DNA of 64,000 bases from Octopus vulgaris (taxonomy: Eukaryota): the NCBI GenBank assembly GCA_951406725.2, contig OX597814.1, forward strand, positions 141,360,001-141,424,000. Direction: 5' to 3'. The stretch's first letter is position 1, and each line of letters opens with the position of its first letter. A model generated the notes under the pieces. The model ran no database searches and was not told where the DNA came from. It was given only the letters and a program-made list of their open reading frames with translations. Positions 1-64,000 of the stretch are shown piece by piece. The translations under genes were made by a program, and so were the position numbers.

Positions 1-542
1 CCCATGGCTTTTGCAGACCCTCGGATATTGCTCACAGAAAGAAACTACGACTCGTGATTGCTGCATGTAGGCAATACTACATTAATAAAATGAGTTAATT
101 TATCAGAGCAACATAGATGTGGCTTGATTCATGCAACAGAGTAGATTCCATTGAGTCACTTTCCAGGATAAAATGGATCTAACAGAGAGGGGAGGTGGTG
201 AATTTTCACGAAGAAAATTAATTTAGATATGAGATTATGTTTTAATTTCGAAATGAAATTAAATTTATCTGAATTTTATTTGAAATTTTTTAGCGATTAA
301 TAATTTAATAACACACGATGGAGGAGTGGTTTAAATATATTAATTTGCACCACAAATTGCAGTGCAAAGTAAACAGGTTAGAAACGTTTATAAATATTAT
401 TTTGATACTGGTTTATTTTACTTATAGCTAAAATAGAGTTTGTTGATATTGTTTAGCCCGTGGTCAAACCTGATCCAGAAATACTTGTCAAAAATGATAC
501 AACCGGGGCCATTTTTTCATTTTGTATCAGACATTCTAAAAT

Positions 543-795
543 CTTTATCTTTTACTTGTTTCACTCATTAGACTGCGGTCATGCTGGGGCCCTGCCCTGG
601 GGATTTATAGTCAAACGAACCGATTCCAATACTTAAGTTTTGTAAAGCCTGGTACTTATTGTGGCGGTATCTTTTGCCGAATCGCTAGGGGTTGTAAACA
701 CGTCAACACCATTTGTAAAGAGGTGGTGGGACACACACACGCACACAAACACACACACATACAAACACACACACATACAAACACGCACACACAAT
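543..795 (-). mobile_element. SINE family A, 3' half
   Basis: Reverse complement of the tail ...ccagcatgaccgcagtctaatgagtgaaacaagtaaaagat, ending at the internal (CA)n tract. Confidence 0.75.
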
Positions 796-1573
796 CAGGT
801 TTGTCAAAGTCCTTTCGACACCATCCATGGTCTCATCTACTTCAGTGGGTCTGATTATTATTAACATAATGACCATCCCGAAGCTCAACTAAGCGTGTTT
901 CAACACACGAGACCACATCAAGAATCTTGCAAACCAAATACAAAACCGAATCATAAATTATGTACGGTGAAAATTCCATATGTAAGTGGAACAGTAGAAA
1001 TATGCAAAGAATTGACTAAAATTCAATAAATAACTTTTTATTATCGTTTGTTCTTCGTTAGATATCAACTCTTCGTCATAAAAATACTTCAAAGAATTAA
1101 AATAAAGCTAAGATACTATACAAACACAGGCAGGCAATGGCACACAAACACACATTTAAGCTCATGACTGTAGGTTTCAAACAAATATATTGCTTGATCA
1201 ACAGGCGTAAACATTAATCTAAAATCAATGAGTTGAAAACATCTGTGCACAAATAAATTGAAATTCCATTACCAGACTTAGGTACTACTCGTAATATATA
1301 AGGCACTTAACAATGTCATAGTACCACTTTTGTGGGGGCGGGCTTCAAAAGACCAACCTCACACGTGTATAAGTCTCTCTCTTCCTCTCTCGCTTTCTCA
1401 CTGAGCGTACATGCTTGCGTAAAGAGAGCAAGAGAGATCATTGGATAAGAGAGAAATGCACAACCAGATAGACATAAATAGATAAGGAGATTGATAGAGA
1501 CGTACATATATATACATGATCCCTCTCTCTCTTCATATATATATATATATATACACTCACATATACAAGCACA

Positions 1574-1760
1574 CAGTGTGTCCGTAAAGTTATGGGGGGA
1601 TTTCAAATCTATTTATTGATGTAACGTGCAACACTGCACATTTAAAATATATGTTAAATAAGAGATAAACTAATAAAGTTTACGTACAATTTATTGCAGT
1701 TTGATGTGGCTTCTATTTGTTGGCCCACACACATTTAATTGGTACTCCAGTCGGATGAGT
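1574..1760. mobile_element. Tc1/mariner-type MITE fragment
   Basis: Starts with cagtgtgtccgtaaagt, resembling a Tc1-class terminal repeat; the other end was not found. Confidence 0.35.
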
Positions 1761-1849
1761 GGAGAAAACTCTACAAACACACTGCTTATGTGTGTATGTG
1801 TGTGCATATTTGCATGTGTGAGCGAGCATATGCGTATAGGACTTTATGT

Positions 1850-1995
1850 AGGCGCAGGCATGTCTGTGTGGGAAGCAATTTGCTTCAACAACATGAAACC
1901 GGATTCAGTTTCACAGCGGGGCACCTTGGACAAGTACCTTCTACTTTAACATTGTTAGAGGATTTGGTAGAGAGTAATTGAAAGAAGCCCGTCAT
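1850..1995 (+). mobile_element. SINE family A, 5' half
   Basis: ggcgcaggcatgtctgtgtggg...ggcaccttggacaag...ggatttggtaga...gaaagaagcccgtc matches the copies at 9087, 18666 and 36263. Confidence 0.75.
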
Positions 1996-2060
1996 GTGTG
2001 TGTGTGTGTGTGTGTGTGCATATTTATATATATATATATATATAAATAATAAATAATACA

Positions 2061-2095
<35 letters not shown>

Positions 2096-2106
2096 GCATA
2101 TATGCC

Positions 2107-2500
2107 TACAGGACGTCGCCAACGGTACAAATAACAAACGTGTTAAATACGTAAACAACAAGAAAAAATGGAAAAAAGAGAAAGGACCCTTCATTTGTTG
2201 TCGGCTGTCTATCTACTCTTCATTTCGACCATTCAACGACAATATGAGTCTTCAAAGACAGTTGCTCCCATAAATTCTAAAATAAAATTTAGGATTTATG
2301 GAGGGTGCAAGTTGGGAACAAAAACATAACAGCGGATACATAGAAGGAAATCTAACGGAAAAAAACATCAAGGACTATATGTAGGCGCAGGCATGTCTGT
2401 GTGGGAAGAAATTTGCTTCAACAACATGAAACCGGATTCAGTTTCACAGAACGAAAGTAAAATAGTGAATGATGGGAGAAACGTTTTTTGGGAAGGAGAG

Positions 2501-2536
<36 letters not shown>

Positions 2537-2595
2537 AACACTCCGTTCTTTTGAACGTCCATGCAGGAAAAGAAAGATGGACGATGGGCACGTGA
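2107..2595. mobile_element. Interspersed repeat, probable Penelope-like terminal repeat (same family as 56820 and 57600)
   Basis: Shares acaggacgtc...ttgtcggctgtct...cattcaacgacaatatgagtcttc.aagacagttgctcccataa with 56822-57290; embedded in TA microsatellites. Confidence 0.55.
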
Positions 2596-2721
2596 ATATA
2601 TATATATATATATATCAGAAGTGTGCAATAATCGTGAATTGTGAATAATTTTGGATTTTGTCTGCAATATATGTATTTTTAGATTCATTACTGTTATATA
2701 TATATATATATATATATATAT

Positions 2722-2935
2722 TATCTTTTAATCGTTTACTGTTTCAATCATTTGACTGCGGCGATGCTTGGGCACCATCCTGAAGGGTTTTAGTCGAACG
2801 AATCGACTCCAGGACTAATTTTTATTAGTTCTTCTGCCGAACCGCTAATTTACGGGGACGTAAACACACCAATACCGGATGTCAAGTGGTGTTGGGAGAC
2901 AAACACGGGCACAATCACACACGCGCGCACACATA
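2722..2935 (-). mobile_element. SINE family A, 3' half
   Basis: tgtttcaatcatttgactgcgg...ccgaaccgctaa.ttacggggacgtaaacacacca matches the family tail. Confidence 0.7.
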
Positions 2936-3114
2936 AATATATATAGTTGGGAAGCAAGCTTCTTTATTTCATTACATTTGCCATAAAGGCATAATACAGA
3001 TGAAGCTTTGCGGGCCGGACACAGAGACAACGATGATGATAGAATGATAAAAGAGATGGTTGGTGGGGGAAGAAAATTAACGCCTGCCGATTGTTACTTC
3101 CCGATAACATTGTT

Positions 3115-4190
3115 CTTTTTTAAAAAACACAAATGAGCTATTGAACCTCTTACAATAATTACAAATTGAGGCGCTGAGCCTCTTATCAATCAAAAACGTT
3201 CAGAAAATATTCAACTAAGACCTCTTACTCTGCCTCTCCGATTACGTCTCTTGCCGCCTGCAGTCAATCCTGCAGTCACAAACCGGGGTCCCAAAAAAGA
3301 TAATTATATTCTTCCTTAGTAAAGGAACCCATCGCCCTATAGAAGTAGTTTTCCTCCACGACCTCCGCAGCTACCTGTGGAGGCCAATCCGCGCTATCAA
3401 TGCAGATCAGGACAACCTGTTCCCGACCTTCAAGATTCCTCACAAAGTTCTCTACGGCCCCTCCATCAAGAAAGATTACAAATTCCTCGATTATTACACT
3501 GGGAGGAGCCACAGTTTCCTCCGTCGGTGGCACAATTCCCTCCGACGAGGTTTCGGGACATGCCGGCAGTGTATTGCTAACCACTAGCATTGTTCCATTC
3601 ATTTTCTTCTTTTTTCTTGTCTTTGATACGGGAGGGGGTGGTTCCTTCGCTTTAACCGGAGGATCATCGGTCCCTCCCGCAGCTTTAGGGTCCTTCGGTG
3701 AGTAACCATTTTGCCCACCTTCTTCCCCCCCTTTTTTCCGGGGAGGTCTCTACCTCCCTGACTACCTCCATCTCTCCCTCCGGAGGAGGAGGGATCTCTT
3801 TCACAACCAACTGTTCCAGGACCCTACTCTGGTCCTGGGGACACTTCTTTTTGATGCGGCCCGGTTCCAGGCACTAGTGACACTTGGGAGAGGGGGTCCC
3901 TCAAGAATCACCGGGTACCTGCAACCGGCCATTTTCAAAAAATCTGGAATAACCAGATTCTTGGCTGATTGGGTCCACAGGGTCAAAACAGCTTTTGATC
4001 CAGCCTAATCAGCCGCCGGCAAAATTTTAGCATTAAGCAGCTTGGATCCGCTGCTACCCAGACCCCGACGGATAGTGTCCTGTATCCACTCGGTTTCTAT
4101 CCCGGGTGGCAACTCGTAGACCCAAGGGCACGAAACAGTCACAAAAATAGCACAATTTTAGGAGGGATACGCCCCCAAAACACACTTCTC
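3115..4190 (-). mobile_element. Tx1/L1-like retroelement remnant encoding only a decayed ORF1 (zinc knuckle)
   Basis: Minus-strand frames read WVYELPPGIETEWI...IPDFLKMAGCRYPVILEG/PKCH*CLEPGRIKKKCP (Tx1-type ORF1 with a degenerate CCHC knuckle), then the acidic C-terminal ORF 3602-3276. GC-richer than the flanks. Confidence 0.65.
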
Positions 4191-4599
4191 ACCGTTAAGT
4201 GAGACTTTAATCACAACCACAGGCAGACAAATGCATGGAACTCAGTGGAGATTTCTTGTTCGACAAATATAAATAAACACGAGAAACAACCCCCCGCTGA
4301 ATCCCAAAAAACAAATGTCTTACCTTGTAGTTGTGCTACATACGTTCAACAAGTCACGACGTTGGTGTACAGCGACGTGACTCCAGCAGTGAAGAAAAAT
4401 ACGTCCACACATTAGTGAGGGAAGTAAGCTTCTTACCACACAACCACGCCTGCGCCTATATGTGTGTGTATACCTGCGCACGCGCGTGCGTGTTTGTGTT
4501 TGATCCCTGCTAGAGATTGACGACCTGTTCGGCATAATATAACCGAATAAAAAAGAATTTGGCTAAAAAAAAATAAGTGGTATGAACAATAAAGAGAAC

Positions 4600-5150
4600 C
4601 GAGTCACAGTCACTGAGGAGCTGTTGTTTTTATCTTTCGGATGATGTCCAAAGCATCCCACTAGGTCAGATCATCTTTGCGCGATCTCCCTCCGCGCCCA
4701 AAAAGCCTGTTACAGCCTCTCTGACAACAGAGATGTTAATTGTCTTTTTGCATTGAAAAGACGTCGTTTCTCTTGATCGACGTGGGCAAACGATCAAAAC
4801 AGCGTTTTTAGATGTCGTGCAGCGCTTTGAGAGAGGAACTGCGAAGCAGCTTGGGTCATGGACAAATAAAAGATGGGTGTATACGCGTCATTCTTTAACT
4901 GTGAAAAAACATAACACTCGTCTCCGATCACCCTACTCTCCAGATTTTGCCTCGGTAGACTTTTTTTTTTGTGTGCTTGTTTTCAACGTTATGAAGAAAT
5001 GTTGCTACTTCTGAAAAAGTTTTCCATGACGCATTCTGGAACTGGAATCAAAGGCAAAAATTTAGAAAGAAAAAAAACAACATTTCGCCAGTTGCGAGAG
5101 GGGTTGCAACAGAAGAGGGTACTATTTTCAAAGAAAGCTGATTACTGCTT
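4600..5150 (+). pseudogene. Highly decayed mariner transposase fragment
   Basis: Motifs MLIVFLH*KDVV, GQTI and PYSPDFASVDFF (YSPDLAPxDF signature), with frameshifts. Confidence 0.6.
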
Positions 5151-5621
5151 ATGTAAAGCAATAATTTTGAATTTTGCTATAATAAAGTTCAATACAAGAA
5201 ACATCTATCATGTTTGAAAAGAAATTAAAAATAGACATAACACACGTTTGGTTTCATAAAAACCTTTCAAATAGTAGACGAGCAGACAAGCGAGCAGACG
5301 ACAGGCCTGCGTTTACGAAACTAGATACAGTGACAAAATATACTAACTTAATTAGCAAGCACTATTAAGTTATAAGCTGTGAAGTGTTGTCACGCCATAA
5401 ATCTTAGCAAGGTTTTGAAGAAGACTCAGGTAGACATAAATTATCTACAAGAGACTTCTTCAGACAGATAGAACTTAGGTTTATACAACTTCAATGATTA
5501 TAAACAGCCGACATCAGTGAGAAGGAAACCTACAACGCCATCAAAACAAGATGGAAACATCAATAAACATCAATCAACACACTATGACTGCTGCCTCCAG
5601 TTTTACATGAACAATAGCACT

Positions 5622-5690
<69 letters not shown>

Positions 5691-5806
5691 ATTGGCCACC
5701 ACAAACGTCACCACTGTCACCAATACTCTAGCCACCATAGTAGCCTCTACGCGGCCATTTGACCATCTAGAAATAGCAGCCCAAATCTCCATATGCTACC
5801 TGCCTA

Positions 5807-5897
<91 letters not shown>

Positions 5898-5951
5898 GTT
5901 TGTGTTGTATGTGTGAGTGCGTACATTCGTGTGTGTGTGTATATATATATT

Positions 5952-7238
5952 TTGGGTCATCCCATAAATAATGCGGTTTTTATATACTTCTTATATTTTT
6001 CAAAATTAAGATAAAGAAAGATATTTTTTAATGTAAAAATATACTCTCCTTCATGTCCTACAATGCTCTTCCATCTATCTGGGAGACTTGCAGGGCTCCT
6101 CTTCCAAAATTCACTTATCCATAACGAAAAATACTCCTCCTGTACTGTTCTGACCTCGTCTACAGAATTTATATTTTTTTCTATCAAAATGATTTTAAAG
6201 ACTGCGGAATAAATGATGGTCAGATGGGGTAATGTTTGGCGAATATGGTAGGTGGGGCATCGTTTACCCTTCAAAATCCTCCAGCCTTTCGAATGTTATC
6301 CTCGCTGTATGTGGCCAAGCATTATCCAGATGGAAGAGCATCTTTCGTCTTGAAAGCAATGATGGTTGTTTTACTTCTAGCGCTGACTTAAGCCGCTCAA
6401 GCTGCTCGCAGCAGATCTCGTTTGTTATCGTTTGGATTGGGTATAAAATTTCAAAGTGGACTAAACCTTTCATATCCTACCAAACAAATAACAACACTTT
6501 ACGTGGCTGAAGAAATTTATCCTGTGGTGCTGGAGTTTCTCCTTTCCCTACCCACTGTCTTCGGCGCTCGACATTCATATAGAGGTCCTATTTCTCGTCA
6601 CAAACCATTATTCGGTCCAAAAAAGGTTTATTCGTACGACGTGACAGCAAAGAAGAGCACACATTCATTCTCTGCGCACGATTAGACTGGGAAAGTTTGT
6701 GAAGAGCCCATTGACCCAATTTGCTGACTTCTCCGATGGCAAGCAGGTATCGATGAATGGTTGAATGACAAAATCCATGCTTCTCTGCTAGTTCCTCAAC
6801 AGTTACGATAGCATTGTATTTATTCCACCAGGGTTTGCAGAAGGTCTTCGTCGAGTTCTACAGATCTTCCATGACAAGGCTCGTCTTCTAGGCTGTAGTT
6901 TCCGGCTTGGAATTTCTGGAACCACCGTTGACACTAGCTTACGCTTATTGTCTAATCCCTATATACTCCATTAATATTCCTCGCACTTTCCTTGGCGTTG
7001 TTGGGTTTATTGAACTGATAAAGCAAAATATGCCGAATATGCTCCTTTTCACTTCCATTATTCCTTTGAAAAAATAACTGTTAAAATCGAACTGCACTCT
7101 TCAGAACTTGTACTTAGAATAAGTACATGGTAAAATTACTACCAGTTTTTAAAGCAAGTTGATGCAGGTAGTTTATACCGCCCACCTCCGACTTTAATTC
7201 ATGCCATAGAAAAAAACCTGCATTATTTATGGGATGAC
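5952..7238 (-). mobile_element. Near full-length mariner element with pseudogenised transposase
   Basis: TIRs gggtcatcccataaataatgcggttttt (5954) and aaaaaacctgcattatttatgggatgac (7211-7238). Minus strand encodes EHIRHILLYQF...CQRWFQKF...FLDRIMVCDEK*...HLDNAWPH...PHLPYSPNITPSDHHLFRSL with many stops and frameshifts. Confidence 0.92.
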
Positions 7239-7239
7239 A

Positions 7240-7441
7240 TTCTTTCCTACACAACGCCCAAAAGTTTGAGGGAGGGTGCCAATCGATTAGATGACCCCCA
7301 GTATGCAATTAGTACTTAATTTATCGACCTCGAAAGGATGAGAGGCGACCTCGGCAGAAATTGAACTCAGAACATAAAGACAGACGACGTATAGCTAAGC
7401 ATTTCGCCTGCGTGCTAACGTTTCTGCCAGCTCGCCGCCTT
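7240..7441 (-). mobile_element. SINE family B
   Basis: Reverse complement of ggcggcgagctggcagaaacgttagcac...gagttcaa...tcatcctttcgaggtcgataaattaagtac; abuts and truncates the mariner TIR. Confidence 0.85.
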
Positions 7442-8144
7442 AAATCTATATATATATAGTTACACATATACTAAATATATATATATATATTTACACATAT
7501 GCTAAATATACTATATACTAACACGCACGCATACGTATACACATCTGCTTGTGATTGTAATGAAATTATAGTCCTAATGCATTTCTTCTAATTTCAATTT
7601 CACGACAATGACAGCGTTTTCAGTCATTCGTGTTCGGTTTGCGCTTTTGCTTAGTTGATGTATTTCATCTTGTTAATTTGAATAATTGTTTGTGCGAAAC
7701 GTTACGATGCCGCGACATTTGCGTTGACAGGAAATAGTAAGATTGATTCCATTGAAAGAAACTTTAAGACTGATGATCATTGATATGTTTTCGTTGAGAA
7801 TCCATGCCAAGAACGAGAGTCACGCTCGTAAACAAGTGGCTTTGAAGAAAATGTAACAATGTAATAATGCGTGGCGGGAGAGGAGAAACAAAAATGGAAA
7901 AAAGAACAGAATAGAAAAAAAAAGTAATAGTATAAAAATATCAAAACAGAATTAATAAAGAGAAAAGGACAATTAAAGAAAACAAAAAAGGAAAGAAAAA
8001 ATGAGAATCTCGTGAGGTTTACAGACGAGACTAGAAAAACTAGACAGGTAGTAAAAAGTAAAACTTACAGAGTCCGATAAAAGACCGATAAACAGAAACA
8101 GCATACACGCGCGTGCGTGCACACACGAGTGTTTATGTAAGTAT

Positions 8145-8155
8145 ATGTGTGTGTA

Positions 8156-8187
<32 letters not shown>

Positions 8188-8271
8188 TGTGTGTTTTTGT
8201 GTGTGTGTATACTTATGTGTGTATATGTATACATGAACATATACTGTTCTAAGCATACGTATACATGTGTG

Positions 8272-8343
<72 letters not shown>

Positions 8344-8850
8344 GAGAGAGAGAGGAAGAGAGAGAGTGAGAAACTAAAGAAGAGGGGGGAGGAGGAGAGG
8401 GAGAGAGAGAGAGCCGCACGATATAGGTGTCTGCATATGCAGAGAGAGAGAGAGAAGGGAATGGGAAAAGAAAGATAAAGGTGGAGATAAACGGAGGGAG
8501 AATGAAATTCAGTGTTAGAATATATATATAATTCATAGAAGGGAAGACAGAGTGAGAGAGAGAGTAAGAGGTAGATAGATAGAGAGAGAAAGAGACAGAC
8601 AGAAAGAGAGGAGGAGGAGGAGGAGGAGGGAAAGAGACGGACAGAAAAGAGGGGGAGAAGAAAGAGAAAGAGACAGACAGAAAGGGAGAGGGAGAAGGAA
8701 AGAAAGCAGGAGAGAGGGGAGAGAGAGAAAGAATACGTGAGAGAAAGAGTGCGAGAGAATATAAGAGAAGGAAAGAGAATGCGTGAGAGTCGGAGAGAGA
8801 GAGAGAGAGAGAAAGATAGAGAGAGAGAAAGATAGAGAGAGAGAGATAGA
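8145..8850. repeat. Compound (TG)n/(TA)n/(GA)n and purine-rich low-complexity tract
   Basis: Directly visible; explains the 339-aa minus-strand ORF. Confidence 0.9.
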
Positions 8851-9086
8851 AAAAGAAACCTCGAATACTGATTGGACAATTGTTTCTGTATAATTAATTC
8901 TATATAAGGAAGTTTTTCAAGATTGGTAGAGAAAAGTGGATTTGAGATAAATAGAAGAATAAAAAGCAAAATAAAAATATAATTAAAAAAATGAAGAAAA
9001 GAGGTGAGAGAATGTAAAGTAGGTGGAGAGAGGATAAAGAAACTGAAGAATGGCCGATGAAAATATTCTAATATACTCACAATGTA

Positions 9087-9299
9087 AGCGCAGGCGTGGC
9101 TGTGTGATAAGAAGTTTGCTTCCCATTCACGTGATTCTGGGTTGAGCCCCATTTCATGGTACCCTGGGCAAGAGTCTTCTAGAACAGCCCCGGTCTGGGG
9201 CTATACTAGAAGCCATGCAAGCAAATGCAAGCAAATGTTTGTTGCGCCTTGTGATTTGGTAGAGCGAAACTGAAAGAATCCCAGCGTATATGTATGTGA

Positions 9300-9351
<52 letters not shown>

Positions 9352-9367
9352 ATGGGTGTGTGTGTGT

Positions 9368-9401
<34 letters not shown>

Positions 9402-9782
9402 AATATGTATATATATATATATGCGTGCATGCATGTATGTATGTATGTATGTATGTATGTATGTATGTATGTATGTATATATATATATACATGTACATGT
9501 ATGTATGTGTGTATGTATGTATGTACGTATGTATGTATGTATGTATGAATGTGAGTGTGTGTCCTTGTGTTTCCTCCACTACCGCTCGACGAGTTGTGTT
9601 GGTGCGTTTATGTCCCCGTAACTTAGCGGTTCAGCAAAATATGTTGATTGAGTAAGTACCAGACTTTAAAAAAATGTGCTGGGTTCGATTTGTTCCACTA
9701 AAATTCTTCAAGGCGGTGCCCCAGCAGGGCCGCAGTCTAATGAGTGAAACAAGTAAGAAATAAAAGATAAAGATAAAAGATA
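9087..9782 (+). mobile_element. SINE family A, full length with expanded internal microsatellite
   Basis: tRNA-like head (gcgcaggcgtggctgtgtg...gggttgagcccc), core ctgggcaagagtcttcta, internal (TG)/(TA)/(TATG)n, tail ggcggtgccccagcagggccgcagtctaatgagtgaaacaag then (taaaaga)n. Confidence 0.85.
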
Positions 9783-9996
9783 TGGCTGAAGGAAAATATC
9801 TTATGGGGAGAGTTCCGCATACTAATGATGAATATGGTAGGGTTTCGCAATTTTGAGGGAAGAATACGTCGATTTATTTCCATTATGCATTTTGTCCGGC
9901 CTACTATCGACTCGGTCAGTTCACCGCCCTCGCATCTGTAATATAAATGAGATGATAAACTTCATTCAACCGAGATTACACGCACACACTCACAAA

Positions 9997-10028
<32 letters not shown>

Positions 10029-12419
10029 TGCGCACGCACGCTCATAAAACGGCCTCTGTCGTTTAAGATTGACCATGACTCTGCACATGTTTGAGCAGGC
10101 TTGGGCAAGGTTTTTGTGGAAAAAATGTGTTAACAATACAGGTAATCCTCTCCTGCCCATGCGACCGGTGTTTAGCCGAAGGAAAGTTGGTCAACTTAGG
10201 CCTTTATGACTTGGCACCAGTGTCATCGTAGGTGTGCTGTTGATAGAAGGCAAAGAGCCAGAACAGATGCTAAGCACAAGTTATCTTCCCCGTTCCTCTA
10301 ACAATTCAGCCGGTCCACCGCTCTAGATTGGTACTCTTCCATCAATCTCCATAAGGATGAGAGGGAAAATTGACGTCGGCAGGATCTGAACTAAGATTGC
10401 AAAGTGTCGGACCAAATATGGTGAGATTATCCATGCAAAACCCCATTTAGTGGAACTTGTGACTGAAGAGCCACAATCAACTAGGGGTAAGGTAAATAAG
10501 ATAAGTTGATAGAAATTTTCAGACGATATAGATTATGTTGACTGCTGCTAACCTTGAAAGTCAGGTGGTGAGGACGAAGAAATTTCAGCTTAACTAGACA
10601 TCGAAGAGTACACAACTCTATGTTTGTGTGAGAAGGAAGGAAAACAGGTATTTAACCGAAGTCTAGTTTCTTACAGGTGTTAGATTATTCAGTAAAAAAA
10701 ATGAGGTTTCATCTCATTCAATTCCACAATAATGCAATTGAAAAAGAAATTACTGCGTGGAAGTCTAATTGGTAGTCTGTTCTGTGGAGAAGTCTCTTAA
10801 TTTCTTACCCCCAACAACACAATACAATACACAGTCTTTTTTCGTTTGACACTTAAGTAGTCAGCTAAGCCGTTAGCTTCTCATTGTTCTTTCGATCAAC
10901 TGTGAATGGCTGGATGAACGGACGAAACAATTTTATTATTCTCTGGCGCTGTTTGTCCACAAGAAGCAACCATATTTCTTAGCTTACTTCGGGAAAAATG
11001 CCTTGTGGTATTTCTTCTGACTCATTATACTCTGAGTTCAAATTCTACCTCCACGCCAAGCTCATTGATAGAGAGGGCAGGGATCTCTTACGTGTGAATA
11101 AGGCGCGTCGAGTAAGATTTGGTGCCTAGCCTCTTTATCATTGATAAGGCTGCAAAGGCAACCTCCCCACCCAATGCTGCTAAGGAAGTTATCAGCTTGG
11201 TTGACTACTCCCATTAATGCCCTCAGGGAAGGTTCACTATGCAACAACAATTGTATCCAAACTATTCCTGTTTACAAAGTGTTGTTAATTTTGGCATCAA
11301 ACAACATTTAAACGTGTTTCTTCCTCGCGTCTGCTTTCTATTTTTGTATTGATATGTTTCTAGGTTCTTTATGAAGGCGGTAACTGTAATGGTCCCATGT
11401 TCCTGTAGCTTGACCATAATTTCAAAATATACACTTACTTCCCTCCATCAGTCTTTGAATTTATCAATGCTTGCATTGACCATCTCCAAATCCTATATGA
11501 ATGCTACAACAAACGAAGGATTAAATTCTATTGGCATCGCCCATTAATAAAGCGCTTTTTTTTTATTATCTATAAAAACGCAAATGTATGTTCCTCAAGC
11601 GCTCCTACTGTCCTTGCTGCATCTTATTCATGGAGAGAAGAGCACTCATCCTATATTTTTTTTCTATTTCATGTATACGTATTTTATAATTCTTGCAAGT
11701 GTACTGCCTTTTCTTTTATGACGTATAATCGGTTTTTAAAAATAATTTTCTTGTATTAAATTTAGGTCTTATCACACGCATAAAACCAAAGCATTTGAAA
11801 ACAGGTTTTCGCTCAAAGATTCTATATTTTTGTCACGTTGCCATTTTTCATTATATTTTACTGGACAATGCTACTCACGTCTTTGTTGTTGCAAGACGTA
11901 TTGGTACACACGTTCAATACTTTTTTCTATATTTTGTGGTGTTATCCGTGTTTAATTTATGTGTTATTGTCAATATGTTCAGAATCGTAGTTAACATTAA
12001 ATCAAGACATTAAAAATATTCTCCTCCTACGTAGTGGCAACTACCTGTGGCCATCTTAAAACTACTGCTCGAAGCAGAATTAACATAAATATTTCTTCTT
12101 CTCAAGCAATATTTCTTCTCAAACAATATTTCTACTTCTCAAGATAAAAGTGTGTGAATGAAACACATGCGCGCACATAAACACACATACACAAAAGAAA
12201 AATAACAGCATTACTACCTTTAAAGTGGAAAGATTTCAACAAGTTTGTTCGAATATTCCTGTTGGAAATGTTTGAAAAATGCAATAAGTCATCAGCTTGA
12301 AAAAACGTTGAGAAAACTCTACAGTTGTAAATCCGAAAGTGAAAGATGTGAAGCATGTATTGTTGCAGTAAAATGAACAACAGCAGCAACAACAACAACA
12401 GCAACAACAAGAACAAAAA

Positions 12420-12606
12420 ATTCCTTTCTACTGGATTAAGTCGATCACATCGATCCCAGTCTGTAACTGGTATTTAATTAATTAGTCTCGAAAGGATGAA
12501 AGGCAAAGTCGACCTCGACGGAATTTGAACTCAAAACGTGAAGACGGACGAAATGCCGCTACACATCTTTCCTGGAGTGCTAACGGTTCTGCCAGCTCGC
12601 CGCCTT
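12420..12606 (-). mobile_element. SINE family B
   Basis: gaaaggatgaaaggcaaagtcgacctcgacggaatttgaactc...ctgccagctcgccgcc. Confidence 0.85.
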
Positions 12607-12615
12607 AATAATAAT

Positions 12616-12714
<99 letters not shown>

Positions 12715-12723
12715 TAATAATAA

Positions 12724-13255
12724 TGCAGTACCAGGCTTTTGATCTTAACTGATTGGAAGTATTATCATGTACATTGTTTTGCCTTGGTGTAAAAGGTGGG
12801 TTACAGCAAATATTCTGCTCAATACCACATATTTGCTTTTTAGTTGGTTGATCTTAAACAGCTGAGTATGTCCTTTAGTGGCTGACAATGTGTGCATCTC
12901 TGATCATGCGCAGAAGTAGTGGGGGAGCATCATAGTCATGTGTTGAGAGGAATTCTTTGACGTTTGAATTATTCACTTCTGGAAACATTGGTATCTTGTT
13001 CATCATCCTTAAACAACCCTTATTCAGGGACCTTTTGAGTGGGATGGGCTACTCCACCAGAAGAAAATTCTAACTGGGCCCCACCTGCAAGGTCATGTGC
13101 TGTTTATCTTGATATGAGATCACCATGTCGCGCACATATGGTTGTGATGCATGTGCCTGGTGTACCTTTATCAGACGGGTAGTCATGATGGGTATATTGG
13201 GCTTCGTATATTTTACCCCAGTGTCACTTTGATGGCATGCACTGCTCTCTCACTC
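12724..13255 (+). mobile_element. ~540-bp non-coding element inserted in (TAA)n (copy 1)
   Basis: Closely similar to the reverse complement of 39336-39890; flanked by (TAA)n on both sides. Confidence 0.85.
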
Positions 13256-13282
13256 AATAATAATAATAATAATAATAATAAC

Positions 13283-13332
<50 letters not shown>

Positions 13333-13335
<3 letters not shown>

Positions 13336-13617
13336 GAGGTAACCAGAATGTGGAATCTGAAAACAGAAGCAATTCCTATCATAGTAGGTGTATTAGGCAT
13401 GATAAAAAATATTCAGACAAATACATAACAAAAACACCAGGACTTACAAACACATATAACATACAGAAAATTGCACTACTAGGCACTGCACACATCCTAC
13501 GCAGAACACTTTCCATACAATAACCATCAGAGCATCACGACAAATCACAACACATACCCAAGGCACACAGAGCTGCGCTCGGTAGTGAAGTGAAAGCACG
13601 CTATAAAAATAAAACTA

Positions 13618-13622
<5 letters not shown>
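13333..13622 (+). mobile_element. 3' end of an R4/Dong-clade non-LTR retrotransposon
   Basis: Encodes IEVTRMWNLKTEAIPIIVGVLGMIK/YSDKYITKTPGLTNTYNIQKIALLGTAHILRRTLSIQ*, typical of the C-terminus after the restriction-like endonuclease. Embedded in (TAA)n, the known Dong target. Confidence 0.85.
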
Positions 13623-13688
<66 letters not shown>

Positions 13689-13789
13689 TAATAATAATAA
13701 ATATTATTATCATTATTATCATCATCATTATTATTATTAATGTAGTAGTAGTAGTAGTAATTTAGAGCAATACAAACGACAGTAGAGAT

Positions 13790-14620
13790 TTACAGTAACA
13801 CGTATCAAGAATAAAAGCAATAACAATTAATTACAAAAAATTGTAACAAAATTCCCCAATAAGAGAGAGTACCACCATAGATATGCAAGGAACCTCACTA
13901 ATCCTGGATCATACTGATTACCTCTCCATTTTACAGGCGCCAGCTTAAAGTAGGCCAAAACACTCGCACCATCCTCACCACATTCTCCAACCCTTCATGT
14001 ATTGAGGTGGGGCAGTATCTCCCCCACAATCTTCACCTTTCTTTTCAAATGGATCTTAAAATATCTATGATGGTTTGGCCGAAAAGGAAAGTGTTTGTCT
14101 TCAGTCCTTTTTGCCTCGTCCATCATGCAACCTCTTTCGCCATCGCCACTAGGTAGCGGAAAAACTCTCTGCCCTTCCCGATCAAAAAAGAGGCGGCGAA
14201 GCAGCCTTCGCGATGGAGGTAGGCGCTAGTCGGATCCGTCCCACACTTAACTGCAGCTGTTCGATATAACTGACACAAGTTAGCAACGTTCGCTACTTCG
14301 TGGCATTTCAAGCAGGATTTTATTCTTCCTTAACTGACAATGCCACCTCGGCAGCTCTGCCAGGCCAGGGATTTCTGGAAATTTTCCATAAGACTTGAAC
14401 TGGAAAGTCCTCTGGTACAGACCAGACAATTGATTCTTATCAACGTCTATAGATTCCCTGAGGACATCGTCGCTCTTACCCGCCACTAATCCCATATAGA
14501 ACACCATGAAGAAGCTTCCAGCGACCACATTGCCCGACTGGTAGAAGACTATGAGCGTCTGATTACTCTAGGCTCTACCTCGGGCTGCGCTTGATCCAGG
14601 ACTGCAGTTCTATCATAAAG
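13790..14620 (-). mobile_element. Decayed Tx1/L1-like ORF2 3' portion
   Basis: Minus-strand frames: LSGLYQRTF...ENFQKSLAWQSCRG...LVAMAKEVA*WTRQKGL, resembling the Tx1 ORF2 C-terminal region. Confidence 0.6.
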
Positions 14621-16904
14621 ACGTGCTGTGGAAAGTGATTCTAACGAACGGCGACCGCAGGTGCTCACCGTCGAGAAGCGATGGTGATGTCAGCCTCAGT
14701 GTACATTTATACATCATTAGCCACAGCATGCCTATCCCTCCACGCTTTCAACCATCCAATTTCTGTATAGATATCTTGTATTCTAAATCTAAACTCGTGC
14801 GTTTAATTTCCTGTCCTTAAAAGGAATTCTCTTAAATACTATTTATCCTTTAATTTACGTTCTCATTTATTTCAACTTCTATGGCGATTCTTTCTTTTTC
14901 TATCTGTATTCATTTCACTCGCTAAGTTTCACCCGTTACATAAAATCGATAAGTTTAGACTCAACATGTTGGGTGGTAGGTGATTGTATGAAATTACTGG
15001 GTGTACCATCGATTAATCTTATAGAGAATTAGTTATCTTAAGAACGAGCGTAACATGCTTGACCACTAATCTTCGCAAAGTAGCCAGAATCAATTGGTGT
15101 GAAAGGAGGAGGAGAAAAGTAAATGAATAGGAGATTAGAGGAATGGAGACGAAAAGTTCAGTGTAGTTAATAGTTAATGAGACAGATGAGAAAACGCCTA
15201 GGATGAAGTGATATGGAAGTTTTTCGGTTTGGGGTTTGAAATAAAGTTGAAGAAATAAATAAACTATAAGATGGTTTGGAGTTGTATTTTGGAAAAAATT
15301 ACAAAAAAGATGGGTTTACAAGAAAATTAATCATTTATAAATTTATACAGATTATAGATGTCTCCCTGTGTTACAATAGGAACATAGCAAGGATGATAAA
15401 GGCAATGATTCGATGGTGAAGTCAGAATGAGATCGAAACATCTACAAATTTTTTCGAACGTTGATCATTTATCAATATTGTGTATTTTCTTGAACAGAAG
15501 GTTTGTCTAGCTGCCTCTCTTAATGTTACTTACATTAAATGCGTTAACACAAGCTTAACTGTTGCTTTTCATGTGGATGGCATCTCTGAGTGCATGTATT
15601 GTCTAAAGAAGTTTTGTTTTCTACGCCAACCGCTTACACTCTTGCGCATTGACTTAGCGATTCTCCCGTCACGACTTTGGGATGTACAGTGGATTCTATG
15701 CTTCGCTGATGACGTAACGAAGCTGGAACTTGTATGAAGTTGTCTCCCATGTTTGCTGAAATAATTAAAACAATCCCAGTCACTTACACTCGATAATAAT
15801 CTTTTATGAGCTTTATAATGTTTCATACAGTAAATATGATAAAATTATCATAACGATTATCGCCGTCTCTATTATGTTCTCTCAATATATCATTATAGTA
15901 TAGTCCACAAGTTTGAAATAAGAACTATTTATATCTCCAACAGAAATCCAATACATTTGCTTTTTCAGTAAATCCCTTGTATATCAGCCAAAAACCTACC
16001 AGTATAGTTTCATTATTTTTCTGTTGAAATCTTAAATATATTCCTTTACGAAATATTTCCAGCTTGCCATTAAATTATACAGTATGCTTTCTGTTTTATC
16101 ATTTCTATTTTGTTTTTATCTCGGTCAAATATAAGCTGAAACAGTGCAATTCCTTTGGGCTTTTAGTTTTTCCGAAGCTGCTATCAAAAAGAAAGTGAAT
16201 TCATGCCACGTCTCACATAATGAACAGTTTCAACATGCCATTTTTGTGTTATTTCTATATTTGTATTATCTTTGCATTTATGTTAGAAATAGCTAACCAA
16301 AGAAATATCTGTTATTCCACAGATATCGAAAATATACCATTCTTTCTCGTGATAAATTGCTAGAATATTTTACATTTTCATTTCTTATATATGTTCAATG
16401 TTGTTGCTTTCTGTGTAGCTGGTTGTTACTGGTGGCTGTGTGAAAATGCGTCCAGAATCGTTACGACACAATTACTTGGATATCTATCAAACTGATAAAT
16501 TTTGCTCTGGTAAGCATCACCATTAAAAGTCCAAATAAACGTTCAACGGGACTAAAAATATCTGACAGAAGCCAAAGTTTCATCATATAATGGATGAACA
16601 AAAACGTACAGATCTAATTAGTGGATGCCTATATAAAATATTATCTTCTGAATATGAAAATCGTTAGAGCTCCAGAAAAAAACAACCCACCTTACAGTAC
16701 TTAGTTGTCGATGTTTACGTTCTCATTTCAAATCTAAGATGAACTTTCATATGTTTAAAGTCGATAAAAATAAAGTATTAGCAAGTATTGTGATCGATTT
16801 AATCGAATATACCCTTGTGCTCATCAAAGGCCTTTAATCGAATATGCCCTTTTGCCCATTGTCTTTTTGGTGGGCCATAATAATTTTAAATCAAAATAGT
16901 CCGA

Positions 16905-17400
16905 CGGAGAGACGGTGAGTTACCAGTGTCGTTAGAGCATTGAAAAAAAAAAAACCTTTCCGGTATCTGATTCATTATGCTTACGGTATCTAGGCGGCGA
17001 GCTGGCAGAAACGTTAGCACGCCGGGCGAAATGCTTAGCTGTATTTCGTCTGCCGTTGCGTTGTGAGTTCAAATTCCGCCGAGGTCGACTTTGCCTTTCA
17101 TCCTTTCGGGATCGATTAAATAAGTACCAGTTACGTACTGGGGTCGATGTAATCGACTTAATACCTATGTCTGTCCTTGTTTGTCCCCTCTATGTTTAGC
17201 CCCTTGTGGGTAATAAAGAAATAGGTATCTGATTCTGTTCTGATTCTTTATGTTCTAAGTTCAAATCACGCCGAGGTCAACTTTGCTTCTCATCCCTCCG
17301 AACCTAAAATAAAATACCAATTAAGTACTGGGGTCGAAAGCACTGGCTAACAACCTTCCCTCAAAACTGTTGGCTGTGGGCATAAATCATAAACCCTTAT
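16905..17400 (+). mobile_element. Nested SINE B: young variant (16993-17226) inside an older copy
   Basis: Old head at 16905-16970; intact ggcggcgagctggcagaaacg...gggtaataaagaaata; then the old body resumes (ttcaaatcacgccgaggtcaactttgc). ggtatct occurs at both junctions. Confidence 0.8.
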
Positions 17401-18193
17401 CTTCCAACAAAATATAGGAAAAAGTCCAAAAAATCAAACTAAAAATTGAAGGTATGAATATATCCGGGAATGTCTCTTTAGTATTTGTGTTTATCGCGGT
17501 CGGAATTTCCAAGGGAGAGAATTGAATTATTCGTGAAATCATAAGAGTTCAGTTGATGCTTACTGGAGCAACGAGTTGTTCATATCTTGGCGCATTTATC
17601 TACATTGGCTGGTCGATATGGGCGTCAAGTGTCTTCAGCGAAGACAAAACGCTAGGTCAAGAACTAGATTGTTTATCTGCTATTCTATCTACTTAGATAA
17701 ATCCGCTTTCTTAAAGAAAAAAATCAATCCATCCATAAATCCCATTAATCTATAGGATCATTGGGATTACCCCTTTGTAATAATAATAAGTAGTGTTATA
17801 TAAAACAAATGGGTCATAAGCGGTAGAGTGCACGTACGTGATATATTGAGTTGAAAAACATCGATGTAGAACGCTTTCTTGAATATTTATCTTTAGCCAA
17901 ATTGTTAATACACAAACCACAAGATTAATGTAGGTTACGTGTCCTGAGAACCTTAGTGTTGTCATTTCTCTCACTTCAATTCAAATGTTCGGTCTATAAA
18001 ACTATATATAAAAAGGTTGGAAAGGAGGAGGTAAATGTCACAGTGAAATAAGACTCAGATCCTACAATTTCTACTGAGTTTATAACTGATTTCAACTTTA
18101 TCTTTACACATGATTTTATCCGCCACAAGAACAAAGTCACATAATGAATATTTAGAAACTCTACATACATACATACATACATACATACATACA

Positions 18194-18225
<32 letters not shown>

Positions 18226-18495
18226 ATATTTCCACGTGTGCACAGAGTTAGATGTACGACTGTTAATGGTGAATTTAGAGCCCCACTTAGATTATAATCA
18301 TATCATTTAGATGCAGTCTGTTTCCAGTAAAGTACATCTAAATGCACAATGAATACCCGCTGCAGAGGATGCAAAGAGCCTCAATGGCGAAACATGCGTA
18401 AAGAACAAATAGTATAAAATGCATCTTGAGTTTGACATACTTTTTCATACACACCCACACACACACACACATATATATATATGTATGTATGTATG

Positions 18496-18546
<51 letters not shown>

Positions 18547-18551
18547 ATCTG

Positions 18552-18628
<77 letters not shown>

Positions 18629-18665
18629 GTGTGTGCGTGTGTGTGTATGTGGATTCATTTTAATA

Positions 18666-18883
18666 GGCGCAGGAGTGGCTGTGTGGTAAGTAGCTTGCTT
18701 ACCAACCACATGGCTCCGGATTCAATCCCACTGTGTGGGACCTTGGGAAAGTGCCTTCTACTATAGCGCCGGCCCGACCAAAGCCTTGTGAGTGGATTTG
18801 GTAGACAGAAACTGAATGAAGCCCGTCGCGTATATATACATACATACATACATACATACATGCATACATACCTAAATACATAT

Positions 18884-18943
<60 letters not shown>

Positions 18944-19078
18944 ATGAGTATGTGTATGTTTGTGTGTCAGTGTTTGTTCCCCCACCATCGTGTCTGTATT
19001 TGTAACCTCCTCCCTCCTGTAATTTAGCGGTTCGGTAAAAGAGACCGATAGCATAAGTAGTAGGCTTACAAAGAACAA
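18666..19078 (+). mobile_element. SINE family A, 3'-truncated
   Basis: ggcgcaggagtggctgtgtggtaagtagcttgcttaccaaccacatgg...; ends at ggcttacaaagaacaag. Confidence 0.88.
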
Positions 19079-19462
19079 GTGTCTGCCAAGTTTGTGCCTA
19101 AACTGCTTTCAGCTGACCAAAAAGACACCGGAGTTTCAGTTTCACAAGATCTTGATTGTATCGAGAACGATGAAAGCTTTCTGAAAACTTTGCGGAGGCC
19201 TCTGAGCAGGTAGCGCCAAGCTTTTGGCAATATTTGATGCAGATTCACTGCTCAGCTTTCTCTGTCATGGTCAATGCGAAGATCACACGCTACACACCTT
19301 TCTTCCAAGTACTGCCGTACACAGCGGAAGTGAGCTAGAACGTTGAAACTTAGTGCACCTGCACAACAGAGTTCAAGGTCAATCTGTGTTAAGCGGTTTT
19401 ACTATGCATGCTTTACCTTCGTTACTATGATAACAGCCCTGATACTGATTGATCAGACCACG
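19079..19462. mobile_element. Rearranged mariner derivative
   Basis: Plus strand VSAKFVPKLLSADQK (WVPxxL motif). Minus strand MTEKAEQ*ICIKYCQKLG (transposase N-terminus). Ends in TIR-like ctgatactgattgatcagaccacg followed by TA. Confidence 0.7.
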
Positions 19463-19561
19463 TATATATATATGTATGCACACATATAGATAGATAGGTG
19501 TATAGACAAATACGCACATAAAAAGAAAGAGAGAGAGAGAGAGAAAGAAAGAAAGAGAGAG

Positions 19562-19617
<56 letters not shown>

Positions 19618-20413
19618 AATTGGTTGGAACAAAATGGTTTGTAACAAAATGGGTTGTACAGCAGTAATGGGCATAGTCAAACATTATACGAACGTGGTTT
19701 GTTTTCGTTATTTCAATTGCGTTATACCTCTTAAAGTAGGATTAAAATGTTAGACAGTTCCACTAATTGTGGCAACATAATTAATCAATTCGAGACACAT
19801 AATGCAACTGGGATCAATTTATTTCTCTTTCTAATTCATTGATGAGATACGCAGTAAGTCCCGGCGTTATAATATCTGTTTCTAATCAAGGCACGTAACT
19901 ATTGCTGGCATTGTTCAACCAGTCATAAGTTTATGTTGTTGTTCATTCGATTGAAGTCAGGCAAGAACTACAAGATTTTTTCCTCAGCTTTTCCTATAGT
20001 AACCATCACATTCTGTTTTTTTCCCCTTTAAAATTGCATTATTCAAGGCAGATTTAGCTGTTATTTCTAGCAGATCGAGCAGCCAGATAAGTTCCTTGGT
20101 TCCATCTACAAATAGATACCATACATAGCTCTCCACTGGGAGAAACAGTGTCACTCACTGTTTCCGTAGGCTGAAATACCAAGCTCAATGATTTGGTTTG
20201 ACTTCGATACACTAAATGGGATTTTGTTACTTCTACATTCGTGTTAAAATAGTCCCCAGTCCAATAGCTACACCATCAATACCTATGTCAGATTGTGAAA
20301 TAATGGAAAATATAAGAGCAACCAATTTTAACTGTATGTTTAAGAAGTAAGGGAAGCGCACGTTACCTACGTAGTAACTGTGAGATTGGTATGCAGCAGA
20401 CAATAACACTTGT

Positions 20414-20648
20414 GGGGCTCGGGAACGAAATTTGCTTAGTGGGGGCAAACCCAAATAAGGTCATGCTTAATTATTGATTTATTTATGTCCTTTGAGAAGA
20501 AACCTAATCCAAGTACTTCTTACAGATCACTTTTTATTCACTGTTTTCTGAACCTGAAAAAAGTAATGGGTGCAAATTTTGATTTTGCACTTCACTAATC
20601 TTTTAGTGGGTGCAAACGCACCTCTACACCCCCTGTTTCCGGGCCCTG
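20414..20648. mobile_element. MITE (hAT-like)
   Basis: Imperfect TIRs ggggctcgggaac / gtttccgggccctg. Confidence 0.4.
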
Positions 20649-20669
20649 AGTTACTATAATAGGAAACGT

Positions 20670-20905
20670 GAAGGCGCGTGGCCTAGTAGTTATGGTGTTG
20701 CTCTCAGGATCGCAAGATCATGATTTCGATTCCCATACCAGCTGTGCATTGTGTTCTTGGTCAAATCACTTCATATCACGTTGATCCAGTCCCACTCAAC
20801 TGTAAATGAGTAACCCTGCGGCGGGATGGCATCGTGTTCAAAGGAAATGTTTTGATCCAGGTCACTTATATGCCACGGAAACGTCTTATCAATTCTAAGA
20901 CTCGA
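20670..20905 (+). mobile_element. SINE family C, decayed
   Basis: aggcgcgtggcctagtagtta...tttcgattccc...gtaaatgagtaaccctgcg matches 48383 and 61889. Confidence 0.7.
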
Positions 20906-21125
20906 GGTTGTAATATAAATAATAGAAAACAAAACACCGACATCTCCTCAAACCAGATAGCTGCTCCGAATACTTGTAGCAGAGTAGAATCTGTTTAAAA
21001 CACACCAGAGCCAGAAGGTTATAGTAAATCGAGTAATGAATTATATCTACTACCCTACAATCGGTTTAGTCTGATGTGCTTCTAAATAGACTTGTTATCA
21101 CAATTTCGCTCATAAGGGTTGAGTC

Positions 21126-22161
21126 CAGGGCCTGGTTCTCATCCATAGAGGTCCCAAGCACGAGTTATGACCCATACAGGTCCTAAGCACTTTCGTATAT
21201 ATTTAATTCAAAATATTAACAATAATAAACCATAAAATAAATCATTATTTTTCAAAATGAAACAAAAACGAATTGATAAACGTATTTTTGTATACTTCTA
21301 CTTTATTCATATTTGAAAACTTTTCTCTTTTTTTTTAATTGCAAAGTCTTTCATCAGATCCTCCCTATAACACCATGAACACATCGAAATTATATTTCCG
21401 ATCATATAAACCCCTTCAAATATTATTTCAGCATGTTTAAAGTAATTTCCTTTGTGTCGTAAGCCATTTACCCTTTCTGTAGTGCCCTACTTCACTTGAT
21501 GCCCCAAGCACATGCTTATTTTGTTTAATGGTTAATCCAGCTCTGATTGGATCAACGGAGGTCGCGGTAGAAATACTGTGCTGTAAAATCGAATCGTGAA
21601 AGATACAAATGTAAAATGACCTTTTTATAATAAGTCATACGGGTTTATAAGTCATAATGAATCCTGTATGACACTGGTCATACAGGATTCATTAAAGCAT
21701 TCGCTAATTATCCACTCTCCTCTTTAGTACTTTACCTGTCCTGTGTATCATAAGTGACAATGGATTAACCATTAAGCAAAATATGTTCTTAGAGAATAAA
21801 GGAATAGTGGGGGGGGGGGCTCAACATAAATGGTAAATAGTTTATGGCACAAAATAAATCATTTCAAACTTGCTAAAATAATGCTCGAAGTGGTTTATAT
21901 GAACGGAAATATAATTTCGAAGTGTTCTTGGTGTCATATTGAGGATCTGATCAATTAGAAAAATAGGAGAAAACTTTTCAAATAAAAATGAAGTGGAAGT
22001 ATGCAAACATAAACGCTATTTTCCATCTTACTGTTAGTTTTGCTTCATTTTGAAAAATAAGAACTTATTATATAGTTTATTACTGTTTATATTTTATATT
22101 TTAAATTACATATATATGGGTGGGGGATACCAAATCTTTTATGGGTCATAATCCGGCTCTG
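21126..22161. mobile_element. Two ~410-bp copies of one MITE family in inverted orientation (21126-21546 and 21760-22161)
   Basis: tttaatggttaatcca vs tggattaaccattaag; ttatgacccata vs tatgggtcataa; internal ttatttttcaaaatgaa..caaaa block is reverse-complementary. Confidence 0.65.
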
Positions 22162-22889
22162 CTCCGGACATATTTTCCTGGCGTCCTCGCATTATATATG
22201 GTACTCACTCCCAATTTGATTTTCAACCATCAGAATAACTTGGGAATTATGAAAGAAAAGGTTTATATTACTGAGATGGGCTAACTAAGAGTTTGAAAAT
22301 GAGCATGGACGTTTAGGAAAAATCTGTGAAAATGCTTTGGATAGGTAAAGGGTTAACTAAATCCTGTAAACCTAATCAACTTTCGATAAGATAAACGAAG
22401 CTGCTTTCTCCATCACTGTTATATATACAGAGCGCAATGCATCGGTTTCTACCTTAGAGCAATGTAATTTTATAATTCCTGTGTGTATTTAGAAAATCGA
22501 TTTATAAGATGTGAAACATCTTATAAAAGTGAGAAAATTTTTCTCTTTAATTTCTTCAATGAAAATATAACGAACTGACATAAAGCGAACAATTACAAAA
22601 TTTACATAATAGAATGAAAGATTTAGGTCTCTTATAACTAATTGCAAAACAGCTAGCCATTATTAACACGTATTTTAGTATTCATTGTTAATAGTCTGAG
22701 ATTGAATCAAATATGAAGGTCAAACAGTGCATAGCTAAGGGTTTATTGAGTTGGATGTGATTTCAAAACGACTGATTTCACGTGACTGGATATAATAACT
22801 ACGATGAACTTTCAAGGTAGAAAGTGTGTCTACGTGTGTGAGAAAGAAAGAGTGAGTGAGAGAGAGAGAGAGAGAGAGAGAAAACGGGC

Positions 22890-22926
<37 letters not shown>

Positions 22927-23300
22927 CGGGTGGGAGAGACGAGAAAGGTGACAGAGAATATTTTTATGACGTGAGAAACCAATATGATGCAAGCAAATAG
23001 TTCCGTACAAGAGCAAATTGCAAATGATATGCAGGAGTTCAAATAGCTGTACTGATAGTGTGCCAGCAAAAGAAGCACTGCTGGACCAATCAATTATTGA
23101 TGACTGCTGTTCAAGGATCTTTTGCTTCTGGTGATCAAGTGATCAAGGAAATGATCGATATTATACCTGGGCGGTAGAGAATAGTAGCTGAGTGGCGCTG
23201 TTGATGACGTCATTTGGAAGGTAGCTTATCAAATTAAGTGTCGGCAGCTTATGTTCAGTAACCCGAGATACATTAATTTCTCACATCGCACCCTAATGTT

Positions 23301-23355
<55 letters not shown>

Positions 23356-23644
23356 AATATGTTTGCTTGTGCTACTCTTTCTCTTTTTCTTTCTCAATAT
23401 GTAATGGATATGTGTGTATGTTTGTGTATATGTGTGCGTGTGTGTGTTACGTATAGGCGTAGGCACATATATATGCTTGAGAAGTTTACTTTGCAGCAAC
23501 CAAATGCTTGTTAGTTCGAACTCGCTGCGTAGCATGCTGCACAAAGGCATTCTACTACCTTCTGTTTTGAGGGTGAAATTTATTTTCGACAGAATCTGTA
23601 CAGAAGATTGTCCTATTATGCATGTTTGAATGTATGTTCTTAAT

Positions 23645-23899
23645 CTTTTCTTTCACCTGTTTCAGACTGCGGCCACGTGGAGCAAAACTCTGAAGAACTT
23701 TTTTAGTCGAACTAATCTGTCCCAAGACTTATTTTTTAAAGCCTGGTACTTATTCTATCGATTCCTTTTGCTGAAACGCTAGGTTACTGTGATGTAAATA
23801 TACCAATACCAGTCATCAAGCGATGGTAGGGACAAACGCAGACACAAAAACACGCACACGCATACACACACGCACACACACACACACACACACACGCAC

Positions 23900-23995
<96 letters not shown>

Positions 23996-24062
23996 TTATA
24001 CGCGATAGACTTCTTCCAATTTCCGTCTACCAAATCCACTCAGAAAGATTTGGTCGGCCTGA
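23645..24062 (-). mobile_element. SINE family A with long (CA)n, 5' end interrupted
   Basis: tgtttcagactgcggccacg...ttccgtctaccaaatccactca...ttggtcggcc. Confidence 0.8.
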
Positions 24063-24065
24063 AAA

Positions 24066-24548
24066 CAGTGGTTCTCATTTTACAAAAAAATGTTATGTGT
24101 TGGTCCGCTTAGACATTTTTCGATAGTTCACTGTATAAAATACAAGGTAACTAACATGGAAAAAATGGCATACATTCGTGTACCGTAATTTCCGGACTAT
24201 GAACTAGGATGAGGATAACGACGACGAGAGACATGCAGACATGCGGATTGCAATAGTGGTGTGGTGAATCACGTGAGCGTAGAATACCAACAGCACATGT
24301 ACGATCCACAATTAGACCTGCATATTTTCCATCGGCCAATCACACCTGTTGTACAACGAGTGTGATTAGCAAATAGTGTAGGAGTGGTATGGAGTTTTGA
24401 GATTAACGACAAAAAAGGATGATTGCATGCAAAAAAAATCAGTCTTGAAAATTTTAAACTTAACTGTCTCTAGTCATCCGTTTTCACGATATTTCAACGT
24501 CCCTTCGCAGTCTCCTTAGGGACTGTGGACTGCAGTTTGAGTACCACC
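24066..24548. mobile_element. hAT-like MITE
   Basis: Ends cagtggttctca ... tttgagtaccac, resembling Charlie-type TIRs. Confidence 0.45.
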
Positions 24549-24734
24549 CAACATGTTGCAAACATTTTTTCCGACATTTTTTCACTTATTCGTCTTAGGT
24601 AAACAATTTATAAATAATTCATATTAAAAATCTTGAGGGCTTACTTTATAACATATTTCTATTTATCGCTCCAGAGTTTTTCCTAAGTTTCATCAACAAA
24701 AAATGCAATCAGTTATGTACAACAAATGAAAGGA

Positions 24735-25250
24735 CTATGTCAATAACCTTGCAATCGTGGAACGAGCCGAAGTCAACAGCATTGAGGCCACGCCTAAGCT
24801 GGACAGGTCATGTGTGTCGCATGAATAGAATAACGCTGCCATGTCAAATTCTCTAAAGTGAACTCAGCATCAGGAAAAGATCACAACGGCTACCTTATGC
24901 GATGTTTAAAAGACTAACAGGAATTGACGATGAAGAGCACATACTTCGACCTTAAATCCAGGGTGCAACACGCGAAAGACAGACAAACGTGGTGTTACAT
25001 CAACATTGGCGTAGAACATTTTTTAGAACATCACCGAAAAAATAAAGATGATAAACGGCTACGACGAAAGACTTGCCAACTCCAACCAAGGTGTTTACGG
25101 TCAATCAGATGTGACCTCGGTTGACAATTGTTCCATGCAAAAACTGATTTTTCCAGTCATGAGAGGTACCGATACAAATAAGGAAGCACAAACGAAGAAA
25201 GAAATAGTCGGAAACTTGGAGGGACCTTCGCCACCGTAGTAGCCTTCGCC
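24735..25250 (+). mobile_element. RTE-clade LINE 3' fragment
   Basis: NLAIVERAEVNSIEA/LSWTGHVCRMNRITLPCQIL*SEL...AKDRQTW...KRLRRK: the RTE post-RT signature (LRWxGHVxRM), decayed. Confidence 0.8.
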
Positions 25251-28200
25251 ACGACGTCGTCGACGACGACGACTATCCCTTTAACATAATTAATTAACTT
25301 TTCTTTAATTATATTTTTTCAATTATTTCCTTTTCAAATACATTTTCTGTGGCTACATCATTTATTTTTCTATGTAACACCTGTGGTCTGTCCGGATCTT
25401 ACTTTAATATCAATATTCCCAACAAAATTTTCTCCTTCTTAATTTGATAGTACAACTACTATACATCTAATTTCTTTTGGCAATAATTGGTATAATACAT
25501 ACACATTTTCTTAATTGGAAATCATCATGTATAAGATATTTTTTAAAAAACAAAATCACATGCGCATTTTTACTTTCCTTGTATAATTTGTACATGTTAT
25601 CACGATTCCGCGCACGATTAAGAGGTAATCAATAATCTACCTATTATATTGGATTCTAGATGGATTTTTACTACCTCGCTTTATGCACCTATACATTAAT
25701 ACATACATTTTCCAATAAATACATTGTGTAATATCGTTTATGAAATGTTATTTATACATCGAGCCCTATAGACCCAATTTTTGCTGATATACGTTTTATT
25801 AAATTGCGTAATGTTTGGATCGCTTAGCGCCGAGCCTAACACAACAAACCATAAACTTTTTCTATCAAAACATAATTTTATCTGTTCAACAATATAGCTA
25901 GTGGAATTTTTAACACATCTCTTTAAATTGATCTAAGGTCCTTTGGTTCTTTAAATCGAAATAATAAAACCAGCCATAGTTCAGATCTAATCTCATATAT
26001 TTTTCAGTTCTTGTTAAAGTTATGTGTACATATTCGAGCATAATTTGGATGGACGTAAAGAGAATGGTTTCCAAAGAAAATATTTTCCCATGTTTTCTAG
26101 TATGTTAACTAAACAAATTTTTATCATATTTCTGATTTATTTTTAGAGGCTATTTTCTAAATTATAAAAATAGGAACAAAATTAAGTTTTTCTCTTAAAT
26201 TGCTTAACGCTCTTGTTATTTGCATCATACACAGTTAACTTTATTTTAAATAGATGAAAGATATCCATTACATTGGTCTGCAACGCCTTTGATTTTTAAA
26301 GGTTTTTAGGCTAATTTTATGGCGCTGATTCTAAATACGATATCAGTTTTGTTTCTCACAGCAGCACCATTTTGGGTGCTTAGTGATTATAAGCAACTAA
26401 GCACCCAAATGTTAGTGATGCAAAATTATACATTTTTTGGTGCCATAGGAAAAATAAACCAATGGAAATGGCATCTACAAGGTAAAAGTCAAGTTAATAT
26501 CTCACAAGGCCTCGATGACATAACGAACTAGTTGCTTTATTACAGTGAAAAACACAGAAAACACAGCTGAAAAGTAATAAATAGGTTAATAATAAAGAGG
26601 GATAATGAATCATGCCAGAAACGTTTTCCTGATTTCCTTCTTAAAACAGAAAAGTATTTGGTATAGGTTCTTAAGATAAAGTATTGCTGTGAAAGGTTAT
26701 AAAGCAGGTAAGCACTTTCGGAAAATAGCATGCAAACTTTGAATAGTTATAGGAGTTGGAGAACTGTTTGATATATATATCTTTCTCAGGCAGTTTTCCC
26801 ATTTTAATTTATCGAGTAAGGTTGTAATGCATGCGCCTTCTTATAAAGAATAGCATGTGAACCTTGTAAGGCTATGGGATTGGGAGGACAGTTTCAGATG
26901 CATCAAGTTTTCCAAGCTGCTTTGTATACATTTATAATCAAGATGGCTGCTGACATAAGCTTCCCTATTTATTTCAGTATTAGTTGACTGTATCTTCACG
27001 TACTCTGGCCAGACAAAAATAGGCATTATACTGCTTTTCTGGGTTGTCACTCATTCTCTAAATTGTAAGGATTCAAGACACACCATAAGCATTTTACTCA
27101 GTCTGCTGAGTAAATACAAAGTAACGTATCAAAAATGAAAATGGAATGAGTTTTTCTGTGCTGCAGTTTTGGAGAGAATCAACAAACCATAATCAAGAAT
27201 TCTATTTTTCTATGATTTAATCTAGTATCTAGACATATGTCTAGATACTAGATTAAATATGATTTGGTCAACAATATAGTTACAATAAACTTCCCTGTCT
27301 TTTAAAAAATATTTCTGAGAGAGCAGAGTTAAAAGAGATACAAATAAAAAAATATTAAAGAATAATAAAAATATTAAAAATATTAATATATATACAAAAT
27401 ATTAGAAAACAATAAAAAAAAAAGAAAGAAACATATCAGAAAGTTCTCCAATCGTAGTATGATAGGAGCAGCCCGTAAGTGTAGGATTGAAAATATGTGC
27501 ATACGAGGAATAAGAACATGGCATATAGAGTGTAATGATAGAAAATATAGGATATAAAGGATTAAAATGATTATTAGCAGATGGAAGGTCCAACTGGTGG
27601 CGTACAGACATACCCCCACCATTCATCCTAGATCGTTACTAGCACTAATTTAATTTTAATAAGCTGTGGGCTGTTGTGGAGGAGTATCAATGTCAAGGAC
27701 CGATACTGAATTTTAAGATATTAGAATGTAAGTTACACTAACAAAAAATCTTGGCTTAGAAAACTTTACCAAAAGTACTATTGTATTTGTATGGGGAAGT
27801 AATTAAGATCTCATTTATCTAAATTATTCTGTAAGTTATGATTTCAGGCGCTTCAAGTGAGAGTAAATTGCGCTGACTCCCGCTACCCATGTTGGTAAAA
27901 GCGGTTCTTGTCCCAGACCAAAAAATTCCGTATGCGAGTTGCCATTTTAAAAGTCCCATATATTTCAGCCAAGGATGTAGATCTGCACATACTTGAGTTC
28001 TTGGATGAGTGGACACATTTATAAAATAACCATATAATATAGTAACATGTTAAAATAATAATTTATTTTATTTATGCATTCGCTCATTCCAAGCAACTCT
28101 TTGGGATTTTTCCTTTTTCATATTTGCACTTTTACCTTTTTACCTTTTATTCATTTTCTTCTTTCACCCTCTTTTCGTCGACCACTGTATATAAGGATTT

Positions 28201-28482
28201 CAATATATGGTGTCAAGGATCACCGATATCGTTTAATTTTCTGACTATACTGTGTTACTCAACTTTCACACGCTCTATTAGAATACATATCATACAACTA
28301 AATCGTCTACTTCAATTTTATAATTATCATCACAGCATCCCTCAGTGGCTTGCCCTACAAATTTATTGCCTGTAACTTTTGACTTTGAACCTATTCGTAC
28401 CAAACACCCTTATATGGCAGCTTACCGTATTCTCACCCTAGAATTTCGTTTCTTTTTCTCATCATCATTATTAGTACTGCTG

Positions 28483-28528
<46 letters not shown>

Positions 28529-28645
28529 AACCATCATCATTGTCGTCATCGCTGTCATTGTCATCGTAATCGTCATCATTATCATTGTATTAGTAGTATA
28601 ATTTTTAATAGCTTTATGGTTGTTATTATTATTATTGTTGTTGTT

Positions 28646-28722
<77 letters not shown>

Positions 28723-29003
28723 TAATTTAATCTGTAAATATTGTCAAAAGTATTTTTAAATATACATAGTAGCAAACACATTTTACTGTTATTTTAAGAT
28801 CATTCTATCAACTAATCAAATTTTAAAGCAAACTTCTAACTTTCTTGCTTTGATAGACATTCTCTTGGTAAAAACTGTGTGCAAAGCCAAAAATATGGCA
28901 CCCTAGCCATAACACAAACTTGAACTTCTAACTTGTTGTTTCTTGAGGTCTTCGGGGTGAGACTTGGAATCAACTTGTACAAATACAAAACAAAAGCCAA
29001 ACA

Positions 29004-29061
<58 letters not shown>

Positions 29062-29634
29062 GTAGTAGTAGTAGAAATTGTTCTGATTTGTCTCTATATA
29101 AAAAAGGCCAACTGTATGTCTCAAATACTGCGCAGAGAGTCACGAGTTGATGCTTGTTTAATGAGGTGCCACTCCAGCTTATTCAACCACGCATGTTGTG
29201 TAATCTTTCACACGGAACCTTTCACATATGATGTATCAGAAACGGAGTGGTACAAAAACAATTATAGCGAACATCAAAGCTGTACTGTATAATTACAACA
29301 ACTAATTTACAAACGAGCAAATTTCCCATACGCTAAATTTCTGAAATTTGAAATGCATTTATTTCTAACGTGATACACAAATTCGTAGACCAGAAACTCT
29401 CCTGGTGCGCCGCCATCCTCAATATAGACAAGCTACTGATATAAATTGCAAAATACTTTTATTCTCAAAGCACAGCTCAATGTTATTACTTATATAAAAC
29501 GTTATTTTTTCAGGCTACATATTAAATTTTATTTAAATTAAAATGTATTATTCAAATCTTCTAGATGTCTATTTTGACAAGGAGGAAAAGAAGTAAATTC
29601 AGCTAAATAATTTATTGAAATTTTTACATCTTTT

Positions 29635-30395
29635 CTTTCTATTATCTTTCTCTTATTTGTTTCAGTCGTTAGATTGATGCCATACTGGGGGCACAGCCTT
29701 GAAAAATTTTATTCCAATGAATCAATCCCAGTACTGTTTTTTAAATTTTTTTAAAGCCTATTACTTATTTTGTGGAGGCGCAATGGCCCAGTGGTTAGGG
29801 CAGCGGACACGCGGTCCGAAGATCGCGGTTTCGATTCCCAGACCGGGCATTGTGTGTGTTTATTGAGCGAAATCACCTAAAGCTCCACGAGGCTCCAGCA
29901 GGGGGTGGTGGTGACCCCTGTTGTACTCTTTCGCCCCAACTTTCTCTCACTCTCTGTTCTTGTTTCTTGAGTAACGCTGCGATGGACTGGCGTCCCGTCC
30001 AGCTGGGGGGAACACATACGCCACAGAAATCGGGAAACTGGGCCCATGAGCCTGGCTAGGCTTGAAAAGGGCGCATATATAAAAAAAATTATTTTATCAG
30101 CTCTTTTGCCGAACCACCAAGTTACGGGGAATAAAACAAACAGCACCAGTTGTCAAGTGGTGGTGGTTGGGAAACAAACATTGATACAAAGACACACACA
30201 TAGACACACGCACACACGCACACATATACACACACACACACGCGCAGTGGGATCCTTTCAGTTTCGATCTACCGAATCCACTCACAAAGTTTTGGTCGGC
30301 TCGAGACTATAGTAGAAAACACTTGGCTAAGGTGCCACACGATAAAACTGAACCCAGAATCATGTGTTTGGAAAACAAACTTCTTACCTCACACT
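29635..30395 (-). mobile_element. SINE family A interrupted by a SINE C insertion
   Basis: Tail at 29635-29770; body resumes at 30090 (ctcttttgccgaacc...aaggtgccacac...cttcttacctcacac). Confidence 0.75.
29774..30078 (+). mobile_element. SINE family C (tRNA-derived head, Meta-like central domain)
   Basis: A box tggcccagtgg, B box gtttcgattcc, central gctgcgatggactggcgtcccgtccag; ttatttt at both sides is a likely TSD. Confidence 0.85.
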
Positions 30396-30454
30396 CAGTT
30401 CTTTCCCAAAATAAACGTTAATAACTGTGATGTATGCGGGAGATTTGAAATAAA

Positions 30455-30710
30455 GACACCTACCTTCTCTTCGTCGACGTAGACCTCTTCGGCGGTAACG
30501 CACCCTTCCACGTCGCCCGACCCGAACGCTAGAAATAACAGCTGCTTTTCCCTTACCTTGACAAAGCGCTCACACGTCCAGCTCTGTCGGCTACCCCGAT
30601 CGAAAAGCCCCAATGCTCCATTGCCTGCGCGCGCGTCACTCCTGTCCCTTCCTCTTCCGGTCAGTCCCAAGTTCCGGTCAGTTCCCCAGCTGCTGACGTC
30701 ATCCCATGAT
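30455..30710 (-). promoter_or_regulatory. CpG-rich promoter-like island with candidate first exon
   Basis: CRE TGACGTCA (30694-30701), two ETS-like ACCGGAA sites (30655-30661, 30672-30678), GCGCGCGC, then minus-strand donors AAG|GTAAGG (30557/30556) and AAG|GTAGGT (30464/30463). Confidence 0.45.
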
Positions 30711-31249
30711 AACGAATTTAAAATCATTTATAAAAATCAGTGTCTTTTAGTCTTAAATTCATAAACTATGAGAATATTGTTCAATTCAATCGCAGGGATA
30801 TAAAGCTTTTCATAATATACCAGAAAAGTTTCGCCCAACTTTCACCTCTTACATATCCCGTATCTCCTTACTTTTACCATATATGGAAAAGGAGGAGGAA
30901 ATATATGAAATATAAGTTCATTTTGGCCATTTCTATTGGGCTTTTGTAATATTCTTTATAGTCAGTGCTATTTCGTCTATTACATTTTAATTGTCCCTTC
31001 GTCGTTCCTACAACATGCTTATATATTATCAATATGTTTCTTGTAATAGAGTCTGAAAAGTCAAACTTGGCTGACATTCCAAAGTTACTGTCGCCTCTGA
31101 GAAACAGCTCTTGGGTGTTTTATGTATTGAATTTTAGATTCAGTTCTACAGGCACGCGCTCCCACCACACATTCATACATATATACAAATATATACATAT
31201 ATTGTGTGTGCGTATACATATGTATGTGTACACACACACAAACACACAC

Positions 31250-31344
<95 letters not shown>

Positions 31345-32179
31345 ATCCAAACAAGAAAACACAACAACGCGAGGACGTGGAACAAGTATAGTATCATTGG
31401 ACGCTACACATCTATAAACTTAAAATATTTCTTCGATATTATTCATAGAGCATTCTCTGTATATCGACAAATCATCGAACGTACAGTTTCCTTTGCGGAA
31501 TAAAAATATTTTTCAAGGTTATTGTTATCTCGTGTTGTTCTATGGTGGCCTATATTAATAAATAAGCTCCTTTTTTTTACTGCAGATTTCTTTTTAAACA
31601 TAAGCTAAGAATAAATGAATGCGAAAAAAAACATATTAACATTTCTGTGAAAAACATTCGTATACTTTTAAATAAAGTCTTAAAATGCTTACATCAATAA
31701 CGGAGAGTTTTAGCGAAAAGATTAGGTAGAAAATTGAATTCTATTTTAGGGAACTTTCCTAATGAAACAACGAAAAACAAATAGGCTTTTACAAAGTTAA
31801 AATATCATCCGTTTAATAACATATTTCAAATATTCCAACATGTTCTATTTTCGGCGATTAAAATATCAAATTCAGAAGAAACATTAATCTTTTCTGGAAA
31901 GAAATTCAGAATAGGATTAAAAAATTAAAACCAAACAATACATTTGCTAATTTTGATTAAAATAAAAAGCGCACAAAGGAAAAAGGGGGAAAAAAAAAGC
32001 ATCACCTATTTCTTTCAAATTCAGTCACTAATCTACCTAACGAACAAGCTGTTCTGTGGTAAAGGGCATAAATAGTAGTACTGCTAAAATATTGCCATTC
32101 AGCTTGACGTAGATGACAGAACCGAAACACTGGACAAAGAAGAATCGTACGTCACATTTAATGATCATGAATTCAACTT

Positions 32180-32480
32180 CACCAAATATCTTTCAACTAG
32201 CATTATTAACCCTTCCCAAACAGATTTAGGTATTGTTAATCTCAAGCTTAAATCACACTTCTTTGAGATGAATTGAATACAGTAATACAATGGTTTCAAG
32301 CTATCCAAAAGACTGGCATTTCTCTCTATTTGATATAAAAGATTACTATACTCAATCACTGAACCTAGTCTTCAGCTGCACTTAACCAACCAAAACCAGC
32401 CACCATTATTAAGAACAAAGACATTGACATTTGTGAAACAAACTAGAAAATCAATTCTTTACTGTAACAACTCTAGAAAA
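32180..32480 (+). pseudogene. Penelope-like reverse transcriptase remnant
   Basis: INPSQTDLG...NTVIQWFQAI...LFDIKDYY/SITEP...KDIDI/KQTRKSILYCNN resembles PLE RT motifs (INPAKS.IG, VI.WF, FDI.xFYPSI, RKSLLF). Confidence 0.65.
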
Positions 32481-32634
32481 TGTTGTCATAGAAACATTAC
32501 AGAAATATTAACTGAATAAATAGTTATTCGTTCAGTTGTTTTTCTTTGTATTTATAATGAATAAAATCAATTATTTATTTATACATCTGTATACATATAT
32601 GTATGTAAATATATATACATATAAATACATACAC

Positions 32635-32667
<33 letters not shown>

Positions 32668-32671
32668 TATA

Positions 32672-32713
<42 letters not shown>

Positions 32714-33044
32714 GTGTGTGTGTGTGTGTATGTGTGTCTGTATGTGTGTGTGTGTGTGTGTGTGTGAGTGTATAAATACTGATATACATATATACATATA
32801 TATACTTATACACACACACGCACATATACATACATACATACATACATACATACATTCATACATATGATTAAAAACATGATTTGCAATCTATTTCAGTATT
32901 ATTTTAAAAAAAAATTTGGCTTTAAAACAATTTTTTAAAACACTTTCCATGTGAAGTGTGTCTGTTAATTTTTTCTTTGATCTTCGCTGAAATAAACACA
33001 GCAAGATCTCAATACCTTGACACTATTTATGCATGGCAACGGAA

Positions 33045-34103
33045 TAATATTTGTTTCTAATTTAAGTACAACGACGGCAATTTCGAGAGAAAATGGAGGG
33101 AAGTTAGTTGATACCATTTACCCTAGTATTTGACTGCTACTTTATTTTATCCACCCCGAAAAGAAGAAAGGCAAAATTTACTTTGGTGGGATTTAACCTC
33201 AAAATGTAAAGAGAAGGAAGAAATACCGCAGTGTATTTTTCTAAGGCTCTAACGAGTCTGCCATTTCATACTGCTTGGCGACAGAATAATACCTGCTTCT
33301 GATTTAGGCATTCGACAAGCAAATTTGAGGCGAGGAACTTTGTCGATAACATCAACTCCGGCTCTTGACTGGTACATATTTTATAATCTGAACTGCAGGA
33401 TTTGAATTCAGAATGTAAAGGGCCGAAATAAAAACCGCAAATCATTTTTACCGAAGCTCTGATCATTCTACTAGTAAAATAAGTATTTCTAGTTTAGGCA
33501 TAAGACCAGCAAATTTTGAAGGAAGGTTAGCGGTCGATTCCATCACCATCAATAAATTGCTGCTACTTTATTTTATTGATCCCCTCAGGGATGAAAGGCA
33601 AAGTTGACCACGGCGGGATTTGGACATAGGACGTAAAGTGATGAAGCGAATGCCGCAAAATACATAGTTCTTGGTAACAGAATAATAATCCTTTCTACTA
33701 TAGACACAAGGCTTGACATTTTTGGTGGGAGGGGACTAGTGTATTACATCGATCCCAGTTTCCCTGGTACTTAATTTATTGACCCAGAAAGGATGAATGC
33801 CAAAATAGACCTTGGTGGAATTTGAACTCATAACGTAGCGGCAGACGAAATACCTATTTCTTTTACTACCCACAAGGGGATAAACACAGAGAAGACAAAC
33901 AAGGACAGACAAACAAGGACAGACAAACGGATTAAGTCGATTATATCGACTCCAGTACGTAACTGGTACTTATTTAATCGACCCCGAAAGGATGAAAGGC
34001 AAAGTCGACCTCAGCGGAATTTGAACTCAGAACATAACGGCAGACGAAATACGGCTACGCATTTCGTTCGGCGTGCTAACGTTTCTACCAGCTCGCCGTC
34101 TTA

Positions 34104-34181
<78 letters not shown>

Positions 34182-34350
34182 CCTTTCTACTCTAGTTACA
34201 AAGCCCAAAATTTTTGGGGAGGAGGCCAGTCGATTAGATCGACCCCAGTACACAACTGGTACTTAATTTATCGACCCCGAAAGAATGAAAGGCAAATTAC
34301 CGCTAAGCATTTCGCTCGGCGTGCTAACGTTTCTGGCAGCTTGCCGCCTT
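33045..34350 (-). mobile_element. Cluster of about six co-oriented SINE B copies of different ages
   Basis: Repeated ccccgaaag.atgaaaggcaaag..gacc / ggaatttgaactcag blocks near 33150, 33400, 33580, 33780, 33980 and 34275. Confidence 0.8.
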
Positions 34351-34361
34351 AAGTAATAATA

Positions 34362-34419
<58 letters not shown>

Positions 34420-34574
34420 GTCCATCTCGATAAATTTACGTCATCTACAAAAACCCATTTATTTTAATTTTTATAGTTTTTTTTTGTATACAGAAGAGGA
34501 AACAGCCTAGTTTAACAAATAAACAAGAGGGATCTTAGAGACTTATTGTCTGAAAGGAGACAAGAGAGCTTCGT

Positions 34575-35112
34575 CATTCCTCATATTGGTTTCAAATTTT
34601 GTTACAAGGCCAGTAATTTCGGGGAGAGATCAAGTCGATTACCTCGACATCAGGCCTCAGCTAGTACTTATTCCATTGACCCCGAGAGGACGAAAGGTAA
34701 AGTCGACCTTGGTGGAATTTGAACTCAGAGCATCAAGACCAGTGGTTTTCAACCGGGGTTCATATGATCCCTGAGGGTCCATATAAGATTTTGGGGGATC
34801 CATGCAACAAAATTATAAATTGGGGATCCACAATAATATTTTAAGGGTCCCTGAAAGTGTTTTGCTTTAAATGTATGTATAGGTATGTATTGTAAGAAAC
34901 AACTAGGTTTCTTTCTCTAACATTTTAGTTAGTTCAACCTACATTAGTAGTTTTTAAACATTGAATGGCTATGGAGGGGGCGGGGCACCAGAATAAAGTA
35001 GTAATCAAAAGGGTCTCTAGATGAAAAATGGTCGACAATTCCTGATCAAGACGAAAGAAATGCCGCTAAGCATTTTGCCCGGCCTGATATCGGTTCAACC
35101 AGCTCGCCTCCT
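34575..35112 (-). mobile_element. SINE family B split by a hAT MITE
   Basis: Body to gaactcagagc at 34731; head resumes at 35053 (gaaagaaatgccgctaagcatttt...ccagctcgcctcc). Confidence 0.8.
34740..35044. mobile_element. hAT-superfamily MITE with 8-bp TSD
   Basis: TIRs cagtggttttcaacc / ggtcgacaattcctg; perfect TSD atcaagac at 34732-34739 and 35045-35052. Confidence 0.88.
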
Positions 35113-35287
35113 TACGACATCATTCACATTGGGAGGATACCTGTGAGGGTAAGAAGTAAGATTTATTATCACACACACACACACACACACAAACACACGC
35201 GTACACACACACATATAAGACGGTGCTCCAGCATAGCAGCAGTCTAATGACTGAAACAAGTAAAAAAGATTTTAAAAATTATATACG

Positions 35288-35448
35288 TAGCAGGAGTGGC
35301 TGTGTGGTAAGTAGCTTGCTTACCAACCACATGGTTCCAGGTTCAGTCCCATTGCGTGGCACCTTGGGCAAGCGTCTTCTACTATAGCCTAGGGCCGACC
35401 AAAGCCTTGTGAGTGGATTTGGTAGACTGAAACTGAAAGAAGCACGTC

Positions 35449-35450
<2 letters not shown>
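35288..35450 (+). mobile_element. SINE family A, 5' half
   Basis: gcaggagtggctgtgtggtaagtagcttgcttaccaaccacatggttccagg...gaaagaagcacgtcg. Confidence 0.85.
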
Positions 35451-35533
<83 letters not shown>

Positions 35534-35644
35534 ACACACGCATGCACACACATATATATATATACATTGACCGCTAAATCGACAAGTTTTTTTTATTCTC
35601 TCGCTTTTATTTCCTCGTGTTACTTTCTGTTGAAAAACGTAGGC

Positions 35645-36062
35645 ATTGAGTGTTATACAAATGCCAGAACTGGCCACCATTGCATTGTACCAAAGGTACC
35701 GTCCACTCCATCTAAATTCAGGACTAGGTATTGCAATAGTCTAGGGTTCAAAGGTTCACAGCTTTTCAATGCCCTGCCACAAAAATTAAGAAATATGCAT
35801 AAGGTGGAAGTAGATGTCTTCAAAAAGGAACTAGACACCCTCCTCTCCGCAATACCGGATGAACCAACAGCCCGACAAGAGGTACAAATGAGGGCTGCGG
35901 AATAAAACTCAATTATACATCAAATGTACCAACAGCTGGGTAAAAGGTACATACAAGAGTTGGGATGTGAAACATCCAGACTGCGGAAGTCGGAAAGACC
36001 ATGGTGGTGTTCCAGCGTGACCACAGCTGCATGGCTGAAACGACTAAAAGAGTAAAAAGAGT
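35645..36062 (+). mobile_element. CR1-like LINE 3' end
   Basis: RTGHHCIVPKV...YCNSLGFKGSQLFNALPQKLRN...FKKELDTLLSAIPDEP; tail ggtggtgttccagcgtgaccacagctgcatggctgaaac then taaaagagtaaaaagagt. Confidence 0.85.
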
Positions 36063-36069
36063 ATATATA

Positions 36070-36260
36070 TGTAGTTGAAATTTACAGAAAAAGCAAAAAG
36101 CGAAGACACGTGTATAAACAACAAGCAGGTGTATTAGTTTGACGCTCGGGAAGATGAGAAAGTTTTTTACGTTTCGAGCCTACGCTCTTCAACAGAAAGG
36201 AACACGAGGAAAATAAACGAGAGAATAAAAGAAAACTTGTGGGTTTAGCGGTCAATGTAT
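36070..36260 (-). mobile_element. Penelope-like terminal-repeat fragment with degenerate hammerhead
   Basis: Minus strand ctgttgaa-gagc(gtag)gctc-GAAA-cg-TA; inverted partial copy at 35562-35644. Confidence 0.55.
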
Positions 36261-36262
36261 AT

Positions 36263-36421
36263 GCAGGAGTGGCTGTGTGGTAAGTAGCTTGCTAACCAAC
36301 CACATGGTTCCGGGTTCAGTCCCACTGCGTGGCATCTTGGGCAAGTGTCTTCTGCTATAGCCCCGGGCCGACCAATGCCTTGTGAGTGGATTTGGTAGAC
36401 GGAAACTGAAAGAAGCCTGTC

Positions 36422-36481
<60 letters not shown>

Positions 36482-36683
36482 CTGTGTTTGTCCCCCTAGC
36501 ATTGCTTGACAACCGATGCTGGTGTGTTTACGTCCCCGTTACTTAGCGGTTCGGCAAAAGAGAGACCGATAGAATAAGTACTGGGCTTACAAAGAATAAG
36601 TCCCGGGGTCGATTTGCTCTTCTAAAGGCGGTGCTCCAGCATGGCCGCAGTCAAATGACTGAAACAAGTAAAAGAGTAAAAGA

Positions 36684-36685
<2 letters not shown>
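36263..36685 (+). mobile_element. SINE family A, young near-full-length copy
   Basis: Head, core, internal (TA)n(TG)n and tail ggcggtgctccagcatggccgcagtcaaatgactgaaacaagtaaaagagtaaaagagt. Confidence 0.9.
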
Positions 36686-36717
<32 letters not shown>

Positions 36718-36718
<1 letters not shown>

Positions 36719-36952
36719 TATATGTTTGTGTGTCGGCGTTTGTCTCCCCACCATCGCTTGACAACCGATATATGTGTGTGTGTGTGTGTGTGTATGTTTA
36801 CGTGGCTGTGTTTGTCCTTGACAACCGATGTTGCTGTGTTTTCGTACCTGTAACTTAGCGGTTACAAACAATAAATCCTGGGGTCGATTTGTTCGACTAA
36901 AGGCGGTGCTCCAGCATGGCCGCAGTCAAATGACTGAAACAAATAAAAGAAA
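36718..36952 (+). mobile_element. SINE family A, 3' half with internal duplication
   Basis: cttgacaaccgat occurs twice; complete tail. Confidence 0.8.
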
Positions 36953-37018
36953 ACATAACAATCTTAAATACACATATATACACGCGCGCATGCGTACTCA
37001 CACACATTTGTGGGGTGG

Positions 37019-37148
37019 GAAAATGAATAGAAATGGCTTTTCTGATAGATTTTCCACTTAACCAATTAAATGGCTATAAATTAAGTATTTATAAATCTAA
37101 TTATTAAAGTGGAAAAATTATCAGGAAAGCCATTTCTATTCATTTTTT
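37019..37148. repeat. ~130-bp foldback palindrome (MITE-like)
   Basis: aaaatgaatagaaatggcttttctgatagattttccactt vs aagtggaaaaattatcaggaaagccatttctattcatttt. Confidence 0.8.
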
Positions 37149-37157
37149 TCAAATATA

Positions 37158-37705
37158 TTGGGGTTGTCCAGAAAGTTCGTGCCGATTTATTGCAGCTTAC
37201 CTTTCGACTCATTTTCGAAGATGGTTGAGTCCATAAAATAGGATTTGGCTACACCTCCATTTAGAGCATAGTTTAAGCTATCTTTTCGTGGAAGAAGGTT
37301 TATGTTCCTCTAACCTGTGTTAATTCTGTAACCCTTTGAAATGGAAGATAAGAAAGTTCATTTTCAGCACTTGATGCTTTGGGAACCAGAAAAAAATTGC
37401 TGCAGCTCGGCTGGGATGTGTTACCCCACCCTCCATATTCACCAGATATTGCTCCTTCGGATTTCAACTTATTCTTAATGTTAAGAATTTCAATTCCTTG
37501 GATGATGTAAAAAGATACCTTGATGAATTCTTTGCCATGAAACCACCTCAATTCTGGGAAGAGGGTATTTTCAAGTTAAAGGACAGATGAAGACATATTG
37601 TGCAACAAAATGGTTCATATTTGGTTGATTAAAGATGTAATGGCAAGTATTTATTGACCATTTTGTTTCCTTTAAAAATCGGCACGAACTTTCCGGACAA
37701 CCCAA
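37158..37705 (+). mobile_element. Internally deleted mariner (~550 bp)
   Basis: TIRs ttggggttgtccagaaagttcgtgccgattt / aaatcggcacgaactttccggacaacccaa with TA flanks; encodes LLQLGWDVLPHPPYSPDIAPSDFNLF. Confidence 0.92.
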
Positions 37706-37908
37706 TACATTACTATAAAAAGGACTTCGTATTTCTAACTAATGTGTGTGAGTATATTCTTTTATTCTTTCACCTGTTTCATGAGGTCGACTTTGCCTTT
37801 CGTCCTTCCGCGGTCGATAACTTAAGTACCAGTTGCGTACTGGGGTCGACCTTATGGACTGGCCCCATCCCCCAAATTTTCGGGCCTTGTACCTTGAGTA
37901 GAAGAGAT

Positions 37909-38108
37909 TCTTTTACTTGTTTCAGTCATTTGACTTGCTGTCATGCTGAACACTAACTTTAATCGAACAAATCAACCCGAGGACATATTCTTTGTAAGCC
38001 TAGCACCTAATCTATCGGTCTTTTTTGTCGAACCGCTAAGTACCGGAGATATAAACATGCCAGTATCGGTTGTCAAGCGTTGGTGTAGGGACAAACACAG
38101 ACACACAA

Positions 38109-38206
<98 letters not shown>

Positions 38207-38368
38207 GACAAGCTTCTTTCAGTTTCTGTCTGCCAAATACCCTCACACGGCTCTGGTCGGCCCGGGGATATAGCAGAATACACTTGCTCAAGGTGCAACG
38301 CAGTAGGACTGAACCTGGAACCATGTGGTTGGAAGCAAGCTTCTTACCATACGGGCACGCCAGCGCCT
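37909..38368 (-). mobile_element. SINE family A, full length (preceded by a SINE B fragment at 37780-37908, + strand)
   Basis: tcttttacttgtttcagtcatttgact...(CA)n...gaacctggaaccatgtggttgg...cagcgcct. Confidence 0.85.
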
Positions 38369-38385
38369 ATATATATGAATATATA

Positions 38386-38584
38386 TATGTTTCGACCAAA
38401 GATTGGTCCAGGCCATGTCTAACTTAATAGCATCACCTGATAGGATTATCTGAATCCTGTTTAAGTCAAGTTTTGTTTATGGTCCATTCAAGTACTGAGT
38501 TTTTGTTGGGTGAGTTGTATCCAATGATGGGTGGCTTATCTGGTATTCCTTGAAGGAATCTATCCAGACTCCGTTTAAAGTTAC
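38386..38584 (-). mobile_element. CR1-like LINE extreme 3' fragment (second family)
   Basis: Minus strand NFKRSLDRFLQGIPDKPPIIGYNSPNKNSVLEW; tail gaccaatcttttggtcgaaac then (AT)n. Confidence 0.75.
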
Positions 38585-38633
38585 ATGTATATATATGTAT
38601 ATAAATATGAATGTACATATCTATATATAACTA

Positions 38634-38769
<136 letters not shown>

Positions 38770-39074
38770 AAAGTATCATTAAATACAGAAATCCTCATAA
38801 ATTCATCAAATCAGAATATAAATTGAACCATGTCATAGAATATTATAATGTTAATACTTACTATTCATGTTGAAAGTTGTCGACTATACGTGATTCATGA
38901 GGTTGTATACTATGTCCTTAAGACACCTAGTCTCTCACAAAACTTCCCCTTATATACAAAACCATTTCTGTTTCTAATGATACTTTGATATATATGTATT
39001 TATATATTGAGAATTATTCAACTTATTATTCTTAATTTGAATATCATCCTTGTGACGTTGGAACTGATATTTCC

Positions 39075-39118
<44 letters not shown>

Positions 39119-39142
39119 ATTATTATTATTATTATTATTATT

Positions 39143-39188
<46 letters not shown>

Positions 39189-39234
39189 CCATCACCATCA
39201 CCACCATCACCATCACCATCACCACCATCACCAT

Positions 39235-39334
<100 letters not shown>

Positions 39335-39335
39335 T

Positions 39336-39889
39336 GAGTGAGAGAGCAGTTCATGCCATCAAAGTGACACTGGGGTAAAATATACGAAGCCCAATATACC
39401 CATCATGACTACCCGTCTGATAAGGGTACACCAGGCACATGCATCACAACCATATGTGCGCGACATGGTGATCTCATATCAAGATAAACAGCACATGACC
39501 TTGCAGGTGGGGCCCAGTTAGAATTTTCTTCAGGTTGAGTAGCCCATCCTGCTCAAAAGGTCCCTGAATAAGGGTTGCTTTAGGATGTTGAACGAAACAC
39601 CTATGTTTTCAGAGGTGAACCATTCAAACTCCAAAGAATCCCTCTCAACACATGGCTATGATGCTCCCCCATTACTTCTGCTCGTGATCAGAGATGCACA
39701 TATCGTCAGCCACTAAGGGACATGCTCAACTGGTTAAGGTCAAACAACTGACAAGCAAATCTGTGGTATTCAGCAGAATATTTGCTGTAGCCCATCTTTT
39801 ATACCAAGACAAAACAATGTACATGATAACACTTCCAATCAGTTAAGATCAGAAGCCATGAGAGCCACTGCCTGGTACTGCATCAGGGC

Positions 39890-39890
<1 letters not shown>
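39336..39890 (-). mobile_element. ~555-bp non-coding element inserted in (TAA)n (copy 2)
   Basis: Reverse complement of 12724-13255; flanked by (TTA)n on both sides. Confidence 0.85.
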
Positions 39891-39975
<85 letters not shown>

Positions 39976-40010
39976 CCATCACCATCACCACCATCACCAT
40001 CACCATCATC

Positions 40011-40081
<71 letters not shown>

Positions 40082-40098
40082 TATTATTATCATCATAA

Positions 40099-40136
<38 letters not shown>

Positions 40137-40202
40137 TATATATATATATATATATATATCAGAAAGAACTAAACTATATATATAAAAGTGTTTAGTTCAC
40201 TG

Positions 40203-40271
<69 letters not shown>

Positions 40272-40424
40272 CTCACACAAATATATCTTTTGTGATACTC
40301 TTATAAGTATATATATATGAGCAAGTTCTTCTATATATATATACTGAAGAAGCCGTTGTATATATGTATATGTGCATATATATATTTGTGTGATCCATAT
40401 ATGCTGGTGTGTTTTATTCCATAA

Positions 40425-40461
<37 letters not shown>

Positions 40462-40462
40462 G

Positions 40463-40554
<92 letters not shown>

Positions 40555-40576
40555 TATATATATATGTATATATTTC

Positions 40577-40647
<71 letters not shown>

Positions 40648-41389
40648 ACATTCATATAAATATATACATATATACATATACATAAATGTATGCGCTTGTA
40701 TGCGTTTGTGTTAATAATGAGTAGAGGAGGGATATTGTTATTTCAAGCTGGTGGTGTCGGGCATACTCACTCCTTAATCTATTTATGAATCACCCAGTTG
40801 GATAGGTCCACCTGGAAGCTATTCTTAGTATATTTGTTGTAGGACAACTTCAAGAGATTTCGAGTATAAAAAGACACGCGCGCACACGCAGTCACACACA
40901 CACACATACACACTTACACATACACACTTACACATACACACACACTTTCCTCATTCTTCCCTGTCCTCGATTTGACAAACATATACAAACATGCTCACTC
41001 ACAAAAACACAAACATACACACATATAGTCACACACACACTCACACACAAATTGGTACATTCATACGCACTGGCATATATATATATATATATATACATAC
41101 ATATACACACATTATTAGAGTCCTGATCCGTCATATCAAAACAACGACCAAACAAAAAAGACAAACAAAAATAAAATTCTTATTCAGTGTATTAAACAGT
41201 AAAATTGATGAGGATAGCTGGTTTCTATATATAAATACACAATGGTAGGGAAATGACGCATCTAGACGGCAACGTGGTTACTTTGTCGCAATTATCAGCT
41301 TTAAACATGAATGGAAAATAATTTCCTCAGCATGTGTACATACATATAGATATGAATATAAATGCCCATATGTGTGTGTGTGTGCGGAA

Positions 41390-41608
41390 GAGGGTGTGTT
41401 GAAAAATTTCCTGGCTTTGGATAAACGAAATATAAAGGAGAATTAGTTAATTGTTATTTTATTCAACATATCCCCACTCCCATATTCACACGCTTATTGC
41501 AGCGGTCCTTCAGTTTTTGAAGCCCTGTAAAAGAACTCGGGAGGTTGGGCCTCCAGCCAAGCCTTTCACGATACCATGAAGGCCAAGAACTTTTCAATAC
41601 CCCTCGCG
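41390..41608 (-). mobile_element. Mariner-derived MITE (same family as 59101-59296)
   Basis: TIRs gagggtgtgttgaaaaatttcctggcttt / aaggccaagaacttttcaatacccctcg. Confidence 0.75.
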
Positions 41609-41629
41609 TACGTATGTATGTGTGTGTTG

Positions 41630-41836
41630 TCTGGCAGAAACGTTAGCACGCCGGACGAAATGCTTAGCGCTATTTCGTCTGTCTTTACGTTCTGAGTTCA
41701 AATTCCGCCAAGGTCGACTTTGCTTTTCATCCTTTTGGGGTCGATAAATTAAGTACCAGTTGCGTACTGGGGTCGATCTAATCGACTGGGCCCCTCCCCC
41801 AAAACTTCTGGCTTTGTGCCTAGAGTAGAAAAGATT
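41630..41836 (+). mobile_element. SINE family B
   Basis: ctggcagaaacgttagcacgcc...ttcatccttttggggtcgataaattaagtaccag...gcctagagtagaaaaga. Confidence 0.88.
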
Positions 41837-41917
41837 TTTATATATAGATAGATATGTGTGTGTGTGTGTGCCAGTGTGCGCGCGTGTATGTGCGTGCGTA
41901 TGTATGTGTGTGTGTTC

Positions 41918-41979
<62 letters not shown>

Positions 41980-41993
41980 GTGTATTCATATGT

Positions 41994-42225
41994 GGAGGCG
42001 CGTGGCTTAGTGGTTAGGGTGGTACACTGAGGATTGTAAGATTGTGATTTCGATTCGAGCACCTGGCGATGCGTTGTCGTCCTGCACAAATCACTAATCC
42101 CTGTTGCTCCAGTACACTCAATAGGTAAAAATGAGTTTTCCTGCGACAGAACGGCGTACTGTCCAGGTGAGCAATACATACATCCAGGAAATCGTCTTTA
42201 TAAACCTATGGCTCGGGAAGAACGT
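41994..42225 (+). mobile_element. SINE family C, decayed
   Basis: ggaggcgcgtggcttagtggttagggt...tttcgattc...gttgctccagtacactca. Confidence 0.75.
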
Positions 42226-42540
42226 TTGATCCTTTCACACACACACAATATGTATATATGTGTGCGTTGTAATCTTGAGCGATATCAGAAAGGAGAAAGT
42301 TGATTCGAAAACTACAGATCCAATTCATCACTGGAACTATAAAAATCTGTAAAACTTTCCAGAAGTTTATCATTTCAGTATACAGTAATCACTAACCGTA
42401 TCGGGGTTCAACTATCGCGGTTTAATATTTAAACTTATGTCGATTCCTCCGTGGTATTATTTTGCCTTTATAACAAAATAAATATATATAAATTATAAAA
42501 ATTTAAAAATTACACAGCACATATGTAAAATCTAGAGACT

Positions 42541-42629
<89 letters not shown>

Positions 42630-42752
42630 GTTAAAAAAACACAAACTGGGACAAGAACGTGAAAAATTTGAAGACGGCAAAAAAACACACAGACGGGACT
42701 TTCGAAGCTCTCATCATCAGTCAAGAACAGATCATCTTCGCAATTTCGGCTG

Positions 42753-42832
<80 letters not shown>

Positions 42833-43018
42833 TATACACACACATACATGCATACATACATTTATAATGTACACATACACACAAGTTATATCTTTAAATT
42901 TTACGTGACAGTAACTTCGAAGTTTAATAAACATGCCCTCTACTAAACATATTCAGCAATCCTTCAGTTTAGTGCTCAATTGTTTTTATATTTAACATGA
43001 TATAAAAACTAACTTTAA

Positions 43019-43055
<37 letters not shown>

Positions 43056-43982
43056 GACACACACACACATAAACACACACACGCACATACGCAAACACAC
43101 ACACAAAATCGTATATTTCAAATTTATAAGCAGCAAGGCCATGGCATACATAATGTTTCGTTATGTGCCGAGCTCCAATAAATATTCTACAATGGATTAT
43201 CTCCCAAGAGAAAACCGTCTATTAACCATGTAAACCACTCTACCAGTATCAGCGAGGAATAAAATAGAGATGTACAACTTTGGTTCGAGGTCACAGATTA
43301 TGGATGTGGAGCAAGATGTCAAAGAAAACAACTCCGCTACGTACTTTAAGCAACACTTTGTTTCATCAACTCTGGAACGATGATCGACAAAGTCAATGCC
43401 AATGAAATTTTGAACTCAGAACATAAAGGGACATAATTCAATAAGTCAACATTTTCTTCGCTGTTTTGCCGATTCTGTTAACCTATCGAGAGACAAACTT
43501 TCGTTACTTCGATTGTTTAGCTACATAACAGTGCGGGATTGACTATAAAGTTCAAACTAATCTTAGTTTCGTTTATTTTTTTTCGTTCTTTCTTTTTCAT
43601 CTATGAAATCAATTCAGGATTTCTTTTTTCTTTTTTTTTTTCTTTTTTGTAGTTTTTCGCAGACGACTGACTAAAACAACTTCGAAACACTCGGAAAAAT
43701 ATCGATATAACAACCGAACTGCTGCGATTCATGACAATTCGACATTTTTCCAGAACGTAAAGTAGAGCCGCATTTATTTATTTATTTCTTAAATATTCAA
43801 GAAGTACTTGCTGTTCTTTAAGGTATTAATAAGATATTGAGTGGAAAATGTCATATAGTCACGATGTTGGTCAAATTTTGAAGTGGCGCTTGACTCATGA
43901 ATACAAGAAATGTCCGTTTAATGTCTGTTTTTCTGTCTGTCTCTGTCACTCTTTCTGTCTGTTTGACTGCCTCCGACTGTGC

Positions 43983-44056
<74 letters not shown>

Positions 44057-44058
<2 letters not shown>

Positions 44059-44108
44059 GTGTATATATTTATGTATATCTATATATAGACATAGACACAT
44101 ACACGCTC

Positions 44109-44160
<52 letters not shown>

Positions 44161-44212
44161 GTGTATATATTTATGTATATCTATATATAGACATAGACAC
44201 ATACACGCTCAG

Positions 44213-44248
<36 letters not shown>

Positions 44249-44300
44249 GTGTATATATTTATGTATATCTATATATAGACATAGACACATACACGCTCAG

Positions 44301-44305
<5 letters not shown>
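44057..44305. repeat. Three tandem copies of a ~56-bp unit separated by (TA)n
   Basis: acgtgtatatatttatgtatatctatatatagacatagacacatacacgctcagatat at about 44057, 44159 and 44247. Confidence 0.9.
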
Positions 44306-44340
<35 letters not shown>

Positions 44341-44526
44341 GTAAAATGAGCCAAAATGGCAGCACTTTGCAAGTTTCATTTATTCTTTTCACATATGTTG
44401 TTTATATACGTATATGTATGCATGCATATAAGTGGGTGTATATATATTCCTATATATATATATACATGTGTATGTATACATATGTACATATGTGTGTGTA
44501 TATACATATATAGATAGATACATATG

Positions 44527-44567
<41 letters not shown>

Positions 44568-46329
44568 TCACAAACCAAGCTAAGTTTAACCAGTTTGATG
44601 TATAGCTTGCTTAGTTGTATATTTAGAGTTGTTAATGTCGAGAACAAGTGTTTGCCGAGGAAGTATAGATCCCCTCTATTATCTCGGTGTTGTTGATATT
44701 GTTGCGCAGACCCAGTAAAGACTAATCAAGAAAGCTTAAGTTTTCTAATATTCTGATATTAGTAACTTTAAATTGATTCCTGGTAACTTTATTCTTGTCC
44801 TTCTGTAATGTCATTTAAATGTACGTAAAGCAAATAACGAAATTTGTATAGAAATTGAAGCTGATAAGTTGTCAGAATTAGTACGACATTATTGTCTTGC
44901 CAAGTGTTTCCTGTGCTTCTGATGTTACATCCTGGTCGAGTCCTCTTTGTACCATTTATTGGTACCATTCTTCTGTGTACCATCTAAGTAATAAAGGTCA
45001 GTATGCAAGTGTTGAGTCAGTCTATACGCAAACATACGGTGTCATTAAAATAAAAATTGTTCTGTGCCCAACAAAAAAGCCACACACACACACACACACA
45101 CACACACGTATGTATGTATGTATGTAAGTATGTATGTATGTATGTATGTATGTATATACGAGGCAAGTTTGTCTTGCCTGAAGAAACAGCTGTACACTGC
45201 GGAAATGTCTGAGAAATAGGACACTGGAAGCATTTTAAACAAGCTTTTTCAGCCTAAATTTTATTAGCTGTTTCTCTACTGGAAGAGATAACGACTGAAT
45301 TATACATACACACATACATAAATACATATACACATGCATACATACATGTATGCACATATATAAATACACACACGCACATGTACATAAACATACATATATA
45401 AGTACATACGCACACAGTCACATGCATCTAGTTGTAAGAAATGCATGAACTACTTTTTGCAATGCACATTAAAACAGTGTTCGTGTTTTCAGTGGTTCTT
45501 CGGTTTCAGTAAGGAAAGGGATACTTCGTCGCCCTTTTAAGTTGTATCGCAAAAATATATTGCATATATGTATATTAGTGTGCTACTTGACTTAAAACTT
45601 TCTTGTGTTCGGTTTTATAATCAAGCCCCGAAAGCCTACATCCAGTGCAAGTGCTGGATCTTCAAACAAAATAAAATGATCACGATTGAAGTTAAAATGG
45701 AACTAAAGAGACCGGATTAATGCGAAATGCCAGCGAGCCAAGGAAAAGCATTCACTTGCATTTGGTCAACGATCGGTACAATTTGAAAAGACAAAGTAAG
45801 AATAATGGTGTATGGACAAAGTAAATAATGGAGCATGGAAAAGTATCTGCTTTGCCTCGATGAAACAGCAATTATCCCTAAGCGAAATTGTGGTTTAATT
45901 ATTGAAATGGAAGCACAGTACTGCAAGTTGTCGCATGTGAGCGAGTACGGTTTGATAATGTGTACCATACATTTGATGATTGCGATAAGAAAGGTTATCT
46001 AGTTCGTGTGCATTATTAAAGGAATAATACCTCAAAATCGGCAGCTCAGTTTTCGAATACATAAGGAAATACACACACATAGACACACACACACACGCAC
46101 ACACAGATGCACAAACTCTGCTTTATATATATATAGCAAATAAGTAACAAGGATGTCAAGGTATTAATCTGCTTTTTATTCACCTTACTTTGAGCCATGC
46201 GGATAATACCGGACTGGCTTGGTGTGTCAACTTAAGTATCTTATTCAACTGAATCTAAATCAAAAGATATAGGATAAGTACTAGTCTTACAAAGAATATG
46301 TTCTGGGGTAGATTTGTTCGACTAAAGGT

Positions 46330-46394
<65 letters not shown>

Positions 46395-46590
46395 CAGTGA
46401 TCCCTCGCCATATCGCGGTTTATTATTTAAGCTTACGTCGATACCTCTGTGGTGTTGTTTTGCATTTATAATAAAATAAATATATGCAAATAAAGAAAGT
46501 ATACAGTACAATATTGTTTCTACTTCGTGGATTTCCACCTATCGCAGTGGGGTTTGGAACGTAACACCCGCGATAGTCAAGGGATTACTG
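46395..46590. mobile_element. pogo/Tigger-like MITE (partial sibling at 42383-42500)
   Basis: TIRs cagtgatccctcgccatatcgcgg / ccgcgatagtcaagggattactg, TA on the left. Confidence 0.75.
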
Positions 46591-46789
46591 CATATGTGGA
46601 CAGGTTACTAGTCAGAAACCGAGGACTGTGTGTATCACGTAAGGCTAGAGATGGAAACGATTACTTCTCTTCGCAGATACTAATCGGACACAGATAGTGT
46701 CGTTAGCCAGATGGAGTGGATGTCTTCCTGGGGCTATAAACAACAGTAGCATTGTCCCCTATGGGTCCTCCACATTTTGGCGGCAAATA

Positions 46790-46875
<86 letters not shown>

Positions 46876-47974
46876 TGTGTAATCCATGTGTATTTCCTAT
46901 CAAATTTTAATCTAACCGTCTCTCATTTTAAAAAGTATTACCCACGCACAGTATATCCACATGTTTCTTCCTAACCTCTTTATTTTGTTCACTTTCTCTT
47001 TGCTCGCTCTCGTAGCCCATTGGTCATTTAGGTGAATTTATTTGCCAAAATTTTGAGCATGACGTTACACATTCCATGTTCGGTTTAACCAATTTTTAAA
47101 ATAGTGTGTGCTATGTTTTCCTCTATTCGTCTCTCAACAGTCTGTAACCAACGACCCTCTTTCATGTTTGTTAACTTATTTTTAAGGAGAGAAAGCAATT
47201 CTCTGTTTTGTTCATGTTATCTAGCAATTTGCATCAGTTTTTTCTATATTCTTTACAAAATATTATTACAGTCTGACATTTTGCCGTATTTTTAAGTATA
47301 AATCTAACACGTCTATTATTTTCCTTTCTAACCTTTCTTTCGTTTGTGTGTGATGTATTCTGTCCAGTTCATTAATTTCTAAGTATCTGTGAGTCTTTTG
47401 ATCTAATCCTCTTATCTCTAATTTCTTTATCTAATATGATATTTGGGGGAAAGTGTGATAAAGTATGTTTTATTATCATTGGAAATATCCTATTTCCCAT
47501 TTTGTAACGATTCGTTTATTCATAGTTTTCTCGTCTGAGTTATTGGTGAGAGGTAACTAGCTATAGTCGAGGTAGCATTGATCACGTAGCCCTTACAACC
47601 TAGGATGGGGACGTGTAAACATTAATGGGGAATTTGTAAAAAAGGACAAAGAGATGAAAGAAATGAACACTATAGAATAGGCAGATACAGCAAACATTTA
47701 AACTTTTAACAAATTGACCAGGGCAGGGCATATGGGAATGTAAGTGTACGTGCGTATATGTGTGCGTGCGTGCGTGTGTGTGTGTGTGGTGTGTGTGGTG
47801 TGCGCGCGTGTGTGAGATCGTGTGTGTATGTGTGTGATGTTCTTAAGACTGGCGACACTATGTGGTACCGGTAGTGTTCGTTCTCTACCCCTCTGTACAC
47901 ATGGCGCAGTAGAATACAATGTTTGTAACTATAGATAACAGAGGTGACGTCATTCTCTATCACGTCATCACCTT

Positions 47975-48057
<83 letters not shown>

Positions 48058-48382
48058 CTCTGTCGGGTTAGAATAACATTCATTAGTAGGATAAATCTCT
48101 ATACGCATGAACACACACACACACATACACACACACATACACACACACACACACATGCACACATGCACACACACACACACAAGCACACTTGTGGGCACAG
48201 GCATAAATGTAAATTAAGAAGTTTCTGGTAAGACGTTTCCTTCCAAATCACAAAGTTCCGAATTCAGTCCTACTGCGAGGTACCTTATACAAGTGTCGTC
48301 GAATTTAGCCTCAGGCCAATAAAAACGTTGTGAGTAAAAATGTACGACGGAAAATAAAAGAAATCTAAAGTGTATATATGTA

Positions 48383-48631
48383 GAGGCGCGTGGCTTAGTG
48401 GTTACGGTGTCAGCATCATGATCATAAGTTTGTGGTTTCGATTCCTGGACAGAGCGACGCGTTATGTTTTTGAGCAAAACACTTCACTTCACGTTGCTCC
48501 AGTCCACTCAGCTAGCAAAAATGAGCAACGCTGCGATGGACTGGCGTTCCGTCCAGCTGGGGAACACATACGCCATAGAAACCGGGAAAACGGGCCCATG
48601 AGCCTGGCTAGGCTTTCAAAGGGCGCATTTA
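48383..48631 (+). mobile_element. SINE family C
   Basis: gaggcgcgtggcttagtggtta...gctgcgatggactggcg...gagcctggctaggcttt..aagggcgcattt. Confidence 0.88.
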
Positions 48632-48728
48632 TTTTTTTAAAGTGTATATATAGTCCAAAGACAGAAACAATTGAGAAGCATAATACATACATACATACAT
48701 ACATACATACATACATACATACATACAT

Positions 48729-48789
<61 letters not shown>

Positions 48790-48881
48790 TACATACATAC
48801 ATACATACATACATACATACATACATACATACATACATACATACATACATACATACATACATACATACTTATACATACATA

Positions 48882-49436
48882 GTGTCTGCCCCCTCGTTAT
48901 CGAGTATGGCCATTGCACGAAGCTTAATCAATGTTGTTATCGTGCAATGGCTGTGCAAGAAGATTTTTTTAATGTGAGGAAAGGCTGTGCACTGAGTCAA
49001 ATCCATTCACTAATCAACATCAGCCTAAATCCCAAAAGAAGAACAAGTCAACATCATTGGTAACCACTGAGCCGCAGGTTTTATGTCGGAGTTATCCTAG
49101 TTACCTGAGTTACCTTCTCCTAGAATTATGCCCGAGCAAATGCTAGGAGTCCTTCACTCCCAATGGTTTAACCGCGCGATCGGGTATTCAGTCCGATTAT
49201 TTCTATGTCACCGCGCATGATACAGCCTTAAGACATTTATTGGATGGCCGTTGTTTCTCAAGAGTTCCTCCGCCCTTTGACGGGTTTTGTTTTTCATCCC
49301 GCAGGGTGTCCAATAAACACCCTCCTCACCAAGTAAGCTTGGTGGGGTTGCCGGTTTAGTCGCCGACGACCCGACCATGCGACAGGCTGTACTGGGTTAC
49401 ATGTTACCAGCAGCACTCGAAAGTGACCTGACACAA

Positions 49437-49437
<1 letters not shown>
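48882..49437 (-). mobile_element. Structured GC-rich element resembling an RTE 5' UTR
   Basis: Minus strand carries gtcgtcggcgactaaaccgg, several hairpins and ctaggagaaggtaactc, as recalled for RTE/Expander 5' regions; not verified by alignment. Confidence 0.45.
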
Positions 49438-49483
<46 letters not shown>

Positions 49484-49533
49484 CACACACACATACATAC
49501 ATACATACATACATACATACATACATACATACA

Positions 49534-49565
<32 letters not shown>

Positions 49566-50507
49566 CATACATACATGCATGCATGCATAAATACATACAT
49601 ACATACACATACACATATATATATATATATCGTTGTGTTATAACACTATTCCACATATACAAAAACAGCCATACCAACAATCCAACGTACCGACATCATC
49701 AGCTGCCCCACGGATATCATTATGGTTTCGACACCTGGGGAGTACTATTCAATCCGGCAGTGTCAACACCACTAAAAGAAGTGTTGTTTGGAAACAAACA
49801 TACGGAAAAAACCCCCACAACTTTCGAACACATTTAATCTATGTGTAACAGTATTCATTCTAAATATAGTCAGGATTAAGCACTAACTTTAAAATTAAAC
49901 TACAACAAGAAATATAAATCTATGTACATCTGTATCGGTATTAGTAGTAAACCTAAAATAACTAAATTATATATATAGGTTCATAATCTCACCAGTCTTC
50001 CATAGTTACTATTATTATAAAAGAAAGTGAAAGCTTTATTTCAATTCCCTCCAAAACAAAAACATTATTAAATTTAATGAATAATATAATAATTGTGGGC
50101 GAAATACATTATTTCATAATTCAAAAGTTAATAATAAAAGCACTATATAATCTTAATATATATTACCCTTACAAGCTATAATGTAAACTTACCAGTAACT
50201 AATAGAAACATTAAATTTATTAAATAGGAACTATTAAAAGTATACTTGTAATTAACTATTATTATAAAACTTTGCTAGGATAAAAGCTAAATTAAAACTG
50301 CTTAAAAGATAATAAAACTACAAAGTATTAACACTCACATGTTTTTTCAAACCACATGGTTCCATCACTTCTAGAACTTAAAAGATTATCTTAACTATCG
50401 ACGACGGAGTATGTAATTACTACTTCCTCAATAGTCTCAAACAATATTGGTGACGTTGTAAGCAAATAACTTGAATCGTAAACATTCCAAATCTTTACAA
50501 ATATTTG

Positions 50508-50581
<74 letters not shown>

Positions 50582-50602
50582 AAACATTCGAATGTTTTTG
50601 CT

Positions 50603-50645
<43 letters not shown>

Positions 50646-51106
50646 CACGGATCTACCTAACTCATTGCTATTTTATTCTGATCCTTCTCTCATTTTTCAC
50701 AAGCTGGAATACACTAATATCATTGATTGGGGACTTTCCTTCGCTTTTACATCTCTCTCCCTTCTCCCTTTCTGATGACGAAGTATTCAGCCAATGGAAA
50801 CTATACTCAGTATGATGATCCACACTCCCGGCTATTCTAGAAACAGCTGTAAGAGATTCCGTATATCTATATTCTCACTCACACACTAGCAATACATCCT
50901 CCTGTCTCTCTCTATATGAGAATCAATGTGTATCTAGTATCTCTCTACCACTCTCTCTCAATTCTCCAAATATATATTCTTCTTTCCTCTCACTCTTTTT
51001 TCTCACAATCACTTTGCTCTTATTTACAAAGATATTTACATTCGCACTCACACACTAGCGATACATCCTCCTCTCTATTTCTCTGTACTAGAATCAATGT
51101 ATATCT

Positions 51107-51144
<38 letters not shown>

Positions 51145-51989
51145 TCTCCCTCTCTCTCACATTCTCCAAATATATATCCTTTTTTCCTCTCACTCGTTTA
51201 GCTCTCTTCCTGTACTAGAACCAATGTGTATCTAGTCTCTCTCTTTCCTTCTCTCTCACTTCCACTTACTCCCCTCCTCATTTGCTCCCTATTTCCATCC
51301 AACCACACCCTCAATCCAATACCTCAACGTTAACTGCCTATCCTCTCCCCTGCATACCTACCTCTCCCTCATCTTTGTCGCCCTCTCAATCTCCTCTCTG
51401 TCCCCTTCTCCTATCTGTCCCATTATCTACCTCAACTTTCCTGTCTGTCCCCTCACATTTACCCCGTCACCCCCGTTGGTCTCTTCCCTCTCCCAGCTTG
51501 CTCTTCTCCCCTCACCTACCCAAGTAATTCCCACTCTCTTTCCCTCATTCTCTCATCACACCTCTGTTCTCTCTATATTTGCACTCAAAAACCAACTGCA
51601 CACAATCGCAGCCACATACGGAAAATTACGAGAAATTGGAAGACCACAAACGTTGGATTGTTCTTGCGAGCCTGGGACGTCACAGAAAGCGATTCGCCAA
51701 ATAATTTAATTACAGCTGCCTTGAAGAGCAATGGTTTTTCCAGATCTGTGGCACAAATAGAGCAGAAGAAGAATGAGTTCATCCGATCTTATATGCTCGT
51801 ACGGCCATACTTGGAGAAACTGGACATCTGCCCGTGAGAAACGTCACACGGAAAGCAGTGGCAACAACGACACCAAAGATAAAAGGCTCAACAAGGAAGG
51901 AAACGAGAAAAGTGCGAACAACCACAGTCCCAACACCTCTCAAAGAAGCAATGTAGAAAAAGAAGAAACCAGCCGAAAGTCAAGTGAAA

Positions 51990-53312
51990 ATGGTTCTAAA
52001 GTATAAACCAAAATCAAACCCTCTCAGAGAAAAAGGTCTATCTGCAACTTCCACAAAAAAAGATGTCTGCTGGCATGAAGAGGGTGGGACAAACTGCTGC
52101 TTTGCGCATCCAGCGCTGGAGCAGAATCCATCACTCACCCGACAATGAAAGAAACAATCACACTTGGAGAATTCCATATCCCAGCACAAACCTGCAGAAA
52201 AGAAGGCCGGACAGAAGACTACACAGATGCAGTTCAAGCTGCAGCGGTTGAACAACAATATTTTTAAGCGTGGCACAAGAAATAGTGCACGGTTGTCATG
52301 GCTACAGACAAAGCTACAGACTGGGCCCAGTACTATTTGTGATGGCCCTCGCAGATATGCCCTCCGCGGTACAGTCAAGCAATCTGACCATTTATGCTGA
52401 CGGCACAAATGTATTGCAGGCAGTTAGGAACCCGGAGGACATCATAAAACTGCAGAAAGACCTGAATGACATCTACATAGGGGCTTAGAAAAATATCATG
52501 CGGTTCAATGCTATGAGATTTCAGGTACTCCGCTATCGGCCCAACACCAAGCTAAAGCCAGAATACACTGGACCAGAAGGTAATACAATCCCAGAGTCAG
52601 AGTCAGTGCGTGAGCTGGAGGTTCACATGAGCAATGATGCAACAATGTGCATATTACCAAGATGGCAACAATGTGCAGACGAGTGGCTGGCTGGATTCTG
52701 AGGACATTCAGAACCAGGAAAAGGGAGGCCCTGCAACTCCGATGGAGGACTTTTATTCTCAGCCGCTTGGACACTGCTCCCGACTATGGGCCCTAGAGAG
52801 TGTTAATCACACTGTGGAACACGAAGCAATCAACTGCCATTACACAAATAAGATCGACCCTATGCAAAATATGGGCTACTTGGAGAGGTTAAAGGAGCTG
52901 AGTCTCTATTCCCTGGAGAGAAGACGACAGAGATATGCGGTTATATATATTTGGAAGATCTTTAGCACTGCATCGTACCAAAGATCCCGTCTTCCCCATC
53001 TGAAATAAGTACACAGTACTTATTTTGGGTTTCAAGGTCCTGCAATTGTTCAATATCCTTTCAGGCAATCTTAGATATCTACATGCTGTTGATGTGGAAG
53101 TTTTCAAGGAACGACTGGACATGTTTCTATCAGAGATACCAGATGAACCCACACCGCGGCAGGAGACATAAAGAAGAGCAGCTCCGTCAAACTCTTTACT
53201 CCACCAAAAAAAAATAACGCAGCCAATATCAAACGGCTACAGGTGGTGCACCAGCATGACCTCAGCTCTGGGCTGAAACCAGTAAAGATAAAAGATAAAA
53301 GATAAAAAGATA
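51990..53312 (+). mobile_element. CR1-like LINE with internal deletions (ORF1 zinc-finger remnant, RT, 3' tail)
   Basis: VCWHEEGGTNCCFAHP (CCCH-like); VAQEIV...LGPVLFVMALADMP...IYADGT...LQKDLNDIY...MRFN; YLERLKELSLYSLERRRQRY; FKERLDMFLSEIPDEP; tail ggtggtgcaccagcatgacctcagctctgggctgaaac then (taaaaga)n. Confidence 0.88.
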
Positions 53313-53373
53313 TTCTCTATCTAAATTAAATGTCTTTTTCAAGTGATGTCTACTGTTTCATGTTTACTTTAAT

Positions 53374-53433
<60 letters not shown>

Positions 53434-53438
<5 letters not shown>

Positions 53439-54156
53439 TAGGTATGAAATCACAGGTGATACAAGTCCATATTTTTAAATGTCTTACTTTGAAAAATTGC
53501 ATTCGGTGGGATTAGTAAAGTTTTTGGTAGAAATGACTAATTTTGTCCCTCTTAGCGTGTGGCATGTATGTATAATAATGCCCTCTATATATAAATTAAT
53601 ATGTTCAATAAGAAAGAATTATTTTCGAAATTTTTTCTCTTATGAGGTTTTTCACGCTATCTACCCGATAATTTCTTGTTAAGTTTTCCTTATTAAGAAG
53701 TTGTCCTTAATTGCTAAATTTTTATTCCGAAAAAACTTTTCCTTTCCCGAAATGCAATTCGTAAAAGTCTGCCATTTACCGGATGTAATATATGTAAACT
53801 AACCCATGTGCGTCGTTGATGTTGGTCAGTTGGCTGCCCGGCTTTGGCGATGTAGGGTCGTTTATTTATGATACGTCCAGACTTGCTGATGAATACAGAG
53901 GTATGAAATCACAGGTGATACAAGTCCATATTTTTAAATGTCTTACTTTGAAAAATTGCATTCGGTGGGATTAGTAAAATTTTTGGTAGAAATGACTAAT
54001 TTTGTCCCTCTTAGCGTGTGGCATGTATGTATAATAATGCCCTCTATATATAAATTAATATGTTCAATAAGAAAGAATTATTTTCGAAATTTTTTCTCTT
54101 ATGAGGTTTTTCACGCTATCTACCCGATAATTTCTTGTTAAGTTTTCCTTAATTGC

Positions 54157-54160
<4 letters not shown>
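53434..54160 (+). mobile_element. Hammerhead-containing tandem element (retrozyme / non-autonomous Penelope-like), about 1.6 copies of a 459-bp unit
   Basis: 53440-53717 recurs at 53899-54160 (offset 459; the identical 67-aa ORFs at 53479 and 53938 confirm the period). The copies differ by one substitution and one ~17-bp indel. Flanked on both sides by (TA)n. Confidence 0.75.
53880..53926 (+). ncRNA. Type I hammerhead ribozyme (intact core)
   Basis: gacttg-CTGATGA-atac(agag)gtat-GAAA-tcac(ag)gtga-TA-caagtc. All conserved core nucleotides are present. Stems: I gacttg/caagtc, II atac/gtat, III tcac/gtga. Predicted cleavage after A53920 (AUA triplet). Confidence 0.9.
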
Positions 54161-54229
<69 letters not shown>

Positions 54230-54329
54230 GTGGTTCAAATATACAAAAGACAATGATAGGAGAGGGAGCAACAAAAAGTAGGCGTATAAGTTCATATATG
54301 TATATATACATTTATATACGTGTGTGTGT

Positions 54330-54550
54330 GTGTGTGTTTGTGTCTGTGTTTGTCCCTCAGAATCGCTTGACCACAGATGCTGGTGTGTTTTTACGCCCCC
54401 GTAACTTACCGATTCAGCAAAAAAGTAAACGATAGAATAAGTATCAGGCTTAAGAAATAAAATACTTACTGCTGTCGATTCGCTCTACTAAAATTCTTGA
54501 AGGCAGTGCTACATTGGTCGCAGTTTAATGACTGAAATAATTAAAAGAAA
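54330..54550 (+). mobile_element. SINE family A, 3' half
   Basis: gtgtttgtccc...cgcttgacc...ccccgtaactta...tcgcagtttaatgactgaaataa. Confidence 0.75.
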
Positions 54551-55414
54551 GCCACGGGTCTTCCCAATTCGAGCAAAGTCTATCTGTTATTTCTAACATA
54601 TCGAAGCTCTGACATTACTTGAACATGTGACTGATCCGTAGGAACCTCATTTGAATACAAATATCCAAAGATACTTATTGTTCACGTATTCATAGCGAAA
54701 GGGAAAGCGAGGTAAACCACGCTTTGCTTTTACACTTTCATAACAGGTCAAAGAAACGTTCGGCGAGTATTTGTTGGATTCGATTTCTGTTCGAGAAAAA
54801 GGCGAAGAGCTTGTTTAATATTCATTCATGAAACATATGAAAACCACTAAACCGAGATATCTGATATAAAGCTAGCATTCCATGCAATTACCCTTGATAA
54901 ATAGTGATATATACATAAACACACAGACACAGACACACAGACAGACGCACACATAGATACGCACAAATATGTTCATATATATATATATATATATACATAC
55001 ATACATATATATATATGTATATATGCGTTTGTGTATGTGTGCATATGTATGCATTTATGTATAGATTTATGTATGTACGTATATGTACATACATACATAT
55101 GTACGTATGCATGTATATGTATACACATACACACACACACACATATATATATATACATATACATATATACATAAAACATACATGTTATATATAAATGTGT
55201 GTGTGTTTGTAGATATTTATATGCATACACACACGTATACACGTATATATACCCACGTATATAATGAATTATGTCTATGTATGTACACAAAAGTCACACA
55301 CAAACATACACACACATTATATATGTATTTATGTACCAATATTTATATATTCCCATAAATACGTAAGTATATTAAGCACACGGTCATCTATATATCTATC
55401 TATCTATCTATCTA

Positions 55415-55517
<103 letters not shown>

Positions 55518-55997
55518 CGTGTATGAGTGTGTGTGCGCGTACATCTACACTCAAACTCGCACATATGAATATTTGAATATATATGAAGAAATCCAACACG
55601 TAACCCAAATAATAGAAGCTATCACATACCCCACTTTGGTACTCTGAAGAAGTATCTTCTTATTAAAGAATCCTCACAAATGTAATATGGAGAGAAATAC
55701 CATACGAATAGATCGATTGATTGATTCAGCTATAAAACCTCTTGTGGGTGATGAGAAAAGTAATCTAGTTTGAGCGCATTATTAAAGAAATCTTTCCATG
55801 TATATTCAAATCGGAAATATCGAAACCAATATGACGAAGTTATTACGCTTTTAGTCGTGAAGTTGGGATGAAATGTGCTTATATATTTTTCTTTCATTAA
55901 AGTATTCGATATTGCCTCCTCCTCTCGCTGTCTCTCTCTCCCTCTCTCTTACACACACACTCACAAATACAATCATACACACATGTACTATATATAT

Positions 55998-56054
<57 letters not shown>

Positions 56055-56282
56055 GAGCAATTGTGGGGTAATCAAATTAGACGGATCAATGTATAAAGTA
56101 TATTAAATGCATGAAATACAAAATATGTATATATGTATACATATAAAAAAAAGTCCAGCTTACACAGAGTACAAATGATATAGAAAATTAAAGGGGTCAA
56201 GAAAACGTGGATGCATTTAACATAGGATGAGACGAGCCTCTGTCTTCAGGGAAGAGATCTTACATTTGACGCACACAAATAC

Positions 56283-56353
<71 letters not shown>

Positions 56354-56612
56354 CATACATACGATCACACGCGCGCGGAAACATACTTAATCAATTGCCT
56401 AGTTTGTACTAAGCATCTAAGCTAGTTTTCAGACTTTTAGTTAGCCCTTGTTTCATACGTTCTGAATAATGTAACATTTTCCTTTCATAAACCCCGAGTT
56501 AATCTGTTGTTTGAAAAAAAATTTAGAATGTGAATCAAATACGATGCATGGACGCCAGGGAAATATGTTCTGCGCATCGCATATGATGCATAGGACAAAT
56601 TGCTAACAGACA

Positions 56613-56686
<74 letters not shown>

Positions 56687-56726
56687 CACACTCATACACA
56701 CACACACACACACACACACTCACACA

Positions 56727-56809
<83 letters not shown>

Positions 56810-56819
56810 ACATATATAT

Positions 56820-57481
56820 GGGTACAGGACGTCACCAGCAGTAAGCAAAATGAAATACGAAATCAAGTGAGTTCAATACGCAAACAACGAAACAAATGGA
56901 AAAGAGGACAAGTAACATAAAGAACGACCCTTCATCGGTTGTCGGCTGTCTAACTACTCCTCATTTCGAGCATTCAACGACAATATGAGTCTTCGAAGAC
57001 AGTTGCTCCCATAAGTACCAAAGTAAATTTTTGGATTTATGGAGGGTCAAAGTCGGGAACAGAACATGACATTGGAGACATACAAGAAAACCTAACGAAG
57101 ACGAACAGGGGACGGGGTCGTTAGACTAGAACGAAGGTAAAATAGTGAAAGCTGGAGAAATATTTTCTTTGAAAAGAGAAAAGATTGAAGAGAGAGGTGG
57201 AATACGTCCAGTCCTTAGGACAGTCTTGAAGGAAAGGAAAGATGATCACGTGAGGAAAATAAAGATGGACGATGGTCACGTGTGAGCCACGAGAGAGAGA
57301 GAAAAAAAGAGAAAGAGGGGAAAGAGAGACAGACAGATAGGATACGGTGAAGGGGAGAAACAGATGGGGAGAAAATAATATGGAGTAGACTTGCATCAAA
57401 AAGATTAAGATAAACTTACTTGGAAATGGATGCGTGGTGTTCAATCAAATAATAATGATAATAATAATAATAATAAAAAAA

Positions 57482-57541
<60 letters not shown>

Positions 57542-57548
57542 TATAATA

Positions 57549-57600
<52 letters not shown>

Positions 57601-57790
57601 CGATCCTCTCTGTTTTCGTTCGGTTTCCTTGTATGTCTCCACTGTCCTGTTTTTTTCTCAACTTTGACCTTCCATAAATCCTAAATTTTATTTTGGTACT
57701 TATGGGAGCAACTGTCTTCGAAGACTCATATTGTCGTTGAATACTCGAAATGAGGAGTAGATAAAGAGCCATCAACATATACGTAAACAG
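56820..57790. mobile_element. Two inverted copies of the Penelope-like repeat (56820-57420 and 57600-57790)
   Basis: ctactcctcatttcgagcattcaacgacaatatgagtcttcgaagacagttgctcccataagtacca is present in reverse complement at about 57694-57760. Confidence 0.7.
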
Positions 57791-58274
57791 ACATCCGTAT
57801 ATATCTACATGTATAAAAATATATATATAATATGAGAGAAAGAAAATGTAATTAAGGAGACTCTTATTCTTTACTACGATCGTTTCGTCTCATTCTGCAC
57901 CGGTGTCACCCGAGTGAGATGCTGTATAAAGAGTTGTGGTACATGATAGAGGCAGATGCACCACGTTTTTAAATCTCCGTTTCGCTTATATTGATATTTG
58001 TAGTTCGCTTCTCGTCTACACGAGAACTACAGTATCTTACCCGCATGGCAACGGTGCACGGTAGGACAAAACAGCCATAATGAATAATAGTCTTGTGAAT
58101 TCCATTTTCTTCCTGTCATACGTTATAAACTCTATGGGCACGAAGGAATTCCTGAAGTAAGTCTAGTGGCATTTACACCCATAATGTTGACCACACCAGG
58201 TCGCCGAATACAGTGGACGGGCTTTAAACGAGATACAACAAAGTGTATACTCAAATTTAAAATATATATATCAA

Positions 58275-58470
58275 AATGTAACCACGTGTGTATCGTTGGC
58301 GAGTTTATTCCTCCGTCTTCCCTTCCTTTGGACTTACCTCTATTTCTGAAGAAGAGATTTGCTAGAAACATAAAATCCTCTTTCTTTCCTTTCCTAAGCG
58401 CCACGTAATACGGTACTTGTACCACGTCCTCGCGTTGCTGTTTTTTCTTGCTTGTTTTTCTTTGTTTGGA
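58275..58470 (+). mobile_element. Penelope-like terminal-repeat fragment with decayed minimal hammerhead (sibling at 31345-31405)
   Basis: attt-CTGAAGA-agagatttgcta-GAAA-ca-TA-aaat; ccacgtcctcgcgttg is the reverse complement of caacgcgaggacgtgg at 31365. Confidence 0.55.
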
Positions 58471-59100
58471 TATAGATATATATATATATATATAATGTGG
58501 ACACGCCATCGTAACTACGATGGTTGTTTGATAATTACGTACCACTTTTGGTCAATGTCATATATCAGTCATAGTCTGAGTCTGAGCAGACCCTTGTGAG
58601 TTAAATTTGGTTCATCTACTCTTTCTCTCTGTCTCTCTGTCCCTCTATGTGTGTGTGTGTGTCTCTCCTATCTCTCCCTCCTCCCTCTCTCTGTTTTGTC
58701 TTTATATTCTACTTATATGAGTTGTAAGTGGAACTGACTTGTCAGAAATTGCAATCGCACGAACCTTTCCTGTTGTTTGGTGTTAGCTTGATTTAATATC
58801 ACCACATTATTGCATGCATTCAGGTAAAGTTTCTCATAACCAATCTAAGATCAATTGGCATACTGATGCCAAACCACGAGACTTGATTTCTTTAACTTGC
58901 ACCTCTGCTAATCTCTCAAGGCTTGCAAGACCTTGGGTGCTCCTCTTTCTTCTGAGACTAAGTTCTAAATATATTCTTGAATTTGCCATTTGACCGAAAG
59001 AGCTTACAATATACATAATTCTGATATGATGTTTCAGAGGGGAAAAGGCTATATACAGACTAATATTGCCTGTCCAATAGTTAATACATGTTTGTATATA

Positions 59101-59296
59101 CGAGGGGTGCTGAAAACTTCGTGGCTTTAAGGCCAAGCTGGAGGTCCAGCCTTCCGAGTTCTTTTACAAGGCTTAGAAAAACTGAAGGACCGCTGTATTT
59201 GAATCTGAGAGGGGAATATATTGAACTAAATCATAATTAACTGATCCTACTGTATTTTCTTTTACCCAAAGCCAGGAACTTTTCAGCATTCCAGCG
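59101..59296 (+). mobile_element. Mariner-derived MITE
   Basis: TA-cgaggggtgctgaaaacttcgtggcttt ... aaagccaggaacttttcagcattccagcg-TA; internal NLRGEYIE resembles a transposase C-terminus. Confidence 0.78.
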
Positions 59297-59820
59297 TACT
59301 GTAAATCGCTATAAAACTACTATTCTGTTTATGATGAGGAACATGAGGAACCGATCTCTGATAAAATGGTAAAAAACGCACCGAAACTAGTCTTATTGAC
59401 ACTATTTTCTGGTAACACAGAGAAAAAAATTGGTGCTTAAAAACGTGTTTACTAAAAACACACACCTTAAGTTTTAATCTGTCAGATCTCTCGGCCTTTC
59501 GTGCCTGTGTTCCCTTGTATATATGTGTGTGTAATTCTTTCTTTTTTCTTTCTTTCCTTCTTTGTCTCTTTCTCCCTCTCTTCCTCTTTCCGTGTCATTC
59601 TCTCTCTGAGTGTGCGTGTGTGTTTGTGTGGTATATTATAAATTTAATAGATTTAAGTATTCAGTTCGTTCATTAAACCAAGATCCCTTAATCAACAGAA
59701 AGCTGTTTAAAGATTGGGATGATATATTCCTTGTGTATTGTATTTCAAAACAATAAACGCACACACACACACACACGAACATACATATCTCTAGATAGAA
59801 TAATAGATACATACGCACAC

Positions 59821-59870
<50 letters not shown>

Positions 59871-60463
59871 ATGTGTGTGTATAAATATATACATATATAT
59901 ATATGTACATATATATATATATATATACACGTATATATGTTTGTCTGTGTGTGCTTGTGTATATGGATGGATTTATATATAAATATATACGTATGTATGT
60001 ATGTATCTATACACACACACGCGCACATCCATCCATCCGCATATACACATGAGCACAAACATGAGCAAACACATAAGTATTGCTCTCAAACCATTAAATG
60101 ACTTCACGTAGATATATACGATTTTCAAAATTTTTATTTCCATGTTATTCATCAAATAATTTCGGCATGAAAATATAAAGAATTATATGTGCAAAGAATA
60201 TTTTGTTACTTTGCTTAATTAGAAATTTATTTGTTTGGAAGTCATTTTAGTATTCTTCATTCTTCGTACACTTCAAATTAAAAATGAATTGAACAAAAAT
60301 AGCCATTTCGTTTACCATTTTTGTTGTTGTTTTTCTCTCAACTGAAGTTCGCTATCGAAGTAAAATTGTATTTTATTTTATTTCGCAAGGACTTTCGACT
60401 CTCGTTATTTATCATGATTAAATGGCTTACAACTCTGAAATGATAAGAACAAACAACTAAAGA

Positions 60464-60790
<327 letters not shown>

Positions 60791-61424
60791 TATGTCTATA
60801 TAAATAAATCTTTGTTATGTTTATTAGTTTTCGGACGAACACTAAGTACAGTTGATATCAAATTCTAAGCGAATTAAATTTAGATTTATTTTCAATTCAA
60901 AACACTTGCCATTACATAAGCAACGGCCTACCCGAAATAGATGCGGGTTAAAGATAAACTTGTAATAATCAAACAACAAACAATAACACAAAATGGCTTT
61001 AAGATACATTTGAGGCTATAGAAAGGAATTATACTTGATTTTAGTAGGCAAATAAATTTTATATTCTAAGAACTAATAACAACAAAATTAGACAAAACGA
61101 AATGATGGTACATAAACAAGAATATTCCAATAGAAGGAAACTGAGGAAGGTGATTAAAATATATGTATGATGTACACAACGAAAATAACCTCGTCCGTCT
61201 ACCTAGCAAAAGACCGAAAGTATATAATGAAATGAATTATACAAATATATACACCAACACGACAATAGTTTAAGGACGACGCTATAATGGTTTGACAATA
61301 ATATTTTAAAAGCGAAGAACTCAGAAGAAAACACATTTAGACAAACTAACGTTTTGTGAAATTTATATAACGACTACGAAAATTACTTTCAAGCTTACAA
61401 AGAATTGAAGGAACTTCTCTGAGA

Positions 61425-61586
61425 TCACTTGATATACTAGAAATAGCAGCGAAACTATCTCCTATCACATTCTGATTAATATGGATGCACTATGCATGAT
61501 AAAAAGAAGAAATAGTGTCATAGATGGAATGCCTTTGGTCATTTGTTTACACGGACAGAACTGGCTTGGGAGTTAAAGAACAACTT
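61425..61586 (+). repeat. Old interspersed repeat (family D), decayed; other pieces near 450-515, 5755-5800, 20045-20085, 62450-62592
   Basis: Shared ctagaaatagcagc...aatctcc and gatggaatgcctttg.tcat blocks. Confidence 0.4.
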
Positions 61587-61888
61587 GTGCTGTCAAATGG
61601 GTCCAGCTTTCATGCTATTTCCGAGCTTACTAAGAACACATTGTGAACTGGATTTAATCAATGATTGTTTTCTGGTATGTAGTGCAAGGAAGGGGCTATG
61701 ATCACAGTCTTTGAAGACAGTGAGATTAATGTTTATTTTCAAATTCTATACGTATTCGACCAACTACAATGCTTCGTAAGGTTACAGCTTAATTCTGATT
61801 TCTTCAGTATTAAGCTGGAAGACAAACACCTACCTCAAAAAAAGAATGCAGACTGTTGGTCTCTTAATGATAGCTAATGTCTATGTGT

Positions 61889-62135
61889 GGAGGCGCGTGG
61901 CTTAGTGGTTAGGGTGTCAGCATCATGATCGTATGATGGTGGTTTCGATTTCTGGACCGGGCGACGCGTGTTCTTGAGCAAAACACTTCATTTCACGTTG
62001 CTCCAGTCCACTCAGCTGGCAAAAATGAGTAACGCTTCGATGGACTGGCATCCCATCAAGCTGGGGAACACATACGTCATGGAAACCGAGAAACCGAGCC
62101 TATGAGCCTGGCTAGGCTTTAAAAAGGGCGCATTT
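61889..62135 (+). mobile_element. SINE family C
   Basis: ggaggcgcgtggcttagtggttagggtgtcagc...gatggactggcatcccatc...gagcctggctaggctttaaaaagggcgcattt. Confidence 0.88.
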
Positions 62136-64000
62136 ATTTATTTTTATAATGTATATAATATAGTGAGCCAAAGAACACACAAACTTTCCCACTGCATGTT
62201 TCCTTTCAATTTTTAAGCAGTTTGAGTTTCAGAATTTCGTGGAGTTGCTTTTCTTGACAAAACTTATAATAATTTTCCATTGTATTCCAAATGAATTATA
62301 ATCGATTAATATTTTATAGTGTATTGATCACTACTTCACGCATGTCAACTGACACTTAAATAGATATTTCTTCATGCAGAAGTTATCACTGGGCAATTTT
62401 CGTCTGCAGTTTTCCAGCCTAATAAACTAACCAATAAATGAACTTTATACATAGCAGTCAGATTATCTAAAATCACATCATACTACTTTAAAAAGGAGGG
62501 ACAAGTTGGATGATGCCATAGATACACAAAAAGACTGGAACGGCTTTGATTATAAATCTCCTCAATGAGGATAAACCCAGAACTAGACAACGTCAGTAAC
62601 GCTTGGACGTAGGTGTGGCTGTATATGGATAAGAAGTTTATTTCACAAATATATGATTACGGGTTCGATTCCACTACATCGTACCTTGGACAAGGGTCTC
62701 CTACCATAGTCCCCAGGTCGATCCAAAGTTAAATTTAGTTGAGAGAAACTGTATGGAATTGGGTTAGAGGGATTGATCCTGTTTTTTGTTAACTTAATAA
62801 GCAATCTGCTTTGCCATAATTATCTAACCCGTCCTTGGTTACCTTTAGCGGAGTCCCTGCAGCAAACATTCAGGTTAGGTCTCCGGTCAAAGGATAAATT
62901 CCTCTCTTCATTCAACCAGTTTCAGATAATGTGAAGAGATCATAGATGCTTTCCTTCTTTGTCTTTCCAGTGCTTCTGAAACTTCTTGAAAGGAGAGAGA
63001 GAGGAAAGGCACCCAAGGTGCCATCAGGTGGTGAACTTAAACTGGGCGAGGAATTAAGCCTGCCACCAATGTAGGTCACTGCAGGATTTGAGCTCGCATC
63101 ACAAGCAGTCAAAATAAATACTTGAAGGATTTCCATCCAAAGCTCTAACGATTCAGCGAGTTCATCGGTATAGATTGGTACTTTATATATAGACCCCGGA
63201 AGGATTTTTAAAAATGTTGACATTGGAATGATTCGAACTCAGGACGCAAAGAATTGAAAGAAATACATTCTAACGTCTCTCCTTATTCACTGTCTCATCT
63301 GATTAAGTCATTAAAAAGACGTAGAATTTATTTATCTTGCTGAGATGCTCTACGTTAAAGGGTGAAATAGAATCCAAGTTTTTTTTTCCATCAGACAATT
63401 GTCTGATGACGTATTCATTCCTTCCTTTCAATTCTATTTTCCAGAATAATGTTTCAAAAGAATAAATGAATAAGCGAATAGTCACACAATTTATTGAAAT
63501 AACTGGTTGCTGTAGCAATGACCAGTTTGTATCTATAATGATGTCTTGCAGTCAAGGTTAACTTTAAAATGTTCAATGTAACCTTTACTGTAGTTTAAAT
63601 CATGACGCAATAGGATTTATCGATTTATTAGATTGAAATAAAAATTATAGTAATTGAGTAATTAAATAGATTTTTGTTTTTCCTATCATCATAACTTAAA
63701 AGACTTTTTAAACTAAGGAAATGTCGCAAGCCATCTATGTATTTTATTTTTCTTTTTCTTCTACATCACTCATATATGGATTTTGTCTTTGTAGCAACTA
63801 AGCTACACTTTGTCTGCTGCGTCTGTTTCCATAAATGATAAATTTTCGATAGTGAAAAGAAATTAATATTATATTCATGATGACCATTGTCTAGCAGTCA
63901 GAACTGTGTAAATGTAACAGTTTATCAGTTGAAATTCTTCAAATGTTCAAAATGTATAATATTGATATTATTCTCTATTTTTTTCGCAATGCAGCTACAT

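Follow-up and report, generated by a model that had tools for sequence, protein, structure and literature searches.

We analysed a 64,000-nt stretch of Octopus vulgaris DNA (contig OX597814.1, forward-strand positions 141,360,001 to 141,424,000), hereafter the window. As read from its sequence, it contains 1.58 units of a direct repeat, with a measured spacing of 459 nt, between two (TA)n target tracts, one on the 5' side (53377..53435) and one on the 3' side (54160..54217). All features of the insertion lie on the plus strand. Its 5' end is a truncated hammerhead at 53434..53467, with a cut predicted after 53461, and a complete type I hammerhead follows at 53880..53926, with cleavage predicted after 53920. 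The full 459-nt unit, taken from cleavage site to cleavage site, occupies 53462..53920 and is numbered here q1-q459, q1 being the base after the predicted cleavage site (53462). A partial second pass (53921..54160) ends at the position that we call site B and has a 17-nt microhomology deletion near its end. The unit also includes a conserved structured arm (53477..53777), in which q16-55 pairs with q274-316, q65-97 pairs with q193-204 and q206-244 forms the base of a hairpin. Copies of the family have two preferred 3' ends, site A (q132-141, 53593..53602, recurring at 54052-54061), where reverse transcription would start, and, second to it, site B (q255-264, 53716..53725).

The complete hammerhead comprises stem I (GACTTG/CAAGTC), the core CTGATGA, stem II (ATAC/GTAT) followed by GAAA, and helix III (ATCAC/GTGAT around a 2-nt AG loop), with AUA as the triplet, and reading the sequence bears out the preliminary description on this point. 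The upstream hammerhead begins inside the core at 53434. Its 459-nt spacing is as first described, but the core, earlier held to be lost, keeps its ATGA; the stem II 3' strand, GAAA, the whole of helix III, the cleavage triplet and the stem I 3' strand are retained as well. With the stem I 5' strand, C3-U4-G5 and the 4-nt loop II missing, this half-site can, as far as its sequence tells, be a substrate only and never an enzyme. Between the two passes there is one substitution, and the terminal pass has lost 17 nt between short direct repeats; so small a difference argues for a young insertion, as was first supposed. Likewise, the 459-nt monomer proposed between the two cleavage sites corresponds to the true unit of a family, cleavage itself being predicted.

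The window copy is an ordinary truncated insertion. It has one complete and one truncated ribozyme, where Li, Clavereau and Pollet (10.64898/2026.07.22.740005) define an 'active' retrozyme by two consecutive complete hammerheads, which arrays of a sister subfamily possess. Since only 3 of the 50 loci of its subfamily carry two complete ribozymes on one arm (and none carries more than two), we read the window copy as a 5'-truncated product rather than a source, and probably as a dead end. We doubt that it yields monomers.

As for the surroundings, a decayed element with an (AAAGAT)n tail, which we take to resemble the 3' end of a LINE, lies just upstream of the insertion at ~51700-53310, and a fragment similar to it is found near 35600-35900. 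On the minus strand, 3276-3749 holds a 157-aa open frame of ordinary composition and without a Pfam match, which may represent an exon or lie antisense to one.

Conservation and folding of the RNA

The preliminary description had anticipated a match to the Rfam hammerhead models, and this expectation failed: no hammerhead was returned at the gathering score in the whole window, nor at E<=10 in 53300-54300. Three hammerhead patterns searched genome-wide nevertheless gave 618, 306 and 1,129 matches (overlapping sets, which are not additive) against 0 for each reversed control, so the motif is not a chance occurrence. In an alignment of 17 variants, the catalytic core is invariant and 96.1% of cells pair, with 8 of 15 ribozyme pairs changed on both sides (5/6 in stem I, 3/4 in stem II). 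The covariation score is 0.544 versus 0.217 in shuffles, and 0/500 shuffles reach it; related sequences can outscore such shuffles without any structure, which is countered by controls with slid partners, where just 20-40% of cells pair. The 17 variants are a chosen set in which helix III was fixed by the search patterns, so its invariance in that alignment is circular; with a pattern that leaves helix III free, the 100 matches listed of 1,129 show it to be self-complementary and almost without variation. From these comparisons, we conclude that the ribozyme is under selection.

The remainder of the unit is constrained as well. The unit is 34% GC and, when circularised, has a minimum free energy (MFE) of -121.1 kcal/mol, compared with -86.9 +/- 5.3 kcal/mol for 60 dinucleotide shuffles; the longest stop-free frame on the circle is 67 aa, in keeping with the earlier view that no credible protein is encoded. 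In 14 full units, the conserved arm outside the ribozyme has 97.7% of its cells paired and double changes in 12 of 50 pairs, for a structure that was derived from the same alignment and from which we excluded the pairs of the ribozyme itself, weak helices and any pair in a column of poor alignment. The consensus fold did not reproduce a hairpin immediately ahead of site A that shows one double change. Taken together, ribozyme covariation, the kept arm, the stable fold of the circle and the lack of any frame above 67 aa indicate, at the level of comparative analysis, that the body outside the ribozyme is under structural selection and that selection acts on the RNA. Contigs from three presumed RNA runs and one unlabelled run covered 29, 16, 13 and 29 of 29 bins of the permuted unit without a pile-up of ends, in a comparison that had no silent control stretch and with contigs that cannot show cleavage, strand or circles.

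Folding predictions suggest that the ribozyme depends on its neighbours. In isolation, the MFE fold blocks the core in 17/17 variants, while co-folding of two strands through helix III leaves it free in 15/17. Because energy models undervalue hammerhead cores, the predicted 'off' state of the monomer is weak evidence; the modelled switch nonetheless matches the double-hammerhead scheme, which permits multimers to cleave but keeps monomeric circles from doing so (as described in PMC4209133). Applied to the window, a co-fold of the downstream ribozyme with the upstream half-site adopts an active arrangement (-18.4 kcal/mol, versus -10.3 and -0.6 for the separate strands), and this is the predicted lowest-energy co-fold. 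It had been suggested that the upstream site could be cut by borrowing the downstream strand; help from downstream is workable in the co-fold, but it takes another form, the whole downstream ribozyme acting as enzyme on the upstream helix III and stem I strand. In these models, trans cleavage of the upstream site, amounting to half of a classical double hammerhead, is possible. A fold of the whole local transcript places both sites in inactive hairpins.

Two dispersed families and their integration footprint

In the genome (G000; 2.80 Gb, 227 contigs), a DNA search turned up 1,730 first-look candidates, of which 40 were scored; these yielded 145 matches, the long ones being 87-100% identical to the unit. 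Full units cut from tandem copies measure 457-497 nt. We collected mobile, dispersed copies at 88 distinct loci, with a median nearest-neighbour divergence of 1.0% for 56 of them. At the outset it had been allowed that the repeat might be a single-copy locus lacking a conserved core in its relatives, or an assembly artefact; dozens of scattered copies that end alike, and a core that is invariant in 17 variants, dispose of both objections, and the covarying copies in TA tracts that had been foreseen make up a retrozyme family. On the evidence of its sequence, the window copy adds a new member to the animal non-LTR retrozymes.

Tandem ribozymes number 2-31 at other loci, and a sister subfamily forms arrays of 3-31 units. 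The longest of these (L111 and L112; G000:C1:64639600-64655300) is a 15-kb array of 31 ribozymes in ~481-nt units with TA flanks, an inverted A arm and a B end. Only 10 of its 484 columns vary, and some of the variants are common to non-adjacent units in a roughly periodic manner, one occurring in 6 of 30 full units and another in 3. This pattern makes it unsafe to regard the array as a single rolling-circle product and, as far as sequences can tell, suggests that the array expanded later, was copied from a multimeric template or reflects assembly effects.

A 353-nt unit that is unrelated to the window's has a complete hammerhead of its own, which gave 439 exact matches against 0 in the control. 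This second family (L201-L230, L249, L250) is very young, mostly 97-100% identical, and has two fixed 3' ends ~45 nt apart. By these counts, ribozyme copies in the genome exceed a thousand and belong to at least two young families unrelated to each other. A truncated relative of the 353-nt unit, 74% identical, lies before a TA tract at 46628-46792 of the window.

To describe the mode of insertion, we compiled 151 arms at the 88 loci (28 + 38 + 22 from successive searches); duplicates, matches under 78% and the long array were excluded. Site A is the 3' end of 78 arms and site B that of 63, while 10 end elsewhere, so that 141/151 stop at A or B; the windows that define the two classes are broad (q105-145 and q225-268) to absorb indels, and most ends are at q141 or q264. 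The tail from A to B is thus ~123 nt. A TA tract adjoins 137 of the 151 arm 3' ends, while 5' ends are spread over the whole unit. Fifty-eight insertions consist of two inverted arms, and 45 of these combine one A end with one B end (2 are AA, 2 are BB and 9 have an unclassified arm), which departs from an even split with a binomial p=4e-10 (45/49 classified). Where arms meet, the junctions show microhomology or short inserts. Older subfamilies, ~72% identical, have the same two ends and follow the same rule of one end of each kind, which also holds in the loci examined of the 353-nt family. In one TA-flanked event (L114:2207-4264; G000:C1, ~70.535-70.538 Mb), an arm of the window family is joined by microhomology to ~3 copies of the 353-nt unit, and this direct switch suggests that both families probably use one enzyme.

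Some TA tracts have a more complex history. One TA region (L043:370-1870) contains three separate young insertions, namely the pseudo-LTR (pLTR) of a Penelope-like element (PLE) and one copy of each retrozyme family, which suggests that TA tracts are repeated landing pads; we rejected its reading as a retrozyme-PLE chimera, since the three insertions are separate and merely have TA tracts in common. Short inverted repeats of flanking host sequence stand beside the TA tract at three places (L111:1570-1620, the right flank of L006 and the left flank of L005), possibly as a by-product of double-strand priming or of a hairpin target.

The link to Penelope-like elements

Published accounts of PLEs describe two internal starts of reverse transcription, cutting and extension of both target strands and AT-rich targets (PMC11167929), together with a tail at one end and an inverted 5'-truncated copy (PMC8557442). 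The partial tandem, the one-sided tail, the inverted 5'-truncated copy and the TA target are all found in the retrozyme family. Since its two fixed ends, its TA targets and the one-of-each rule match the PLE pattern, we consider it very likely that the retrozyme is moved by a PLE, the footprint being observed and the enzyme deduced from it. The preliminary description had proposed mobilisation by a Penelope reverse transcriptase and remnants of it in the window. The mode of insertion agrees with the first part; as to the second, neither tblastn with four PLE proteins taken from this genome (E<0.01) nor a profile of 23 sequences (best E 0.52, compared with 4e-81 at a control locus) detected a PLE remnant in the window. 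Eleven of the window's 88 long frames were scanned against Pfam with no match, and the window copy has no ORF with the reverse transcriptase (RT) and GIY-YIG endonuclease that mark an autonomous PLE.

A search by GIY-YIG domain, in which 150 of 6,136 candidates were scored, identified a very young, intact PLE family (L154:44-5260, L151-L162) with a single 781-aa frame that combines RT and GIY-YIG. Its CX4CxxC linker fits the Neptune description in Craig 2021, an assignment made from the linker. The element has an unusual additional upstream ORF of 479 aa and a 504-nt pLTR, and several copies are >99% identical, others 91-98%. It ends at two sites ~35 nt apart, then TA, and both inverted copies (2/2) combine one tailed and one tail-less end. 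Read by eye, its pLTR contains a variant hammerhead-like motif with a core beginning TTGATAA, whereas the core and stems of the retrozyme ribozyme are complete and canonical. A second PLE family, too, is young, with a 217-nt match at 100% between loci.

Among the 150 candidates scored of 6,136, we found no PLE with a pLTR homologous to the unit, and the partner is therefore deduced from the footprint. By BLAST, neither of the two PLE families is homologous to the unit, and 40 stretches around GIY-YIG hits gave no similarity between it and the terminal regions of PLEs; two matches within these stretches are separate retrozyme relatives in their own TA tracts. No fetched retrozyme locus contains a direct retrozyme-PLE junction. 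A weak, AT-rich local match of 62 nt relates the unit to the 3' end of the young PLE, with a score of 36 that is reached by 0/100 crude shuffles and 1/184 genomic flanks, and it is absent for two older subfamilies.

The RNA template and the relation to known retrozymes

We could follow the template through the ribozyme junction. In a set of exact q1-26 matches that was not selected for crossing the junction, an intact junction precedes 67/67; the ten bases upstream of q1 are exact in 66/67, one arm starts six bases upstream, and no copy (0/67) starts at the predicted cleavage site. Over the whole footprint set, 1/151 arms starts within 4 nt of that site, no excess over a uniform spread. The junction being intact everywhere, a cleaved linear monomer is not the usual template. 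Passes within one arm differ at 105/15,806 sites and the two arms of an insertion at 155/15,211, while the divergence to other loci has a median of ~4%, a value that mixes subfamilies. In 24/85 same-arm and 26/99 two-arm comparisons, which are not independent of one another within a locus, the sequences are strictly closer than to every other sampled locus; an identical nearest neighbour exists for only 2 of 56 insertions. As these comparisons indicate, each insertion event copies one haplotype several times. Repeated copying of one haplotype combined with read-through of the junction favours a ligated circular monomer, which we hold to be the probable usual template. For the conjunction of a PLE-moved retrozyme with a circular monomer template our confidence is somewhat lower, and we still lean towards it.

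An uncleaved linear multimer from tandem source arrays, used by the same element with the same PLE machinery, would likewise read through the junction, and we regard this as a possible but clearly less probable template. The ribozyme would then matter little for insertion and may process transcripts or act later; indeed, an Anolis PLE is described as using mainly uncleaved RNA in vitro, with a dispensable hammerhead (PMC11167929). Suitable sources exist in the 3-31-unit arrays of the sister subfamily, whose nearly identical units would also give homogeneous daughters, and the variants common to non-adjacent units of the long array are consistent with a multimeric template or with expansion at a later time. 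Against such a template, the ribozyme has been kept by compensatory change across subfamilies ~28% apart, and many insertions have haplotypes common to all their own passes and absent from the 87 other loci (L113 differs at 0/414 within versus 1.2% to its nearest neighbour, L120 at 0/160 versus 2.5%), which argues for a bottleneck of one unit. Moreover, more than two complete ribozymes on an arm are absent from the 50 loci of the window's subfamily, and universal 5' truncation would be expected to shorten a purely linear lineage in each generation.

Two further explanations are much less probable. The RT might jump between cleaved linear monomers, leaving one at its 5' end and resuming at the 3' end of another, and so rebuild the junction without a circle. 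Template switching does occur, as in the insertion that joins the two unrelated families, and arm junctions carry microhomology or short inserts; such jumps should, however, leave stops and scars at the cleavage site, where the counts of starts and the exactness of the upstream bases show neither, and we consider this reading improbable. Nor do we give much credence to the idea that the repeat is the pLTR remnant of a 5'-truncated autonomous Penelope, a local DNA tandem duplication or an assembly artefact. Truncated PLE copies can consist of the pLTR only (10.64898/2026.07.22.740005), and the weak 62-nt match to the young PLE would fit such an origin. Yet upstream of the ribozyme every long copy runs into the same unit, as in a circular permutation, and never into an ORF; full units stand head-to-tail at many unlinked loci; the 40 PLE stretches gave no BLAST similarity; and a local artefact is excluded by the recurrence of the same ends in dozens of dispersed copies. 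For the family, this explanation is refuted.

Returning to the circular monomer, the following route may be proposed. A source copy with two or more ribozymes would be transcribed, and neighbouring ribozymes, as folding and the literature suggest, would join by way of their self-complementary helix III and, acting as a double hammerhead, cut out a monomer. This monomer would be ligated into a circle, in which the lone ribozyme would fold into its 'off' state. A PLE RT-endonuclease, presumed from the footprint, would then nick a (TA)n tract and start cDNA synthesis at the A/U-rich site A or B; often both target strands would be primed on a single haplotype, the first at one of these sites and the second at the other, as the observed footprint suggests. 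The RT would pass the ligated junction for zero to several rounds and stop at a random point, after which two arms would join by microhomology or a single arm would join the target, and here too the footprint is observed. At the window locus, reverse transcription would have started at B, with the terminal partial pass (53921..54160) presumably copied first, and stopped after 1.58 rounds inside the second ribozyme, leaving a copy from which a monomer could arise through trans cleavage alone.

The family resembles the metazoan non-LTR retrozymes described in PMC7229834, which are non-coding, low-GC tandem units with one type I hammerhead each, found as dimers to long arrays. In that work, which includes the mussel, Cervera and de la Pena (2020) proposed circular RNA as the RT template and PLEs as the likely mobiliser. 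Our units differ in being 457-497 nt long, at or just above the 150-450 bp range given there, and in occurring mostly as dispersed insertions in TA tracts, truncated and in many cases inverted, whose 3' ends are fixed at two sites, a trait that the available portion of PMC7229834 does not mention; cleavage and circles were demonstrated there, whereas here they are predicted from sequence and folds alone. Li et al. (2026) likewise tied retrozymes to PLEs, with dispersed monomers and clustered multimers. In the available text of their report, the link consists of co-occurrence and pLTR phylogeny, and local tandem amplification is discussed; here it consists of an integration signature, with no homologous pLTR found.

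With PLEs, as described for Poseidon of Anolis (PMC11167929) and for Neptune and Naiad (PMC8557442), the family has in common two RT starts with an optional tail, the use of both strands, AT-rich or (TA)n targets and partial tandems. It differs in having no ORF and in its tail of ~123 nt (~45 nt in the second family), compared with 30-40 nt in PLEs. Its short self-complementary helix III, pairing between tandem copies, recalls the dimeric hammerheads of PLEs and of newt satellite 2 (PMC4209133); being longer here (4-5 bp), it may also allow activity in the monomer. In the literature, we found no description of an octopus or cephalopod retrozyme, supplements and repeat databases being places that may list the family under another name; the main text of a 2026 octopus repeat annotation (PMC13282606) contains neither 'ribozyme' nor 'retrozyme'.

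The idea that animal retrozymes are moved by PLEs, and from RNA circles, dates from 2014-2020, and its support has been co-occurrence and sequence kinship. What the present analysis adds is an integration record that ties retrozymes to Penelope-type priming and provides unusually clear evidence on their movement. The mapped RT starts, the countable end rule and a young intact Neptune-like element together make the choice between circle and multimer testable in vitro, with a defined protein and defined RNAs. More tentatively, and with less confidence than in any of its preferred parts above, we suggest that the insertions may be a fossil record of rolling-circle, double-primed reverse transcription on circular ribozyme RNA, in which a dimeric Neptune-type protein would prime both strands of a nicked (TA)n tract on one RNA circle, one of its subunits working at site A and the other at site B, and in which several unrelated circles would compete for the enzyme. 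If true, the circRNA step proposed for animal retrozymes would gain direct genomic evidence, and the one-sided tail and the inverted arms of Penelope elements generally would also be explained.
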